Source: an uncultured Granulicatella sp. (GTDB lineage: Bacteria > Bacillota > Bacilli > Lactobacillales > Aerococcaceae). From it: a DNA stretch of 64,000 nt. The stretch is from positions 7,568-71,567 of the forward strand of contig NZ_CAUPXD010000003.1 in the NCBI RefSeq assembly GCF_963515095.1, given 5' to 3'. Of the stretch, positions 1-64,000 are shown in pieces. Positions within the stretch are counted from its first letter, which is position 1. The number at the start of each line of letters is the position of its first letter. The translations under genes and the position numbers were made by a program. A model generated the notes under the pieces. The model searched no databases, was not told the origin of the DNA, and worked only from the letters and a program-made list of their open reading frames with translations.

Positions 1-528
1 GAAAGAGAAGCGAAAAATGATACAATTTTAGGTAATATCTATCAAGTATCATTCCTAAGAACAGACATCTATTTTGATGAATTTGATGAGATTGATTTAT
101 GGTTTGAAATAGGGAAAGGTTTAGTTATTCTTATTGTGGGATTAGGATTATTAGTAGCATCTGGAAAAATTATTTATCATAACTATGAGAATTATAAAGA
201 ATTATTCGAACTGTTCCCAGAAGTTCAAGGTCATATGAATCTTTTAGTGGAAAATGCCGAGTATGTTTCAAAGGATTTTGCTCTATTAGTTTATAAAGGG
301 TATATTATTATTCATGCTGATGAATTTTATGTGGAATCATTGGATAAAATTCGTGGTATTCGTAAGTTTAAGAAGAGGTATAAAGGAATTGTAGAATATT
401 ATTTACGAGTGAAATATAAAAATTCTGATGATCCCTATGAATTATCAATAGGAATGTTCGCAAGTAAGAGACATGTTAATGACGAAAAATGGTTAGAGGA
501 GAATTACAATATTCTTGCGGAGTTCTAA
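1..528 (+). CDS. Hypothetical membrane protein, 5' end outside the window
   Basis: The frame of the 136..528 ORF is open back to position 1; hydrophobic stretch LVILIVGLGLLVASG; followed by a terminator. Confidence 0.75.
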   Translation, partial: EREAKNDTILGNIYQVSFLRTDIYFDEFDEIDLWFEIGKGLVILIVGLGLLVASGKIIYHNYENYKELFELFPEVQGHMNLLVENAEYVSKDFALLVYKGYIIIHADEFYVESLDKIRGIRKFKKRYKGIVEYYLRVKYKNSDDPYELSIGMFASKRHVNDEKWLEENYNILAEF

Positions 529-637
529 CAGTAAGATTTGCTCATACTAGTATATAAAGGTTATATAAGAATATGAAAGAGACAATTGGTGGTTGAAGGG
601 AAATTATCAATTAGTTAATGATTTTCGTAAGTAATCA

Positions 638-675
638 AAGCCATAAGTTACTAATGAGTGACTTATGGCTTTTTT
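638..675 (+). terminator. Intrinsic terminator
   Basis: AAGCCATAAGTTA...TGACTTATGGCTT hairpin followed by a T-run. Confidence 0.85.
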
Positions 676-705
676 GCGTAAAAATAAATATAAAATTCGA
701 GAGTT

Positions 706-735
706 TTGACAAATATGTACAAAATCGTGTATGAT
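706..735 (+). promoter_or_regulatory. Sigma-A promoter of the glmS leader
   Basis: TTGACA (706-711), 18 nt spacer, TATGAT (730-735). Confidence 0.7.
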
Positions 736-777
736 TAGTCATGTTTCTGAAAATAAAATGCTAAGAAAGGTAGCAAC

Positions 778-930
778 ATAGGATAGCGCCAGGCTTATTA
801 CGAGAGAGAATAAGTGACGAGGATTGAGTTTATCGAAGGATTCGGCGGGTGACTCAAGGCAGTGCAGTCTACAGCAATATACAAAAATCTCTGCGGGGAT
901 ACAAAATTTTTGCAAGCACCAGAAACAATG
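778..930 (+). ncRNA. glmS ribozyme (GlcN6P-activated, self-cleaving)
   Basis: Core AGCGCC (785-790)...GACGAGG...TTATCGAA..TTCGGCGG directly upstream of glmS; expected cleavage between A785 and G786. Confidence 0.93.
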
Positions 931-974
931 AAAATTTGTTTGAAGGAAACCCTTCATTAAAGGAGATTATATAT

Positions 975-2783
975 ATGTGTGGAATTGTAGGATGTATTGG
1001 AGATAACCGTATTCAAACGGTCATTTTAGATGGATTAGAAAAATTAGAATATCGTGGATATGATTCAGCAGGATTATTTATCGCAGATGCTGATGGTACA
1101 ACGCAATTAGTGAAAAAAGTAGGACGTATTGCGAACTTACGTGATGCAGTGGATGAATCAGTTCCAGCTTTTGCAGGGATTGGGCATACTCGTTGGGCAA
1201 CTCATGGACCAGCAACAGAAAATAATGCTCACCCACATCGTTCTCAAAATGGACGCTTTACATTAGTTCATAATGGAGTAATTGAAAATTTCTCTGAATT
1301 AAAAGAAACTTATTTATCACATGTAAACTTCCAATCTCAAACAGATACAGAAGTTGCAGTGAACTTAGTAGAATATTTTGCAGAAAAAGAAGGTTTATCT
1401 GGTAAAGAAGCTTTCCGTCGTGCGTTAAAAGAAATTCGTGGGTCATTTGCATTCGGTTTATTAGATGAACAAGCTCCAGGAGTATTATATGCTGCAAAAC
1501 ATAAAAGCCCTCTATTAGTAGGAGTAGGAAATGGATTCAATGTTATTTGTTCAGATGCAATGGCGACTATTTCTCAAACGGATACTTATTTAGAAATTAA
1601 AGATGAAGAATTAATTACGATTACAAAAGATAAAGTAGAGATTGAAACGATTAATGGTGAAGCAGTAGAACGTGCACCATTTAAAGCAGAATTAGATGCA
1701 GATGATATTGAAAAAGGTGCTTATCCTCATTACATGTTAAAAGAAATGGATGAACAACCTGCTGTTTTACGTCGCATTATTAAAGAATATACAAATGAAG
1801 CTGGTGAATTAGAAGTTCCTAGCGAATTATTAGAAGAAATCGGACAAAGTGATCGTGTTTATGTTGTAGCTTGTGGGACAAGTTACCATGCAGGTTGGAT
1901 TGGAAAATATTTATTAGAACAATTAGCAGGAATTCCTGTTGAAGTATTTTTAGCAAGTGAATTTGCATATCATCAACCGATTTTATCTGAAAAACCATTC
2001 TTTATTTTCTTAACACAAAGTGGGGAAACAGCAGATAGCCGTCAAGCATTAGTAAAAGTGAATGAAAAAGGATATCCTTCATTAACGATTACAAATGTTA
2101 AAGGTTCAACTTTATCTCGTGAAGCAACTCATACATTATTACTTCATGCAGGACCAGAAATTGCAGTAGCTTCAACAAAAGCTTATACAGCACAAATTAC
2201 AGTAATGGCTGTATTAGCAGAAGTATTACGTCGTACAAAAGGACGTCCTCAAACATTTGATATGAGTCATGAATTAGCTGTTATTGCTTCTGCAATCGAA
2301 GGTGTATTAGATGAAAAATCTGTTGTAAAAGAATTAGTCGATCAAAACTTACTAGATACAGCGAATGCCTTTTATATTGGTCGTCATTTAGATTATTATG
2401 TAGCAATGGAAGCAGCGTTGAAATTAAAAGAAATTTCTTATGTACAAACGGAAAGTTTCGCTGCTGGAGAATTAAAACATGGTACAATTGCCTTAATCGA
2501 AGAAGGCACACCTGTTATTGCTTTATTAAGTGAACCAGTAGTGGCAAGCCATACAAGAGGAAATATCGAAGAAGTGAAAGCACGTGGAGCTAAAACAATG
2601 GTGATTGCCATGGAAGGAAGCGAACGTGAAGGCGACGATATCGTATTACCAAAAGTACAAATGGAATTAGCACCAATTTTAAGTGTTGTTGTAACACAAT
2701 TGATTGCTTACTACACGTCTCTTGGTAAAGGATTAGATGTGGATAAACCAAGAAACTTAGCAAAATCTGTAACAGTGGAATAA
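975..2783 (+). CDS. glmS: Glutamine-fructose-6-phosphate aminotransferase
   Basis: True start MCGIVG at 975 after AGGAG; GHTRWATHG, VHNG, two SIS domains, C-terminal PRNLAKSVTVE. Confidence 0.98.
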   Translation: MCGIVGCIGDNRIQTVILDGLEKLEYRGYDSAGLFIADADGTTQLVKKVGRIANLRDAVDESVPAFAGIGHTRWATHGPATENNAHPHRSQNGRFTLVHNGVIENFSELKETYLSHVNFQSQTDTEVAVNLVEYFAEKEGLSGKEAFRRALKEIRGSFAFGLLDEQAPGVLYAAKHKSPLLVGVGNGFNVICSDAMATISQTDTYLEIKDEELITITKDKVEIETINGEAVERAPFKAELDADDIEKGAYPHYMLKEMDEQPAVLRRIIKEYTNEAGELEVPSELLEEIGQSDRVYVVACGTSYHAGWIGKYLLEQLAGIPVEVFLASEFAYHQPILSEKPFFIFLTQSGETADSRQALVKVNEKGYPSLTITNVKGSTLSREATHTLLLHAGPEIAVASTKAYTAQITVMAVLAEVLRRTKGRPQTFDMSHELAVIASAIEGVLDEKSVVKELVDQNLLDTANAFYIGRHLDYYVAMEAALKLKEISYVQTESFAAGELKHGTIALIEEGTPVIALLSEPVVASHTRGNIEEVKARGAKTMVIAMEGSEREGDDIVLPKVQMELAPILSVVVTQLIAYYTSLGKGLDVDKPRNLAKSVTVE

Positions 2784-2797
2784 TGATATGAATAGCT

Positions 2798-2840
2798 AGC
2801 ACACGAAAGACAATGAAACTGTCGTTCGTGTGCTTTTTGT
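2798..2840 (+). terminator. glmS terminator
   Basis: AGCACACGAA...TTCGTGTGCT plus T-run. Confidence 0.85.
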
Positions 2841-2908
2841 TATGGAATTAAAAGGACGATTTTTCTAAAATATGATATACTGACAGAAAGAGAAAAGGAG
2901 AGTTGCAG

Positions 2909-3379
2909 ATGAAAGTTGTATTTGTATGTTTAGGAAATATTTGCCGTTCACCAATGGCAGAAGCTGTGTTTAGACAAATGGTAAGAGATAAAGGGTTGGA
3001 ACAACAAGTCATCATTGATTCTGCAGCAACAAGTTCTTGGGAACAAGGGAATCCTGTTCACTCTGGTACTAGAAAACAATTAGCAAAAGTCGGAATCTCG
3101 ACAGATGGAATGTATTCTAGACAATTATCCTCTGTAGATGTCGATGCGGATTACATCATTGGAATGGATTCGGAAAATATGATGAATATTAAACGAATGA
3201 TGCAAGGAAAGACTTCTGCCACAATTGCATCTTTATTAAGTTTTGCAGGGAGCAAGCGAGATATTGCAGATCCTTGGTATACCGGGGATTTTGAACAAAC
3301 ATATCAAGATGTTTGTTTAGGTTGCGAAGCTTTAATGGAAGAAATTCAAGAGAAATTACAGAAAAATGGAGACAAGTAA
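2909..3379 (+). CDS. Low-molecular-weight protein-tyrosine phosphatase
   Basis: VCLGNICRS P-loop and DPWY motif; ATG at 2909 after AGGAG. Confidence 0.93.
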   Translation: MKVVFVCLGNICRSPMAEAVFRQMVRDKGLEQQVIIDSAATSSWEQGNPVHSGTRKQLAKVGISTDGMYSRQLSSVDVDADYIIGMDSENMMNIKRMMQGKTSATIASLLSFAGSKRDIADPWYTGDFEQTYQDVCLGCEALMEEIQEKLQKNGDK

Positions 3380-4551
3380 TGGAGAAAAATTTTAAACAAC
3401 AATTAATATTAATTGCAGTAGCTGCGGCGAGTTTATTTTTCGTATTAAATATTAGGTATTTATACGCAGGAGTGAATACTTTTTTAGGAATGCTATCTCC
3501 GATTGTTTTAGGATTATTAATGGCATTTATTTTTAATGTTCCAATGAAACATATGGAAAAACAATTAGAAAAGGTTAAAGTCCCTAAATCTTTTAGAAGA
3601 GGGATTGCAATTTTAGGAGTACTATTCATATTTATTGCGATTATGGTGGCTATTTCATGGATTATTGTTCCAACTTTAGCGAATACGGTTGTTCAATTAG
3701 GAGAAAGTTTTAATTACTTAATGGATTTTTGTGTGAATTGGATTCAGACTTCTGGTTGGTTACAAGCAACGGATGTAGAACGAATTACTGGATTTATTAA
3801 TCAAAGTAATATTGTTTCTAGCGTTGTTTCATTATTAGGTGGGTTTACTTCTAATATTACTGGAATTTTTTCTAATGTATTTACGATTTTAATGGCAGTA
3901 TTTTTAATGTTAAATATTTTAGGAAGTAAAGAGCAATTACAATATTTAATCAATCGATTATTAAAGGTGATTCTTCCAGAAAATCGATATGAATTACTTC
4001 AGTATATCGGTAAAGTAACATTAGATACTTATGATAAATTTTTAATGGGACAATTAATCGAAGCGATGATTATTGGTTCATTAGTGTTTGTTACATATAG
4101 TGTATTTCAATTGCCTTATGCAGCAATTACTGGTGTATTGGCAGGAGTGTTGTCATTTATTCCATATATCGGACCATTTTCGGCTTGTATGTTAGGGGCT
4201 ATTTTCATTTTTACAGTAAGCCCAATTCAAGCGTTAATTTCGATTGGTGTTTTCTATGGATTACAATTAATTGAGGGGAATTTTATTTATCCTCGTGTGG
4301 TAGGAAATTCGATTGGATTGCCAACAGTGTTAACATTAGCCGCAGCCTTGATTGGTGGGAATTTATTTGGAATTCTAGGATTAGTATTTTTCACACCATT
4401 TTGTGCAGTTCTCTATCATCTTGTAAAAGAATTAGTCATCAAACGAGAAGAAGCGTTGAAACTTTTGGATAAACGAGGTGAGAATCATCGAACAAATGGA
4501 AAAAGAAATGTTCATGAGGGAAGCTTTAAAGGAAGCACAAAAAGCTTATGA
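3379..4551 (+). CDS. AI-2E family transporter
   Basis: Multi-TM; IPYIGP and QLIEGNFIYPRVVG motifs; ATG overlaps the upstream TAA. Confidence 0.88.
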   Translation: MEKNFKQQLILIAVAAASLFFVLNIRYLYAGVNTFLGMLSPIVLGLLMAFIFNVPMKHMEKQLEKVKVPKSFRRGIAILGVLFIFIAIMVAISWIIVPTLANTVVQLGESFNYLMDFCVNWIQTSGWLQATDVERITGFINQSNIVSSVVSLLGGFTSNITGIFSNVFTILMAVFLMLNILGSKEQLQYLINRLLKVILPENRYELLQYIGKVTLDTYDKFLMGQLIEAMIIGSLVFVTYSVFQLPYAAITGVLAGVLSFIPYIGPFSACMLGAIFIFTVSPIQALISIGVFYGLQLIEGNFIYPRVVGNSIGLPTVLTLAAALIGGNLFGILGLVFFTPFCAVLYHLVKELVIKREEALKLLDKRGENHRTNGKRNVHEGSFKGSTKSL

Positions 4552-4990
4552 TAAGGAAGAAGTTCCTATTGGTGCAGTCGTTGTGTTAAATGGGGAAATT
4601 ATTGGACGTGGACATAATTTGCGTGAGAAAGAACAAGATGCAACCTTACATGCGGAAATCAAAGCAATTCGACAAGCAAATCAAGTTCTAGGAAGTTGGC
4701 GATTAGAAGATTGCGAATTATTTGTAACATTAGAACCATGCCCCATGTGTAGTGGAGCCATGATTTTATCTCGTTTAAAAAAAGTAACATTTGGAGCTTT
4801 TGATCCTAAGGCCGGAACAGCAGGAACATTTATGAATTTATTACAAGATGAACGGTTTAATCATCAAGTAGAAGTCGAACATGGCGTGTTAGAAGAAGAG
4901 TGTCAACAAATTTTAAAAGACTTCTTTAAAGGATTAAGAGAACGAAACAAAAGACGAAAAGAACAAAAGAAATTAGAAAACGGTGAATGA
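4478..4990 (+). CDS. tadA: tRNA adenosine(34) deaminase
   Basis: EVPIGAV, HAE and TLEPCPMC motifs; start could be ATG 4496. Confidence 0.95.
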   Translation: MRIIEQMEKEMFMREALKEAQKAYDKEEVPIGAVVVLNGEIIGRGHNLREKEQDATLHAEIKAIRQANQVLGSWRLEDCELFVTLEPCPMCSGAMILSRLKKVTFGAFDPKAGTAGTFMNLLQDERFNHQVEVEHGVLEEECQQILKDFFKGLRERNKRRKEQKKLENGE

Positions 4991-5051
4991 CCTTAGGTTA
5001 CTCATCGTTTTTTTATGACACCTCTCTCTTCTAATGAAGTATCTAACTTAA

Positions 5052-5684
5052 TCAGTTGGAATCTGTCTCCTTACGATATTCCTTTACTTTATGTTCATAT
5101 TCTTTTAAAAGTTCTCTAGAATAAATTTTTTCATTAGTCGAATTTTTAACTTCTTTCCAAAGAATAGATGCAACTTTTAACTTATTTGAATAAAATTTGC
5201 TACATTCATCTGAGCAAAAATCTTTTAGAAACTGATTCCATTGACAAGCTGAGCTATCATATTTGGCATAATCTGATTCACCATAATATATTTTAATCAT
5301 ATCTTGAATCGTGAATGTTATATCTTTATCTCTTTTTACTTTTCTCCATGCTGTTGCCATATTAGCACTAAATTTAAACGGACTAATACCTGTTACAGCA
5401 GAAAAATAATCACGAAATTTTTGGTTGAAAGAAAAACCACAATAAAGTAATGGAGTATTCAAAGTTATAACTTCGACTTCGTTTTTGTTTCTTCTCCCCA
5501 CACTTTTTTCTACTTTATTTCCTAAAAAATATTGATGAATGATATCATTCAATTCTTGCTTCGTACCTCTATACTCTAATCCAAGGGATTTACAAATTTG
5601 TGATAGTTCTTCTCGGTACCAATAATAGAGATTAAATTCTTCAAATGAATGGATATCTTTAAAATTAGGTCTTTTTTCTTTCAT
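5052..5684 (-). CDS. SAP-domain/DUF6434-type hypothetical protein
   Basis: N-terminal YWYREEL..ICK.LGL...GTKQEL SAP-like pattern; AGGAG RBS; family call from memory. Confidence 0.7.
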   Translation of the reverse strand: MKEKRPNFKDIHSFEEFNLYYWYREELSQICKSLGLEYRGTKQELNDIIHQYFLGNKVEKSVGRRNKNEVEVITLNTPLLYCGFSFNQKFRDYFSAVTGISPFKFSANMATAWRKVKRDKDITFTIQDMIKIYYGESDYAKYDSSACQWNQFLKDFCSDECSKFYSNKLKVASILWKEVKNSTNEKIYSRELLKEYEHKVKEYRKETDSN

Positions 5685-5860
5685 AATGTTCTCCTAAAAT
5701 CATTTACTTATTTATTATTATAAATGTAATGAGTAAAATTGTACATTTTAGCTCATTGAACGATTTGAACAAATGACAACTTTTTATTTGGAGAACTTCA
5801 AGTGGGAGTAGAATTATGAAGAAGTATTATAAAGGTTTTACAAATTCAAAAATCAAAAAC

Positions 5861-5889
5861 TTTACATTAAATCCCTGTATTGTTATACT
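5861..5889 (+). promoter_or_regulatory. Promoter of the TPP-tenA leader
   Basis: TTTACA-17-TATACT with an extended TG. Confidence 0.7.
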
Positions 5890-5904
5890 GGTTTCGAATG
5901 AAAT

Positions 5905-5990
5905 GAGAGAACATTTGGGGTGCCTTTATGGCTGAGATGATACCCATTGAACCTGATGCAGTTCGTACTGTCGAAGGGAAATGATTCGCT
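5905..5990 (+). ncRNA. TPP riboswitch
   Basis: GGGGTGC..GCTGAGA..TACCC..GAACCTGAT.CAGT...ACTG.CG.AGGGA; upstream of a thiamine-salvage gene; terminator-like hairpin at about 6050-6100. Confidence 0.95.
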
Positions 5991-6132
5991 AATTATGTCT
6001 AATCCATAGGATAGATTAAGGAAAAAGACTTATATTTGAATAATCATCTAATATCCTCTTTTGTTTGCCTCATCATTTGGTAAATGAAAGAGGATTTTTG
6101 CAAAATATGGAATAGGAAAGGAATGGTTATAT

Positions 6133-6795
6133 ATGGGAAAATATGCTTTTAAAACGGGAAATGCTGTGGAAGAATTGCTAAAAAATAGTCAGAAAGATTG
6201 GAAAGCTGCAGTCAATCATCGTTTTGTAAAGGAGCTTTTTGAAGGAACGATTGAGGATGAAGTGCTAATAAAATATTTGATTCAAGACTATCATTTTTTT
6301 GATGCTTTTTTATCGATGCTAGGGGCTTGTGTGGCACATGCTGACACGCTTGAAGCAAAATTACGATTTGCAAAACAATTAGGATTTTTAGAAGCAGATG
6401 AAGATGGCTATTTTCAAAAAGCATTTAAAGAATTAGGAGTGGCAGAAAATGAATATTTAGAAGTAACGTTACATCCTGTGACAAAAGAGTTTCAAAAACT
6501 AATGTATTCAGCAGTAGATTCATCTGATTATGCTCAACTTTTAGTGATGTTAGTCATTGCAGAAGGTTTATATTTAGATTGGGGCTCTAAGGAATTACCT
6601 CTTCCAGAGAAATATGTTCATCTGGAGTGGATTCATCTTCATAGAGGAGAATTTTTTGAAGAATGGGTTCAATTTCTCGTTAATGAGTTGAATAGAATTT
6701 GTAAGGATAAAGGAACTGTTTCAGCACTTCAAGAACGTTGGAATCGTGCAGTGTCTTTAGAGCTAGCGTTTTTTGAAATTGGGTATGAAGGTTAG
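6133..6795 (+). CDS. tenA: TenA family thiamine-salvage protein (TenA_E-like)
   Basis: HRFVKEL..G, YLIQDYHF, E..FF motifs; no Cys at the usual catalytic position; under a TPP riboswitch. Confidence 0.9.
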   Translation: MGKYAFKTGNAVEELLKNSQKDWKAAVNHRFVKELFEGTIEDEVLIKYLIQDYHFFDAFLSMLGACVAHADTLEAKLRFAKQLGFLEADEDGYFQKAFKELGVAENEYLEVTLHPVTKEFQKLMYSAVDSSDYAQLLVMLVIAEGLYLDWGSKELPLPEKYVHLEWIHLHRGEFFEEWVQFLVNELNRICKDKGTVSALQERWNRAVSLELAFFEIGYEG

Positions 6796-6888
6796 TTGTT
6801 TAGCGTATATAAAAATAAACGGTTAGGATTCTAGAGAGAAGTTATTCCGTGTGTTTGATACTTTAGGAAGGCGCTGTATTCTTTTTAT

Positions 6889-6918
6889 TTGACAGTAGAT
6901 AAAGGAATTCAGTATACT
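6889..6918 (+). promoter_or_regulatory. Promoter of the M-box-mgtA leader
   Basis: TTGACA (6889-6894), 18 nt spacer, TATACT (6913-6918). Confidence 0.75.
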
Positions 6919-6924
6919 GTTCAT

Positions 6925-7130
6925 GTAAATCGGTAGGTGAGACTACCATGGAGATACGGATGGCTACCGCAAAGTAGTGGAGACACTATTCGTTGGTTAG
7001 CAGTTCCTGTCGTGAAGGCAGAAACTAATGTCATTTCATTGCTCCATGATGTTAAAGCTTGGACGGGGAAATAAGAACTTTGTATTTTAAGGCATCTTGT
7101 TACGTCTAAGCACGGAACAAGATGTTTTTC
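6925..7130 (+). ncRNA. M-box (ykoK) Mg2+ riboswitch with terminator platform
   Basis: GGTAGGTGAG.CT.C..CATGGAG ... GCTCCATG..GTTAAAGCT..ACG pattern; terminator GCATCTTGT...ACAAGATGT-TTTT at about 7090-7130; upstream of a Mg transporter. Confidence 0.92.
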
Positions 7131-7164
7131 ATTTGCCGAAATTTTTCAAAAGGGGTGATTAGAA

Positions 7165-7242
7165 ATGCCGGAACCGGATAGTAAGCAAAATTTAGCAGAT
7201 GAACAAAGGCGATTGCATGATAATCACCATTGCTTCATCTGA
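7165..7242 (+). CDS. Putative 25-aa leader peptide MPEPDSKQNLADEQRRLHDNHHCFI
   Basis: Strong RBS AGGGGTGA upstream of ATG 7165; TGA at 7240-7242, 8 nt before the mgtA RBS. Confidence 0.55.
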   Translation: MPEPDSKQNLADEQRRLHDNHHCFI

Positions 7243-7265
7243 CTTAACAAAAGAGGTGAAGTAAA

Positions 7266-9929
7266 ATGAAAACAGCAAAAGAAAGATTTGATTTTGCAAT
7301 GACAAATTCAGTAGTAGATGTACTAGATTATTTAGAAACTTCTATTACTGGAGTTCGAGAAGAACAAGTGGAGACACTTCGTGAAACTTATGGAGAAAAT
7401 AAATTAACGAAAGCAAAAGAAGTACCACTTTGGAAGAAAATTTATGAATCGATTATTAATCCATTTACAGTAATTTTATTAGTCATTGCTGTTATTTCGT
7501 TAATGACGAATGTGATTTTAGCCAAACCTGGAGAAGAAGATCCGACAACATCCATCATTATTGTTGTTTTAGTCCTAATTTCAGGAGGGATTCGTTTTGT
7601 CCAAGAATTAAAAAGTGATAAAGCAGCAAGTAATTTATCTAGCTTAATTGTAAATACGGCTACTGTGATTCGTGATGAAATTCAGCAAGAAATTCCTATT
7701 GAAGAATTAGTAGTAGGAGATATGATTAAATTAAGTGCAGGAGATATGTTGCCTGCAGATGCTTTGCTACTTGAAACAAGAGACTTCTTTATCCAACAAT
7801 CAAGCTTAACAGGTGAAAGTGAATCCATTGAGAAAAAAGCAATGTGGATTCCGTCAGAAGATGAAACTCAAAAAACTGTATTAGAAAGTGAACGCTTTGT
7901 ATTTATGGGGTCGAATGTCGTGAGTGGTAGTGCACTAGCGGTTATTTTAGTAACAGGAAATGATACGATGATTGGTCGTATTGAAAAGACGTTAAATAAT
8001 TTTGATGAACCAACAAGTTTTGAAAAAGAAATGAATACAATTTCTTGGTTATTAATTCGTTTAATGTTAGTACTTGTTCCTGTTGTATTTGTGATTAATG
8101 GTTTAACCGATAGTGACTGGCTAGAAGCAGGAGTATTTGCGCTCAGTGTTGCGGTTGGGTTAACACCAGAAATGTTACCAATGATTATTACAGCAAGCCT
8201 TGCCAAAGGTGCAGTTATTATGGCAAAAGAAAAAGTAGTCATTAAAAAATTAAATGCAATTCAAGATTTGGGCGCTATTGACATTCTTTGTACCGATAAA
8301 ACAGGAACGTTAACACAAGATGAAATTATTTTGGAATATCCACTAGATATTCATGCGAATCTTGATTTAGGAGTACTAAAAATTGGTTATTTAAATAGTT
8401 ATTTCCAAACAGGACTTAAAAATTTATTAGACCGTGCCATTATTACACGTACAGAAAAAGAATCAATTGAGCATGAAGATTTACGGGATCTTTCAACTCG
8501 TTACAAAAAAATTGATGAATTACCATTTGATTTTGAACGTCGTCGTATGAGTGTGATTGTAAAAGAAGAAACGCAAGAAGGAGCATTATTAGTAACAAAA
8601 GGTGCTCTTGAAGAAATGCTAAGTATTTCTTCTTATGTACAAGATGGAAAGGAAATTTATCCAATAACAGAAGAAATCCGTCAAAATATTTTAGAAGCTG
8701 TTTCTCAATTAAATGAACAGGGGCTTCGTGTATTAGGAGTTAGTCAGAAATTCTATCCAAATAATTCACATCGATTCGCAGTAGAAGATGAATCCAATAT
8801 GATTTTAATGGGATATTTAGCGTTCTTAGATCCACCAAAACCTTCAGCAGCACCAGCGATTCAAGCGTTAAAAGAACATGGTGTTATGACAAAAATTTTA
8901 ACAGGAGATAATGAAAAAGTAACACAAACAGTGTGTGAACGAGTAGGATTACCTGTTGATTATATTTTATTAGGGACAGATATAGAAGAGATGGATGATG
9001 CAACTTTAGCGATAGAAGCTGAAAAGACAACTATTTTTGCAAAACTTTCTCCAGAACAAAAGGCTCGCATTATTCGATTATTAAAAGCGAATGGTCATAA
9101 AGTTGGATATATGGGAGATGGAATTAATGACGCACCGTCTCTAAAAGTAGCAGATGTAGGTATTTCTGTAGATACAGCAGTGGATATTGCCAAAGAAGTA
9201 GCGGATGTCATTCTTTTAGATAAAGATTTATTAGTGTTAGAAAAAGGATTAATTGAAGGTCGTAAAGTATATGCGAACATGACAAAATATATCAAAATGA
9301 CCGTTTCATCTAATTTTGGAAATATTTTTTCATTATTATTTGCGAGTGTATTTTTACCATTTTTACCAATGGCTCCCGTACATTTAATTGTGCTTAACTT
9401 AATTTATGACTTGAGTTGTGTAGCGTTGCCATTTGATAATGTAGATGATGATTTCTTAAAAGAACCACGTGCATGGACTGCTAAATCGATTACAAGATTT
9501 ATGTCATGGTTAGGACCAACTAGTTCTATTTTTGATATTATTACATTTGCAGTGATGTTCTTTGGAATTGCGCCAATGATTACAGGAAGTAGTTATGCTG
9601 AGTCAACAAATCCTGCATTCTTCTTAATGGTTTTCCAAACAGGTTGGTTTATTCAATCCATGTGGACTCAAACAATGGTAATTTATATGCTTCGTTCTCC
9701 TAAATTACCATTTATTCAATCAAAACCAGCCTTTTCGTTATTAGTGACATCATTATTTGCGTTATTTATCGTGACAGTATTACCGTATACACCATTAGCA
9801 ACTTCCCTAAAACTAGCTACTTTAAATGGGATGTATTTCTTAGCTTTAATTTTAATTACAGTAAGCTATATGTTATTAGTAACGATTGTAAAAAAAGTGT
9901 ATATTAAGAAATATCGTGAATGGTTATAG
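7266..9929 (+). CDS. mgtA: Mg2+-translocating P-type ATPase
   Basis: TGES, TPEMLP, DKTGTLT and GDGINDAP motifs; M-box upstream. Confidence 0.96.
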   Translation: MKTAKERFDFAMTNSVVDVLDYLETSITGVREEQVETLRETYGENKLTKAKEVPLWKKIYESIINPFTVILLVIAVISLMTNVILAKPGEEDPTTSIIIVVLVLISGGIRFVQELKSDKAASNLSSLIVNTATVIRDEIQQEIPIEELVVGDMIKLSAGDMLPADALLLETRDFFIQQSSLTGESESIEKKAMWIPSEDETQKTVLESERFVFMGSNVVSGSALAVILVTGNDTMIGRIEKTLNNFDEPTSFEKEMNTISWLLIRLMLVLVPVVFVINGLTDSDWLEAGVFALSVAVGLTPEMLPMIITASLAKGAVIMAKEKVVIKKLNAIQDLGAIDILCTDKTGTLTQDEIILEYPLDIHANLDLGVLKIGYLNSYFQTGLKNLLDRAIITRTEKESIEHEDLRDLSTRYKKIDELPFDFERRRMSVIVKEETQEGALLVTKGALEEMLSISSYVQDGKEIYPITEEIRQNILEAVSQLNEQGLRVLGVSQKFYPNNSHRFAVEDESNMILMGYLAFLDPPKPSAAPAIQALKEHGVMTKILTGDNEKVTQTVCERVGLPVDYILLGTDIEEMDDATLAIEAEKTTIFAKLSPEQKARIIRLLKANGHKVGYMGDGINDAPSLKVADVGISVDTAVDIAKEVADVILLDKDLLVLEKGLIEGRKVYANMTKYIKMTVSSNFGNIFSLLFASVFLPFLPMAPVHLIVLNLIYDLSCVALPFDNVDDDFLKEPRAWTAKSITRFMSWLGPTSSIFDIITFAVMFFGIAPMITGSSYAESTNPAFFLMVFQTGWFIQSMWTQTMVIYMLRSPKLPFIQSKPAFSLLVTSLFALFIVTVLPYTPLATSLKLATLNGMYFLALILITVSYMLLVTIVKKVYIKKYREWL

Positions 9930-10036
9930 AAATGAATGTTTATATGATTAGTGACATTTTTACTTGTGTTTGATCATGAGAGGGGCCTTGGATTTGAGAA
10001 GTTTGCAATTCGTTTTCTTTTTGGTATAATGAAGAT

Positions 10037-10155
10037 ACAAAAAGAGCCGAGCTGCAACTCGACTCTGTGTAGACCGTTAAAAAGACGGTGGCTTGTTTAT
10101 GATGTTTTAATAACACCGCAAACTATACCCAAGTTTTGTGCGGTGTTATTTTTTT
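10037..10155 (+). ncRNA. Putative type I antitoxin sRNA (RatA-like)
   Basis: Promoter TTGCAA (10003)...TGGTATAAT (-10 at 10025-10030); terminator AATAACACCGCA...TGCGGTGTTATT-TTTTT; convergent with the toxin 3' end. Confidence 0.72.
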
Positions 10156-10250
10156 GTCTTGATTTCTATCAGCTTGACAACAAGTGATACTAATGAAACT
10201 AGTAAAGTCGCAAAAGAACACACCAATGTCAATGCTTCATAGACTGACAA
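10146..10250 (-). CDS. Holin-like type I toxin, 34 aa (MSVYEALTLVCSFATLLVSLVSLVVKLIEIKTKK)
   Basis: TTG start after AAAGGAGG; one TM helix and a basic tail; MSVYEAL N-terminus typical of the TxpA/Hol_Tox family. Confidence 0.85.
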   Translation of the reverse strand: MSVYEALTLVCSFATLLVSLVSLVVKLIEIKTKK

Positions 10251-10451
10251 AATACAACCTCCTTTCGATAGATTTGGAATAGATGCTCATAAGCATCACC
10301 TACCTTTATAAGAGATTGCCACCGCCTTAAAACTTTCTACGCGGAGAGTGTACCATAAACGAAATGAAAATAACAGTGAAATGTGTAAAAAATCACGTTG
10401 TTATAATAATATTCTTTTGATTATTTTTATTTGTGTTTCATTGAGACATTA

Positions 10452-10790
10452 TCACTTGTGTTTGACACTCTTTTTGAAGTTGATGGTATTTAAGATTTTT
10501 ATCTCATAGCCATTTTCTTCAGCATCTTGCCACATTCAACGACTATCGTTCCCTTAGGATCTGTAACACAATATGAAGAGTGCATTTGCATTAGGTTCGG
10601 CTTTACATAAAATCTCGTTTTTCCTGAACCAGAATCACCTATAACAAGTACATTTTTATTTCTTGCATACTTTGGATTTGCCGGTCTTCCATTTATTGTT
10701 AATCGCTCAGTTTGAGTAAGTAAGATATTATTTTGGGACTTTTCATCCACATACGGCTGAATATCTTTTGTCGTTTCCCATGAAGCGTTT
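10452..10790 (-). pseudogene. VirD4/TraG coupling-protein fragment (ICE relic)
   Basis: NKNVLVIGDSGSGKTRFYVKPNLMQ..SYCVTDPKG; frameshifts into KILNTINFKKS, then stops; no start codon or C-terminal part. Confidence 0.88.
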
Positions 10791-10835
10791 TGTCAAGTAC
10801 CTTTTCTCATTTATTGACGCCTTATTTTGAACAAC

Positions 10836-10868
10836 AAAAAACAGCAAACCTGTTTGATTTGCTGTTAA
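10836..10868 (-). terminator. Terminator of the two membrane-protein genes
   Basis: AACAGCAAA/TTTGCTGTT stem with a T-run on the minus strand. Confidence 0.65.
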
Positions 10869-10958
10869 TTAAACTGATACATAATATTAAATGATAACTA
10901 TCTTTAATACAAAATTTTTGAACGATAGCTATTCCTTCAACTCAAGTCAATCAAATAA

Positions 10959-11408
10959 TTATTTACTAGATAACTTAAATTGCTCTTCTTTCTTATCAAA
11001 ACTTAGTAAATAGTCTTTTCCTCTTTCAACATTAAGCTCCACTTTTGCAGGGCCCCATGTTGTAGTAACGCTTTTATGTAACACTCCAGGTCTAGTATAT
11101 GTGTAAGTTACTTCTAAAACAATATCTCCTGGATCTGCACAAACTATATATTTTGCTTTTTCATTAAAAATAGCAGCTTCACCACTGATTACTCTAGCAT
11201 ATAATTGTTTTTGAGTGATTACATTATTTCCGGAAGAAAGCTCAATTTTCACCGCATTAGGATGTACAGCTAACCATTTATTCAAGGCATTTTTGTTCAT
11301 TTTATTTGACACAAACGAAAAAACAGCCGCTAATATAAAAATTGCAATCACAACATAGGCATATACTCCCATTGAAAAAAATGCTTCTAAATATTTATCC
11401 ATTTTCAT
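10959..11408 (-). CDS. Hypothetical membrane-anchored protein
   Basis: AGGAG RBS; N-terminal TM segment followed by a beta-rich domain. Confidence 0.8.
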   Translation of the reverse strand: MKMDKYLEAFFSMGVYAYVVIAIFILAAVFSFVSNKMNKNALNKWLAVHPNAVKIELSSGNNVITQKQLYARVISGEAAIFNEKAKYIVCADPGDIVLEVTYTYTRPGVLHKSVTTTWGPAKVELNVERGKDYLLSFDKKEEQFKLSSK

Positions 11409-11416
11409 TCTCCTTT

Positions 11417-11866
11417 TTAATTATTTTTATTAACATCATTTAATTTAATTGTCTTGCTTTTTACTCCAACCACTCCTAAATCTTCAATAAGTTCATTATA
11501 TTTTCTTTTTCCTAGCGAAGATAAATCAAACATTTCCTTATTACCATCTTCTGTATAAAGATATAAGAAAAACGAGTCATTGTTTCTTTGTTCTGAAGAA
11601 ATATGAACTTCATTTAGATTATAGTTAAATTCCTTTTTCCCATCGTTTATCGATAAACGATTTCCATTTATAATTACTTTAGTTTTCAATTGCCTAAATA
11701 TACTTATTACAACCAAAATAATGATGATAGAAGATATAATAATTGCAACTTTATATCCTCCAATTACTCCGGAAATTAAAAATGCAACAAGTGCTCCAAA
11801 AATCATTATTATTAAATTATAAATAACCGCAACTAGGCTTCTTCTGTATATTTTCTCCAAAATCAA
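11417..11866 (-). CDS. Hypothetical two-TM protein
   Basis: Two TM segments plus a soluble domain; AT-rich; 8 nt from the next ORF. Confidence 0.8.
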   Translation of the reverse strand: MILEKIYRRSLVAVIYNLIIMIFGALVAFLISGVIGGYKVAIIISSIIIILVVISIFRQLKTKVIINGNRLSINDGKKEFNYNLNEVHISSEQRNNDSFFLYLYTEDGNKEMFDLSSLGKRKYNELIEDLGVVGVKSKTIKLNDVNKNN

Positions 11867-12021
11867 CCATCCTTAAAGTACAATAATGATACTAACGTAT
11901 ATCTAATTTTAAAAACAATATTACGTATAAACTATATATCTTTGTATACAAAATGTCAATCTTAATTTTTCACCATGCACACTCTAAGAAACACAACGTG
12001 AAAACTATTTTCTTTGCACTG

Positions 12022-12050
12022 TTGCAATTTTCAGAAAAGTAGAGTATAAT
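12022..12050 (+). promoter_or_regulatory. ffs promoter with an embedded CodY-like box
   Basis: TTGCAA-17-TATAAT; AATTTTCAGAAAAGT at 12026-12040. Confidence 0.75.
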
Positions 12051-12056
12051 AATATC

Positions 12057-12152
12057 TGCCGTTAGGCCATATGGCAATAGCGAACATATGAATCGAGTCA
12101 GGTCCGGAAGGAAGCAGCTATAAGTATCGTTCGTTATGTGCTGTATGTACAT
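12057..12152 (+). ncRNA. ffs: Small SRP RNA (4.5S)
   Basis: Domain IV TCAGGTCCGGAAGGAAGCAGC (12098-12118) within a long stem; terminator ACAGGCTGG...CCAGCCTGT-TTTT at 12163-12196. Confidence 0.95.
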
Positions 12153-12232
12153 AGAAGAAATTACAGGCTGGGGCTAGTGTTCCAGCCTGTTTTTATAAGT
12201 AAGTATTTTGGAATAGATGGAGGAGCTCTCTA

Positions 12233-14377
12233 GTGAAAAACAAAGGATTCAAAGAGGAAGAAAAGCACTTAGTAGAAGTTCAATCGAAATTTGATGCAAA
12301 AATACAATCTGAAAAACAAAGATTAAAAGATGAACATTTAGATCAACAACGTCAAGATTTCATTGATTTTTCAATTCATCAATTAGAAGAACAAAAAGAA
12401 TCTCCGTATTTTGGAAGAATTGATGTGCAGTTTGAAGGTGAACCAGAAGTGGAAAAAATGTATATCGGTTCATCTACATTTTTTGATGAAGAAAAACAAG
12501 TGCAAGTTTATGATTGGCGAGCGCCGATTGCGAGTTTATTTTATGAAGGAACTTTAGGAGATTTAACGTATCAAACTCCTTCAGGAATTCAACATGGACA
12601 AGCTTTTTTAAAACGTGATATTGTCATTAAAAAAGGAAAAATTCAATCGGTTTATGATGTTGAAAATGAAGAATCATTATTAATGGAAACATTAAGTGCA
12701 CCTACGAATCGTGATGGACATTTAGAAGGAATTACAGCAACAATTCAAAAGGAACAAAATGAAATTATTCGCCATAAACAAAAAGATTGGTTAATCGTTA
12801 ATGGTTGTGCAGGTAGTGGGAAAACAACGATTTTATTACAACGAATTGCGTATTTGATGTACCAATCAAAAGATCAAACGCATAATGATATGTTATTGTT
12901 ATCACGTAACCAATTATTTGCTAAGTATATTTCACATGTTATTCCAAATTTGACAGGTAGTGAATTATATCAACAAACATTAGCACAACATACAGTAGAA
13001 TTATTTAAAAAGTTTTTCTTAAATAAAACAACTATGTTAGTACCAACTAAAACGAGAAGAGCGTATTTAACAGATAGTGAATGGGCGGCTCTTATTGCTG
13101 AACAATTGCCAGCTTTATCGGTAGCGAATTTATATTTCCGTCCGATTTCAATTAAAGGATTTAGAATTTTTGGTGAAAAAGATTATCAAAAAATTATTGA
13201 ACAAGTAAATCCTAAATTAACATTATATCAACAATTGGTACAAATTCAGGAAGTGTTAGAAAAGAACTTAAAACGTCGTTTAAATCGTTTTTATGTTTCT
13301 GAAGTCGCTAAAAGTGTATATGAAGAAATGTCTCCTATGCAAATTGAAGTATTAATGAAAAATCAAGAATTTAATAGTGAGACAGAATATTATCAAATGC
13401 TAGGACAACGAGTATTTGAAAAACAATCACAGGATGCTGAACAACAAGTAGAAATGTTTGCTTTTGTCAATTTTGCTAAACATTTACAAGACTGGATGCC
13501 ACTAGCAAAACAGCGTAGAGAAGAATTAGGAAAAGTAGATAATGCTCAGTTACCTTTAAAAGATACAGGTGAAGGACGTCTTCAAGTAACAGCAGAAGGA
13601 GTAAGAGTGTTACTTTACGTAGCAACAATGATTGCTCCAATTCGTGATTATCAAGGATATACTCACTTATTTATTGATGAAGTTCAAGATGTTTCATTAT
13701 TATTTATGGCAGCATTATCCAATTATTATTTCCGTGCAAAATTTACAGTAGTAGGAGATACATTCCAATCATTCTCAACAGCTACAACGATTTTCTCTTT
13801 AGAAGAACGTCATCCAGAATTAGTAGCAGCCTTTTTCAAAGAACGTGTATTAGAACATCGTTCATTAGAAATTAGTTACCGTTGTACGGCGCAAATTACT
13901 CGTTTTGCTAATGGTATTTTAGGTTGGGAATTAGATAAAAATGTCTTTCCACGTACAGGTGAAGAAGTAGGGGTATTTGTTGATGAAGAACCTTCAATTG
14001 AACGATTGAAGAAATTAGTTGAAGATACACCTGAATGTTATCATACAAATGCTATTTTCTGCCGTACAATGGACGAAGCAAAAGCTTTACAAAAAGAGTT
14101 AGTCGAGTATGATGCTGAATTATTAGAGGATACAAGTGAATCATTAGGTAGTCGATTAGTAGTGACAACGATTGAAGTTGCTAAAGGACTAGAATTTGAC
14201 CAAGTATTTATTTGGCAAGCTACAAAAGATCGCTATGCAACGATGAAAGAACGCTTTATGTTCTATACAACTTGTACTCGTGCAAAACATCGCTTGAATA
14301 TTTTAACGACTCCAGATGTGACAAGTTTTATTGCAAACTCTAAAGCACCAATGTCTGTTTTTGGAACATTCCGGTAG
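12233..14377 (+). CDS. helD: HelD-like UvrD-family ATPase
   Basis: SPYFGRID, DWRAPIASLFY, ATIQKEQNEII, GCAGSGKT, DEVQD, SYR, KGLEFD and TRA motifs. Confidence 0.82.
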   Translation: MKNKGFKEEEKHLVEVQSKFDAKIQSEKQRLKDEHLDQQRQDFIDFSIHQLEEQKESPYFGRIDVQFEGEPEVEKMYIGSSTFFDEEKQVQVYDWRAPIASLFYEGTLGDLTYQTPSGIQHGQAFLKRDIVIKKGKIQSVYDVENEESLLMETLSAPTNRDGHLEGITATIQKEQNEIIRHKQKDWLIVNGCAGSGKTTILLQRIAYLMYQSKDQTHNDMLLLSRNQLFAKYISHVIPNLTGSELYQQTLAQHTVELFKKFFLNKTTMLVPTKTRRAYLTDSEWAALIAEQLPALSVANLYFRPISIKGFRIFGEKDYQKIIEQVNPKLTLYQQLVQIQEVLEKNLKRRLNRFYVSEVAKSVYEEMSPMQIEVLMKNQEFNSETEYYQMLGQRVFEKQSQDAEQQVEMFAFVNFAKHLQDWMPLAKQRREELGKVDNAQLPLKDTGEGRLQVTAEGVRVLLYVATMIAPIRDYQGYTHLFIDEVQDVSLLFMAALSNYYFRAKFTVVGDTFQSFSTATTIFSLEERHPELVAAFFKERVLEHRSLEISYRCTAQITRFANGILGWELDKNVFPRTGEEVGVFVDEEPSIERLKKLVEDTPECYHTNAIFCRTMDEAKALQKELVEYDAELLEDTSESLGSRLVVTTIEVAKGLEFDQVFIWQATKDRYATMKERFMFYTTCTRAKHRLNILTTPDVTSFIANSKAPMSVFGTFR

Positions 14378-14477
14378 TCAAATCTCATAAAAAAATGTAA
14401 AATAGTAAAGGATAGAAAACATAACCTACAATTGTAGCGTTGTGTTTTCTTAGTATAAAGTCAAAAGGAGAAGACCG

Positions 14478-16199
14478 ATGGCTTATCAAGCGTTATACCG
14501 AAAATGGCGACCACAAAAATTTGAAGATATGGTGGGACAAACTGCAGTTACAAAAACATTGAAAAATGCGATTATCCATCATAAAACAAGTCATGCGTAC
14601 TTATTTACAGGACCAAGAGGAACTGGGAAAACAAGTGCTGCGAAAATTTTTGCTAAAGCAATTAACTGTTTGAATCCTCAAGATGGAGAACCTTGTAATG
14701 AATGTTTATTATGTAAAGGCATTACAGAAGGAACGATTGGGGACGTTATTGAAATTGATGCGGCGAGTAATAATGGGGTAGAAGAAATTCGTGATATTCG
14801 AGATAAAGCTCGTTATGCGCCAACTCAAGCAACGTATAAAGTTTATATTATCGATGAAGTGCATATGTTATCAACAGGAGCATTCAATGCTTTATTAAAA
14901 ACACTGGAAGAACCTCCAAAAAATGTCATTTTTATACTAGCAACGACTGAACCGCATAAAATTCCAGCAACGATAATTTCACGAACACAGCGATTTGATT
15001 TTAGAAGAATAACGAATGATGAAATTATTCAAAGACTTCGTTATATTTTAGAGCAAGAAGAGATTGCATATGAAGAAGAAGCACTAAGTGTTATTGCTCG
15101 TTGTGCTAATGGTGGAATGCGTGATGCATTAAGTTTATTAGATCAAGTTATTTCATTTAGTGATGATAAAGTGAGTTTTGAACAAGCCATTCAAGTTTCT
15201 GGAAGTTTAACGGATGATTTAATGATTGAATTTGTTCGATTATTGACTCAGCAACAAGCACAAGCAGCATTATTACAATTACAAGACTTATTATTGCTAG
15301 GAAAAGAAGCATCTCGTTTAATTGAAGAATGGCTAGAATTTTCTAGAGATTTATTAGTTGCTAAGCAAACAGGAGATATGATTGGTAGAAGTGAAGCTTT
15401 TGTAGAGTTTGCAAAAGAGGTTGAAGAAGCCTTTTTATATCGCTTTATGGATGCTTTAAATCAAACGCAACAAGAAATGCGATTTACGACAAAACCAACT
15501 ATTAGTTTAGAAGTCTTTACAATTAAAATGGCACAACCAGTAGTAGCGGTAACTCAGCAAGCAGTTCCAGCTAATCAGGAATATGTCTCACAATTGGAAC
15601 AACAGTTGCAAAGTTTACAGCAACAGATGTCTCAATTATTACAAGGACAAGGAGTAGTAGCTCCTAAAAAAGTGACATCAACTCCACAGGCAAAAGCAAG
15701 TACATATAAACCAAATATTGGTGAAGTGTATAAAGTGCTTGATGCTGCAACTCGTAAAGATTTAATTTTTATTCGAGAATTGTGGGGCGATTTATTACAA
15801 ATGCTTTCGACCACTCAAAGAGCGTTATTGAAAGCAAGTGAACCTGTAGCAGCTAGTCCAAATGGATTCGTCTTAAAATTCGATTATGAAATTTTATGTC
15901 AAAGAGCGCAGGAAAGTGTAGAACTTCATGAAGATATTGCTCGTCATTGTCAAACATTAGCGCAGTATCCGGGGAATTTTGTCAGTGTGACAGGAGAACA
16001 ATGGGTACAAATTCGACAAGATTATTTACGAGATAAGAAAGAAAAGCAAGAAGCAGAAGGTGTGACTCATGCAACAGAAATGGAAGAGCAACCGACTGAT
16101 GAAGAAGAAAAAAATGAAGTAGAACAATTAGTTCAAAATACGATTGATTTGTTTGGAGAAGAAATTGTTCATATTTCAGAAGAAACAGAAAACAATTAA
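14478..16199 (+). CDS. dnaX: DNA polymerase III gamma/tau
   Basis: ALYRKWRP, GPRGTGKT, Cys zinc motif, IIDEVHML. Confidence 0.98.
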   Translation: MAYQALYRKWRPQKFEDMVGQTAVTKTLKNAIIHHKTSHAYLFTGPRGTGKTSAAKIFAKAINCLNPQDGEPCNECLLCKGITEGTIGDVIEIDAASNNGVEEIRDIRDKARYAPTQATYKVYIIDEVHMLSTGAFNALLKTLEEPPKNVIFILATTEPHKIPATIISRTQRFDFRRITNDEIIQRLRYILEQEEIAYEEEALSVIARCANGGMRDALSLLDQVISFSDDKVSFEQAIQVSGSLTDDLMIEFVRLLTQQQAQAALLQLQDLLLLGKEASRLIEEWLEFSRDLLVAKQTGDMIGRSEAFVEFAKEVEEAFLYRFMDALNQTQQEMRFTTKPTISLEVFTIKMAQPVVAVTQQAVPANQEYVSQLEQQLQSLQQQMSQLLQGQGVVAPKKVTSTPQAKASTYKPNIGEVYKVLDAATRKDLIFIRELWGDLLQMLSTTQRALLKASEPVAASPNGFVLKFDYEILCQRAQESVELHEDIARHCQTLAQYPGNFVSVTGEQWVQIRQDYLRDKKEKQEAEGVTHATEMEEQPTDEEEKNEVEQLVQNTIDLFGEEIVHISEETENN

Positions 16200-16211
16200 G
16201 GAGGAATCAAC

Positions 16212-16529
16212 ATGCGTGGAATGGGAAATATGCAAGGCATGATGAAACAAATGCAAAAATTACAAAAACAAATGGCACAAGCTCAAGAGGAGTTAAACCA
16301 AACAGAATATGTAGGAAGCTCTCAAAGTGACTTAGTACAAGTGACAGTGAATGGAAAACGTCAAGTACTTTCTGTATCGATTAAACCAGAAGCGGTTGAT
16401 GGAGATGATGTTGAATTATTACAAGACTTAGTATTAATGGCAACAAATCGTGCCTTAGAGCAAGCTGAAAAAGCAAATGAGCAAACAATGGGACAATTTA
16501 CTAGAGGATTAAATATCCCTGGATTTTAA
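16212..16529 (+). CDS. ybaB: YbaB/EbfC nucleoid-associated protein
   Basis: Met/Gln-rich N-terminus; dnaX-ybaB-recR synteny. Confidence 0.95.
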   Translation: MRGMGNMQGMMKQMQKLQKQMAQAQEELNQTEYVGSSQSDLVQVTVNGKRQVLSVSIKPEAVDGDDVELLQDLVLMATNRALEQAEKANEQTMGQFTRGLNIPGF

Positions 16530-16546
16530 TGAGTTGAGGTGAGAGG

Positions 16547-17143
16547 ATGCAATATCCAGAACCAATTGCTCGATTAATGGATAGTTATATGAAACTTCCT
16601 GGAATCGGGGCGAAAACAGCAGCTCGTCTAGCTTTTTTCAGCATGGAAATGCCGGAAGAAGAAGTGATGAATTTTGCCAATGCACTCATTAGTTGTAAAC
16701 GAGATTTAACGATGTGTTCTGTTTGTGGGAATATTACGCAAGAAGATCCTTGTGAGATTTGCCAAGATGCTTCTAGAGATAGAACCAAAATACTAGTTGT
16801 TGAAGATAGTCGAGATGTGATGAGTTTAGAGAGAATGAAGGAATATAAAGGTTTGTACCATGTTCTTCATGGTGTTCTTTCTCCAATGGAAGGGACAGGA
16901 CCTGATGATATTAATGTGGCTTCTCTTATTCAGCGTCTTCAAGATCCTACTGTAGAAGAAGTGATTATTGCCACTAATGCAACTGCAGAAGGTGAAGCAA
17001 CTGCGATGTATTTATCTCGTTTAATTAAACCAGCTGGAATTAAAGTGACGCGTTTAGCGCATGGTCTTGCAGTTGGTAGTGATATTGAATATGCAGATGA
17101 AATGACTTTATTCAAAGCAATTGAAGGACGAAGAGAGCTGTAA
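16547..17143 (+). CDS. recR: Recombination mediator RecR
   Basis: [13 protein letters not shown]hH, C4 zinc finger, Toprim EGEATA. Confidence 0.98.
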
Positions 17144-17160
17144 TAATGTTATAAAATTAC

Positions 17161-17253
17161 GAATAGACTTCCCTTGTATAGTAGCAGGAGGACGCAAGTA
17201 GCCTCGCAAAAGCGAGTCTCATTGGACTAATGCTACTATGGGAAGTCTTTTTT
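17161..17253 (+). repeat. Structured intergenic repeat, copy A (short form)
   Basis: Core GGACGCAAGTAGCCTCGC-AAAA-GCGAGTCTCATTGG closed by TAGTAGCA/TGCTACTA and AGACTTCCC/GGGAAGTCT, then a T-run. Confidence 0.85.
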
Positions 17254-17332
17254 AACTAAAAAATCCTTTTTTGCTTTGATGAAAAATCAAATACAAAAAA
17301 GGTCTAAGATTTTTATAACTATTTAATAATCA

Positions 17333-18085
17333 TTACCAAAGAATCTCGCATTGTTTATTAACTGTATCTTGGAATGATTCTACAGGTGCTTCGTTTGTAA
17401 TAATATAATCAATTACATTGTAATTGGCTAATTTAAAATAGTGACTTGTATGGAATTTAGAAGAATCTGCTAATAATACCGTCAAATCTGAATTAGCAAT
17501 CATTTGTTGTTTTAGTAAAGCTTGATTATAGTTTGCTTCATAAGAACCAAATCGATCGAGACCTCTACAACTCATGAAACAAATGTCTGCATGAAAATTA
17601 TTGATAAAATGGTTGGCGAAATCTCCCAATGCTGAATTTGTCCCGTAATCAATGTGGCCACCGCAGAAAAATAAAGTGATATTGTCATAATTATTCAGTT
17701 GCCGTGCGATTTCTAGTCCGTTTGTTATCACACGTAAATTTTGTAAATTTGCTAAATATGGAACGAGCATTGCGGCTGTTGATGAACTATCAATAAAAAT
17801 CGATTGATTATCCGTTAAAAATGTTGAAGCTGTTTCAGCGATATATTTTTTCCCTGAAGTTTCTTCTTGTTTACGACTCTCATAAGTATATTCAACATTG
17901 TTTGTTGTTACTAGTCTCACTTCTCCATGAGTTCGAATGATCTTTCCATCTTTTTCTAATTGAATTAAGTCTCTTCTTAAAGTTGAAGTAGAACAGAACA
18001 TGAGTGATTCCAATTGTATTGTAGAAATCATTTTTCTTTTCGATAAAATATCTAATATTTTTGACATTCGTTCGTAAGAAACCAT
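17333..18085 (-). CDS. DeoR/GlpR family regulator of the fucose operon
   Basis: STLRRDL HTH, RTHG, DSSST, VITN, DSSKF; ATG at 18085 after AGGAGG; divergent from fucI. Confidence 0.92.
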   Translation of the reverse strand: MVSYERMSKILDILSKRKMISTIQLESLMFCSTSTLRRDLIQLEKDGKIIRTHGEVRLVTTNNVEYTYESRKQEETSGKKYIAETASTFLTDNQSIFIDSSSTAAMLVPYLANLQNLRVITNGLEIARQLNNYDNITLFFCGGHIDYGTNSALGDFANHFINNFHADICFMSCRGLDRFGSYEANYNQALLKQQMIANSDLTVLLADSSKFHTSHYFKLANYNVIDYIITNEAPVESFQDTVNKQCEILW

Positions 18086-18110
18086 ATTAACCCCTCCTGA
18101 TATAATACAC

Positions 18111-18213
18111 ATTGAATAATTTTGAACACTTTTGAACAAATTATAGCACAAATTTTGGAGAAATTCCAATAGCGCTTTCATGTATTGTATCCGCTTTCTA
18201 ATATTGGTATGAT
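18111..18213. promoter_or_regulatory. Fucose control region: TTGAAYA direct repeats, two cre-like sites, extended -10
   Basis: ATTGAATA-AT-TTTGAACA-CT-TTTGAACA at a 10-bp period; ATAGCGCTTTCA and TGTATCCGCTTTC; TGGTATGAT. Confidence 0.6.
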
Positions 18214-18409
18214 GAAATCAAGAAATAGATGGTACTATTATGACATTTGATGATCATACCTTCATCTTAACGCCAACAAGTATCAATAAAAATAAGAAGG
18301 GGGAAACATTTAAAACAAAAGTTTTAAAAGATAGGAAGTTAAAAAGTCAGGCGTTCAAAATATGGATTGAATGATACTGACAAAAGGTAAAACAAGGAGG
18401 AAGGAAAAA

Positions 18410-20176
18410 ATGATACAACATCCACGTATCGGGATTCGTCCTACGATCGATGGCCGTCGTCAAGGGGTTCGCGAATCTTTAGAAGTACAAACAATGAATA
18501 TGGCCAAAAGTGTGGCAGCTTTGCTAGAGTCAACATTGAAATATCCAGACGGACAACCTGTTGAATGTGTGATTTCACCATCAACAATTGGACGTGTGCC
18601 AGAAGCTGCGGCTTCACATGAATTGTTCAAAAAATCAAACGTTTGTGCAACAATCACAGTAACTCCATGTTGGTGTTATGGTAGTGAAACAATGGATATG
18701 TCACCTGATATTCCACATGCTATTTGGGGATTCAATGGAACAGAAAGACCAGGAGCTGTATATTTAGCAGCCGTTCTTGCTTCTCATGCTCAAAAAGGAA
18801 TTCCAGCATTTGGTATTTATGGTAAAGATGTTCAAGAAGCATCTACAACAGAAATTCCAGAAGATGTAAAAGAAAAACTTTTACGTTATGCTCGAGCAGC
18901 ATTAGCAACTGGATTAATGAGAGACACTGCTTACTTATCAATGGGTAGCGTTTCAATGGGTATCGGTGGTTCAATCGTAGATCCTGATTTCTTCCAAGAA
19001 TATTTAGGAATGCGTAATGAATCAGTGGATATGACAGAATTTACTCGTCGTATCGACCGTGGTATTTATGACCATGAAGAATTTGAACGTGCTCTAGCTT
19101 GGGTAAAAGAAAATGTTAAAGAAGGTTTCGATCGTAACCGTGAAGATTTAGTATTAAGTCGTGAAGAAAAAGATAAACAATGGGAATTTGTTATTAAAAT
19201 GTTCATGATTGGTCGTGACTTGATGGTTGGTAACCCTCGCTTAGCTGAACTTGGTTTTGAAGAAGAAGCTGTTGGTCACTATGCTTTAGTAGGTGGATTC
19301 CAAGGTCAACGTCAATGGACAGACCACTTCCCTAATGGGGACTTTATGGAAACATTCTTAAATACTCAATTTGACTGGAATGGTATCCGTCGTCCTTACA
19401 TTTTCGCTACAGAAAATGATGCATTAAATGGTGTATCAATGTTATTCAACTACTTATTAACAAATACACCACAAATTTTCGCAGACGTTCGTACTTACTG
19501 GAGTCCAGAAGCAGTTGAACGTGTAACAGGACATAAATTAGAAGGTCATGCAGAAAATGGATTCTTACACTTAATTAACTCAGGTTCTTGTACTTTAGAC
19601 GGTACAGGTCAAGCTACTCGTGATGGAGAAGCTGTTATGAAACCATTCTGGGAATTATCTCAAAATGAAGTAGATGCAATGCTTGAAAATACAGATTTCC
19701 CAGCAGCAAACAGAGAATACTTCCGTGGTGGCGGTTACTCAACTCGCTTCTTAACAAAAGGAAATATGCCTGTAACAATGGTTCGCTTAAACTTATTAAA
19801 AGGTGTAGGACCAGTATTACAAATTGCTGAAGGTTACACATTAGAATTACCAGAAGAAGTTCACCATACATTAGACAATCGTACAGACCCAGGTTGGCCA
19901 ACAACATGGTTTGCACCTCGCTTAACAGGAAAAGGCGCATTCAAGTCAGTATACGATGTGATGAACAACTGGGGTGCTAACCACGGTGCAATCTCTTATG
20001 GACATATTGGAGCAGATTTAATTACATTAGCTTCTATGCTACGTATTCCAGTAAATATGCACAATGTGGATGAAGAAGATATTTTCAGACCGAAAAATTG
20101 GTCATTATTCGGAACAGAAGATTTAGAATCAGCTGATTACCGTGCTTGTCAATTATTAGGTCCAATTCATAAATAA
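18410..20176 (+). CDS. fucI: L-fucose isomerase
   Basis: [36 protein letters not shown] and WGANHG motifs. Confidence 0.97.
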
Positions 20177-20190
20177 AAGAGGTAACTAGA

Positions 20191-20487
20191 ATGACAAAAA
20201 CAATTATTTTAGCCTGCGTTGGCGGATTAACAACAAGTATGTTAGTAGAAAGAATTCATGAAGTAATTTATCGTGATAAATTAGATTATTCTTTCTACTC
20301 AGTAGGAATTACAGGTGTTGATAATTTAAAAAATGTAGATGTTCTACTATTATCACCTCAATTAGCTTATCTTGAAGAAAAAGCAAAAGCAAACCTTGAA
20401 ATTCCAGTTGCAGTTATTTCAGATGAAGATTTTGAAAATATGCGTGGAGAAGAAGTTCTTAAACAAGGTATTGAATTATTAGGATAA
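20191..20487 (+). CDS. PTS lactose/cellobiose-family IIB
   Basis: LACVGGLTTSML loop with Cys; LLSPQL. Confidence 0.85.
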   Translation: MTKTIILACVGGLTTSMLVERIHEVIYRDKLDYSFYSVGITGVDNLKNVDVLLLSPQLAYLEEKAKANLEIPVAVISDEDFENMRGEEVLKQGIELLG

Positions 20488-20491
20488 ACTT

Positions 20492-20863
20492 ATGAGTGAT
20501 ACTAAAAAAGCAGAAACAGGACGATTGATGCAACTCATAGTAAAAAGTAGTAAAGTGACAACTTTAGCAATGCAATCCATGAAGAGTGCTCTTGCAGGTG
20601 ATATATCATCTGCAAGAGAATTACTCGATGAAGCGAAAGTTAAAGGAGTAGAAGCTCACAATATTCAAACAGAAATGATTCAACTAGAAATTAAAGGAGA
20701 AGCAAGTGCTCCAACATTACTAGCTGTACATGCACAGGATCACTTTATGAATAGTCACTTACTCGTCGAAATGGTTGGCATCGTCATTGAACAACAAGCA
20801 CAAATGAAAGCGCTCCAAGAGCGCGTTAACAAACTGGAACAGGTAGGTGAAACGCATGAGTAA
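20492..20863 (+). CDS. PTS lactose/cellobiose-family IIA
   Basis: AHNIQT and HAQDHFM motifs. Confidence 0.88.
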   Translation: MSDTKKAETGRLMQLIVKSSKVTTLAMQSMKSALAGDISSARELLDEAKVKGVEAHNIQTEMIQLEIKGEASAPTLLAVHAQDHFMNSHLLVEMVGIVIEQQAQMKALQERVNKLEQVGETHE

Positions 20864-22352
20864 TCCAGTTATTCTTGAAATGAAGGGAATCGTAAAAAGC
20901 TTTGGACCAGTAAAAGCCTTAAAAGGTGTAGATTTCGACTTAAGAGCTGGAGAAGTACACGCCCTAATGGGTGAAAATGGTGCAGGAAAATCCACATTAA
21001 TGAAAGTTTTAACAGGGATTCATAAACCAAATGAAGGAACGATTCACTATAACGGAAAACAAGTGGAATATTCAAAACCAAAAGAAGCAATGGATGATGG
21101 TATTGTTATCGTTCACCAAGAATTAAATATGATGAATGATTTAACAGTAGCACAAAATATTTTCATCGGTCGTGAAGAAATTAGTCAAGGTTTCTTTATT
21201 GATGATAATGCTGCAAATAAAAAGGCAAAAGAATTATTCAACTTGTTAAAACTGGATATTAATCCACAAGAAAAAGTGGGTCATTTAACAGTTGGGAAAC
21301 AACAAATGGTTGAAATTGCAAAAGCGTTATCAATGGATGCAAAAGTAATTGTATTTGATGAACCAACTGCAGCTTTAACAGAATCAGAAATCAATGAATT
21401 ATTCGTGATTATTGATGATTTACGTCAAAAAGGTGTAGGAATTACTTATATTTCTCACCGTATGGACGAAATTGCTCGTATTACTGACCGTGTAACTGTT
21501 ATGCGTGACGGTGAATATGTTGGTACAGTAAATACAAAAGACACAACTAAAGATGAAATTATTGCGATGATGGTAGGACGTACAATTTATGAAGATCCAA
21601 AAGCAGCATCAGCAGTAGCAGAAGATGCACCAGTAGTCTTAGAAGTTGAACATTTAAATGCAGGAAGTTCTGTAAAAGATGTAAGTTTTGTATTAAGAAA
21701 AGGCGAAATCTTAGGATTCTCCGGTTTAATGGGGGCAGGTCGTACAGAAGTAGCACGTTTACTGTTTGGTGCGGATAAAAAAGATAGCGGTACCATTAAA
21801 GTTAATGGTAAAGAAGTTGATATTAAATCACCTCAAGATGCTATTCGTGAAGGTATTGGATACTTGTCTGAAGACCGTAAACGTTATGGATGTATCGTGG
21901 ATATGACAATTGCTAATAATACAGTAATGACAAACTTAGATAAGTATGTACATGGTGGTTTAATTAATGATGCAGAAATTGTTACAGCAAGTGATAAATT
22001 TGTTAAATCATTAAGAACTAAGACACCATCCTCAAAACAATTAGTTCGTAACTTATCAGGTGGTAACCAACAAAAAGTTGTTATCGCAAAATGGTTAGAA
22101 CAAGATAGTGATATTTTAATCTTTGATGAACCAACTCGAGGAATTGACGTTGGGGCAAAAAGTGAGATTTATACATTAATGAACGAGCTAGTTGCTCAAG
22201 GAAAATCAATCATTATGATTTCTTCAGAATTAACAGAAATACTACGTATGAGTGACCGTATTGTTGTTATGTGTGAAGGTCGTAAAACAGGAGAACTTGA
22301 CATTAGTCAAGCAACACAAGAACGTATCTTAGCTTTAGCTACAGATCGATAA
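20856..22352 (+). CDS. Monosaccharide ABC ATPase (RbsA-like)
   Basis: GENGAGKSTL, LSGGNQQKV, DEPTRGID; two fused NBDs. Confidence 0.95.
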   Translation: MSNPVILEMKGIVKSFGPVKALKGVDFDLRAGEVHALMGENGAGKSTLMKVLTGIHKPNEGTIHYNGKQVEYSKPKEAMDDGIVIVHQELNMMNDLTVAQNIFIGREEISQGFFIDDNAANKKAKELFNLLKLDINPQEKVGHLTVGKQQMVEIAKALSMDAKVIVFDEPTAALTESEINELFVIIDDLRQKGVGITYISHRMDEIARITDRVTVMRDGEYVGTVNTKDTTKDEIIAMMVGRTIYEDPKAASAVAEDAPVVLEVEHLNAGSSVKDVSFVLRKGEILGFSGLMGAGRTEVARLLFGADKKDSGTIKVNGKEVDIKSPQDAIREGIGYLSEDRKRYGCIVDMTIANNTVMTNLDKYVHGGLINDAEIVTASDKFVKSLRTKTPSSKQLVRNLSGGNQQKVVIAKWLEQDSDILIFDEPTRGIDVGAKSEIYTLMNELVAQGKSIIMISSELTEILRMSDRIVVMCEGRKTGELDISQATQERILALATDR

Positions 22353-22370
22353 TTGAAGAGGTGTATAAAT

Positions 22371-23354
22371 ATGGAAGAGAGAAACTCCATCTGGACTAAA
22401 CTAGTAAAAACAGTTGGGCTACAAAAATTAATCGCAATAATCGCATTGATTGTTATTTTCGGATTTTTTGCAATCTCAAGTGAATCATTCCGTTCATTTG
22501 ATACAGCAGTCAGCATCTTAGATGCATCTTATTACATTGGGTTTTTAGCTATTGGGGTAACATTCGTTATTATCACTGGTGGGATTGACTTATCTATCGG
22601 TACTGTAATGATGTGTGCTGCTATTACTGGTGGTGTGCTCCATACAAAAATGGGTTGGCCTTTATGGTTAGCACTTTTAGCAATTTTAGTGATTGGAGGT
22701 GTATTCGGATTATTCAACGGAGTATTAATTGCGAAATTTGGTTTACCACCATTCATTGCAACACTTGGTACAATGATGATTTCACGTGGTTTAAGTTCAA
22801 TCGTATCTAATGTACAAAGTATCACTTTCCCATTACGTGGAACTGGTGAAGGTTGGTATAAAGATTTATTCAGAACGCAAGATAATCTTCCAACAGGGTT
22901 GATTGTACTGATTGTTGTAGCACTTTTAGCAGCAGTTGTATTAAATAAAACAAAAGTTGGTCGTTACATTTTCGCAATTGGTTCTAACAAAGAAGCTACA
23001 AGACTTTCTGGGGTTAATGTTATCAAATGGGAAGGTACAGCGTATGTTATTAGTGGATTATTAGCTGGTTTAGCTGGTATCGCATATGCAGCAACTTACT
23101 CAACAATTCTTCCTGGTACTGGTAACGGTATGGAACTTGATGCAATCGCAGGGGTAGTAGTCGGTGGTACTTCATTAGCCGGTGGTGTTGGTTCAGTAAT
23201 TGGTACAATTATTGGGGTATTCATCATGTCAGTATTGAAGATTGGTTTACCATATATCGACTTACAACCACACTATCAATTATTCATCACAGGATTTGTT
23301 GTAATTGTAGCGGTTTACTCTGATATCTTAATCCGTCAAAACAAGAAAAAATAA
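22371..23354 (+). CDS. Monosaccharide ABC permease (RbsC-like)
   Basis: GGIDLSIG, PPFIATLG, ELDAIA..VVGGTSLAGG. Confidence 0.95.
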   Translation: MEERNSIWTKLVKTVGLQKLIAIIALIVIFGFFAISSESFRSFDTAVSILDASYYIGFLAIGVTFVIITGGIDLSIGTVMMCAAITGGVLHTKMGWPLWLALLAILVIGGVFGLFNGVLIAKFGLPPFIATLGTMMISRGLSSIVSNVQSITFPLRGTGEGWYKDLFRTQDNLPTGLIVLIVVALLAAVVLNKTKVGRYIFAIGSNKEATRLSGVNVIKWEGTAYVISGLLAGLAGIAYAATYSTILPGTGNGMELDAIAGVVVGGTSLAGGVGSVIGTIIGVFIMSVLKIGLPYIDLQPHYQLFITGFVVIVAVYSDILIRQNKKK

Positions 23355-23427
23355 GCGTTAAAAAGTATTGAGTGTTTCAAAATTTTAGTATACATCCAAA
23401 ATGGATAAATAAAAGGAGAGAAATCTT

Positions 23428-24507
23428 ATGAAAAAATCATTGAAATTTGCAATTGCCACTTTTGCTTGTGCTTCTGCAATTTTAGCAGGCTGTTCATCTA
23501 AATCAGGTGGTGGATCAGCATCAGGTTCAAAAGGTGGAGATTTTAAAGTTGAAGTAATTGCGAAAGGTTTCCAACATGACTTTTGGAAAGCAGTTAATAA
23601 AGGTGCTTCAAAAGCAGCAGATGAATTAGGTGCTAAAATTACATTCGTAGGACCTCAAAATGAAACAGCAATTGCTGAACAATTAGAACAATTAAACAAC
23701 GCAATTAATAAAAATCCAAAAGCTATTGCATTAGCAGCTTTAGATACAGAAGCTGAATTAGATGCAATTAAACAAGCTCAAAGCAAAAATATTCCAATTA
23801 TCGGGTTTGACTCAGGGGTACCTGGTGCACCAGAAGGAGCTATTAAAGCAACAGCTTCAACTGACAACCATGCTGCTGGGGGAAATGCTGCAGAAAACTT
23901 ATTCAAATTATTAGAAAGCAAAGTTGGAGATAAAAAAGCTCGTATTGGGGTTGTTTCTCAAGAAGTGAACTCTCTATCAATCACACAAAGAACAAGTGGT
24001 TTCATTGATAAAATGGTTGAATTATTAGAGAAAAAAGGTATTAAAACAGCTGTAGTTGGACATGACAAATTCAAAAACAATGTTGCAGAAGCAGATGCTA
24101 AAGTTGTTATCGAAGTTCGTGTTCCTGCACAAGTAGATGATGCTGCTGGTAAAACAGAAGCTTCAACAGTGTTAGAAAAAGAAGATACTATCGCAATTTA
24201 TGGTTCAAATGAATTTGCTGCTAAAGCAATCATCAACGCAAACGGTGGTTTCAAAGAATCTAAGTTAGGCAAAGATAAAATCTTAGCTGTTGGTTTTGAC
24301 TCAGGTGCTTTACAACAAGACGCTATCCGTAAAGGTGTATTTGTAGGTTCAGTTACTCAAGACCCAGTTCAAATTGGTTACCAAGCTGTTAAATTAGCAA
24401 TTGCTTCAGCTAAAGGTGAAACAGTTAAAGACGTAGATACAGGTTCTAAATGGTATGATGCTTCAAACATCGACAAAGAAGATATCAAAGCATTATTATA
24501 TGAATAA
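23428..24507 (+). CDS. Sugar ABC substrate-binding lipoprotein
   Basis: Lipobox LAGC; FWKAV, GFDS, TQDP. Confidence 0.93.
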   Translation: MKKSLKFAIATFACASAILAGCSSKSGGGSASGSKGGDFKVEVIAKGFQHDFWKAVNKGASKAADELGAKITFVGPQNETAIAEQLEQLNNAINKNPKAIALAALDTEAELDAIKQAQSKNIPIIGFDSGVPGAPEGAIKATASTDNHAAGGNAAENLFKLLESKVGDKKARIGVVSQEVNSLSITQRTSGFIDKMVELLEKKGIKTAVVGHDKFKNNVAEADAKVVIEVRVPAQVDDAAGKTEASTVLEKEDTIAIYGSNEFAAKAIINANGGFKESKLGKDKILAVGFDSGALQQDAIRKGVFVGSVTQDPVQIGYQAVKLAIASAKGETVKDVDTGSKWYDASNIDKEDIKALLYE

Positions 24508-24533
24508 AATTTAAAGAATTTGGAGGAAAAAGC

Positions 24534-26024
24534 ATGAGCTTAATGAAAGTGTTAGCTATTGATTTAGGAGCAAGTTCAGGTCGTGTCATGCAAGCCGTTT
24601 ACAATGGCAGCTCCCTCCAGTTATCAGAGGTTCATCGGTTCAAAAATGAGCCGGTGAATCTTAACGATGGATTGTATTGGAATTTGTTACACCTATTTGG
24701 TGAAATCAAACAAGGAATTAAAAAAGCTTCAAATGATTCTATTCCGATTCGTTCCATTTCTGTTGATACATGGGGAGTGGACTATGCATACTTAGATCAC
24801 AATGGAGATTTGCTCTATCAACCGCATTGCTACAGAGATAATCGAATGGGGCGTTATGAGGAATCGTTCTATCAATTAATTTCAAAAAATGAATTATTTA
24901 AGAAAACAGGAGTTCAACCTGCAACGTATAATACAATCTTGCAAGTTTATTCAGATTTACAAGAAAAACCACAGCTAAAAGAAGTCGTACAAAGAGTTTT
25001 GTTTATCCCAGATTTAATTAATTACTTATTAGCGGGTGTTCTTGCAAACGAATATACAATCGCAAGTACGAGTGGGTTACTCGATGTATTCACACAAGAT
25101 TTTTCAGAAGAAATTTTTGAAAAGCTTGGAATTCCAACCAAATGGTTCTCAAAACCAGTTAAAAATGGATCTGTATTAAGAGATTTATCACCTAGAATTG
25201 TTCAAGAATTAAAAGTTGAACCGTTTAAAGTAATTGCAGGAGCTGGACATGATACAGCAGCAGCAGTTTTAGCAATTCCTTATGAAAATGAAAAAGGTAC
25301 TGTATTTATTTCATGTGGTACTTGGTCATTAGTAGGAATTGAATCTGATAAACCAGTGATTACGGATGAAGCATTTGAATCAGGTCTAACAAATGAAGGA
25401 TGCTTCGATGGTAAATATAGATTACTTCAAAATACAACTGGCATGTGGATTATCCAAGAATTACAACGTGACTGGAGAAGTCAAGGTGAAGAAGTAAGCT
25501 TTGCTGACATGGTACAATTAGCTGAAAAAGTAACGGATAATCAAACATGGATTTATCCAAACGATCCAGTATTTGCTTCACCAGGAGATATGGAAAGTAA
25601 AATTAAAGAGTTTTGTAAAGTAACAGGACAAGCTGTTCCTCAAACAAAAGGACATATTGTACGAATTGTAATTGAAAGTTTAGCATTAACTTATTTAGAA
25701 ACAATTGAACAATTAGAAGACTTAACAAAACAAGAAATGACAACCGTACAAATGGTAGGTGGAGGAATCCAAAACAAACTATTGTGTCAAATTACTGCAA
25801 ACTTCACAAATCGTCTTGTCATTACAGGACCAGTGGAAGCAAGTGCATTAGGAAATATCCTTTCTCAATTATTGACACTAGAAGTGATTCATTCACGTCA
25901 AGAAGCACAAAATCTAATTAAAGCTTCAGAAGTTGTGACTCGTTATGAGCCTCAACCTGTTGAAGGATTTACTAATATTCAACAAAAATTCAAACAAATT
26001 AAGAAAGGAATTTCATCATGTTAA
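24534..26024 (+). CDS. fucK: L-fuculokinase/rhamnulokinase family kinase
   Basis: DLGASSGR, DTWGVDY, YRDNR, HDTA, SCGTWSL; fucose operon context. Confidence 0.85.
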   Translation: MSLMKVLAIDLGASSGRVMQAVYNGSSLQLSEVHRFKNEPVNLNDGLYWNLLHLFGEIKQGIKKASNDSIPIRSISVDTWGVDYAYLDHNGDLLYQPHCYRDNRMGRYEESFYQLISKNELFKKTGVQPATYNTILQVYSDLQEKPQLKEVVQRVLFIPDLINYLLAGVLANEYTIASTSGLLDVFTQDFSEEIFEKLGIPTKWFSKPVKNGSVLRDLSPRIVQELKVEPFKVIAGAGHDTAAAVLAIPYENEKGTVFISCGTWSLVGIESDKPVITDEAFESGLTNEGCFDGKYRLLQNTTGMWIIQELQRDWRSQGEEVSFADMVQLAEKVTDNQTWIYPNDPVFASPGDMESKIKEFCKVTGQAVPQTKGHIVRIVIESLALTYLETIEQLEDLTKQEMTTVQMVGGGIQNKLLCQITANFTNRLVITGPVEASALGNILSQLLTLEVIHSRQEAQNLIKASEVVTRYEPQPVEGFTNIQQKFKQIKKGISSC

Positions 26025-26440
26025 AACAAATTCCTAAAATTTTGAGTCCTGATTTAGTGGCATATTTAATGGAAATGGGTCATGGTGATGAGCTGGTAAT
26101 CGCGGATGCGAATTTTCCAGCTCACCGCATTGGACAACGTGTTGTTCGTATGGACGGACATGGAGTTCCAGTAGTATTAGAAGCAATTCTACAATTATTA
26201 CCATTAGACACATATAGTTCTTACCAAGCAGGACTTATGCAAGTAGTACCGGGAGATACAACAGTTCCAGTTATTTGGGACGAATATAAAAAATTATTAG
26301 AAGAAAGTCATCCAGGTGCAGCGATTAAAGAATTTGAACGTTTTGAGTTTTACGATCAAGCTGAAAAAGCTTATCTAGTCATTCAAACGGGCGAAAGTGC
26401 CTTGTATGGCAATATCATTCTTAAAAAAGGTGTTTTATAA
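26018..26440 (+). CDS. fucU: L-fucose mutarotase (RbsD/FucU)
   Basis: EMGHGDELVIADANFP, ERFEFY, YGNIILKKGV. Confidence 0.93.
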   Translation: MLKQIPKILSPDLVAYLMEMGHGDELVIADANFPAHRIGQRVVRMDGHGVPVVLEAILQLLPLDTYSSYQAGLMQVVPGDTTVPVIWDEYKKLLEESHPGAAIKEFERFEFYDQAEKAYLVIQTGESALYGNIILKKGVL

Positions 26441-26491
26441 ACACTAAAAAACACAAAAAATTAATGAAACGAATTTAAGGGGAGAAACATT

Positions 26492-27643
26492 ATGTCAACA
26501 TTTTATGTACCAGCAATTAACTTAATCGGAAGAGGAGTAGTAAACGAAATTGGTTCTTATGTAAAAGATTTAGGTTACAATAAAGCTTTATTAGTAACGG
26601 ATAAATTTATCCAATCAAGTGAAATTCTTCCTAAAGTTACAAAACCTTTAGATGAAGCAGGGATTGATTATGTTGTATTCTCAGATGTAGAACCTAACCC
26701 AACTTGTAAAAACGTAACAGATGGTGTTAGCGCATTAAAAGAAAATAACTGTGACTTCATTATTAGTTTAGGTGGTGGATCTCCACAAGATGCTGCAAGC
26801 TGTATTTCAGTTATCGCAACAAATGGTGGAAAACCTCAAGACTATGAAGGATTACACAAATCAGCTAAAAAAGGTTTACCAGTAGTAGCGATCAACACTA
26901 CAGCAGGTACTTCAGCAGAAATTACAATTAACTATGTTATTACTGACGAAGAACGTAAAGTTAAAATGGTAATGGTTGATAAAAATAGTTTAGCATTAAT
27001 CTCAGTTAATGACCCAGAATTAATGGTTTCTAAACCAGCTCCATTAACTGCGGCAACAGGTATGGATGCTTTAACTCACGCTGTTGAAGCATTAGTAACA
27101 CCAGGTGCTTATGGAGTAACTAAAAAATTATCAATTGGTGCAATTGAATTAATTAAAGAATACTTACCACGTGCTGTAAAAGACGGTCATGATATCGAAG
27201 CTCGTGAAGGAATGGTAAATGCTATCTTCTTAGGTGGTATGTCATTCAACAACGCAGGTTTAGGTTATGTTCACTCAATGGCTCACCAATTAGGTGCGGT
27301 TTATAAATTACCACACGGTGTATGCTGTGCAATGTTATTACCAGTTATTGAACGTGAAAATGCAAAACGTGTTCCTGCAGCATTCCGTGATGTAGCTAAA
27401 GCTTTAGGATTAGATCCAGCAGGTAAATCAGATGAAGAATGTGCAGCTTATGCTATTAAAGAAATTGAAACATTATCTGAAACTGTAGGTATTCCTAAGA
27501 AATTAACTGAATTAGGAATTGAAGAAAAAGACTTTGATTTCGAATATCTATCTAAAAATGCGTTAATCGATGCTTGTGCACCTGGTAACCCATTCATGCC
27601 AACATTAGAAGAAACAATTGCTTTCTATAAAGAATTATTCTAA
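26492..27643 (+). CDS. fucO: Fe-containing alcohol dehydrogenase, probable lactaldehyde reductase
   Basis: GGGSPQD, DALTHAVE, VHSMAHQLG..LPHG; last gene of the fucose operon. Confidence 0.8.
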   Translation: MSTFYVPAINLIGRGVVNEIGSYVKDLGYNKALLVTDKFIQSSEILPKVTKPLDEAGIDYVVFSDVEPNPTCKNVTDGVSALKENNCDFIISLGGGSPQDAASCISVIATNGGKPQDYEGLHKSAKKGLPVVAINTTAGTSAEITINYVITDEERKVKMVMVDKNSLALISVNDPELMVSKPAPLTAATGMDALTHAVEALVTPGAYGVTKKLSIGAIELIKEYLPRAVKDGHDIEAREGMVNAIFLGGMSFNNAGLGYVHSMAHQLGAVYKLPHGVCCAMLLPVIERENAKRVPAAFRDVAKALGLDPAGKSDEECAAYAIKEIETLSETVGIPKKLTELGIEEKDFDFEYLSKNALIDACAPGNPFMPTLEETIAFYKELF

Positions 27644-27745
27644 TGATTAATAAGTTTTAAATCTTAATGTCCCTTTATAGGGGCATTTTTTAGTTTGAAA
27701 AGCATTTAGAAGTATATTTTGAAGAAACAATAAAAGAGGAAGTCA

Positions 27746-27784
27746 AAAAATATCCTATTTTTAAATAGGATATTTTTGTATAAT
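27746..27784 (+). promoter_or_regulatory. Perfect 15-bp inverted repeat abutting the lyase -10
   Basis: AAAAATATCCTATTT-TT-AAATAGGATATTTTT followed by TATAAT (27779-27784). Confidence 0.6.
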
Positions 27785-27834
27785 ATTCTTATAAGATTAA
27801 TAGATAAAGTTAAAAATTGGAAAGGATAAGTTTA

Positions 27835-30504
27835 ATGAAAAAAAGTAAATTGTATATATTAATATATTGTTTTGTAATGATATTTATTTTAGCTATTGTT
27901 AATTATAAACAAGTATTTTCCGAAAATATAGGCAATCAATTTGTTAATCTTGTAAAAAATGGTACTTTTAAATTTACTGTAACGAACGATGAATTTTTAA
28001 TAAAGCAGAAGGAGAAAATGAATTCTAAGTATACTGAAACAAAAAGTTTTCAGCTTGATAAATCTATTACACTAAATAGTAATAAGCGATGGTTATTAAA
28101 TTCAGACTATACATACAAAATAAGAGACGAACGTATTGCTTCATTGGAGGATGGTTTTGTAGTTCCAAGAAATATAGGGAAAACAGAATTAGTAGTTAGT
28201 TCTCCAGGAAGAAAAGATAAAATAGTAACATTAGTTGTTGAGGAGGATAATCAAACTTTTCTCCAACTCTTACAAAAATGGAATTCGATTATTTTAGGCC
28301 TAGAATATTTTAATACTGACAATAGTCGTATGAATAAAATTTTTGAACAAAATGAAATAGAGATAACAACATATCTTGAAAAAATCCAGAAAGATGATAA
28401 GAAAATTTGGGATGATTTAGCTGATTATTCAAAATCAGCTAATTTAACGAAAACTTATCGTCGTCTTGAACAAATTGCAAAATCAGTTACAAATCCAAAA
28501 TCTAAATACTACAATGATAAGGAAGTCATAAGTACAGTAAAACGTAGTATGAAGTTAATGGAAGATAATTATTATAATGAAAACACTGAATCAAAAGGTA
28601 ATTGGTGGGATTATGAAATTGGTGCTCCAAGAGCTATTAATAATATTTTAACCATTATGAATCAATATTTTAGTAAAGAAGAAATTGTGAAACTATTACT
28701 CCCAATTTCTAAAATGGTACCTGACCCTTCAAAAATAATGGTAAGCCAAAATAGAGGGAAAAAAGCTTTTGGAGGAAATCTTTCTGATTTAGGAAAAGTA
28801 AAAGTTATTGAAGGAATTTTATTAGAGGATAACGAAAAATTAGAAGTAGCGATTAATACTGTGAGTAATGTCTTAGAGGTGGTTTCTGAAGGAGAAGGAT
28901 TTCACTATGATGGTTCGTATGTAGATCACACCAATATAGCGTATACAGGAGCTTATGGAAATGTATTAATAGATGGATTCTCTCAATTACTTCCAATTAT
29001 CCAAACTAGTCCATATAAAATTGAACAAAATAAACTAAAAATTTTATATAACTGGATTCATGAAGGTTTTCTACCGTTAATTTATAGAGGCGAATTGATG
29101 GATATGACCAGAGGAAGATCACTTAGTAGAAAATCCCAATCTGCCCATATTGCTGCAGTTGAAGTATTAAGAGGTATTTTGAGAATTGCTGAAGTAAGTG
29201 AACCATCTGAAAAAAATAAGTTACAAGAAATTGTAAAAAACATTATTCAATCAGATAATTATTATGATACATTCTTATCGTTAAAATCATTCTATGATGT
29301 GTATCTTTTTGAAACTCTTTTATCGAATAATATGGTGGGAGAAATTGAAAGAAATACTTATTTAAAATTGTATAATGATATGAATAAAGTTGCCTACTAC
29401 AATAAAGAACATGGCTTTGCTTTTGGAATTAGTATGCATTCTGATAAGATTCAAAATTATGAGTTTATGAATAAGGAAAATGCCAAAGGATGGTATACAA
29501 GTGATGGCGTTTCTTATTTATATAATGATGACTTGAGTCATTTTAGTGATGATTACTGGGCTACAGTTGATCCGTATAAGTTGCCTGGGATAACAGAAAA
29601 TAATAAAGCAAGAGAAAAAGGTTTAGGAATGACAACAATGAAAAATTCATTTGTTGGTTCTACTTCTTTAAATAAAAAATTCGGAACAGTAGCAATGGAT
29701 TTTTCAAATTTAGATAATACAATGAGTGCTAAAAAATCTTGGTTTATCTTAGGAGACCGAGTAGTATTCTTAGGTTCGGGAGTAAAGGATGCAAGTGGCA
29801 CAAATGGATATACTGTTATTGAAAATAGAAAGATTAAAAGAAATTCTAAAAACTGTAGTATGGAGAAAGAAGATTACAAGGTAATTGTGGATGGTAAAGA
29901 GAAAACAGTAGATAGTAATGAAATGGAATTACAAGCAAATAATATTTTCCTAAAATCTTCCAATAAAGAAATGAATATTGGATACAAATTTTTAAACACA
30001 ACTTCATTAAATCTGAAAAAAGAAACAAGAAGTGGTACTTGGAAAGATATCAATGAAAGTCAAAGTAATAAGAGTGTAGAAAATACATTTTTAAAAATTG
30101 TACAACCACATGATATGGTTAGAAATAGTTATGCCTACGTTCTTTATCCGAATAGAGATGAAAAAGAATTTGCAGAAGAAGTCAGCAGAGAAGAGATTAC
30201 TGTAATTGAGAATTCAGAAACGAATCAAGTTATTTATGACAAACTAAATAATACTTATGGGGTTGTTAAATATGATGATTCTGAGTTGAAATTGGAAGAT
30301 AATCTTATTTTAAAAGAAAAAGGAATATATACTATTCAAAAAGAATTGAATAAGTTAAAAATAGCATTCTTCAATCCTACTAATATTGATGCTCAATTAA
30401 ATGAATTAAAGGTCAGTCAATATGCGTTAAAACAAGTGATTGAACCATCTGTAGAAGATAGAGTAAGGTATTTGACTTATGAATTAAAAATAGTTAAAAA
30501 TTAG
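27835..30504 (+). CDS. Polysaccharide lyase family 8 (hyaluronate lyase-like), secreted
   Basis: Signal peptide; NWWDYEIG, DGSYVDH..AYTGAYG, MDMTRGRS, YWATVDPYKLPG. Confidence 0.93.
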   Translation: MKKSKLYILIYCFVMIFILAIVNYKQVFSENIGNQFVNLVKNGTFKFTVTNDEFLIKQKEKMNSKYTETKSFQLDKSITLNSNKRWLLNSDYTYKIRDERIASLEDGFVVPRNIGKTELVVSSPGRKDKIVTLVVEEDNQTFLQLLQKWNSIILGLEYFNTDNSRMNKIFEQNEIEITTYLEKIQKDDKKIWDDLADYSKSANLTKTYRRLEQIAKSVTNPKSKYYNDKEVISTVKRSMKLMEDNYYNENTESKGNWWDYEIGAPRAINNILTIMNQYFSKEEIVKLLLPISKMVPDPSKIMVSQNRGKKAFGGNLSDLGKVKVIEGILLEDNEKLEVAINTVSNVLEVVSEGEGFHYDGSYVDHTNIAYTGAYGNVLIDGFSQLLPIIQTSPYKIEQNKLKILYNWIHEGFLPLIYRGELMDMTRGRSLSRKSQSAHIAAVEVLRGILRIAEVSEPSEKNKLQEIVKNIIQSDNYYDTFLSLKSFYDVYLFETLLSNNMVGEIERNTYLKLYNDMNKVAYYNKEHGFAFGISMHSDKIQNYEFMNKENAKGWYTSDGVSYLYNDDLSHFSDDYWATVDPYKLPGITENNKAREKGLGMTTMKNSFVGSTSLNKKFGTVAMDFSNLDNTMSAKKSWFILGDRVVFLGSGVKDASGTNGYTVIENRKIKRNSKNCSMEKEDYKVIVDGKEKTVDSNEMELQANNIFLKSSNKEMNIGYKFLNTTSLNLKKETRSGTWKDINESQSNKSVENTFLKIVQPHDMVRNSYAYVLYPNRDEKEFAEEVSREEITVIENSETNQVIYDKLNNTYGVVKYDDSELKLEDNLILKEKGIYTIQKELNKLKIAFFNPTNIDAQLNELKVSQYALKQVIEPSVEDRVRYLTYELKIVKN

Positions 30505-30915
30505 AAAATAAGAGTGAAATAGAAGATATTTCAAAGGCTGTTACGAACAAAAGTAATTCTCAAGAATCAAATGCTATAGTTGTGAGAAAACACATTAATT
30601 AATCAAACGAGGTAGTTACAAATAGTCAAAAGAATAATAGTAATTTTAAAGCTGTCAAAAAGATTACCCTAGAAAAGAGTAATAATGCAAAAATTAATCC
30701 TACAATTATTCTTAAGGCTACAGAGCATTAGAATATAGTGATGAAATTACTTTTAAAGATAGTAGTTATTAAAAAAAGAAATTCATAATTATTCCAGATA
30801 ATACTAGTAAATAATAAATGGTACTAATATTAGATGTAGATTAAAGAATATTATTATCAAAGAAATCATGACTAATCGTAAAAATGGTGGTCATGATTTT
30901 TTGTTAAAATTTTAG

Positions 30916-31961
30916 TTAATCATCAATTCGATAATGAAACTCACTTGCGAATCGTGGAAATTGTTGTCCAGCAAAAATACGATCTTTATCTGTTTGGATA
31001 GGGTCTACGAAAGTACTATTTCTATCATCTGCTATTAGAACTCCTCCGGGGATAATATAAACAGCTGCACCACCAACTGGTAAATTTTTAGGACCATATT
31101 TTCCAATTAATGTGCCTTTATATTCTTTAAAATAAGATAATATCATCTCATAATTTTCATCTACAAGACCTTTTTCATCAAAAATAAAGGTATGCCCAGT
31201 ACCGTCTACCCAAGTGCCTTTTAGGCTTGAATAATCTCCATTTTGAATCGCTTGAATATCTAATTTTTTCTGAGCAACCTCTTTTTGTTTTTCAGGAGAA
31301 GTGATGTACCATTGTGTTGGTTTCCATTCTTTTTGTTTTAAATCTAATTTTTGAGGGAGATTTTTAATTGTATCCTCAGTTGTACCTTCTGTTACGATTT
31401 CAAATGAATCTCCTTTTTTATTAAGGTGATAGTGTGCATATGGAGAAGTACTTGCTGTATCGGTACTAACATAAGAGAAACTACCATTTTCTAATGGATA
31501 TAAGTTTGATTTATCCCCAATTTTATCTAATTTATTAGTAAGTCGAATGACTTTTCCATCTGAAATAGTATAAATGTCTAAAGTGGTATGATCTTCTCTT
31601 CTAGGTCCCATAGAAATCACTAATTCATCTACTCCATTTTTATCAAAATCCTCTAACGTATAGCTAATACCGGGAGCATCATAAACTCTTTTTACGGAAT
31701 AAGCAGTTGAATTAATATTTTGATTTTTGGTAATTGATTTTTTTGTCCGTTATTGTTAGTAACATTCTCAACGACTTCCTTATAATCCTTAAGGACTGAA
31801 TTATACAATGTATAATCCGTTACAGGTTTTGGTGCAACGGTTGTTTGAGTAGTTGTTTCTGCTTCTGTTGTAGCAGAGTTAGAATTAGAACTTGAATTTT
31901 GACAAGCTGTTAATAAGCTAATAGAGATTCCCAGCCCTAGTAGCAAATGAGATTTTTTCAT
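30916..31961 (-). pseudogene. Frameshifted lipoprotein (DUF6287-like C-terminal domain)
   Basis: Lipobox LTAC in the 5' ORF; the second frame is open from about 31750 through DFDKNGVDELVI to DIQAIQNGDYSSLKGTW; a T7 tract at 31738-31744 lies at the junction. Confidence 0.82.
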
Positions 31962-32112
31962 AAATAGAACTCCTTTTTTCTTAGTTTGAAATTAGTATAA
32001 CAAAGGTGTCGTTTATTTTTCAAAAGATATCTTAAAATACGATGATTATGAGGTTTACGAATAGAAAATAGGTGTGTACAATAAAGAAGAGTAAATGGAG
32101 GGAGGAATAAAC

Positions 32113-33567
32113 ATGCAAGAATTCAAAGATGCAACAGCAATGGCAGAAGCTGTACGAAATGGAGAAGTTTCTTCTGTTGAATTAGTTCAAGATGCTTTGT
32201 TTAAAGTAAATCAATTGAATCCAACTTTAAATGCAGTTGTGCATTTGCAAGAAGAAAGAGCGTTAAGAGAAACTCGAACACGCAATTTTAGTGATAAGCC
32301 CTTTGCAGGTGTTCCTTTATTGTTGAAGGATTTAGGACAATGTCAAAAGGGAGAACCTTCTACTGCTGGTTCACGTTTATTTAAAAATATCCTTCAAACA
32401 CATCAAGATACATTAGTCACTAAATTAGAAGAAGCAGGATTTGTCATTATTGGTCGAACAAATACACCTGAATTTGGATTTAAAAATATGACAGAACCGA
32501 GTTTGTGGGGAGTTACTTCAAATCCTTATGATATCAGTCGTAATGCAGGAGGATCGAGTGGTGGTGCAGCAAGTGCAGTGGCGAGTGGAATGGTTCCAAT
32601 TGCGATGGCAAGTGATGGTGGAGGATCGATTCGAATTCCGGCTAGTTTTACTGGTTTGATAGGATTAAAGCCAAGTCGTGGTAGAATCCCTGTTGGTCCA
32701 AATGGCTATCGTGGCTGGCAAGGAGCTTCAGTAAATTTTGCTTTAACTAAAACCGTTCGTGATACAAGAAAATTACTAGAAGTCTTGCAAGTAGAACAAA
32801 TGGAAAGCCCGTTTATATTACCAAAATTATCGAAACATCAACTCTATGGTATCATTGAAAGACCGCTAAAAATTGCGGTCATAGAAGATTCACCGATTGG
32901 CAATAAAGTAGAAGATGCTGCAAAAAATGCTTTGAATCGAGCAGTAAACTTTTTACAAGAAAAAGGACATTCTATTGAAAAAATCCAATGGCCAGTAGAT
33001 GGTATTGAAGTGATGAAAAATTACTATATCATGAATAGTGTAGAAACTGCTACGATGATGGATGGAATTGAAAAAATGCTACAACGTCCACTTACAAAAG
33101 AAGATATGGAATTAATGACATGGGGTATTTACCAATCTGGGCAGCGTATTTTAGCGAAAGATTACAGTGCAGCATTGAACCAGTGGGATTATTGGACAAA
33201 ACAAATGCAAGAGTGTCATGAAGACTATGATGTGATTTTAACTCCATGTGTGAATGATGTCGCTCCAAAACATGATCAGTATCCAATGAAAGAATCTGTT
33301 AGAGTAGCACTAGAGTCTATCGAACAATATTCAGTAAAAGAGCAACAAGAAATTATTTGGAAAATGTTTGAAAAAACATTGGAGTTAACGCCTTTTACTC
33401 AATTAGCCAATATCACTGGGCAACCAGCGATTAGCCTACCGATTTATTGTACACAAGAAGGACTACCGGTTGGAGTGCAAGTGATGGCTGCAAAAGGACG
33501 AGAAGATTTATTATTACAAATTGCAGAAATTTTTGAACAAGAACATCAATGGAATCGAAAAGGTTAA
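32113..33567 (+). CDS. Amidase-signature family protein
   Basis: [28 protein letters not shown]. Confidence 0.95.
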
Positions 33568-33579
33568 GGGGGAAGTAGG

Positions 33580-34704
33580 ATGAGAATTGCAATTATTGGA
33601 GCAGGAATTGTGGGAGCAACGGCTGCATATCAATTATCAAAAAATAAAGAAGTAGAATTAGTCGTCTATGATGATGGAGTTGGTCAAGCTACAAAAGCAG
33701 CAGCAGGAATTATTTGCCCATGGTTATCTCAAAGAAGAAATAAAGATTGGTATCGATTGACCGCAAGAGGAGCTTCTTATTATCCAGAATTAATGGAACA
33801 ATTAAAAGAAGATGGTGTAACGCCATTACCATATGAGCAAGTAGGAGCGTTAGTGTTTAAAAAGACTCCAGAATTATTAGAAAAGTTAGAAAAAATTGCT
33901 GCTGAAAGAAGAAAAGAAGAAGAGAGAATTGGTACTTTAACAAAAATTGAATCTGAAAATATTTCCTCTTATGTTCCTGGATGGAATGGAACTCATGGAG
34001 CCATTCATTGTTCTGGTGGAGGAAGAGTTGATGGGAAACTTTTAGTCGAACAGCAATTGTATTTAGCACAACAAAATGGGGCTAATGTTCAACAAGAAAA
34101 AGTGAGCTTAGTACGAGATGAAAATGGTAAGGTAGTTGTTAAGACCAATAACGGATTGGAACCGTTCGATAAAATTATTGTATCAAGTGGAGCGTGGGTA
34201 AAAGAGTTAATTGAACCACTAGGATATTATGTAGACGTTCGCCCGCAAAAGGGACAATTAATTGAATTAGAATTAGAGACAACTGAAGAAACAGAGAAAT
34301 GGCCTGTTTGTATGTTACACGGAGAAATTGATATTTTACCATTTGCAGATGGTAAAATCATTGTGGGCGCAACACATGAGAATGACCAAGGGTTTGATTT
34401 AAGAGATAGCCAAGATCTACAACAAAAAATGTATGAAGAAGCGTGTGAAGTATTCCCACCGTTAAAAGAAGCTAAATGGCTTGGTAGTCGAATTGGAACA
34501 AGAGCATATACTTCTGATTTCTTACCATTTTTTGGGAGTGTTCCTGGTGAAGAAACACTATTTGTCGCTAGCGGTCTAGGTTCTTCAGGCTTAACTTCAG
34601 GAGTATGGATTGGAGCATTATTAGCACAGTTGTCACTTGGTGATACACCTTTATTTAACGTGGATTCTTATACTCCAGAAAATTATATCCAAAAACTAAT
34701 ATAA
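33580..34704 (+). CDS. FAD-dependent oxidoreductase (DAO/DadA family)
   Basis: GAGIVG, QAT.AAAGII, PQKGQ, GLGSSGLT. Confidence 0.92.
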   Translation: MRIAIIGAGIVGATAAYQLSKNKEVELVVYDDGVGQATKAAAGIICPWLSQRRNKDWYRLTARGASYYPELMEQLKEDGVTPLPYEQVGALVFKKTPELLEKLEKIAAERRKEEERIGTLTKIESENISSYVPGWNGTHGAIHCSGGGRVDGKLLVEQQLYLAQQNGANVQQEKVSLVRDENGKVVVKTNNGLEPFDKIIVSSGAWVKELIEPLGYYVDVRPQKGQLIELELETTEETEKWPVCMLHGEIDILPFADGKIIVGATHENDQGFDLRDSQDLQQKMYEEACEVFPPLKEAKWLGSRIGTRAYTSDFLPFFGSVPGEETLFVASGLGSSGLTSGVWIGALLAQLSLGDTPLFNVDSYTPENYIQKLI

Positions 34705-34785
34705 CAGAAATCAGATTTGTTGTATTTTCTGGAAAATTCTTGTACTATATTCAAAATTAATATTTTAAATATAGGAGGAATTATA

Positions 34786-35172
34786 ATGTTAAAAGAATTT
34801 AAAGAGTTTTTAATGCGTGGGAATGTTGTTGATTTAGCAGTTGCGGTAATCATCGGGGCAGCTTTCAAAGCTATCGTTGATTCATTAGTAAAAGACATTT
34901 TCGAACCAATTATTGCAATGGTATTCAAAGCAGATTCAATTGCAGGAGTATCTGTTCAAATCGGTTCAGCTACACTTGGTGTAGGTGCTTTTGCAGCAGC
35001 AGTTATTAACTTTGTCATTGTAGGTTTTGTTCTTTTCATGGTTGTTAAAGGAATGAACGCTGTTCAAGACTTGGCGAAACGTGGACAAGAAGAAACTGCT
35101 AAAGAAGTCGCTCCAGAACCAAAAGCTGAAGATTACTTACGTGAAATCCGTGACTTATTAGCAAACAAATAA
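34786..35172 (+). CDS. mscL: Large-conductance mechanosensitive channel
   Basis: MLKEFKEFLMRGNVVDLAVAVIIGAAF ... LREIRDLL; AGGAGG RBS. Confidence 0.97.
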   Translation: MLKEFKEFLMRGNVVDLAVAVIIGAAFKAIVDSLVKDIFEPIIAMVFKADSIAGVSVQIGSATLGVGAFAAAVINFVIVGFVLFMVVKGMNAVQDLAKRGQEETAKEVAPEPKAEDYLREIRDLLANK

Positions 35173-35317
35173 TGAGATATAATTTGATGAAGGATGAGGG
35201 TTCTCATCCTTCTTTTGTTTATTAAAAGAATTTTTAAGAAATGTTCTAAAAATACTATGAAAAATTGTAAACGTTTGCTAAAATAGTGTATTAATCTATG
35301 AAAAGGGAGGCTTGAAT

Positions 35318-36478
35318 ATGAAAGTCGTTGTTGCCATTGACTCGTTCAAAGGAAGCTTATCGTCTATGGAAGCTGGGCAAGCGATAGCAGAAGGCGTAAA
35401 ACGAGTTTATCAACATGCGGAGGTAGTAGTTCGTCCATTAGCAGATGGTGGGGAAGGAACTGTTGAAGCATTAGTTGAAGGAATGGGAGGAGTCTTTGTT
35501 ACTAAAGAAGTAACAGGACCATTAGGAGAAAAAGTAGAAGCAGTCTACGGAATTATTGAATCAAAGGATAATTTGAGTAAAACAGCCATTATTGAAATGT
35601 CGGCTGCAGCAGGAATTACATTAGTTCCTGAAGAAAGCCGCAATCCAATGAATACGACTACTTATGGAGTTGGTGAGTTAATTCTAGATGCAATCGAAAG
35701 AGGTTGTCGACATTTTATTGTTGGAATTGGTGGAAGTGCGACAAATGATGGTGGAGTTGGGATGTTACAAGCATTAGGATATGATTTTGTAACACAAGAA
35801 GGCAAGGCTATTTCTTATGGAGGAAATGGACTCAGAGAATTAGCGAGTATTGAAGAGAGCAATGTACATCCAACATTAAAAGAATGTACTTTCAAAGTAG
35901 CTTGTGATGTAACGAATCCATTATGTGGTGAAAATGGCTCCAGTGCTATTTTTGGTCCACAAAAAGGAGCAACTCCTGAAATAGTTCAAGAATTGGATCA
36001 ATTATTATTACACTATGCTGAATTGTCTAAGAACATTAATTCTCATTCAAATAGATTTTATCCTGGAACAGGGGCAGCTGGTGGTATGGGATTTGCATTT
36101 TTAACTTATACTAATGCAACGTTAGAATCAGGTGTTCAAATTGTATTAACAGAAACAAAATTAGAAGAATTAATAACAACTACTGATTTTGTTGTAACAG
36201 GAGAGGGAAGACTTGACGGTCAAACGGCATTAGGCAAAGCTCCAATAGGAGTAGCAGCCTTAGCTAAAAAGTATCAAAAGAAAGTGTTAGCTTTTGCAGG
36301 AGCTGTTACACCAGATGCAAAAGAATGTAATCAACATGGAATTGATGCATTTTTCCCAATTTTAAGAGGAGTTGTAACACTCAAAGAAGCAATGAATAAA
36401 GAAGTCGCTCATCAAAATATGGTGGATACAGTGGAACAAGTTTTTAGGGTAGTAGAAATGATGAAAGAAGGAAAATAA
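35318..36478 (+). CDS. Glycerate kinase
   Basis: DSFKGSL, ADGGEGT, GGSATNDGG, FGPQKGA, TGEG; cre-like TGTAAACGTTTGCT at 35266. Confidence 0.95.
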   Translation: MKVVVAIDSFKGSLSSMEAGQAIAEGVKRVYQHAEVVVRPLADGGEGTVEALVEGMGGVFVTKEVTGPLGEKVEAVYGIIESKDNLSKTAIIEMSAAAGITLVPEESRNPMNTTTYGVGELILDAIERGCRHFIVGIGGSATNDGGVGMLQALGYDFVTQEGKAISYGGNGLRELASIEESNVHPTLKECTFKVACDVTNPLCGENGSSAIFGPQKGATPEIVQELDQLLLHYAELSKNINSHSNRFYPGTGAAGGMGFAFLTYTNATLESGVQIVLTETKLEELITTTDFVVTGEGRLDGQTALGKAPIGVAALAKKYQKKVLAFAGAVTPDAKECNQHGIDAFFPILRGVVTLKEAMNKEVAHQNMVDTVEQVFRVVEMMKEGK

Positions 36479-36479
36479 A

Positions 36480-37736
36480 ATGGTTAGTCAAATTAGTACA
36501 TTAGGAGCTTTAGTTGGATTAATTCTCGCAATTATACTGATTATTAAAAAAGTTCATCCAGCTTATAGTTTAATTTTAGGAGCTTTAGTAGGGGGCGTGA
36601 TTGGTGGAGCAGGGTTAGCAGATTCCGTTAGTGCGATGGTAACAGGAGCACAAGGAATGATGTCTCCGGTATTAAGAATTATGACTTCTGGTATTTTAGC
36701 AGGAGCTTTAATTAAAACAGGTTCTGCTGAAACGATTGCTGAAACAATTGTGAAGAAGTTAGGGGAGAAAAGAGCTGTTGCAGCGATTGCGATTGCTACA
36801 ATGATTATTTGTGCAGTGGGAGTATTTATTGATATTGCTGTTATTACAGTAGCACCGATTGCTATTGCGATTGCAAAAAAAGCAAATTTATCAAAAGCAG
36901 GTATTTTATTAGCGATGATTGGTGGGGGAAAAGCAGGAAATATTATTTCTCCAAATCCAAATACGATTGCTGCTTCAGAAGCATTTCAATTAGATTTAAC
37001 AGCATTAATGGCTAAAAATATTATTCCAGCATTAGTGGCATTAGTTGTGAGTATTGTATTAGCAGGATTTCTAGCAAAGAAAGTCGATCATGCTTTTGAC
37101 AATATGGAAGAGGAAGCAGAACATCACAATTCTGTACCATTTTTCCAAGCAATTCTTGGACCGGTTGTGGTCATTGCGTTATTAGCTTTACGTTCATTAG
37201 TCGGAGTAAGCGTGGATCCTTTAATTGCATTACCAATTGGTGGATTAGTAACGATTTTAGTAACAGGGCATTCAAAACATACCGTAGAATATACTGAATT
37301 TGGATTGAGTAAAGTAATTGGTGTATCGATTTTATTAATTGGAACAGGAACGATTGCAGGAATTATTAAAGCTTCTTCGCTACAAGTTGATATGATTCAT
37401 GTGTTGGAAGCTTTGAATATGCCATCATTCGTTTTAGCACCATTATCAGGTATTTTAATGGGAGCAGCTACAGCTTCTACAACAGCTGGTGCTACGATAG
37501 CTTCTCAAACGTTTGCAGCTCCTCTAGTTTCTTCTGGAGTTCCTGCAGTGGCAGCAGCGGCAATGATTCATGCTGGGGCAACAGTGTTAGATTCTCTTCC
37601 TCATGGCTCATTCTTCCATGCTACTGGAGGCTCAGTCTTTATGAGTATTGAAGATCGTATGAAATTAATTCCTTACGAAGCATTAGTAGGTTTGACAAGT
37701 ACTATTGTTGCAGTGATTTTGTATTTATTAGGGTAA
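36480..37736 (+). CDS. GntP family organic-acid permease
   Basis: Multi-TM; GGGKAGNIISPNPN and LPHGSFFH; paired with glycerate kinase. Confidence 0.88.
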   Translation: MVSQISTLGALVGLILAIILIIKKVHPAYSLILGALVGGVIGGAGLADSVSAMVTGAQGMMSPVLRIMTSGILAGALIKTGSAETIAETIVKKLGEKRAVAAIAIATMIICAVGVFIDIAVITVAPIAIAIAKKANLSKAGILLAMIGGGKAGNIISPNPNTIAASEAFQLDLTALMAKNIIPALVALVVSIVLAGFLAKKVDHAFDNMEEEAEHHNSVPFFQAILGPVVVIALLALRSLVGVSVDPLIALPIGGLVTILVTGHSKHTVEYTEFGLSKVIGVSILLIGTGTIAGIIKASSLQVDMIHVLEALNMPSFVLAPLSGILMGAATASTTAGATIASQTFAAPLVSSGVPAVAAAAMIHAGATVLDSLPHGSFFHATGGSVFMSIEDRMKLIPYEALVGLTSTIVAVILYLLG

Positions 37737-37741
37737 AGTAA

Positions 37742-37779
37742 AAAAGAGTGAAATCGATGAAGGTTGATTTCACTCTTTT
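37742..37779. terminator. Bidirectional terminator
   Basis: AAAAGAGTGAAATC...GATTTCACTCTTTT between convergent genes. Confidence 0.85.
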
Positions 37780-37787
37780 GTTTTGTC

Positions 37788-38738
37788 TTATTCTTCTGAA
37801 CGAGAAATGATTAGTGTTAGATTTCCTTTTACAGTTACATCATGAATTGGTGTTGGTAAGATAAAGGAATCTGCTTTTTTAAGTGCAAATGATTCGTCAT
37901 TTACTACTAGCGTTCCTTCCCCTTCGATAACTGTTGCTAAGTAGTAGTTGTCATCTAATGTAGTAGCGTAAGTTCCATCAATTTCCCATTTCCAAACAGA
38001 GAAATAGTGATTTGTAATGAAATGGGTAATCGTTGCATCATCAAAATTTTCAACTATTTGTTCAAAACTTGGTAATTGATGTGGAATTGTAGTAACATCA
38101 ATCGTTTGTGGAATATGTAATGGACGAGGATTTCCTGCATCATCTTTTCGATCGTAATCATAGACACGGTAAGTAGTGTCAGAGTTTTGTTGTGTTTCTA
38201 AAATGACGATGCCTTTTCCGATAGCGTGAATTGTGCCGCTTGGAACATTGAAGAAATCTCCTGCTTTGACAGGAACTTCTGTAAATAATTCATTCCATTT
38301 TTCTTCTTGGATTAATTGAACAAATTCTTCTTTTGTTTGTGCGGTATGTCCATAAATAATTTTGGCACCTGGTTCAGCAGAGATAACATACCAACATTCG
38401 TTTTTCCCTAATTCGTGTTCATGTTCTAATCCATAAGCATCATCTGGGTGAACTTGAATAGATAAGTCGTCGCTTGCGTCTAAAATTTTGATTAACAAAG
38501 GAAAAGTTGGCAATGTTTGTTGATGAAATAATTCAGCATGCCCAGCATATAGTTCTGTTAATGTCATTCCTTGATATTCAGAAGGAGAAAGAACAGTTGA
38601 TTGTCCATTTGGATGAGCACTAATCGACCAAGATTCACCAACTTTATCACTTGGCAAGGTTAAGTTAAATTCTGTTTGTAATTTTTTTCCGCCCCAAATT
38701 TTTTCTTGTAGGACTGGTTTTAAAAAGATAGGTTGCAT
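37788..38738 (-). CDS. manA: Mannose-6-phosphate isomerase, class I
   Basis: KIWGG, LSIQVHPDD, GKNECWY, GTIHAI, ETQQNSDTTYR. Confidence 0.96.
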   Translation of the reverse strand: MQPIFLKPVLQEKIWGGKKLQTEFNLTLPSDKVGESWSISAHPNGQSTVLSPSEYQGMTLTELYAGHAELFHQQTLPTFPLLIKILDASDDLSIQVHPDDAYGLEHEHELGKNECWYVISAEPGAKIIYGHTAQTKEEFVQLIQEEKWNELFTEVPVKAGDFFNVPSGTIHAIGKGIVILETQQNSDTTYRVYDYDRKDDAGNPRPLHIPQTIDVTTIPHQLPSFEQIVENFDDATITHFITNHYFSVWKWEIDGTYATTLDDNYYLATVIEGEGTLVVNDESFALKKADSFILPTPIHDVTVKGNLTLIISRSEE

Positions 38739-38751
38739 GATGTCGGCTCCT

Positions 38752-39483
38752 TTATGATTTTTTTAATCCGTATGAACTAAATTCAAATAAATCGTATCTA
38801 TGTCTTGAGATAGAATACTCAAATGGTGTTCCATTATCTAGATAGGCAATTTGTTCTACTTCAAAAATAGGTTCAGTAGGGGATAAGTGTAAATATTTTT
38901 GATCTGTTTCCGTACTAATGGAGGCTCGTAAAATTTTCATTGCACTTGCGATACGTAGCTTTAAAGTACCTTCGATATAAGAATAAATAGAATGGTGAAG
39001 AATTTCTTCAGTAATACCACTTATCAAATCAGTACTCATGTAAGTTTGTTCTAAAACGTATGGTTTATCATCAATAATTCTTAATCGAAATATATTGTAT
39101 ATAGGAGAAGATACAGAAATCTGTAACTTTTCAGCGATGCTTTTTGTAGCGAATTCTAATTTAAAATGAATAATTTCTGAATGCACTTGTGCATGCGATT
39201 GTTTAGAAATTTTTGTTAAACCTTGAATATCTCTTTCAGGGACAATAATTTTATGTTTTTGTTCAACTTGAGGCATGATAAAAGTGCCCTGCCCACGTTT
39301 GCGATAAATTAAACCTTCATCCACTAACATGTCTAAAGCTTTTTTTACGGTCATACGACTACAATGAAATTTTTTTGTTAATGAAATTTCATCAGGCAAT
39401 TGCGTATTAGAAGGAGTATCTTGATGTAATATCTCTTCACGTAGTTGTTGATATATTTTTAAATATTTTGTACTCATGTTCAT
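38752..39483 (-). CDS. GntR/UTRA regulator (GmuR-like)
   Basis: LPDE..L, SRMTVKKAL, RGQGTF; UTRA C-terminus. Confidence 0.92.
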   Translation of the reverse strand: MNMSTKYLKIYQQLREEILHQDTPSNTQLPDEISLTKKFHCSRMTVKKALDMLVDEGLIYRKRGQGTFIMPQVEQKHKIIVPERDIQGLTKISKQSHAQVHSEIIHFKLEFATKSIAEKLQISVSSPIYNIFRLRIIDDKPYVLEQTYMSTDLISGITEEILHHSIYSYIEGTLKLRIASAMKILRASISTETDQKYLHLSPTEPIFEVEQIAYLDNGTPFEYSISRHRYDLFEFSSYGLKKS

Positions 39484-39567
39484 TTTCCTTCATTCTTAAT
39501 AAGAAAATTATAACAAACAGATACACAACAATCAACAAACAAAAGAATTTGACTATAACTTTTATAA

Positions 39568-39603
39568 AATATGTCTAGACAAATGAAAATAAAGTGATAT
39601 ACT
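39568..39603 (+). promoter_or_regulatory. GntR-type operator overlapping the GH1-PTS promoter
   Basis: Palindrome TGTCTAGACA (39572-39581) contains -35-like TAGACA; TATACT at 39598-39603. Confidence 0.7.
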
Positions 39604-39636
39604 AATGGTGTAAATATTTGAGGAAGGAGGATAAAT

Positions 39637-41052
39637 ATGGATAAAAATATTGTATTTCCAGAAAATTTTTGGTGGGGAGCTGCTACTAGTGGACCTCAAA
39701 CAGAAGGTAGTACAGATAAAATTCATGAAAATGTAATGGATTATTGGTATAGAAAATCTCCAGAAGTATTTTTTAATCAAGTTGGTCCAGGAGTAGCCAG
39801 TGACTTTTATCATCACTATCAAGAAGATTTTGAGAGAATGACGCAAATAGGATTTAATTCTTTTAGAACTTCAATTCAATGGAGTCGATTGATTAAAGAC
39901 TTCGAAACGGGAGAAGCGGATGGAAGAGCAGTAGAGTTTTATCGTAATGTGATTCAAGAAGCTAAGGAGCGTGGAATTACATTGGTACTAAACTTACATC
40001 ATTTTGATATGCCAATTGATTTATTGAAAAAATATGGTGGTTGGGAAAGTAAGCATGTAGTCAATTTGTTTGTAAAGTTTGCTCGAACTTGTTTTGAACA
40101 ATTCGGAGATGTAGTAGAGTATTGGACTACTTTTAATGAACCGATGGTAATCCCAGAAGCAGGATATTTATATGCATTTCATTATCCAAATAAAAAATAT
40201 TATGGAAAAGAAGCAGTGCAAATTATTTATAATTTAAATTTAGCTAGTGCGAAAGTGATTCAATTATATCGTAGCTTAAATTTAAATGGAAAAATTGGAA
40301 TTATTTTAAATTTAACGCCTGCTTATCCAAGAAGTTCATCAAAAGAGGATGTTGAAGCAGGTCATTTTGCTGATGATTTTTTCAACCGTTCATTTTTAGA
40401 GCCAGCTGTGAATGGAGTATTTCCAGAAAGTTTAGTAGAAATATTAGAACAGGATGGAGTACTTTGGGAACATACAGAAGATGAACTCAATATTTTAAAA
40501 GAGAATACGGTAGATTTTCTAGGAGTGAATTACTATCATCCAAAAAGAGTTCAAGCTCCTGAATCTTCTGAAGCCTTTAATGGAAAATGGATGCCAGATA
40601 AATATTTCTCAGACTATGAGTGGAAAGAACGTAGAATAAATCCTTATAGAGGATGGGAAATTTATCCTAAAGCCATCTATGATATTGCTAAAAATATTCA
40701 AAATAATTACCACAATATCCCATGGTTTATTAGTGAAAATGGAATGGGTGTTGAAGGTGAAGAACGTTTTATGGATAGTCAAGGAATGATTCAGGATGAT
40801 TATCGTATTGAGTTCTATGAAGAGCATTTATTGTGGTTGCATCAAGCGATAGAAGAAGGAAGTAACTGTTTCGGTTATCATACATGGACAGCTTTTGATT
40901 GTTGGTCTTGGAATAATGCATACAAAAATCGTTATGGATTTATTTCGGTAGATTTAGTAACACAAAAAAGAACCATTAAAAAATCGGGATATTGGTACAA
41001 AGAAGTAAGTAATAAAAATGGATTTACGATTGACGTAGATAAATATTTATAA
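39637..41052 (+). CDS. GH1 6-phospho-beta-glycosidase (GmuD-like)
   Basis: FWWGAATSGPQTEG, TFNEP, ISENG, DCWSW.NAYKNRYG. Confidence 0.94.
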   Translation: MDKNIVFPENFWWGAATSGPQTEGSTDKIHENVMDYWYRKSPEVFFNQVGPGVASDFYHHYQEDFERMTQIGFNSFRTSIQWSRLIKDFETGEADGRAVEFYRNVIQEAKERGITLVLNLHHFDMPIDLLKKYGGWESKHVVNLFVKFARTCFEQFGDVVEYWTTFNEPMVIPEAGYLYAFHYPNKKYYGKEAVQIIYNLNLASAKVIQLYRSLNLNGKIGIILNLTPAYPRSSSKEDVEAGHFADDFFNRSFLEPAVNGVFPESLVEILEQDGVLWEHTEDELNILKENTVDFLGVNYYHPKRVQAPESSEAFNGKWMPDKYFSDYEWKERRINPYRGWEIYPKAIYDIAKNIQNNYHNIPWFISENGMGVEGEERFMDSQGMIQDDYRIEFYEEHLLWLHQAIEEGSNCFGYHTWTAFDCWSWNNAYKNRYGFISVDLVTQKRTIKKSGYWYKEVSNKNGFTIDVDKYL

Positions 41053-41065
41053 TGGAGGAATAAAC

Positions 41066-42364
41066 ATGGAAAATTCAAAATTTGTAGATAAATTTGTTGT
41101 GTTTGCTGGGAAACTTGGAAACCAAATTCATCTAAAAACATTAAGAGATGCATTCGCAACAGTAATGCCACTTTATATTCTTGCAGGGTTGGTTGTTTTA
41201 TTAAATAATACTGTATTTAAATGGATTATTTCAGATCCAACTACATTATCAAATGTTCAATATTGGGGAATTACTGTAGCAAATGGAACATTGAATATTT
41301 CAAGTCTTTTAATTGCAGTAATGGTTGGTTATTATTTAGCACAAAATCGTGATTATGAAAATCCATTAGCGGCAGCTATGATTTCAGCAGTTTCATTAAT
41401 TGCGATGATGCCAAATGCCGTTCAAGTTGTGGCAAATGGAGCAAAAGATCCTGTTTCAGTGTCTGGAGTATTAACATTCTCTAACTTAGGTACAGGAGCA
41501 ATGTTCGCTGGGGTTATTGTTGCTTTATTAGCTTCAGAATTATTTATTAAAATTACACGTGTTAAAGCATTGAAAATTCATTTAGGGGATAATGTTCCAC
41601 CTGCAGTTGAAAAATCATTTAACGTTTTAGTACCAGTTATTTTAGTAGTTTCAGTCTTTGGTTTAGTATCAACACTATTATTCAATATTTGGGGAACTAA
41701 CTTAATTACATTAATTACTACATTTATTCAAGAACCATTACGTCACGTAAGTACTGGTCTATGGGGAGCAATCATCCTTTACTCATTAGGAAATATGTTA
41801 TGGTTATTTGGTGTTCACCAAGCCGTTATTTATAGTTCTATTTTAGAACCATTATTAATTATCAACATTCTTGAAAATACAGCAGCTTATAATGCTGGGG
41901 AAGCAATTCCACATATTATTAATGTATCACAAGTTCAAACATATGCATTAATGGGTGGTAGTGGTTCAACAATCTGTTTATTAATTGCTACATTCTTAGT
42001 AAGTAAAAATGCTGCAAGTAGAAATGTTGCAAAATTAGCATTTGCTCCAGGATTATTTAACATTAATGAACCAGTATTATTTGGTTATCCAATTGTTTAT
42101 AACGTATCTATGGCAATTCCATTTATCGGAGTTCCAGCTTTAGGAATTTTAATTAGCTATGTTGCAACAAGTCTTGGATTAATGAGTCCTAGTGTGGTAC
42201 AAGTTCCATGGACTACACCAATTTTTGCTAGCTCATTCTTATCAACTGGTGGTGACTGGAGAGCGGTAGTTGTTCAAGCGATTATCCTAGTTTTAGGAGT
42301 TCTAATTTATATTCCGTTTATCAAAGTTCATGATCGTGTCATGGAAAATCAATACGAAGGTTAG
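41066..42364 (+). CDS. PTS cellobiose-family IIC
   Basis: LRDAF, WLFGVH, MGGSG, PGLFNINEP. Confidence 0.95.
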   Translation: MENSKFVDKFVVFAGKLGNQIHLKTLRDAFATVMPLYILAGLVVLLNNTVFKWIISDPTTLSNVQYWGITVANGTLNISSLLIAVMVGYYLAQNRDYENPLAAAMISAVSLIAMMPNAVQVVANGAKDPVSVSGVLTFSNLGTGAMFAGVIVALLASELFIKITRVKALKIHLGDNVPPAVEKSFNVLVPVILVVSVFGLVSTLLFNIWGTNLITLITTFIQEPLRHVSTGLWGAIILYSLGNMLWLFGVHQAVIYSSILEPLLIINILENTAAYNAGEAIPHIINVSQVQTYALMGGSGSTICLLIATFLVSKNAASRNVAKLAFAPGLFNINEPVLFGYPIVYNVSMAIPFIGVPALGILISYVATSLGLMSPSVVQVPWTTPIFASSFLSTGGDWRAVVVQAIILVLGVLIYIPFIKVHDRVMENQYEG

Positions 42365-42372
42365 TGATTAAT

Positions 42373-42675
42373 ATGAAAAATATATTATTAGTTTGTAATG
42401 CAGGAATGTCTACAAGTATGTTAGTAAAAAAGATGCAATCAAGTGCCGAAGAACGTTCTATTGAAGTACATATTGAAGCCAAGTCACTAACAGAAGCTAA
42501 GAAAAATTTACAAGAGGCGGATGTTATTTTAATTGGTCCTCAAATTCGATATGAACTTGAAAATGTAAAATCATTGGCAGGAGATGTTCCAGTTGCTGCA
42601 ATTGACATGAGAGATTATGGCATGATGAATGGACCGAAAGTTTTAGATCAAGCTTTGGCATTAGTGGAGGGATAA
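42373..42675 (+). CDS. PTS cellobiose-family IIB
   Basis: CNAGMSTSML, GPQIRY, YGMMNG. Confidence 0.95.
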   Translation: MKNILLVCNAGMSTSMLVKKMQSSAEERSIEVHIEAKSLTEAKKNLQEADVILIGPQIRYELENVKSLAGDVPVAAIDMRDYGMMNGPKVLDQALALVEG

Positions 42676-42676
42676 T

Positions 42677-42985
42677 ATGTCTGAAGATATGGAATTAGTA
42701 TGTTTTCAGTTGATTGCGAATAGTGGGGCAGCAAAATCTTCTTATATGGAAGCTGTGGAATTAGCGAAAAAAGGGGATTTTAAAGGTGCTGATGAAAAAG
42801 TAACAGAAGCAGAAGAATGCTTTGTTCAAGCGCATAAAATTCATGCAGATTTAATTCAAAAAGAAGCTGCAGGAGAAAAGACTGAACTATCTCTACTTTT
42901 TATTCATGCTGAAGATCAAATGGCAATGACTGAAATGGTTCAATTATTTTCCAAAGAATTAATTCAGTTGTATAAAGAACGTTAA
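42677..42985 (+). CDS. PTS cellobiose-family IIA
   Basis: SGAAKS, AH..H, HAEDQ. Confidence 0.95.
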   Translation: MSEDMELVCFQLIANSGAAKSSYMEAVELAKKGDFKGADEKVTEAEECFVQAHKIHADLIQKEAAGEKTELSLLFIHAEDQMAMTEMVQLFSKELIQLYKER

Positions 42986-43124
42986 ATTATTAAAGGTTCG
43001 AATGATAGAAATATGTCATTCGAATCTTTTTTTATAAATTCACCAATATTCAAGACACTTTCTTGCAAAAAACATCATAGTTTACTATTATAAAGAAGTA
43101 AAAATAGAACTTGCGAGGGATAAT

Positions 43125-44507
43125 ATGAATCAAAAATACGGAATTATTTTAGCAGCTGGAAAAGGCACACGAATGAAATCTGAACTTTATAAAGTGATGC
43201 ATCCAGTTTGTGGAAAACCAATGGTAGAGCATGTGGTAGATCAAGTAGAACGTGCAGGAGCCGAAACGATTGTAGCCATTGTTGGACATGGTGCAGAAAT
43301 GGTACAACAACAATTAGGGGAACGTGTTTCTTATGCATTGCAAGCAGAACAATTAGGAACAGGTCATGCCGTTTTACAAGCAGAAGAATTGTTGAAAGAC
43401 AAAGAAGGAACAACTTTAGTTGTTTGTGGAGATACACCGCTATTAACAGCTGAAACTTTTGAACAATTAATGAAAGTTCATGAAGATACAAAAGCAAAAG
43501 CAACGATTTTAACAGCTTGGGTAGACGACCCGACTGGATATGGACATGTAGTTCGTGAGAAAGATGGAACAGTTTTAAAAAATGTAGAACATAAAGATGC
43601 TACTCCAGAAGAAGCAGTGATTCAAGAAATTAATACAGGAACTTATTGCTTTGATAATCAATCTCTATTCAGCGCATTAAGCGAAGTTGGAAATGATAAT
43701 GCACAAGGGGAATATTACTTACCGGACGTATTAGAAATTTTGAAAAAACGTGGAGAAATTATTTCTGCGTATCAAATGCCAAATGTGGATGAAGGAATGG
43801 GCGTTAATGACCGAGTTGCTTTATCAAAAGCAGAAAAATCAATGCGTCAACGTATTAATGAACAACATATGAGAAACGGTGTAACATTAATTGACCCTGA
43901 ACAAACGTATATTGACTCAGAAGTAGTGATTGGTTCAGATACAGTCATTGAACCAGGAGTGTATTTAAAAGGGAATACAGTCATTGGACAACATTGCCAT
44001 ATTACTTCAGGAAGTGTCATTCGTGATTCTATTTTAGAAGATTATGTAACAGTCACAAGTTCAAATATTGAAGAATCATTGATGAAATCTCATAGTAATG
44101 CAGGCCCATTTGCACATCTTCGTCCAAAAGCTGTACTAGGAAATTCTGTTCACATTGGAAACTTCGTAGAAGTGAAGAATGCAACTTTAGGAACAGGTAC
44201 AAAAGTCGGTCATTTAACGTATGTAGGTGACGCTGATTTAGGAAAAGAAATTAATGTTGGTTGTGGAACAATCTTTGTAAACTATGACGGTAAAAATAAA
44301 CATAGAGCCACTGTAGGCGACCGTGCGTTTATCGGCTGTAATGCGAATTTAGTAGCACCTGTTACAATTGGAGATGATGTCTTTATTGCAGCGGGTTCTA
44401 CAATTACAAGAGACGTTCCAAATGGAGCATTAGCAATTGCTCGTTCTCGTCAAGAAAATAAAGAAAACTATGCTGAAAAATTACCTTCAGCTCAAAAAAA
44501 TTCATAG
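43125..44507 (+). CDS. glmU: Bifunctional GlmU
   Basis: [19 protein letters not shown], hexapeptide repeats, NYDG. Confidence 0.98.
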
Positions 44508-44599
44508 AAATATACATTTAGTTCTTTAAAAACGAATCAAAAACGTTTATTATTATAGTAGTGAAAAAACAAAAATAAAATTCTTCGGGGGTTATCATT

Positions 44600-45577
44600 G
44601 TGGAACATTATTCCGATCCAAATTTAAAGATTTTTGCATTAAGCTCAAATCGTCCATTAGCTCAAAAAATTGCAGATCAAGTCGGGGTAGAATTAGGGAA
44701 AGTATCCGTTACTCAGTTTAGTGATGGAGAGATTAAAATTAACATTGATGAAAGTATTCGTGGAGATCATGTTTATATTGTTCAATCAACATCGTATCCA
44801 GTAAATGATAACTTAATGGAGTTATTAATTATGATCGATGCATTACGTCGTGCAAGTGCAAAAACAATTAACGTTGTATTACCGTACTATGGATATGCAC
44901 GTCAAGATCGTAAAGCTCAATCACGTGAACCAATTACAGCAAAATTAGTAGCAAATATGATTACACAAGCAGGTGCTGACCGTGTGTTAACATTAGACTT
45001 ACATGCTGCTCAAATTCAAGGATTCTTTGATATTCCAGTGGATCACTTATTAGGAGCTCCATTATTAGCCAATTATTTCTTAGAAAATAATTTCAAAGAT
45101 AAAGATATCGTCGTTGTTTCACCAGATCATGGTGGAGTAACTCGTGCACGTAAATTAGCAGAATTCTTACATGCTCCAATTGCGATTATTGATAAACGTC
45201 GTCCAAAAGCAAATGTTGCAGAAGTGATGAATATTATTGGGGATGTTAAAGGGAAAGTTGCCGTATTAATCGATGATATGATTGATACAGCTGGAACTAT
45301 TACATTAGCAGCTCAAGCTTTACAAGATGCGGGGGCATTAGAAGTTTATGCTTGTTGTACTCACCCTGTATTATCGGGTCCAGCATTAGATCGTTTAAAT
45401 GCTTCTGTAATTAAAGAAGTAGTTGTAACGGACTCCATTCAAGTTCCTGAAGAAAAAACAGGTGGAAAAATTGTACAAGTTAGCGTGGATCAATTAATGG
45501 CTGAAGCGATTAGACGTATTCATGAAAATCGTTCAGTAAGTCCATTATTTATTGAAAAGTTCACAATTATAGATTAA
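44600..45577 (+). CDS. prs: Ribose-phosphate pyrophosphokinase
   Basis: [25 protein letters not shown]. Confidence 0.98.
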
Positions 45578-45646
45578 AAAGTTGAAGGTTAAATAGGAGG
45601 CTGGAGAGATTTCTTCAGTCTTTTTTATTCTAAAGGAGGTTAATTA

Positions 45647-46858
45647 GTGAATTCGTGTACAATTAAGGAAAAAGTTTTACTAGGAATGGTTAGTATCATC
45701 GTCGGAGTGATTACTGGTGTTTTAACGTCCTTTTTTGGGCAAGTATTATTAAAAGTATCCGAATTACGGGTAGAATATTTTGCGTATTTGATTCCGTTTT
45801 TAGCAGTAGTAGGATTTTTATTTCATACAGTCTATTTAAAATATGGGAAAAATGCAGTAGAAGGTATGAATATTGTCTTTCGAATTGGTCAAGGAGAGGA
45901 CAATCGTATTTCAAAATGGTTAATTCCTTTTATGATGATTGGAACATGGCTAGCTCATTTATTTGGAGCAAGTGTGGGTCGAGAAGGAGTTGCGGTTCAA
46001 TTAGGAGCAACGGTTGCAAATCAGTTTCAACAATGGTTTTCTTCTAAGAGAAATCGTCAAATTTTATTAATGATTGGGATGGCGAGTGGTTTTGCTGGAT
46101 TATTTGGAACTCCTCTAGCAGCGACGTTCTTTGCGATTGAAGTAATGATTGTCGGGCAATTACAAATTGATGCATTATTTTATGCATTGTTGTCCAGTTT
46201 TATTTCGATGAATGTAGCTCAAAGTTTAGGATTAGAGAAATTTATGGTGGGCATTCCTGTAGAAATTCAATTCGATGAAACTTTATTAAAGATGGTAGGT
46301 TTAGGAATTGCTTTTGGATTAACAGGAAGACTATTTAGTGTGAGTTTGGCGTATTTGAAAAAATATTGGAGTACCAAAATTCCAAGTCCAACTTTAAGAA
46401 TATTTTTATTAGGAATTGTTGTCAGTATTTTAATCGTGGCTTTTGGTAGTGGCCGTTATGCAGGATTAGGGACGAATTTAATTCATGCTAGTTTTTATAG
46501 TGAGACAATTTTTGTACAAGATTGGATTTTAAAATTAGGATTAACAGTTTTTTCTCTTAGTGCAGGATTTCTAGGTGGGGAAGTAACTCCACTCTTTTCA
46601 ATTGGGTCTTCTTTAGGAATTGTAATGAGTTCTTGGCTAGGAATTTCTCCAATGGTAGCAGCTGCATTAGGTTATGGAGCTGTATTTGGAAGTGCGACAA
46701 ATACTTGGCTAGCCCCTATTTTTATTATCGGTGAAGTATTCGGATATAGTATGATGCCATATGCAGCAATTGTATGTATTGTCGCATTTGTCGTAAATGG
46801 AAATAATAGCATTTATGGACAACAGAAAATTTTTGAATTAGAAGGTATAGAAAGATAA
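45647..46858 (+). CDS. CLC-family anion transporter, CLC-F (fluoride exporter) type
   Basis: GREGV and GEVTP motifs; GMNIV in place of the chloride-type GSGIP. Confidence 0.85.
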   Translation: MNSCTIKEKVLLGMVSIIVGVITGVLTSFFGQVLLKVSELRVEYFAYLIPFLAVVGFLFHTVYLKYGKNAVEGMNIVFRIGQGEDNRISKWLIPFMMIGTWLAHLFGASVGREGVAVQLGATVANQFQQWFSSKRNRQILLMIGMASGFAGLFGTPLAATFFAIEVMIVGQLQIDALFYALLSSFISMNVAQSLGLEKFMVGIPVEIQFDETLLKMVGLGIAFGLTGRLFSVSLAYLKKYWSTKIPSPTLRIFLLGIVVSILIVAFGSGRYAGLGTNLIHASFYSETIFVQDWILKLGLTVFSLSAGFLGGEVTPLFSIGSSLGIVMSSWLGISPMVAAALGYGAVFGSATNTWLAPIFIIGEVFGYSMMPYAAIVCIVAFVVNGNNSIYGQQKIFELEGIER

Positions 46859-47003
46859 AAAACAGGGGCAAGTATTTTGTCCCTGTTGTTATATACACAC
46901 TTTAAGTAGCAAAAAATTACTGATAACTTTCTTGATTTTAGAGCCGAGAGAAGCTCACTATATAACTTTCTCACTTAGGATTGAGATACACGTTTTTTCA
47001 GAA

Positions 47004-47165
47004 TTATTTATTACATCGAAATTCTATCATAAATACACCTAAAACTATAAAAATACAGGAAATTACTGCGCTCATTACTAGTGATACATTCATATAATTT
47101 TTTAGAAAAGAAAATAAGGCTACTCCTAAAACGGTTATCAAGCTCGTTAATATTCTCTTTTTCAT
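47004..47165 (-). CDS. Small two-TM protein, 53 aa
   Basis: MKKRILTSLITVLGVALFSFLKNYMNVSLVMSAVISCIFIVLGVFMIEFRCNK; AGGGG RBS and upstream TATAAT. Confidence 0.68.
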   Translation of the reverse strand: MKKRILTSLITVLGVALFSFLKNYMNVSLVMSAVISCIFIVLGVFMIEFRCNK

Positions 47166-47448
47166 ATATTCATCCCCTAATTCAATATTTTTATCTTTAA
47201 CACTTACTATTATATTTCTTTGATTAGAAAAATTTGCAGAATATAACTTATACAGTTATACATAAAAGAGTCGCCAAAAAATCGCTTTCTTTTATGCTTG
47301 TATTATAATTAATTTTTAAGCAAAATACAATGAATATTAAAACTAAGAGACAGATATACTCGTGGTGTAAAATTTGACAAATTTTTAAATAAACGAAAAA
47401 ATTCACTTGTTATTTTATGAAAAGTCTAGTATACTTTCGCATAGCGAG

Positions 47449-47590
47449 GGCTTTTAAATTCATCCCGTGAGGTGAAAAAGGCGATCATAGTTCAAGTTTA
47501 TATTTCTAGGAGAATTTTTTATGCATAGAGAGAATTCTTCTGTATGAAAGCAGCCCTTTTGCAAACAAAATTTGATAGGGTTGCTTTTTT
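47449..47590 (+). promoter_or_regulatory. PyrR binding loop and attenuator
   Basis: CTTTTAA..ATCCCGTGAGG..AAAAG, then terminator AAGCAGCCCT...AGGGTTGCTT-TTTT; upstream of a uracil permease. Confidence 0.88.
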
Positions 47591-47620
47591 GTATGCACAA
47601 AAAGGCCCGGAAAAGAGGAA

Positions 47621-48910
47621 ATGATGGAGTTACAAACTTCAAAAGTCAACTTATTACTTGATGTGGATCAAAATCCACCTTTAGCCAAAGGCTTATTACT
47701 AAGCTTGCAACATGTGTTTGCGATGTTTGGGGCAACGATTTTAGTACCATTAATTTTAGGGATGCCTGTTTCTGTAGCATTATTTGCTTCAGGTTTAGGA
47801 ACTCTGATTTACATGGTAGCAACTCAATTTAAAGTGCCAGTGTACTTAGGTTCTTCATTTGCATTTATTTCAGCGATGGCATTTGCAATGAAACAAATGA
47901 ATGGAGATGTTTCAGCGGCTCAGTCAGGGGTTGTTCTTGTAGGTCTTGTTTATGTAATAGTAGCATTAGCGGTTAAATTAATTGGAACAAAATGGATTGA
48001 TCGTTTATTACCACCGATTGTCATTGGACCAATGATTATGGTAATTGGTTTAGGATTAGCAAATTCAGCCGTGACAAATGCAGGATTTATTAAAGATGGT
48101 ACAGTTCAACAAATAACAGTAGCGATTGTAACTTTCTTGATTACAGCATTTATTAATACAAAAGCTAAAGGATTTTTAAAAATTATTCCATTCTTATTCG
48201 GAATTATTGGAGGATATATTGTAGCTGTACTGTTTGGATTGGTTGATTTCACTCCAGTATTAGAAGCAGATTGGATTGCGATTCCGCAATTATATTTACC
48301 ATTTTCGACAAATGGATTTTTCAAAGAATATCATTGGTATTTTGGACCTGAAACTTGGGCAATCTTACCAGTTGCCGTTGTAACCATTGCAGAACATATT
48401 GGAGATCATACGGTTTTAAGTCAAATTTGTGGAAGACAATTTTTGAAAACACCGGGCTTACATCGTACATTAATTGGAGATGGTGTTGCGACTGCAGTTT
48501 CAGCATTTATGGGTGGTCCTGCGAATACAACTTATGGTGAGAATACCGGTGTTGTAGGGATGACAAGAATTGCTAGTGTTTCAGTGATTCGTAATGCAGC
48601 ATTATTTGCGATTGGGTTGAGTTTCCTTGGGAAGTTTACAGCGTTGATTTCTACTATTCCAAATGCAGTGCTTGGTGGGATGGCTATCTTACTATATGGA
48701 GTTATTGCAAGTAATGGTTTGAAAGTGTTAATTGAAAAGCAAGTAGATTTTAGAGAAGTGCGTAATTTGATTATTGCGAGTTCAATGTTAGTGTTAGGAT
48801 TAGGTGGAGCAATTTTAGAATTAGGTCCTGTGACATTGTCCGGTACATCATTATGTGCATTAGCAGGGGTTATTTTGAACCTAGTGTTGCCGTATGAAAA
48901 CAGAAAATGA
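47621..48910 (+). CDS. pyrP: Uracil permease (NCS2)
   Basis: QHVFAMFGAT, YLGSSFAF, EHIGD, NTTYGEN. Confidence 0.93.
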   Translation: MMELQTSKVNLLLDVDQNPPLAKGLLLSLQHVFAMFGATILVPLILGMPVSVALFASGLGTLIYMVATQFKVPVYLGSSFAFISAMAFAMKQMNGDVSAAQSGVVLVGLVYVIVALAVKLIGTKWIDRLLPPIVIGPMIMVIGLGLANSAVTNAGFIKDGTVQQITVAIVTFLITAFINTKAKGFLKIIPFLFGIIGGYIVAVLFGLVDFTPVLEADWIAIPQLYLPFSTNGFFKEYHWYFGPETWAILPVAVVTIAEHIGDHTVLSQICGRQFLKTPGLHRTLIGDGVATAVSAFMGGPANTTYGENTGVVGMTRIASVSVIRNAALFAIGLSFLGKFTALISTIPNAVLGGMAILLYGVIASNGLKVLIEKQVDFREVRNLIIASSMLVLGLGGAILELGPVTLSGTSLCALAGVILNLVLPYENRK

Positions 48911-49077
48911 TTTTTATGATGTAGTAAGGGACGGAAGCAGCCTCGCAAAAAAGCGAGTCTCATTCCTAAAATTCGAGCCTAAGGTCTCGAATTTTCCCAG
49001 CAATATAAGCCACAAATGGAGTGGCTTATATTGCTAATGCAGCATCAAAAAATCATTTTCTGTTTTCTACTTTTTTT
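48896..49077 (+). repeat. Structured intergenic repeat, copy B (full form)
   Basis: Outer stem GAAAACAGAAAATGATTTTT/AAAAATCATTTTCTGTTTTC enclosing three hairpins; T-run. Confidence 0.9.
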
Positions 49078-49109
49078 GATGAGGGATGTATATTAGGATG
49101 ATTTACGTA

Positions 49110-49162
49110 ATATAGCGAAGGACGCCAGCAGCTTCGCAAAAGCGAATCTCATGGCTAAAAAT
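49110..49162 (+). repeat. Structured intergenic repeat, copy C (3'-truncated)
   Basis: GGACGCCAGCAGCTTCGC-AAAA-GCGAATCTCATGGCTAAAAAT; identical to copy D except for the loop. Confidence 0.88.
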
Positions 49163-49367
49163 ACCTCAAAGAACATTTAGGAGAAAGCAAAACCTACGAA
49201 AAGAAGTTGAACAAGCTGAAAGAGTTAGAAGTTGTATAGAGAAATTACTGAAAGAAAACTAACACAGGTAAAAAAATAAGAGTTAGACCTATAAAACTTG
49301 ATAAGAATATACTATAATATCATGGGAATATTGAGTGAAACAAATTAGAAGTTGAAGAGGTGAGCTT

Positions 49368-49886
49368 TTGAGAGCATACGAAAATAAAGAAGAACTCAAA
49401 CTTGAAATAAATAAAGCATTTGGCAAATATATTTCAGAATTTGAGGATATTCCGGAAAGTTTAAAAGATAAGAAATTTGATGAAGTCGATAGAACTCCGG
49501 CTGAAAATCTTGCTTATCAGGTAGGCTGGACAAGCTTAGTTCTTAAATGGGAGGAAGATGAAAGAAATGGACTTCAAGTAAAAACACCATCAAATGAATT
49601 CAAATGGAATCAACTTGGTGAATTATATCAGTGGTTTACGGATACTTATGCTCATTTATCTATACAAGAGTTAAAACTAAAATTAAAAGCAAATGTTAAT
49701 TCTATTTGTGTAATGATTGATTCGTTGAGTGAGGAAGAATTATTTAAACCACATATGAGAAAATGGGCTGATGAAGCGACTAAAACAGCAGTATGGGAAG
49801 TATATAAATTTATTCATGTCAATACAGTTGCACCTTTTGGAACTTTCAGAACAAAAATTAGAAAATGGAAGAAGATAGCACTTTAA
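49368..49886 (+). CDS. ClbS/DfsB (DUF1706) four-helix-bundle protein
   Basis: TPAENLAYQVGW, FKWNQLGELY, VNTVAPFGTFRTKIRKWKK; TTG start after GAGGTG. Confidence 0.85.
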   Translation: MRAYENKEELKLEINKAFGKYISEFEDIPESLKDKKFDEVDRTPAENLAYQVGWTSLVLKWEEDERNGLQVKTPSNEFKWNQLGELYQWFTDTYAHLSIQELKLKLKANVNSICVMIDSLSEEELFKPHMRKWADEATKTAVWEVYKFIHVNTVAPFGTFRTKIRKWKKIAL

Positions 49887-50035
49887 ATTCCAGTTTGTAT
49901 AATTGAATATAATAGTTTTAGTAACAGTAAATCAAAAAAGGTTTACTGTTTTTTGTTTATTAATTTGAGAAAGCGAAAAAACGGTAGAAAATATGCTATA
50001 ATAAAAAAATAGTACGAGTAAAGGAGAGTGAGAAG

Positions 50036-50605
50036 ATGGGGAGTTTTCAAGAGGATATGGAAACCTATAAAAAGAACGATCCAGCGGCACGAAGTAGTTT
50101 AGAAATTATTTTAACGTATCCAGGCTATCATGCGACTGTGTTGCATCGACTAGCACACTGGTTACATACTACTTGCCGATGTAGACTTCTTGCTCGCATG
50201 CTGAGTACATTTAGTCGATTTTTTACTGGAATTGAAATTCATCCGGCAGCTCAAATTGGTCGTCGCTTTTTTATTGACCATGGAATGGGAATCGTTATTG
50301 GTGAAACTGCGATTATCGGAGATGATGTGAAAATGTTCCACGGTGTTACATTAGGCGGAACAGGAAAGCAAACAGGAAAACGTCACCCAACTATTGAAGA
50401 TGGAGTATTATTGTCTGCTCATGTTCAAGTAATTGGACCTGTTACAATTGGAGAAGGTTCCAAAATTGGTGCAGCAGCAGTAGTATTATCAGATATTCCA
50501 GCTCATACAACAGCAGTAGGCTTACCTGCTAAAGTTGTTCGGATTCATTCAAAAGAAGAACGAGAAATCACAGAATATGGAGGAAATTATGATTCAAGTA
50601 TATAA
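50036..50605 (+). CDS. cysE: Serine O-acetyltransferase
   Basis: [25 protein letters not shown]. Confidence 0.96.
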
Positions 50606-52001
50606 CACTTTAACACGTCAAAAAGAAGAATTTAAACCACTAGAACCTGACATTGTAAAAATGTATGTTTGCGGACCAACAGTTTATAATTATATTCATA
50701 TTGGAAATGCGAGAAGTACGGTTGCATTTGATACTATCCGTCGTTATTTTGAATACCGTGGGTATGATGTGAACTATGTTTCGAATTTTACAGATGTGGA
50801 TGATAAGATTATTAAAGCAGCGAATGAAACAGGAATGACACCTGAAGAAGTTTCTAAAAAATATATTGAAGCTTTTTATGAAGATACAGCTGCATTAAAT
50901 GTAAAAAAAGCAACTTTAAATCCAACCGTTATGAATACAATGGATGATATTATTGCCTTTGTAGAAGCATTAGTCGAAAAAGAAGCAGCGTATGAATCTG
51001 GTGGAGATGTATATTTCATCACTGAAAAATTCAAAGATTATGGAAAATTAAGTGATCAAAGTATTCAAGATTTACAAGTAGGAGCTAGCCAAAGAACGGA
51101 AAGTGCAGATGATGCTAAAAAGAGAAATCCATTAGACTTTGCTCTATGGAAAAGTGCTAAACCAGGGGAAATTAGTTGGGATTCTCCTTGGGGCAAAGGT
51201 CGTCCAGGTTGGCATATTGAATGTTCTGTAATGGCGACAAAACATTTAGGAGATACGATTGATATTCACGGTGGTGGACAAGACTTAGCATTCCCACACC
51301 ATGAAAATGAAATTGCGCAAAGTGAATCGAAAACAGGTCATCCATTTGCTCGTTATTGGATGCATAATGCCTTTGTAACAATGGGTGAAGATGGAGAAAA
51401 AATGAGTAAATCTCTTGGTAATTTCGTATTAGTTCACGATATTATTAAAGAAATTGACCCTCAAATTTTACGTTTCTTCCTAGCAAGTGCTCACTATCGT
51501 AGACCATTGAAATTCAGTGAGTCTTCACTGCAAGAAGCAACAGCTAATGTGTCAAAAATTCAAACAACCTTTAGCAATACACGTTACCGTTTAGAACAGG
51601 CAGTTGACTCGTTGGAAGATGACCAAGATGTATGGGCTAGTTTTGAAGCATTAGAAGGTAAATTCCAAGAAGAAATGGATGATGATTTTAATGCAGCTAA
51701 TGGGATGACAGTGTTATATCAATTCGTAAAAGAATGGAATGTATATTTAGAGCGTGAAGCAGTATCACGTGTTATTTTAGAAAAATTATTAGAAAAAGCT
51801 GAACAATTATTTGCGATTTTTGGAATGAAAGAAGTTCAAGAAGAATTAGTAGATGATGACATTCAAGCATTAATTGATGAACGTTTAGAAGCAAGAAAAG
51901 CGAAAAACTTTGCACGAAGCGATGAAATTAGAGAATTATTGAAAGCTCAAGGAATTGTGTTAGAAGATACTGCTCAAGGAACAAGATGGAGAAGAGTATA
52001 A
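50589..52001 (+). CDS. cysS: Cysteine-tRNA ligase
   Basis: [28 protein letters not shown] at 50589 after GGAGG. Confidence 0.98.
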
Positions 52002-52408
52002 TGGAAATCATTAAAGATTGGCATTTATTAAATGGCTTAACACTAGCTTATATGGGTGACGGTATTTATGAATTATATATTCGTCAACATGTGCTAAGAA
52101 CTGGAAAGACGAAACCAAATATCTTACATCGTGAAGCTACTCGTTATGTTTCTGCCAAAGCTCAAGCAAATTTAATTCAACAAATGTTGGATAGCGAATC
52201 ATTTTTAACAGAAGAAGAATTAGAATACTTCAAACGTGGAAGAAATGCTAAGAGTCATACTAAGGCAAAAAATGCGGATGTCATTACTTATCGTATGTCT
52301 ACAGGATTTGAAGCGATGATTGGCTATTTATATTTAAGTGGACAAAAAGAGCGATTAGAGGAAGTCATCGCATGGTGTATTCAACAAGTGGAGGAAAAAC
52401 ATGGCTAG
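52001..52408 (+). CDS. mrnC: Mini-ribonuclease III
   Basis: LAYMGD, VSAKAQA, KRGRNA, STGFEA; synteny. Confidence 0.95.
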   Translation: MEIIKDWHLLNGLTLAYMGDGIYELYIRQHVLRTGKTKPNILHREATRYVSAKAQANLIQQMLDSESFLTEEELEYFKRGRNAKSHTKAKNADVITYRMSTGFEAMIGYLYLSGQKERLEEVIAWCIQQVEEKHG

Positions 52409-53249
52409 ACAAGAAAAAAATTCGAATAGAAGAAAAGGAAGCCAACCAAAGGGCTTCAAAAAAGAGGCTAAAGCACCTCGTCCAAAATATACACCGGAAA
52501 CTTCTTCGAATGAGCAAGAGTCCACAGATTTTGTATATGGACGTCATGCAGTAAGAGAAGCATTACAACAACCAGAACGTGTGAATAAATTATGGGTTCA
52601 AGAAGCTTTATCTGGAAAGGAAATTACACCGATTATTGATTTAGCAAGAGAACATCGTATTCAAATTCAAAATGTTCCGAAAGCTAAATTACAAGATCTT
52701 GTGGGTGAAGTTGTCCATCAAGGAGTGGTTGCTTCGATTGCAGCGTATGAATATGCGACTTTAGAAGATGTCTTTGAAAAAGCTCAGGAAAAAAATGAAG
52801 ATCCATTTATTTTAATTTTAGATGGAATTGAAGATCCGTATAATTTAGGAAGTATTTTACGTACTGCAGATGCCACGGGAGTTCACGGTATTATTATTCC
52901 GAAGAGAAGAAGTGTTTCTTTAACTTCTACCGTAGCAAAAGCTTCTACAGGGGCTATCGAGCATGTTCCCGTTGTTCGTGTGACGAATTTAACTCAAACA
53001 ATTGAACAATTAAAAGAACGTGGCGTTTGGGTGTTCGGAACAGATATGAAAGGAACGGATTATCGTCAATGGAATACAAAAGGTCCAATTGCGATTGTCA
53101 TGGGGAATGAAGGAAAAGGTGTATCTCGTATTGTTAAAGATGCCGTAGATGAGATGATTACGATTCCGATGACCGGACATGTTCAAAGTTTAAATGCGAG
53201 TGTCGCAAGTGCTTTAATGATGTATGAAGTTTTTCGCTCTCGTCATTAA
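52401..53249 (+). CDS. rlmB: 23S rRNA Gm2251 methyltransferase
   Basis: HQGV, NLGSILRTA, GNEGKG, SLNASVA. Confidence 0.95.
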   Translation: MARQEKNSNRRKGSQPKGFKKEAKAPRPKYTPETSSNEQESTDFVYGRHAVREALQQPERVNKLWVQEALSGKEITPIIDLAREHRIQIQNVPKAKLQDLVGEVVHQGVVASIAAYEYATLEDVFEKAQEKNEDPFILILDGIEDPYNLGSILRTADATGVHGIIIPKRRSVSLTSTVAKASTGAIEHVPVVRVTNLTQTIEQLKERGVWVFGTDMKGTDYRQWNTKGPIAIVMGNEGKGVSRIVKDAVDEMITIPMTGHVQSLNASVASALMMYEVFRSRH

Positions 53250-53259
53250 TAGGTGATTT

Positions 53260-53784
53260 ATGAAGAAACAATTATATATTATTGATGGATATAATATGAT
53301 TGGAGCATGGCCTGAATTAGTGAGTTTAAAAAAACAAGGTGATTTAGAAAGTGCTCGTGATTTACTTATCCATCATTGCGCCAATTTTAGAAAATTTGAA
53401 CACGTTGAAGTGTGGATTGTTTTTGATGCACAATTTGTTCCTGGCATTACTCAGTCATTTGAATCTTCTCAAGTAAAAGTTATTTTTACAGCAGAAGATG
53501 AAACGGCAGATGAATATATTGAGAGAACAGTTAGCGAAATGAATACGCAAGTCATTCAAGTGTCTGTAGCAACGAGTGATTTAGCAGAACAATGGGTCAT
53601 TTTTCAAAAGGGTGCTTTAAGAAAATCTGCAAGAGAATTTTTTAAAGAAATTCAAAGAAGTAAGAAAAAGCAAGATCAATTATCTAGACAATATCAAGAA
53701 ATCTCCAGACGTCGTTCACCATGGAGCGATGAACAAATGGATAAATTGAATATTTTACGATTCAAATTACAAGAAAAAGATTGA
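53260..53784 (+). CDS. NYN-domain ribonuclease (YacP/Rae1-like)
   Basis: IDGYNMI, VFDA, ETADEYIE, VATSD. Confidence 0.92.
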   Translation: MKKQLYIIDGYNMIGAWPELVSLKKQGDLESARDLLIHHCANFRKFEHVEVWIVFDAQFVPGITQSFESSQVKVIFTAEDETADEYIERTVSEMNTQVIQVSVATSDLAEQWVIFQKGALRKSAREFFKEIQRSKKKQDQLSRQYQEISRRRSPWSDEQMDKLNILRFKLQEKD

Positions 53785-54054
53785 AAGTTTATAGATGAGA
53801 AAGAGCTAAGTGGGTGAACTTGGCTCTTTTGTATTTCATAAAAAGTAATCGTTTACAAAATGTGTTTGTTGCAGTACAATTGAATCGAAATATAGAAGTT
53901 ATATAACAGGAGGGGTAGATGAAAACATAAGTGTTGATTGTTGACCTAGGAAGAATGCTTTAATAGTGAATTTTTCATACATAAATAACAACGATATATA
54001 CGATATAAAATAGTAAGATGCAATGATTGAACATGAAGATTGGGGGAGAACAAC

Positions 54055-54261
54055 ATGAAAAAGATAATCACTTTATTACTAGGAATGTTGGTATTAACTT
54101 TAGGAAGTTCGACTGTGTTGGCAATGGAAAGTGAAAATTCAGATCCAAGGCCTAGTGGAGTTATTTTTGTCGAGCATTTTAGAGCGATGATGATTGTGGG
54201 AACAGTGTTCGTTATTATTGTTGGGATCATTTGCTGGAAAATTTTTAAAAAACGTCATTAA
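54055..54261 (+). CDS. Small protein with signal peptide and C-terminal TM anchor (68 aa)
   Basis: GGGGAG RBS; MKKII..VLA signal; TM helix and KKRH tail; own terminator at 54296-54320. Confidence 0.75.
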   Translation: MKKIITLLLGMLVLTLGSSTVLAMESENSDPRPSGVIFVEHFRAMMIVGTVFVIIVGIICWKIFKKRH

Positions 54262-54324
54262 ATTACTACTAAAGCTCAAATAAAACGAAAATTCTGAGGC
54301 GACTTCGGTCGTCTCTTTTTCATC

Positions 54325-54378
54325 TTCACAAAATCTTCATACTTTCTAGTTAACGGATTCATAAAATTAAGGTATACT
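54325..54378 (+). promoter_or_regulatory. OmpR-type direct-repeat box and -10 upstream of the response regulator
   Basis: TTCACAAAAT (54325), TTCATACTTT (54336), TTCATAAAAT (54358) in 11-bp phase; TATACT at 54373. Confidence 0.65.
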
Positions 54379-54411
54379 AAGTGTGAAATCATCCAAAAAG
54401 GGGGAAGTAAG

Positions 54412-55122
54412 ATGCATATTTTAATGATTGAAGATACAGAAGCAGTATGTGAAATGATGGAAATGTTTTTTGAAAAAGAGGGGTGGACAGCAGAGTTTTA
54501 TCATGATGGAAAAGAAGGCTATGATGCCTTTGTGAATCATCAAGATAAATGGGATCTAGTGATTTTAGATTTAAATTTACCTTCAATGGATGGCATGCAA
54601 ATTTGTCGTCAAATTCGTCAAATGAATGAGCAAGTACCAATTGTCATGTTAACAGCAAGAGATTCAGAAAGTGACCAAGTCATTGGGTTAGAAATTGGTG
54701 CCGACGATTATGTGGCAAAACCATTTAGTCCATTAACAATGATGGCTCGTATTAAAGCATTACATCGTCGTATTGGACGAGGAATTTCTAGTGAAACTCC
54801 AACAAATTCGGGACAATTTGATATAGAAACCAAACATGTTTCGATTAATACAAGAACTCATGAAGCCTTTATTGATGGGGTGAAAATTGATGGCTTGACA
54901 CCAAAAGAATTTGATTTATTAGTCTTAATGGCACAACATCCTCGTCAAGTATTCTCAAGAGAACACTTATTAACGAAGATTTGGGAAGATCCATTTTACG
55001 GGGATGAGCGTACGATTGATGCACATATTAAAAAATTACGTCAAAAAATCGAAGCAGTAGGACCTCATGTTATTCAAACGGTATGGGGTGTAGGATATAA
55101 ATTTGATGATAGTGGGATTTAG
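54412..55122 (+). CDS. OmpR-family response regulator (YclJ-like)
   Basis: LDLNLP, KPFSP, LTPKEF, RTIDAHIKKLR, TVWGVGY. Confidence 0.95.
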   Translation: MHILMIEDTEAVCEMMEMFFEKEGWTAEFYHDGKEGYDAFVNHQDKWDLVILDLNLPSMDGMQICRQIRQMNEQVPIVMLTARDSESDQVIGLEIGADDYVAKPFSPLTMMARIKALHRRIGRGISSETPTNSGQFDIETKHVSINTRTHEAFIDGVKIDGLTPKEFDLLVLMAQHPRQVFSREHLLTKIWEDPFYGDERTIDAHIKKLRQKIEAVGPHVIQTVWGVGYKFDDSGI

Positions 55123-55125
55123 AAG

Positions 55126-56532
55126 ATGAAATATTTTTACCAACAATTAGTAGGATTTTTATCGGTTGTATTAGTATCCGTTGTTGTTTGTGGATTATTG
55201 TTTTATAATGTCATGACGAATAAAATTTTCATGCAACGGTCGCAACAACTATTTGGATATGCCAAAGCGATTTTAGTAAATGATTTAACAGCTGAACAAA
55301 TTAATAGCAGCTTATCCTTGTTGAAAGATGAACATTTAGGAGTTGCGATTTTTGATAAAGAAAATAAAATGACTTATCCAGCAACAGTATTAAATGTTAA
55401 AAGTTCATTATCTGATGATGAATTACAACATCTTCAAGATGGTTCTGCAATTAATATGAAGCAAACAAAGCATAACTTTGTAGGTGAAGCAGCTGATTTA
55501 GTGACGATTTATTATCCGATTTTTAATAATCAAACTTATAATGGTTTTCTAGCGATTTCTAGTCCATTAAGTCGTATTGAAACGGAAATGGCAGAATTAC
55601 GAAATTCTATTTTAGTAGGATTTTCATCAGCAGCAGTGGCAGGAGTTATTCTGAGTGTCTTATTTGCCAATTATCAAACAAGAAGGATTAATCGCTTAAG
55701 AAAAGCGACACACGAAATTGCTGAAGGAAATTATGATATTTCGCTACCGACTCAAAAACGAGATGAATTTGATGATTTAGTCATGGACTTTAATAAGATG
55801 GCAGAGTCATTACAGAGGTCTGAACAAGAAATTGAACGACAAGAGAATTTAAGACGTCAATTAATGATGGATGTAGCTCATGAGATGAGAACACCACTAA
55901 CAACGATGAATGGATTATTGGAAGGGTTAATTCACCATATGATTCCTGAATCTCGCCGCGAGCGAAGTTTAGAATTAATTACGAATGAAACACAACGTCT
56001 CATCCGATTAGTGAATGAAAATCTAGATTATGAGAAAATTCGTTCCGATCAAATTGTATTAGTGAAGCAAAATTTCTCAGGAGCAGAAGCTTTACAAAAT
56101 GTTGTCGATCAATTGCAAGAATTGGCTAAAAATAAGGGGAATGACTTACGTTGTGAATGTCCAGAAGATTTTAAAGTTTATGCGGATTATGATCGCTTTA
56201 TTCAAATTTTAGTGAATATGACGAAAAATGCGAACCAATTTACGGATAAAGGTCATATTCTTATTAAAGGTTGGAATGAAGAGTCGAATGCCATTGTGCA
56301 AATTATTGATGATGGAATTGGAATTAGTAAAAAAGAAGTGGAAGCAATCTGGGAAAGATTTTATAAAGCAGATGTTTCAAGAAAGAGTACAAAATATGGG
56401 GAATCTGGAATTGGCTTAGCGATTGTTCATTCATTAATGAACAGTCATCATGGAACAATCCAGACAGATAGTGAAGTTGGAAAGGGAACGACATTTACAC
56501 TTACATTCCCTGGAAAAGAAGAAAAAGAATAA
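55126..56532 (+). CDS. Sensor histidine kinase (YclK-like)
   Basis: Two TMs, HAMP, HEMRTPL, DDGIG, GIGLAI. Confidence 0.95.
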   Translation: MKYFYQQLVGFLSVVLVSVVVCGLLFYNVMTNKIFMQRSQQLFGYAKAILVNDLTAEQINSSLSLLKDEHLGVAIFDKENKMTYPATVLNVKSSLSDDELQHLQDGSAINMKQTKHNFVGEAADLVTIYYPIFNNQTYNGFLAISSPLSRIETEMAELRNSILVGFSSAAVAGVILSVLFANYQTRRINRLRKATHEIAEGNYDISLPTQKRDEFDDLVMDFNKMAESLQRSEQEIERQENLRRQLMMDVAHEMRTPLTTMNGLLEGLIHHMIPESRRERSLELITNETQRLIRLVNENLDYEKIRSDQIVLVKQNFSGAEALQNVVDQLQELAKNKGNDLRCECPEDFKVYADYDRFIQILVNMTKNANQFTDKGHILIKGWNEESNAIVQIIDDGIGISKKEVEAIWERFYKADVSRKSTKYGESGIGLAIVHSLMNSHHGTIQTDSEVGKGTTFTLTFPGKEEKE

Positions 56533-56540
56533 GGAAAGGG

Positions 56541-57179
56541 ATGAATCGGGAAATGTTGTTATTAGAACCAATCTATCAATGGCTAGAACAGTTATTGGAC
56601 GGACGAATAAATCATTTCCCTTTGATTCGTCTTTTAATGAATAGTATCGATCATGCTCTCATATTCTTTATTGGATGGCTGGGAGTATGGTCGATTTCTC
56701 TCTTATTTAGAAAATATCACAAACAAAAGATTGATTGGAAATTAGAGAGTTATCTTCATTTGTTTATTTTTTATTTACTCGTATTATTAAATATTACGAT
56801 TTTTCGACAATCGAGTATTTTTAATCTAATGAGGATCTCACCACGACCTTTGCAAGACATTTATTGGATACCTTTTGTAGATAGTGTAAAACTATTTACA
56901 CATGGATCACTATTTGCAGCATATTATAATGTATTTGGGAATATTATTTGGTTTATGCCAATGGGTTTATTTTGTGGGATTTTATTAAAGGAGAAAAGTC
57001 ATTATAAACTATCTTTTTGGGCTGGTTTATCTATCTCTCTTATAATAGAAATTAGTCAATGGTTATTTTCAACAGGTGTCACTCATATTGATGATGTGAT
57101 TTGTAATGCGTTGGGAAGTGTTTTGGGATATTGGTGTTATAAAAAATATCAAGAAAGAAAAAGGAGATTAGAATTATGA
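56541..57179 (+). CDS. VanZ family membrane protein
   Basis: GNIIWFMPMG, IEISQ, IDDVICNALG. Confidence 0.9.
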   Translation: MNREMLLLEPIYQWLEQLLDGRINHFPLIRLLMNSIDHALIFFIGWLGVWSISLLFRKYHKQKIDWKLESYLHLFIFYLLVLLNITIFRQSSIFNLMRISPRPLQDIYWIPFVDSVKLFTHGSLFAAYYNVFGNIIWFMPMGLFCGILLKEKSHYKLSFWAGLSISLIIEISQWLFSTGVTHIDDVICNALGSVLGYWCYKKYQERKRRLEL

Positions 57180-58360
57180 AAGAAATCATTTTAAAAACGA
57201 AAGCAGCTAAATTAGTGAAAAAAGGGTCTCCTTTATTAAATCAAGAGGATTTAGCAAAAACTCTCGAAGCAAAAGAAGGCGAATGTGTTCGTGTTTGTGA
57301 TGAAAAGAAAGAATTTTTAGCAATGGCTTATGTAGGGTTTCAACATAAAGGGATTGGATGGGTTTATTCTAAAAAAGATGGTGAAAAATTAACTCCTCAA
57401 TTTATAAAAGGAATCTTCCAAAAGGCAGCACAAAAACGTTCTTCTTTACTGATGGATGAAAGTACGACAGCTTTTCGTCTATTTAATGGAGAAGGAGATG
57501 GATTAGGTGGAATTACGATTGATTGGTATGATGGATTTGTAGTAGTTTCATGGTATAGTGCAGGAATTTATCAATGGAAAGAGTTGATAGTAGAACAACT
57601 ACAAGAAGCAATTCCAAGTATCCGAGGTATTTATGAAAAAATTCGTTATGCTTCAAAAGATAAATTACCGGAAAGTCAATTTGTAAGAGGAGTGAAGGCG
57701 AGTGAGCCACTGATTGTTCAAGAAGAAGGGGTTCGTTATGCAACGTATCTTGATGAAGGATTGATGACAGGTATCTTTTTAGATCAACGTGAAGTTCGTA
57801 CGTTGTTAAGAGATGACTATAGTGCTGGGAAAACCATTTTGAATTTATTTAGTTATACAGGAGCGTTTTCTGTAGCTGCAGCAATGGGTGGTGCGGTTCA
57901 AACAACGAGTGTGGATGTTGCCAATCGAAGTTTAGAGAAGACTAGGGAACAATTCGAGGCAAATGGAATTAATGTATCTGAGCAAAAGATTTATGTAATG
58001 GATGTGTTTGATTATATTAAATATGCAGCAAAGAAGGCTTTAACGTTTGATACGATTGTCTTAGATCCTCCTAGTTTTGCTCGTACAAAGAAGAGAACTT
58101 TTTCGGTTGCGAAGGATTATGCAGGGTTAGTAGAGCAATTAGTTCCGTTAACGGCTAAGAAGGGGACTTTAATTTTGTCGACGAATGCGGCCAATGTTTC
58201 AGAGAAGCAATTTTTAGAGATGATTCATAAGGGGCTTCGCTCTTCTGGAAGAAGGTATCGTATAGCGCACCAGAAGAAATTGCCGATGGATTTTCCAGTG
58301 GCACCACATACACCGTTGAGTGATTATTTGAAGGTGATTTTTATAGAAATGGATGTGTAG
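57176..58360 (+). CDS. RlmI/RlmK-like class I SAM rRNA methyltransferase
   Basis: NGEGDG, TGIFLDQRE, LNLFSYTGAFS, LDPPSF. Confidence 0.92.
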   Translation: MKEIILKTKAAKLVKKGSPLLNQEDLAKTLEAKEGECVRVCDEKKEFLAMAYVGFQHKGIGWVYSKKDGEKLTPQFIKGIFQKAAQKRSSLLMDESTTAFRLFNGEGDGLGGITIDWYDGFVVVSWYSAGIYQWKELIVEQLQEAIPSIRGIYEKIRYASKDKLPESQFVRGVKASEPLIVQEEGVRYATYLDEGLMTGIFLDQREVRTLLRDDYSAGKTILNLFSYTGAFSVAAAMGGAVQTTSVDVANRSLEKTREQFEANGINVSEQKIYVMDVFDYIKYAAKKALTFDTIVLDPPSFARTKKRTFSVAKDYAGLVEQLVPLTAKKGTLILSTNAANVSEKQFLEMIHKGLRSSGRRYRIAHQKKLPMDFPVAPHTPLSDYLKVIFIEMDV

Positions 58361-58525
58361 GAATAGACTTCCTAATTTAGTAGTAATGGACGCCAGCAGC
58401 TTCGCTATCGCGAATCTCATGGCTAAAAATCGAGCCTAGGTCTCGATTTTTCCAGTAATAGAAGCCACAAGCATTGTGGCTTCTATTACCGATACTACTA
58501 CGGGAAGTCAATTCCTACTTTTTTT
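58357..58525 (+). repeat. Structured intergenic repeat, copy D (full form)
   Basis: Outer stem GTAGGAATAGACTTCC/GGAAGTCAATTCCTAC and TAGTAGTA/TACTACTA enclosing three hairpins; T-run. Confidence 0.9.
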
Positions 58526-58710
58526 ATATGGGGGAAATTGCGTAAAGGTATGGGATTTCCTGATGTAGTATAAAAGACAAGTTTATGGAAATAAGAAATC
58601 TATCTTTCATCAAAATGATGGATTTCACAAAATGTAAGCGTTAAGTTGTCAGGAATTAAAAAACAATTAAAAAAAGTTTAAAAATTTTTCAAAAAAATTT
58701 AAAAAAACAA

Positions 58711-58739
58711 TTGCATGAATTGTCAGAATATTATATAAT
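58711..58739 (+). promoter_or_regulatory. liv promoter with CodY box
   Basis: TTGCAT-17-TATAAT with AATTGTCAGAATATT (58718-58732) in the spacer; cre-like TGTAAGCGTTAAG at 58633. Confidence 0.78.
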
Positions 58740-58780
58740 CTTCTCATCACTTAAAAAAACAGATTATGAAATGAGGGATT

Positions 58781-59947
58781 ATGATGAATTTAAAAAAATT
58801 TGGATTAGGATTGGTATCAGCAGCAATTTTAGCAGGATGTAGTGCAGGTGGTGCATCAAATGGTAACACAGTAAAACTTGGGGGTAACTTCGAGTTGACA
58901 GGTAACGTTGCCGCTTATGGTTCAGCTATGGATAATGCTGTTAAATTAGCCGTTGAACAAAAAGGAAAGTTATTAGATAAAGAATTAAAATATGTTTCTT
59001 ACGATAACAAGTCAGAAAAAACAGAAGTAGCTTCTGTAGCTAAAAAATTAGTTTCTGAAAAAGTTGTTGGGGTTGTCGGACCAGCAACAACAGGAGATGC
59101 TCAAGTTTCAATTCCAATCATGGAACAAGCGAAAATTCCAGCTGTATTCCCAGCAACAACAGGGGACGGAATTACATTAAAAGATGCGAAAAACCCAGAA
59201 TCAGTATATGACTACATCTTCCGTGTATGTTTCTCTGATAATTATCAAGGGGTTGTAGGAGCAGGATTTGTAAGCCAAAAATTCCCAAATGCAAAAGTAG
59301 CAATTTTACAAGACTCAGCAAGTGACTACTCAAAAGGTTTATCAGAAGCATTTGAAAAAACTTATACAGATGCTAAAATCGGTGGACAAATTGTTGCAAA
59401 AGAAACTTATCAATCAAAAGATACAGATTTCCAAGCAGTATTAACTTCACTAAAATCAAAATCATTTGATGTATTATATATCCCAGGATATTACGAAGAA
59501 GTTGGTTTAATCATCAAACAAGCTCGTGAATTAGGAATTACTCAACCAATCGTTGGTGGAGATGGATTATCAAGTGAGAAATTAGCAGAATTAGCGGGTA
59601 ACAAAGCAAACTTAACAAATGTCTTCTATACAGCTCACTTCTCTGCTAAGAGTACAGATGAAGATGTTCAAGAATTCATCAAAGCTTATAAAGAAAAATA
59701 TAATACAACGCCAGATTCATTCTCAGCTTTAGCTTATGATGCAGCACAATTATTAATGAAAGCTATTGAAAAAGCAGGTTCAACTGATGCTCAAGCAATT
59801 AAAAAAGCTTTAGCAGAATCTACAGATTTTGATGGTGTTACTGGTACATTCACAATGGGTAAAGATCACACTCCTCTAAAATCAGCAGTTGTTATCGAAT
59901 TCCAAAATGGTGAAGAAGTAAGTGCGAAAGAATATTCAGCACAATAA
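58781..59947 (+). CDS. livJ: Branched-chain amino acid ABC substrate-binding lipoprotein
   Basis: Lipobox LAGC; ELTG.VAAYG, FRVCFSD, DFQAVLT. Confidence 0.92.
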   Translation: MMNLKKFGLGLVSAAILAGCSAGGASNGNTVKLGGNFELTGNVAAYGSAMDNAVKLAVEQKGKLLDKELKYVSYDNKSEKTEVASVAKKLVSEKVVGVVGPATTGDAQVSIPIMEQAKIPAVFPATTGDGITLKDAKNPESVYDYIFRVCFSDNYQGVVGAGFVSQKFPNAKVAILQDSASDYSKGLSEAFEKTYTDAKIGGQIVAKETYQSKDTDFQAVLTSLKSKSFDVLYIPGYYEEVGLIIKQARELGITQPIVGGDGLSSEKLAELAGNKANLTNVFYTAHFSAKSTDEDVQEFIKAYKEKYNTTPDSFSALAYDAAQLLMKAIEKAGSTDAQAIKKALAESTDFDGVTGTFTMGKDHTPLKSAVVIEFQNGEEVSAKEYSAQ

Positions 59948-60063
59948 TATATAAAATTTTGAGGAAAGAGAGGCAGTTGGGGAACCCCGCCTCTTTTTTC
60001 ACATGATAGGCAAATTAAGAACAATATCAGAAAAATTCGGTTTTAAAGAGAAAGGAGCTTAAA

Positions 60064-60945
60064 ATGGAGCTATTGATACAACAATTAGTCAATGGGGTTG
60101 CGCTAGGAAGTATTTATGCTTTAGTGGCACTTGGCTATACAATGGTTTATGGAACAATTAAATTAATCAACTTTGCTCATGGTGATGTTTATATGATGGG
60201 TGCGTTTGTTGGTTTTTATGCAATGAATGGATTGGGGTTAAATATTTTCTTATCTCTTCTATTAGCAATGGTTAGCTGTGCTGTTTTAGGAGTAGTAATT
60301 GAGAGAGTAGCGTACAAACCTTTAAGACGTTCAACTCGTGTTGCTGCTTTGATTACAGCAATTGGGGTTTCATTTTTACTTGAAAATGTAATGAGTTATC
60401 TATTCGGAGCGGAAATTCGTCCATTCCCATCTGATTTTGGAACAACAAATTACACTTTATTTGGCAATGTTACGATTAATGGGAAGCAAATCTTAATTTT
60501 TGCTACAACAGTCATTTTAATGGCATTATTACAATTCATCGTTCATTACACAAAAATGGGGAAAGCCATGCGTGCAGTTGCAGTTGATGAAGATGCAGCT
60601 CAATTAATGGGGATTGATGTGGATCAAGTGATTTCATTTACATTTGCATTAGGTTCAAGTCTTGCAGGGATTGCAGGGGTATTAGTAGCTTTATACTACA
60701 ATACGTATTCTGCAACAATGGGAATTGTACCTGGGTTGAAAGCTTTCGTAGCAGCGGTATTAGGTGGAATTGGTAGTATTCCAGGTGCTATGATTGGTGG
60801 CTATGTCATTGGTTTATTAGAAACTTTAGTTAGCTATTTAGGATTTTCTCCATATAAAGATGGAGTAGTTTACTTCCTATTATTTGTTATTTTATTAGTA
60901 TTACCAGCAGGCTTGTTTGGTAAAAATGTTAAAGAGAAAGTGTAG
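60064..60945 (+). CDS. livH: BCAA ABC permease
   Basis: GSIYALVALGYTMVYG, INFAHG, KAFVAAVLGGIG. Confidence 0.95.
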   Translation: MELLIQQLVNGVALGSIYALVALGYTMVYGTIKLINFAHGDVYMMGAFVGFYAMNGLGLNIFLSLLLAMVSCAVLGVVIERVAYKPLRRSTRVAALITAIGVSFLLENVMSYLFGAEIRPFPSDFGTTNYTLFGNVTINGKQILIFATTVILMALLQFIVHYTKMGKAMRAVAVDEDAAQLMGIDVDQVISFTFALGSSLAGIAGVLVALYYNTYSATMGIVPGLKAFVAAVLGGIGSIPGAMIGGYVIGLLETLVSYLGFSPYKDGVVYFLLFVILLVLPAGLFGKNVKEKV

Positions 60946-60954
60946 GTGAGAAAC

Positions 60955-61920
60955 ATGCAACGATTTCATCAGAAAAATCTTATTTGGTTAGCTTCTGCAG
61001 TAGTCATTTATTTATTACTTCAAGTGTTAGTTCAAGTAGGAGTGATTAATTTCTATTATGAAAGTACTTTTATTAACATCATGATTAATATTATTTTCGC
61101 AGTCGGATTAAATTTAATCTTGGGGGTTGCAGGTCAATTCTCACTAGGGCATGCTGGATTTATTGCGATTGGTGCTTATAGTGCTGCTATTATCGGTAAA
61201 GCGGTTAGTGGTTTAGCTGGTTTATTTGCTGGTATGGTAGTTGGAGTAGTCATTTCAATCGTGATTGCTTATTTAGTTGGTTTACCAACACTTCGTTTAA
61301 AAGGGGACTACTTAGCCATTGCAACATTAGGAGTTGCAGAAATTATTCGTGTAGCATTAAATAATATGAAAATTACAAATGGTGCTGCAGGGATTAGTGG
61401 GGTTCCATTAACAACAACATGGACAATTGTTTATATTGCGTTAGTTTTAACAACTATTTTAGTATTAAACTATGCTAATAGTAGTGCAGGTCGTGCGACT
61501 TATGCTGTATTACAAGATGAAATTGCAGCAGAGTCAATGGGGGTAAATGTTACTCGCTATAAAATGTTAGCTTTCATCATTGGAGCAGCTACAGCAAGTA
61601 TTGGTGGAACATTAACAGCCACTTATTTAGGAACTGTAACACCAAGTGACTTTACATTTATGAAATCAATTGATGTATTAATTATTGTTGTATTCGGAGG
61701 AATCGGTAGTTTTACAGGTTCATTTGTAGCAGCAATTTTACTTGGAATTATTAATACATTCTTACAACCATTTGGACAATTACGTATGATTATTTACGCA
61801 GTAGCGTTAATCTTAATTATGATCTTCCGTCCAGGTGGATTGTTAGGAACTTGGGAATTTCGTTTTGGTACATTCTTAAGTAATAAATTGAAGAAAAAAG
61901 AGAAAGGAGAAACAGAATGA
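60955..61920 (+). CDS. livM: BCAA ABC permease
   Basis: GQFSLGHAGF, LRLKGDYLAIATL, RPGGLLG. Confidence 0.95.
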   Translation: MQRFHQKNLIWLASAVVIYLLLQVLVQVGVINFYYESTFINIMINIIFAVGLNLILGVAGQFSLGHAGFIAIGAYSAAIIGKAVSGLAGLFAGMVVGVVISIVIAYLVGLPTLRLKGDYLAIATLGVAEIIRVALNNMKITNGAAGISGVPLTTTWTIVYIALVLTTILVLNYANSSAGRATYAVLQDEIAAESMGVNVTRYKMLAFIIGAATASIGGTLTATYLGTVTPSDFTFMKSIDVLIIVVFGGIGSFTGSFVAAILLGIINTFLQPFGQLRMIIYAVALILIMIFRPGGLLGTWEFRFGTFLSNKLKKKEKGETE

Positions 61921-62690
61921 GTTTATTAGAAGTAAAAGGTTTAACAAAAAATTTCGGTGGATTATCAGCTGTTTCAAACGTTTCTCTTAAAGCTGAAAAA
62001 GGAGAATTAATTGGATTAATTGGACCAAATGGTGCCGGTAAAACAACATTCTTCAACCTTTTAACAGGGGTATACGTTCCAACAGAAGGAACTATTGAAT
62101 TAGAAACTGAAAATGGTAAAACATTATTAAATGGAATTGCACCTAATAAAATTACAGAATTAGGATTAGCACGTACCTTCCAAAATATTCGTTTATTTAA
62201 AGATTTAACAGTATTAGAAAATGTAATGGTAGCGATGCATGCGCATGAAGGGAATTCATTATTCTCAAGTTTATTCAGAACAAAAGCTTATTATGAAACA
62301 GAAAAAATGATGAAAGAAGAAGCGCTAGAATTATTAAAAATTTTCAACTTAGAATCATTTGCTCAAGATAAAGCAAAAAACTTAGCTTATGGACAACAAC
62401 GTGAATTAGAAATTGTTCGTGCCTTAGCAACAAAACCAAAAATTTTATTTTTAGATGAACCTGCTGCAGGGATGAATCCGCAAGAAACAGCAAATCTAAC
62501 AAAATTAATTGCGCAAATCCAAGAACAATTCGGATTAACAGTTGTATTAATTGAACACGATATGTCATTAGTGATGGAAATTTGCCAACGTCTATATGTA
62601 TTAGAATATGGAAGGTTATTAGCACATGGAACACCAGAAGAAATTAAGAAAAATCCTGATGTTATTCGTGCTTACTTAGGAGGAGAGTAA
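61917..62690 (+). CDS. livG: BCAA ABC ATPase
   Basis: GPNGAGKTT, ARTFQNIRLF, LAYGQQR, DEPAAGMN. Confidence 0.96.
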   Translation: MSLLEVKGLTKNFGGLSAVSNVSLKAEKGELIGLIGPNGAGKTTFFNLLTGVYVPTEGTIELETENGKTLLNGIAPNKITELGLARTFQNIRLFKDLTVLENVMVAMHAHEGNSLFSSLFRTKAYYETEKMMKEEALELLKIFNLESFAQDKAKNLAYGQQRELEIVRALATKPKILFLDEPAAGMNPQETANLTKLIAQIQEQFGLTVVLIEHDMSLVMEICQRLYVLEYGRLLAHGTPEEIKKNPDVIRAYLGGE

Positions 62691-62692
62691 TC

Positions 62693-63397
62693 ATGTTAGA
62701 AGTAAAAGATTTAAGTGTACATTATGGCATGATTCAAGCCGTTAAAGATGTAAGCTTTACTGTTAACGAAGGAGAAATTGTTTCTCTAATCGGTGCTAAT
62801 GGTGCTGGAAAATCAACCATTTTAAAAACTTTATCAGGTTTGGTACGTCCAAGCGCTGGAACAATTGAATATTTAGGTCAAGATATTACGAAATTACCTG
62901 CGAAAAAAATTGTTTCATTAGGTTTAGCACAAGTTCCAGAAGGTCGTCACGTATTTAGAGGACTTTCGGTAAAAGAAAACCTTGATTTAGGAGCATTTTT
63001 AAGAAATGATAAAGAGGAAATTCAAAAAGATATGAAAGCAATCTTTGAGAGATTCCCAATTTTAGAAGAACGAAAAAATCAAGATGCTGCGACATTATCA
63101 GGTGGGGAACAACAAATGTTAGCGATGGGACGTGCGCTAATGACTCGTCCAAAATTATTGTTATTAGATGAACCATCAATGGGATTAGCACCAATTTTCA
63201 TTAAAGAAATCTTCAATATCATTCAAGAAATTCAAAAACAAGGAACAACTGTATTACTAATTGAGCAAAATGCAAAAATGGCATTATCGATTGCATCAAG
63301 AGGGTATGTATTAGAAACAGGATCTGTGGTATTATCAGGTACAGGTAAGGAATTACTTGAAAGTGAAGATGTTCAAAAAGCATATTTAGGGGGATAA
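62693..63397 (+). CDS. livF: BCAA ABC ATPase
   Basis: GANGAGKST, VPEGR, LSGGEQQM, DEPSMGLAP. Confidence 0.96.
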   Translation: MLEVKDLSVHYGMIQAVKDVSFTVNEGEIVSLIGANGAGKSTILKTLSGLVRPSAGTIEYLGQDITKLPAKKIVSLGLAQVPEGRHVFRGLSVKENLDLGAFLRNDKEEIQKDMKAIFERFPILEERKNQDAATLSGGEQQMLAMGRALMTRPKLLLLDEPSMGLAPIFIKEIFNIIQEIQKQGTTVLLIEQNAKMALSIASRGYVLETGSVVLSGTGKELLESEDVQKAYLGG

Positions 63398-63399
63398 TC

Positions 63400-64000
63400 A
63401 TGGAAGTAAAAGATTATATGTCAACAAACTTAATAACGGTTGAACCAAATACAACGGTTATGAAAGCATTAGATTTAATGAAAGAACATGATGTGCATCG
63501 TCTTCCAGTCGTTGAAGGAGACAAATTAGTAGGATTATTAACAGCTGAATTAGTAGCTCAAAACTCACCTTCAATGGCAACAAGTTTAAGTGTGCATGAA
63601 TTAAACTACTTATTAAATAAAACAACTGCTAAAGATATTATGTTGAAACAAGTCATTACTGTAAAACCAACTGCTGTCTTAGAAGAAGCTGCTTCTATTA
63701 TGAGACAACAAGGAATTGGCGTTTTACCAGTTCTTGAATCCAGAGGAAACTTAGTAGGAATTATTACTGATAAAGATATTATGGATGCGTTCATTGATAT
63801 TTCAGGTTATAACACTCCGGGTTCTCGTTTATTTATCGAAATTAATGAAGATAAACCTGGACCATTAGAAGATATCTCAAATGTTTTACGTGATCATAAT
63901 GTCAATGTAGATACCATTTCTGTGTATCACCGTGAAGGAAAAGTACAAGTAGTACTTCACGTAGATTCTGAAAATCCAGATGAAGTAGCAGACTTTATCG
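63400..64000 (+). CDS. CBS-pair plus ACT domain protein (AcuB-like), 3' end outside the window
   Basis: MEVKDYMS..HRLPVV..LVGLL..SPSMATSLSVHELNYLL..GIITDKD..EDKPG; open to the window end. Confidence 0.9.
   Translation, partial: MEVKDYMSTNLITVEPNTTVMKALDLMKEHDVHRLPVVEGDKLVGLLTAELVAQNSPSMATSLSVHELNYLLNKTTAKDIMLKQVITVKPTAVLEEAASIMRQQGIGVLPVLESRGNLVGIITDKDIMDAFIDISGYNTPGSRLFIEINEDKPGPLEDISNVLRDHNVNVDTISVYHREGKVQVVLHVDSENPDEVADFI

Follow-up and report, generated by a model that had tools for sequence, protein, structure and literature searches.

The interspersed repeats BOX, RUP and SPRITE are nearly confined to Streptococcus pneumoniae and S. mitis, with BOX in more than 100 copies, and S. suis has boxE and boxF modules of 115 and 133 nt (PMC3049150). 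What defines REP sequences is a hairpin of 20-40 bp with an unpaired tag, GTAG or CGTC, at its foot (PMC3733652). Among insertion sequences, IS1272 deletes its target hairpin on insertion (PMC4923244), the left target guide of the IS110 bridge RNA equals the target (PMC11208160), and targeting of repeats by IS110 elements is already known (PMC11208160; bioRxiv 10.64898/2026.03.19.712850). SSRC8 is a small RNA of S. pyogenes, and its segment corresponding to hairpins H1-H2 of the repeat analysed below is found in many streptococci (PMC3675131, Table 4).

The gene-end repeat described here is a real and apparently undescribed composite repeat, whose component parts are of known kinds and in which the breadth and constancy of the core are the point of interest. 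Like BOX, RUP and SPRITE it is small, interspersed, structured, old and slow-moving; it is modular like BOX, and terminator-like and near 3' ends like SPRITE. It differs from this group in distribution and copy number, and forms a nested junction in place of an 18-bp stem with a T tract (PMC3049150). With REP/BIME it shares hundreds of palindromic copies at stop codons and dimers (PMC11208160, PMC3733652), but it lacks both a RAYT partner and, at the position that defines REP, the GTAG or CGTC tag. One streptococcal subfamily has IS1182 ends and is aimed at terminators, as in IS1272/TnSha1, and a second IS1182 of the window's genus likewise deletes terminator hairpins; in contrast, the streptococcal unit duplicates the hairpin that IS1272 deletes (PMC4923244). 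Unlike IS1182 MITEs, the window copies are without any ends, and the passenger fold is conserved. The IS110 elements landing in the repeat recall IS621 in their long left end with a guide-like stretch equal to the left target, but only the left target guide was found here and the core is an A-run, not CT (PMC11208160). Finally, model positions about 150-210 of Rfam SSRC8_2 (RF02616) correspond to H1-H2 on the opposite strand, but SSRC8 is described as a single sRNA and not as a repeat, and the model represents neither the closing stem nor H3 as such (PMC3675131).

We analysed a window of 64,000 nucleotides, the whole stretch of DNA considered here, from a genome of 1.78 Mb (G000) that, judging by its sequence, probably belongs to the Granulicatella elegans clade; the flanks of the copy D site are 99-100% identical to a G. 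elegans record. The original prediction had placed four same-orientation copies behind genes of the window, and all four (copies A-D) were present where it had put them. Its labels for the neighbouring genes agree with Pfam (RecR, uracil/xanthine permease, SAM methyltransferase with a PUA domain). The features are as follows.

16547-17143, + strand: recR, upstream of copy A.
17160-17253, + strand: copy A after recR, without H2 and H3 (local deletion).
47621-48910, + strand: pyrP-type uracil permease gene, its 3' end built into the closing stem of copy B.
48896-49067, + strand: copy B, full length (closing stem P1, junction stem P2, H1-H3), from its 127-bit score and folding.
48929-48966, + strand: GGACG junction strand and H1 with the conserved GC/CA 2x2 loop, from the alignment.
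48968-48995, + strand: H2 with the conserved bulged-T tip GAGCC-loop-GGTCTC, from the alignment; further composite repeats in the family and the order have this tip too.
48992-48995, + strand: IS110 insertion point in the copy B orthologue of genome G035, T4 core duplicated (flanks L341 and L350).
49000-49034, + strand: H3, variable in sequence and fixed in pairing (both-side changes in 13 of 13 pairs).
49053-49067: inverted copy of the last five pyrP codons (stop included), with which it pairs to form the outer 15 bp of P1 of copy B.
49068-49095, + strand: T-run and tandem linker with a GAGRG..GT motif (49081-49089).
49096-49161, + strand: copy C (34 bits), a tandem copy downstream of copy B of which a left-arm relic, GGACG, H1 and the beginning of H2 are left.
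57176-58360, + strand: RlmI-like SAM methyltransferase gene, upstream of copy D.
58357-58526, + strand: copy D after the methyltransferase gene, full length with T-run, 142 bits.
58535-58575, + strand: probable worn relic of a second tandem copy after copy D.

The repeat is a composite palindrome of about 150 bp with a fixed nested-junction fold, in which a closing stem of about 30 bp (P1) encloses a GGA/TCC stem (P2) and the hairpins H1, H2 and H3. The outer part of P1 is locus-specific, and P1 reaches into the stop codon or the gene in 15 of 62 sense copies; the stem of copy D overlaps the methyltransferase stop codon. The GGAC predicted ahead of H1 is there, its GGA pairing with the TCC after H2 and so creating the nested junction. 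The GYAGC/TCTCA motif of H1 is a conserved internal loop as claimed but not a fully unpaired one, since the AG of GYAGC pairs with CT; what stays unpaired is a 2x2 GC/CA loop, kept in 65/68 Granulicatella and 15/15 streptococcal copies, together with a C.T mismatch. The six compensatory pairs between copies B and D proved exact (two at the base of H1, one at its top, one in H2 and two in H3).

Measured against shuffled sequences, copy B folds with a z-score of -11.2 as RNA and -12.4 as DNA, copy D with -10.3 and copy A with -6.6, while copy C alone (-1.4) shows no significance because only H1 and a left-arm relic remain. Copy A lacks H2 and H3 and keeps its closing stem, as had been observed; because the same recR site carries a full-length copy in a relative (L094), copy A is a local deletion. 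The site of copy D carries two full copies in genome G009, and the stretch downstream of copy D in the window would then be what is left of a second one. The hairpins may resemble those of E. coli REP, and the bulged A on the reverse strand may be MS2-operator-like. Elsewhere in the window, Rfam families comprise the glmS ribozyme, the TPP and M-box riboswitches, rli28 and SRP RNA (774-923, 5906-5996, 6922-7077, 10185-10362 and 12066-12152).

Four copies had been taken for the whole family, whereas the genome holds about 200. A profile built from 37 seed copies gave 208 matches in G000, and 206 copies in 145 clusters after self-reverse overlaps were dropped; 116 of them are full length, and the other 90 often have H2 and H3 deleted. 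With ORFs called by script, 112 of 133 single-orientation clusters lie on the same strand after a gene end, at a median distance of about 10 nt from the stop codon. Between co-directional genes, sense clusters outnumber antisense ones by 62 to 10 (p 3e-10), and all 12 mixed-orientation clusters are arranged tail to tail. On average 6 of the 9 nt after the stem are T, and a simple terminator scan left copy B unflagged. Tandem pairs run full-short (29), full-full (11) or short-short (9) and never short-full (0); since their P1 arms are more alike than those of random pairs (0.50 vs 0.32), these pairs are local duplications. The copy transcribed with the gene would thus seem to be the one under selection. 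Genome comparison shows deletion of H2 and H3, local tandem duplication and block exchange of whole hairpins as the present modes of change. The repeat explains many contig breaks and may confound the annotation of sRNAs and terminators. One 171-aa gene (L415, G000:C18:14108-14428), flanked by a P1-like left arm and a P1-only hairpin, matches the N-terminal part of IS1182 weakly and may be a transposase fragment that has been domesticated; a similar match exists in G001.

Among relatives, BLAST located the repeat in 3/18 other genomes of the window's genus and in 0/12 of its order, and a pattern scan of named genomes returned at least 128 matching stretches. The 80 titles listed were all Granulicatella (including G. 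elegans ATCC 700633) except two Streptococcus records and two probably misbinned MAG contigs. Matches in Carnobacterium and Vagococcus MAGs were near-identical to G000 loci and were set aside as probable binning errors. A covariance model scored 85-107 bits in 19/19 genomes of a further genus (g4), weakly in four others and in 0/4 further genomes of the window's genus. We infer that g4 is Streptococcus, given its Rfam Srn266 and SSRC8_2 matches and named Streptococcus records that score alike. Of 151 g4 genomes, 117 contain the exact H1-H2 pattern, mostly 1-5 times per genome and at most 22 times, with no control matches. The repeat is thus present in most sampled streptococcal genomes, and seems to have been noticed earlier only as a fragment of one sRNA. 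Streptococcal copies keep the whole architecture, and single ones persist at the same genes across species; many have other flanks, lying antisense inside operons. Conserved copies at L246, L253, L256 and L258-L261 are antisense and directly before start codons, the genes downstream being, by eye, purE-, purF-, pheT-, asnS- and yhbY-like, and a GCTCGC-type tandem motif lies beyond the stem of these start-codon copies. One streptococcal copy used as query had no match in phage and plasmid collections.

The extensive covariation claimed for the repeat is borne out by the larger alignment. This alignment comprised 68 of 71 non-redundant full-length copies (from 124), three copies with a partly deleted H3 being left out. 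In these 68 copies, 41 of 54 pairs showed changes on both sides and 94.5% of cells paired. The covariation score was 0.421, compared with 0.143 in shuffles and no more than 0.094 in slid controls. Within H2, the three pairs that vary were Watson-Crick in 318/318 cases, with nine sequence types. Taken alone, on the other hand, the covariation is no proof of an RNA function, the pairs being almost purely Watson-Crick and changing in blocks between relatives. Counts of G.T and A.C in H1-H3 (15 vs 18 in Granulicatella copies) indicate no wobble preference on either strand, and those of 15 streptococcal copies were 6 vs 10; P1 alone leans to G.T (54 vs 29), and a strand-symmetric method gave 88 vs 59 overall toward G.T (p 0.02).

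Double and single changes were counted in 75 orthologous pairs at 42 sites with 95% identical flanks, the genomes being related and some tandem-array pairs mis-set; the ratios were 28:3 in H1, 49:5 in H2 and 29:15 in H3. Such an excess of double over single changes is the reverse of what point mutation gives, and therefore whole hairpins are exchanged or copied from arm to arm. The fold is real and kept, and can be read as DNA or RNA. Very strong covariation can arise from block conversion among repeats, which calls for caution.

The copies of G000 look old and fixed from comparison with related genomes. Of 128 loci from other genomes, 66 could be mapped by both flanks, and G000 was filled in 65 of them, the single apparent empty site being a deletion relic. 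Against the single-contig genome G009, nine clusters kept the core in six cases, left only a P1 relic in two and were deleted with a flank in one. No clean pre-insertion site was thus found in these 66 and 9 site comparisons. Direct repeats were not found around the copies of G000 (at most 8 nt in 21 of 22 singles), nor IS1182-like ends at first or single copies. An end-like linker motif occurred in 18/35 later tandem copies vs 12/111 first or single copies (background about 12%). The copies of G000 are framed by an A-rich flank on one side and a T-rich flank on the other. Within the window's clade the presence/absence check thus offered no clean empty site, no ends and no duplication.

In streptococci, by contrast, the comparison of filled and empty sites yielded two clean pairs, with 271 and 266 bp gained, and at one site 10 of 19 genomes were filled and 9 empty. 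The streptococcal insert follows a terminator hairpin, and the whole hairpin recurs after the insert. The unit so gained is non-autonomous, measures about 245-260 bp and holds the folded core inside IS1182 ends; among 19 streptococcal copies examined, five had both ends and the duplication, and in 11 the left end stood directly after a hairpin. A hairpin-duplicating subtype of IS1182 is reportedly listed in a 2015 review by Siguier. One IS1182 element, in genome G021 (431 bits, cut-off 270), has the same left end as the streptococcal unit, a matching right end and a perfect 25-bp hairpin duplication, and its transposase gene, in this one partner copy examined, contains two in-frame stops. An IS1182 transposase is a candidate for mobilising the streptococcal units in trans. 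For BOX and SPRITE a tie to a named transposase family is still only a proposal, whereas the streptococcal units give this structured intergenic repeat a direct and testable one.

Shared ends and the duplication at filled versus empty sites put the streptococcal subfamily in the class of IS1182-type MITEs, whereas in the window copies terminal inverted repeats matching IS1182 were not found. The idea of a non-autonomous mobile element serving as a 3' end is accordingly supported for the family, but the copies of G000 themselves show only the sense position at stop codons and the T-run. Streptococcal-type ends gave only scattered loose matches in G000, away from the repeats, and the hairpin-duplicating IS1182 of the G021 type was not found there. 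An internally deleted derivative of this element exists in G013, of the window's genus, with no duplication visible, and IS1182 exceeded the cut-off in only 6 of 40 genomes tested. A second, different IS1182 has 12 full copies in G009 (L403, L419, L430-L439) and ends at 10 places in G000, where it is mostly unassembled at contig ends. Of six sites of this element that could be mapped, five have it in place of a terminator hairpin, and at one further site it has taken the place of H2 of the gene-end repeat. Hairpin replacement would offer a way to insert without any duplication and within an A-run/T-run frame such as surrounds the G000 copies. Two other loci involve related structures. At L354 a different repeat, also with IS1182-like ends, has inserted at a terminator foot, next to the gene that has the L351 insertion. 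At L424 (G051:C40) the left end of another insertion sequence contains a full core; this element has 25-bp inverted repeats, and its transposase gene follows shortly after the core.

On balance, we lean towards a composite repeat that was spread by IS1182-type transposition and is now a fixed gene-end structure and a landing site for insertion sequences. In one streptococcal subfamily the core travels as the passenger of an IS1182-ended element, which enters at the 3' foot of an intrinsic terminator and leaves the terminator hairpin in two copies. The ancestor of the clade may have received the core at about 145 gene ends in an older burst. The transposase behind that burst would have been of IS1182 type and aimed at hairpins, perhaps like that of IS1272, whose insertion removes the target hairpin and makes no duplication. 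The copies, now fixed, change, as genome comparison shows, by internal deletion, local tandem duplication and block hairpin exchange. The gene-proximal sense copy would act as a replacement for the terminator and shield the 3' end of the mRNA, which would place its pairing under selection. Finally, the pattern of insertions suggests that the repeat is a safe landing site, for IS110 at the H2/H3 junction and for the second IS1182 at hairpins. A terminator role does not account for the antisense streptococcal copies inside operons. Moreover, to our knowledge the passenger fold of a MITE is not normally conserved across two families, so that selection on the core is only partly accounted for.

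A rather unlikely alternative is that the core is a functional structured nucleic acid read by a host factor through the bulged tip of H2 and the GC/CA loop of H1, with transposons only as carriers; an RNA-binding protein, an RNase and a DNA-structure-binding protein are the candidate factors. In both genera the bulged T, the GC/CA loop and the junction bases stay the same next to pairs that covary, and single streptococcal copies last at the same genes across species, all of which speaks for a reader of the core. The absence of a wobble signature in H1-H3 on either strand speaks against it, as does the frequent loss of H2 and H3 from the copies that are not full length, and short motifs can stay uniform through block conversion even if nothing binds them.

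The H2 tip favours the host factor further, being the shared part, or hub, of otherwise unrelated composite repeats in the genus and the family. Four other genomes of the genus have 27-151 copies of the tip, and several genomes of the same family have 18-54. The different long composite repeats built on it (L160-L162, L308-L319, L321, L326, L329, L333) reach up to 151 copies in G037 and have no Rfam match. In addition, at five loci of another family, f2 (L335, L336, L337, L338, L267), the tip occurs once, on top of the rpmF terminator, with changing stems; it is 13 nt long there and on the reverse strand, and 23 of 25 f2 genomes have one to four tip matches. The ribosomal protein L32 gene (rpmF) was not found in the whole G000 assembly, from which it may be missing. 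Seen this way, the core could be an unrecognised functional element of streptococci and their relatives, recruited by several unrelated repeat families and by IS1182 ends because with it an insertion at a gene end does no harm or is of use, though we think this rather unlikely. If true, the repeat would be the hub of three layers, spread by IS1182, used by the host and tracked by IS110, which retunes its guide to the variants.

A REP/BIME-type family spread by an HUH nuclease (RAYT/IS200-like) that reads bulged DNA hairpins is a quite unlikely alternative, although strict Watson-Crick stems, fixed bulges, tail-to-tail dimers (12/12 mixed clusters), the stop-codon position and targeting by IS110 do recall REP/BIME (PMC3733652, PMC11208160). 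The unpaired tag that defines REP was not found: the GTAG of the repeat is base-paired as part of the closing stem, and the GACG ahead of H1 has the opposite polarity. Nor was an HUH Y1 gene flanked by gene-end repeats found. The link to RAYT/IS200 was rejected: the sole Y1 gene of G000 belongs to an ordinary, intact IS200 with its own hairpins (L011, G000:C2:105757-106113). Y1 genes are absent from three carriers tested, one of them a single-contig genome. In streptococci, a Y1 gene is present in 4/15 high-copy genomes vs 84/136 others, and 0/30 IS200 loci have the repeat. One decayed IS200 does lie directly after a copy in G035 (L307), but the insertions seen have DDE-type ends and duplications. 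The linked HUH/IS200-like transposase that had been envisaged thus finds no support.

Even less probable is membership in a repeat already described, such as the S. suis BOX-type E/F modules or an enterococcal EFAR-like element. The modular stem-loop build is similar, boxE and boxF being 115 and 133 nt long (PMC3049150). Against this, BOX, RUP and SPRITE are nearly confined to two species (PMC3049150), whereas the core occurs in 117/151 genomes with no more than 22 exact matches in each. The remark that the repeat is not BOX fits the copy number and distribution compared here. BLAST gave no homologue of the SSRC8 segment over H1-H2 in either S. suis BM407 or S. pneumoniae CGSP14 (PMC3675131, Table 4). 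Rfam at gathering level had no family on the gene-end repeats of the window, nor any at threshold on the other copies, streptococcal loci included. SSRC8_2 scored 39.8 bits on copy B, 50.3 at best in G000 (62 sub-threshold matches) and up to 70.2 at streptococcal loci, its gathering score of 72 being reached nowhere tested.

Six H2-tip motifs occurred in no searchable paper, and a literature search covering journals outside subscription returned no description of the family. The accessible parts of PMC2828477, PMC2267715, PMC3184786, PMC3733652, PMC6212727, PMC10969869 and bioRxiv 2024.01.18.576219 name no such family. A self-cleaving or otherwise catalytic mobile RNA, as also proposed, is scarcely credible: the multi-way junction with invariant unpaired bases would suit it, but no known ribozyme family matched at gathering or E-value level, hairpin loops are variable, neither a pseudoknot nor a wobble signature was seen, and both orientations occur in transcribed positions.

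The repeat is also a target for other elements, among them an IS110 element. The IS110 transposase has the Pfam domains PF01548 and PF02371 (DEDD plus IS116), its left end is long, and its insertion point is fixed between H2 and H3. All 12 IS110 junctions in G000 lie within the gene-end repeat, as do those of the IS110 copies in G035, G001 and G002 and of four near-identical metagenome copies among the 80 relatives listed. In G035 the copy B orthologue is split, its halves lying beside different IS110 copies in the scaffold; flank L341 ends at window position 48995 and flank L350 starts at 48992.

The left end of the element contains a 9-mer that reads TCAGGAAAA in G000, TCGGGAAAA in G035 and TAGGTAAAA in G002. 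The targets that the element occupies change in step with it, their ends being AGGAAAA, GGGAAAA and GGTAAAA, respectively; one G000 copy (C6) has a one-base mismatch. Since the 9-mer tracks its targets in three genomes, it behaves as the left-target-guide rule of bridge RNAs predicts and is probably the left target guide. A 12-row alignment of left ends did not identify the right target guide or either donor guide. The three natural guide variants, each fitting the repeat variant it occupies, make up a test set for bridge-RNA retargeting. In six more distant IS110 relatives the 9-mer is TAYAAAAAA and the targets lie outside the gene-end repeat, four of these six targets matching TAYAAAAAA at 8 of 9 letters.
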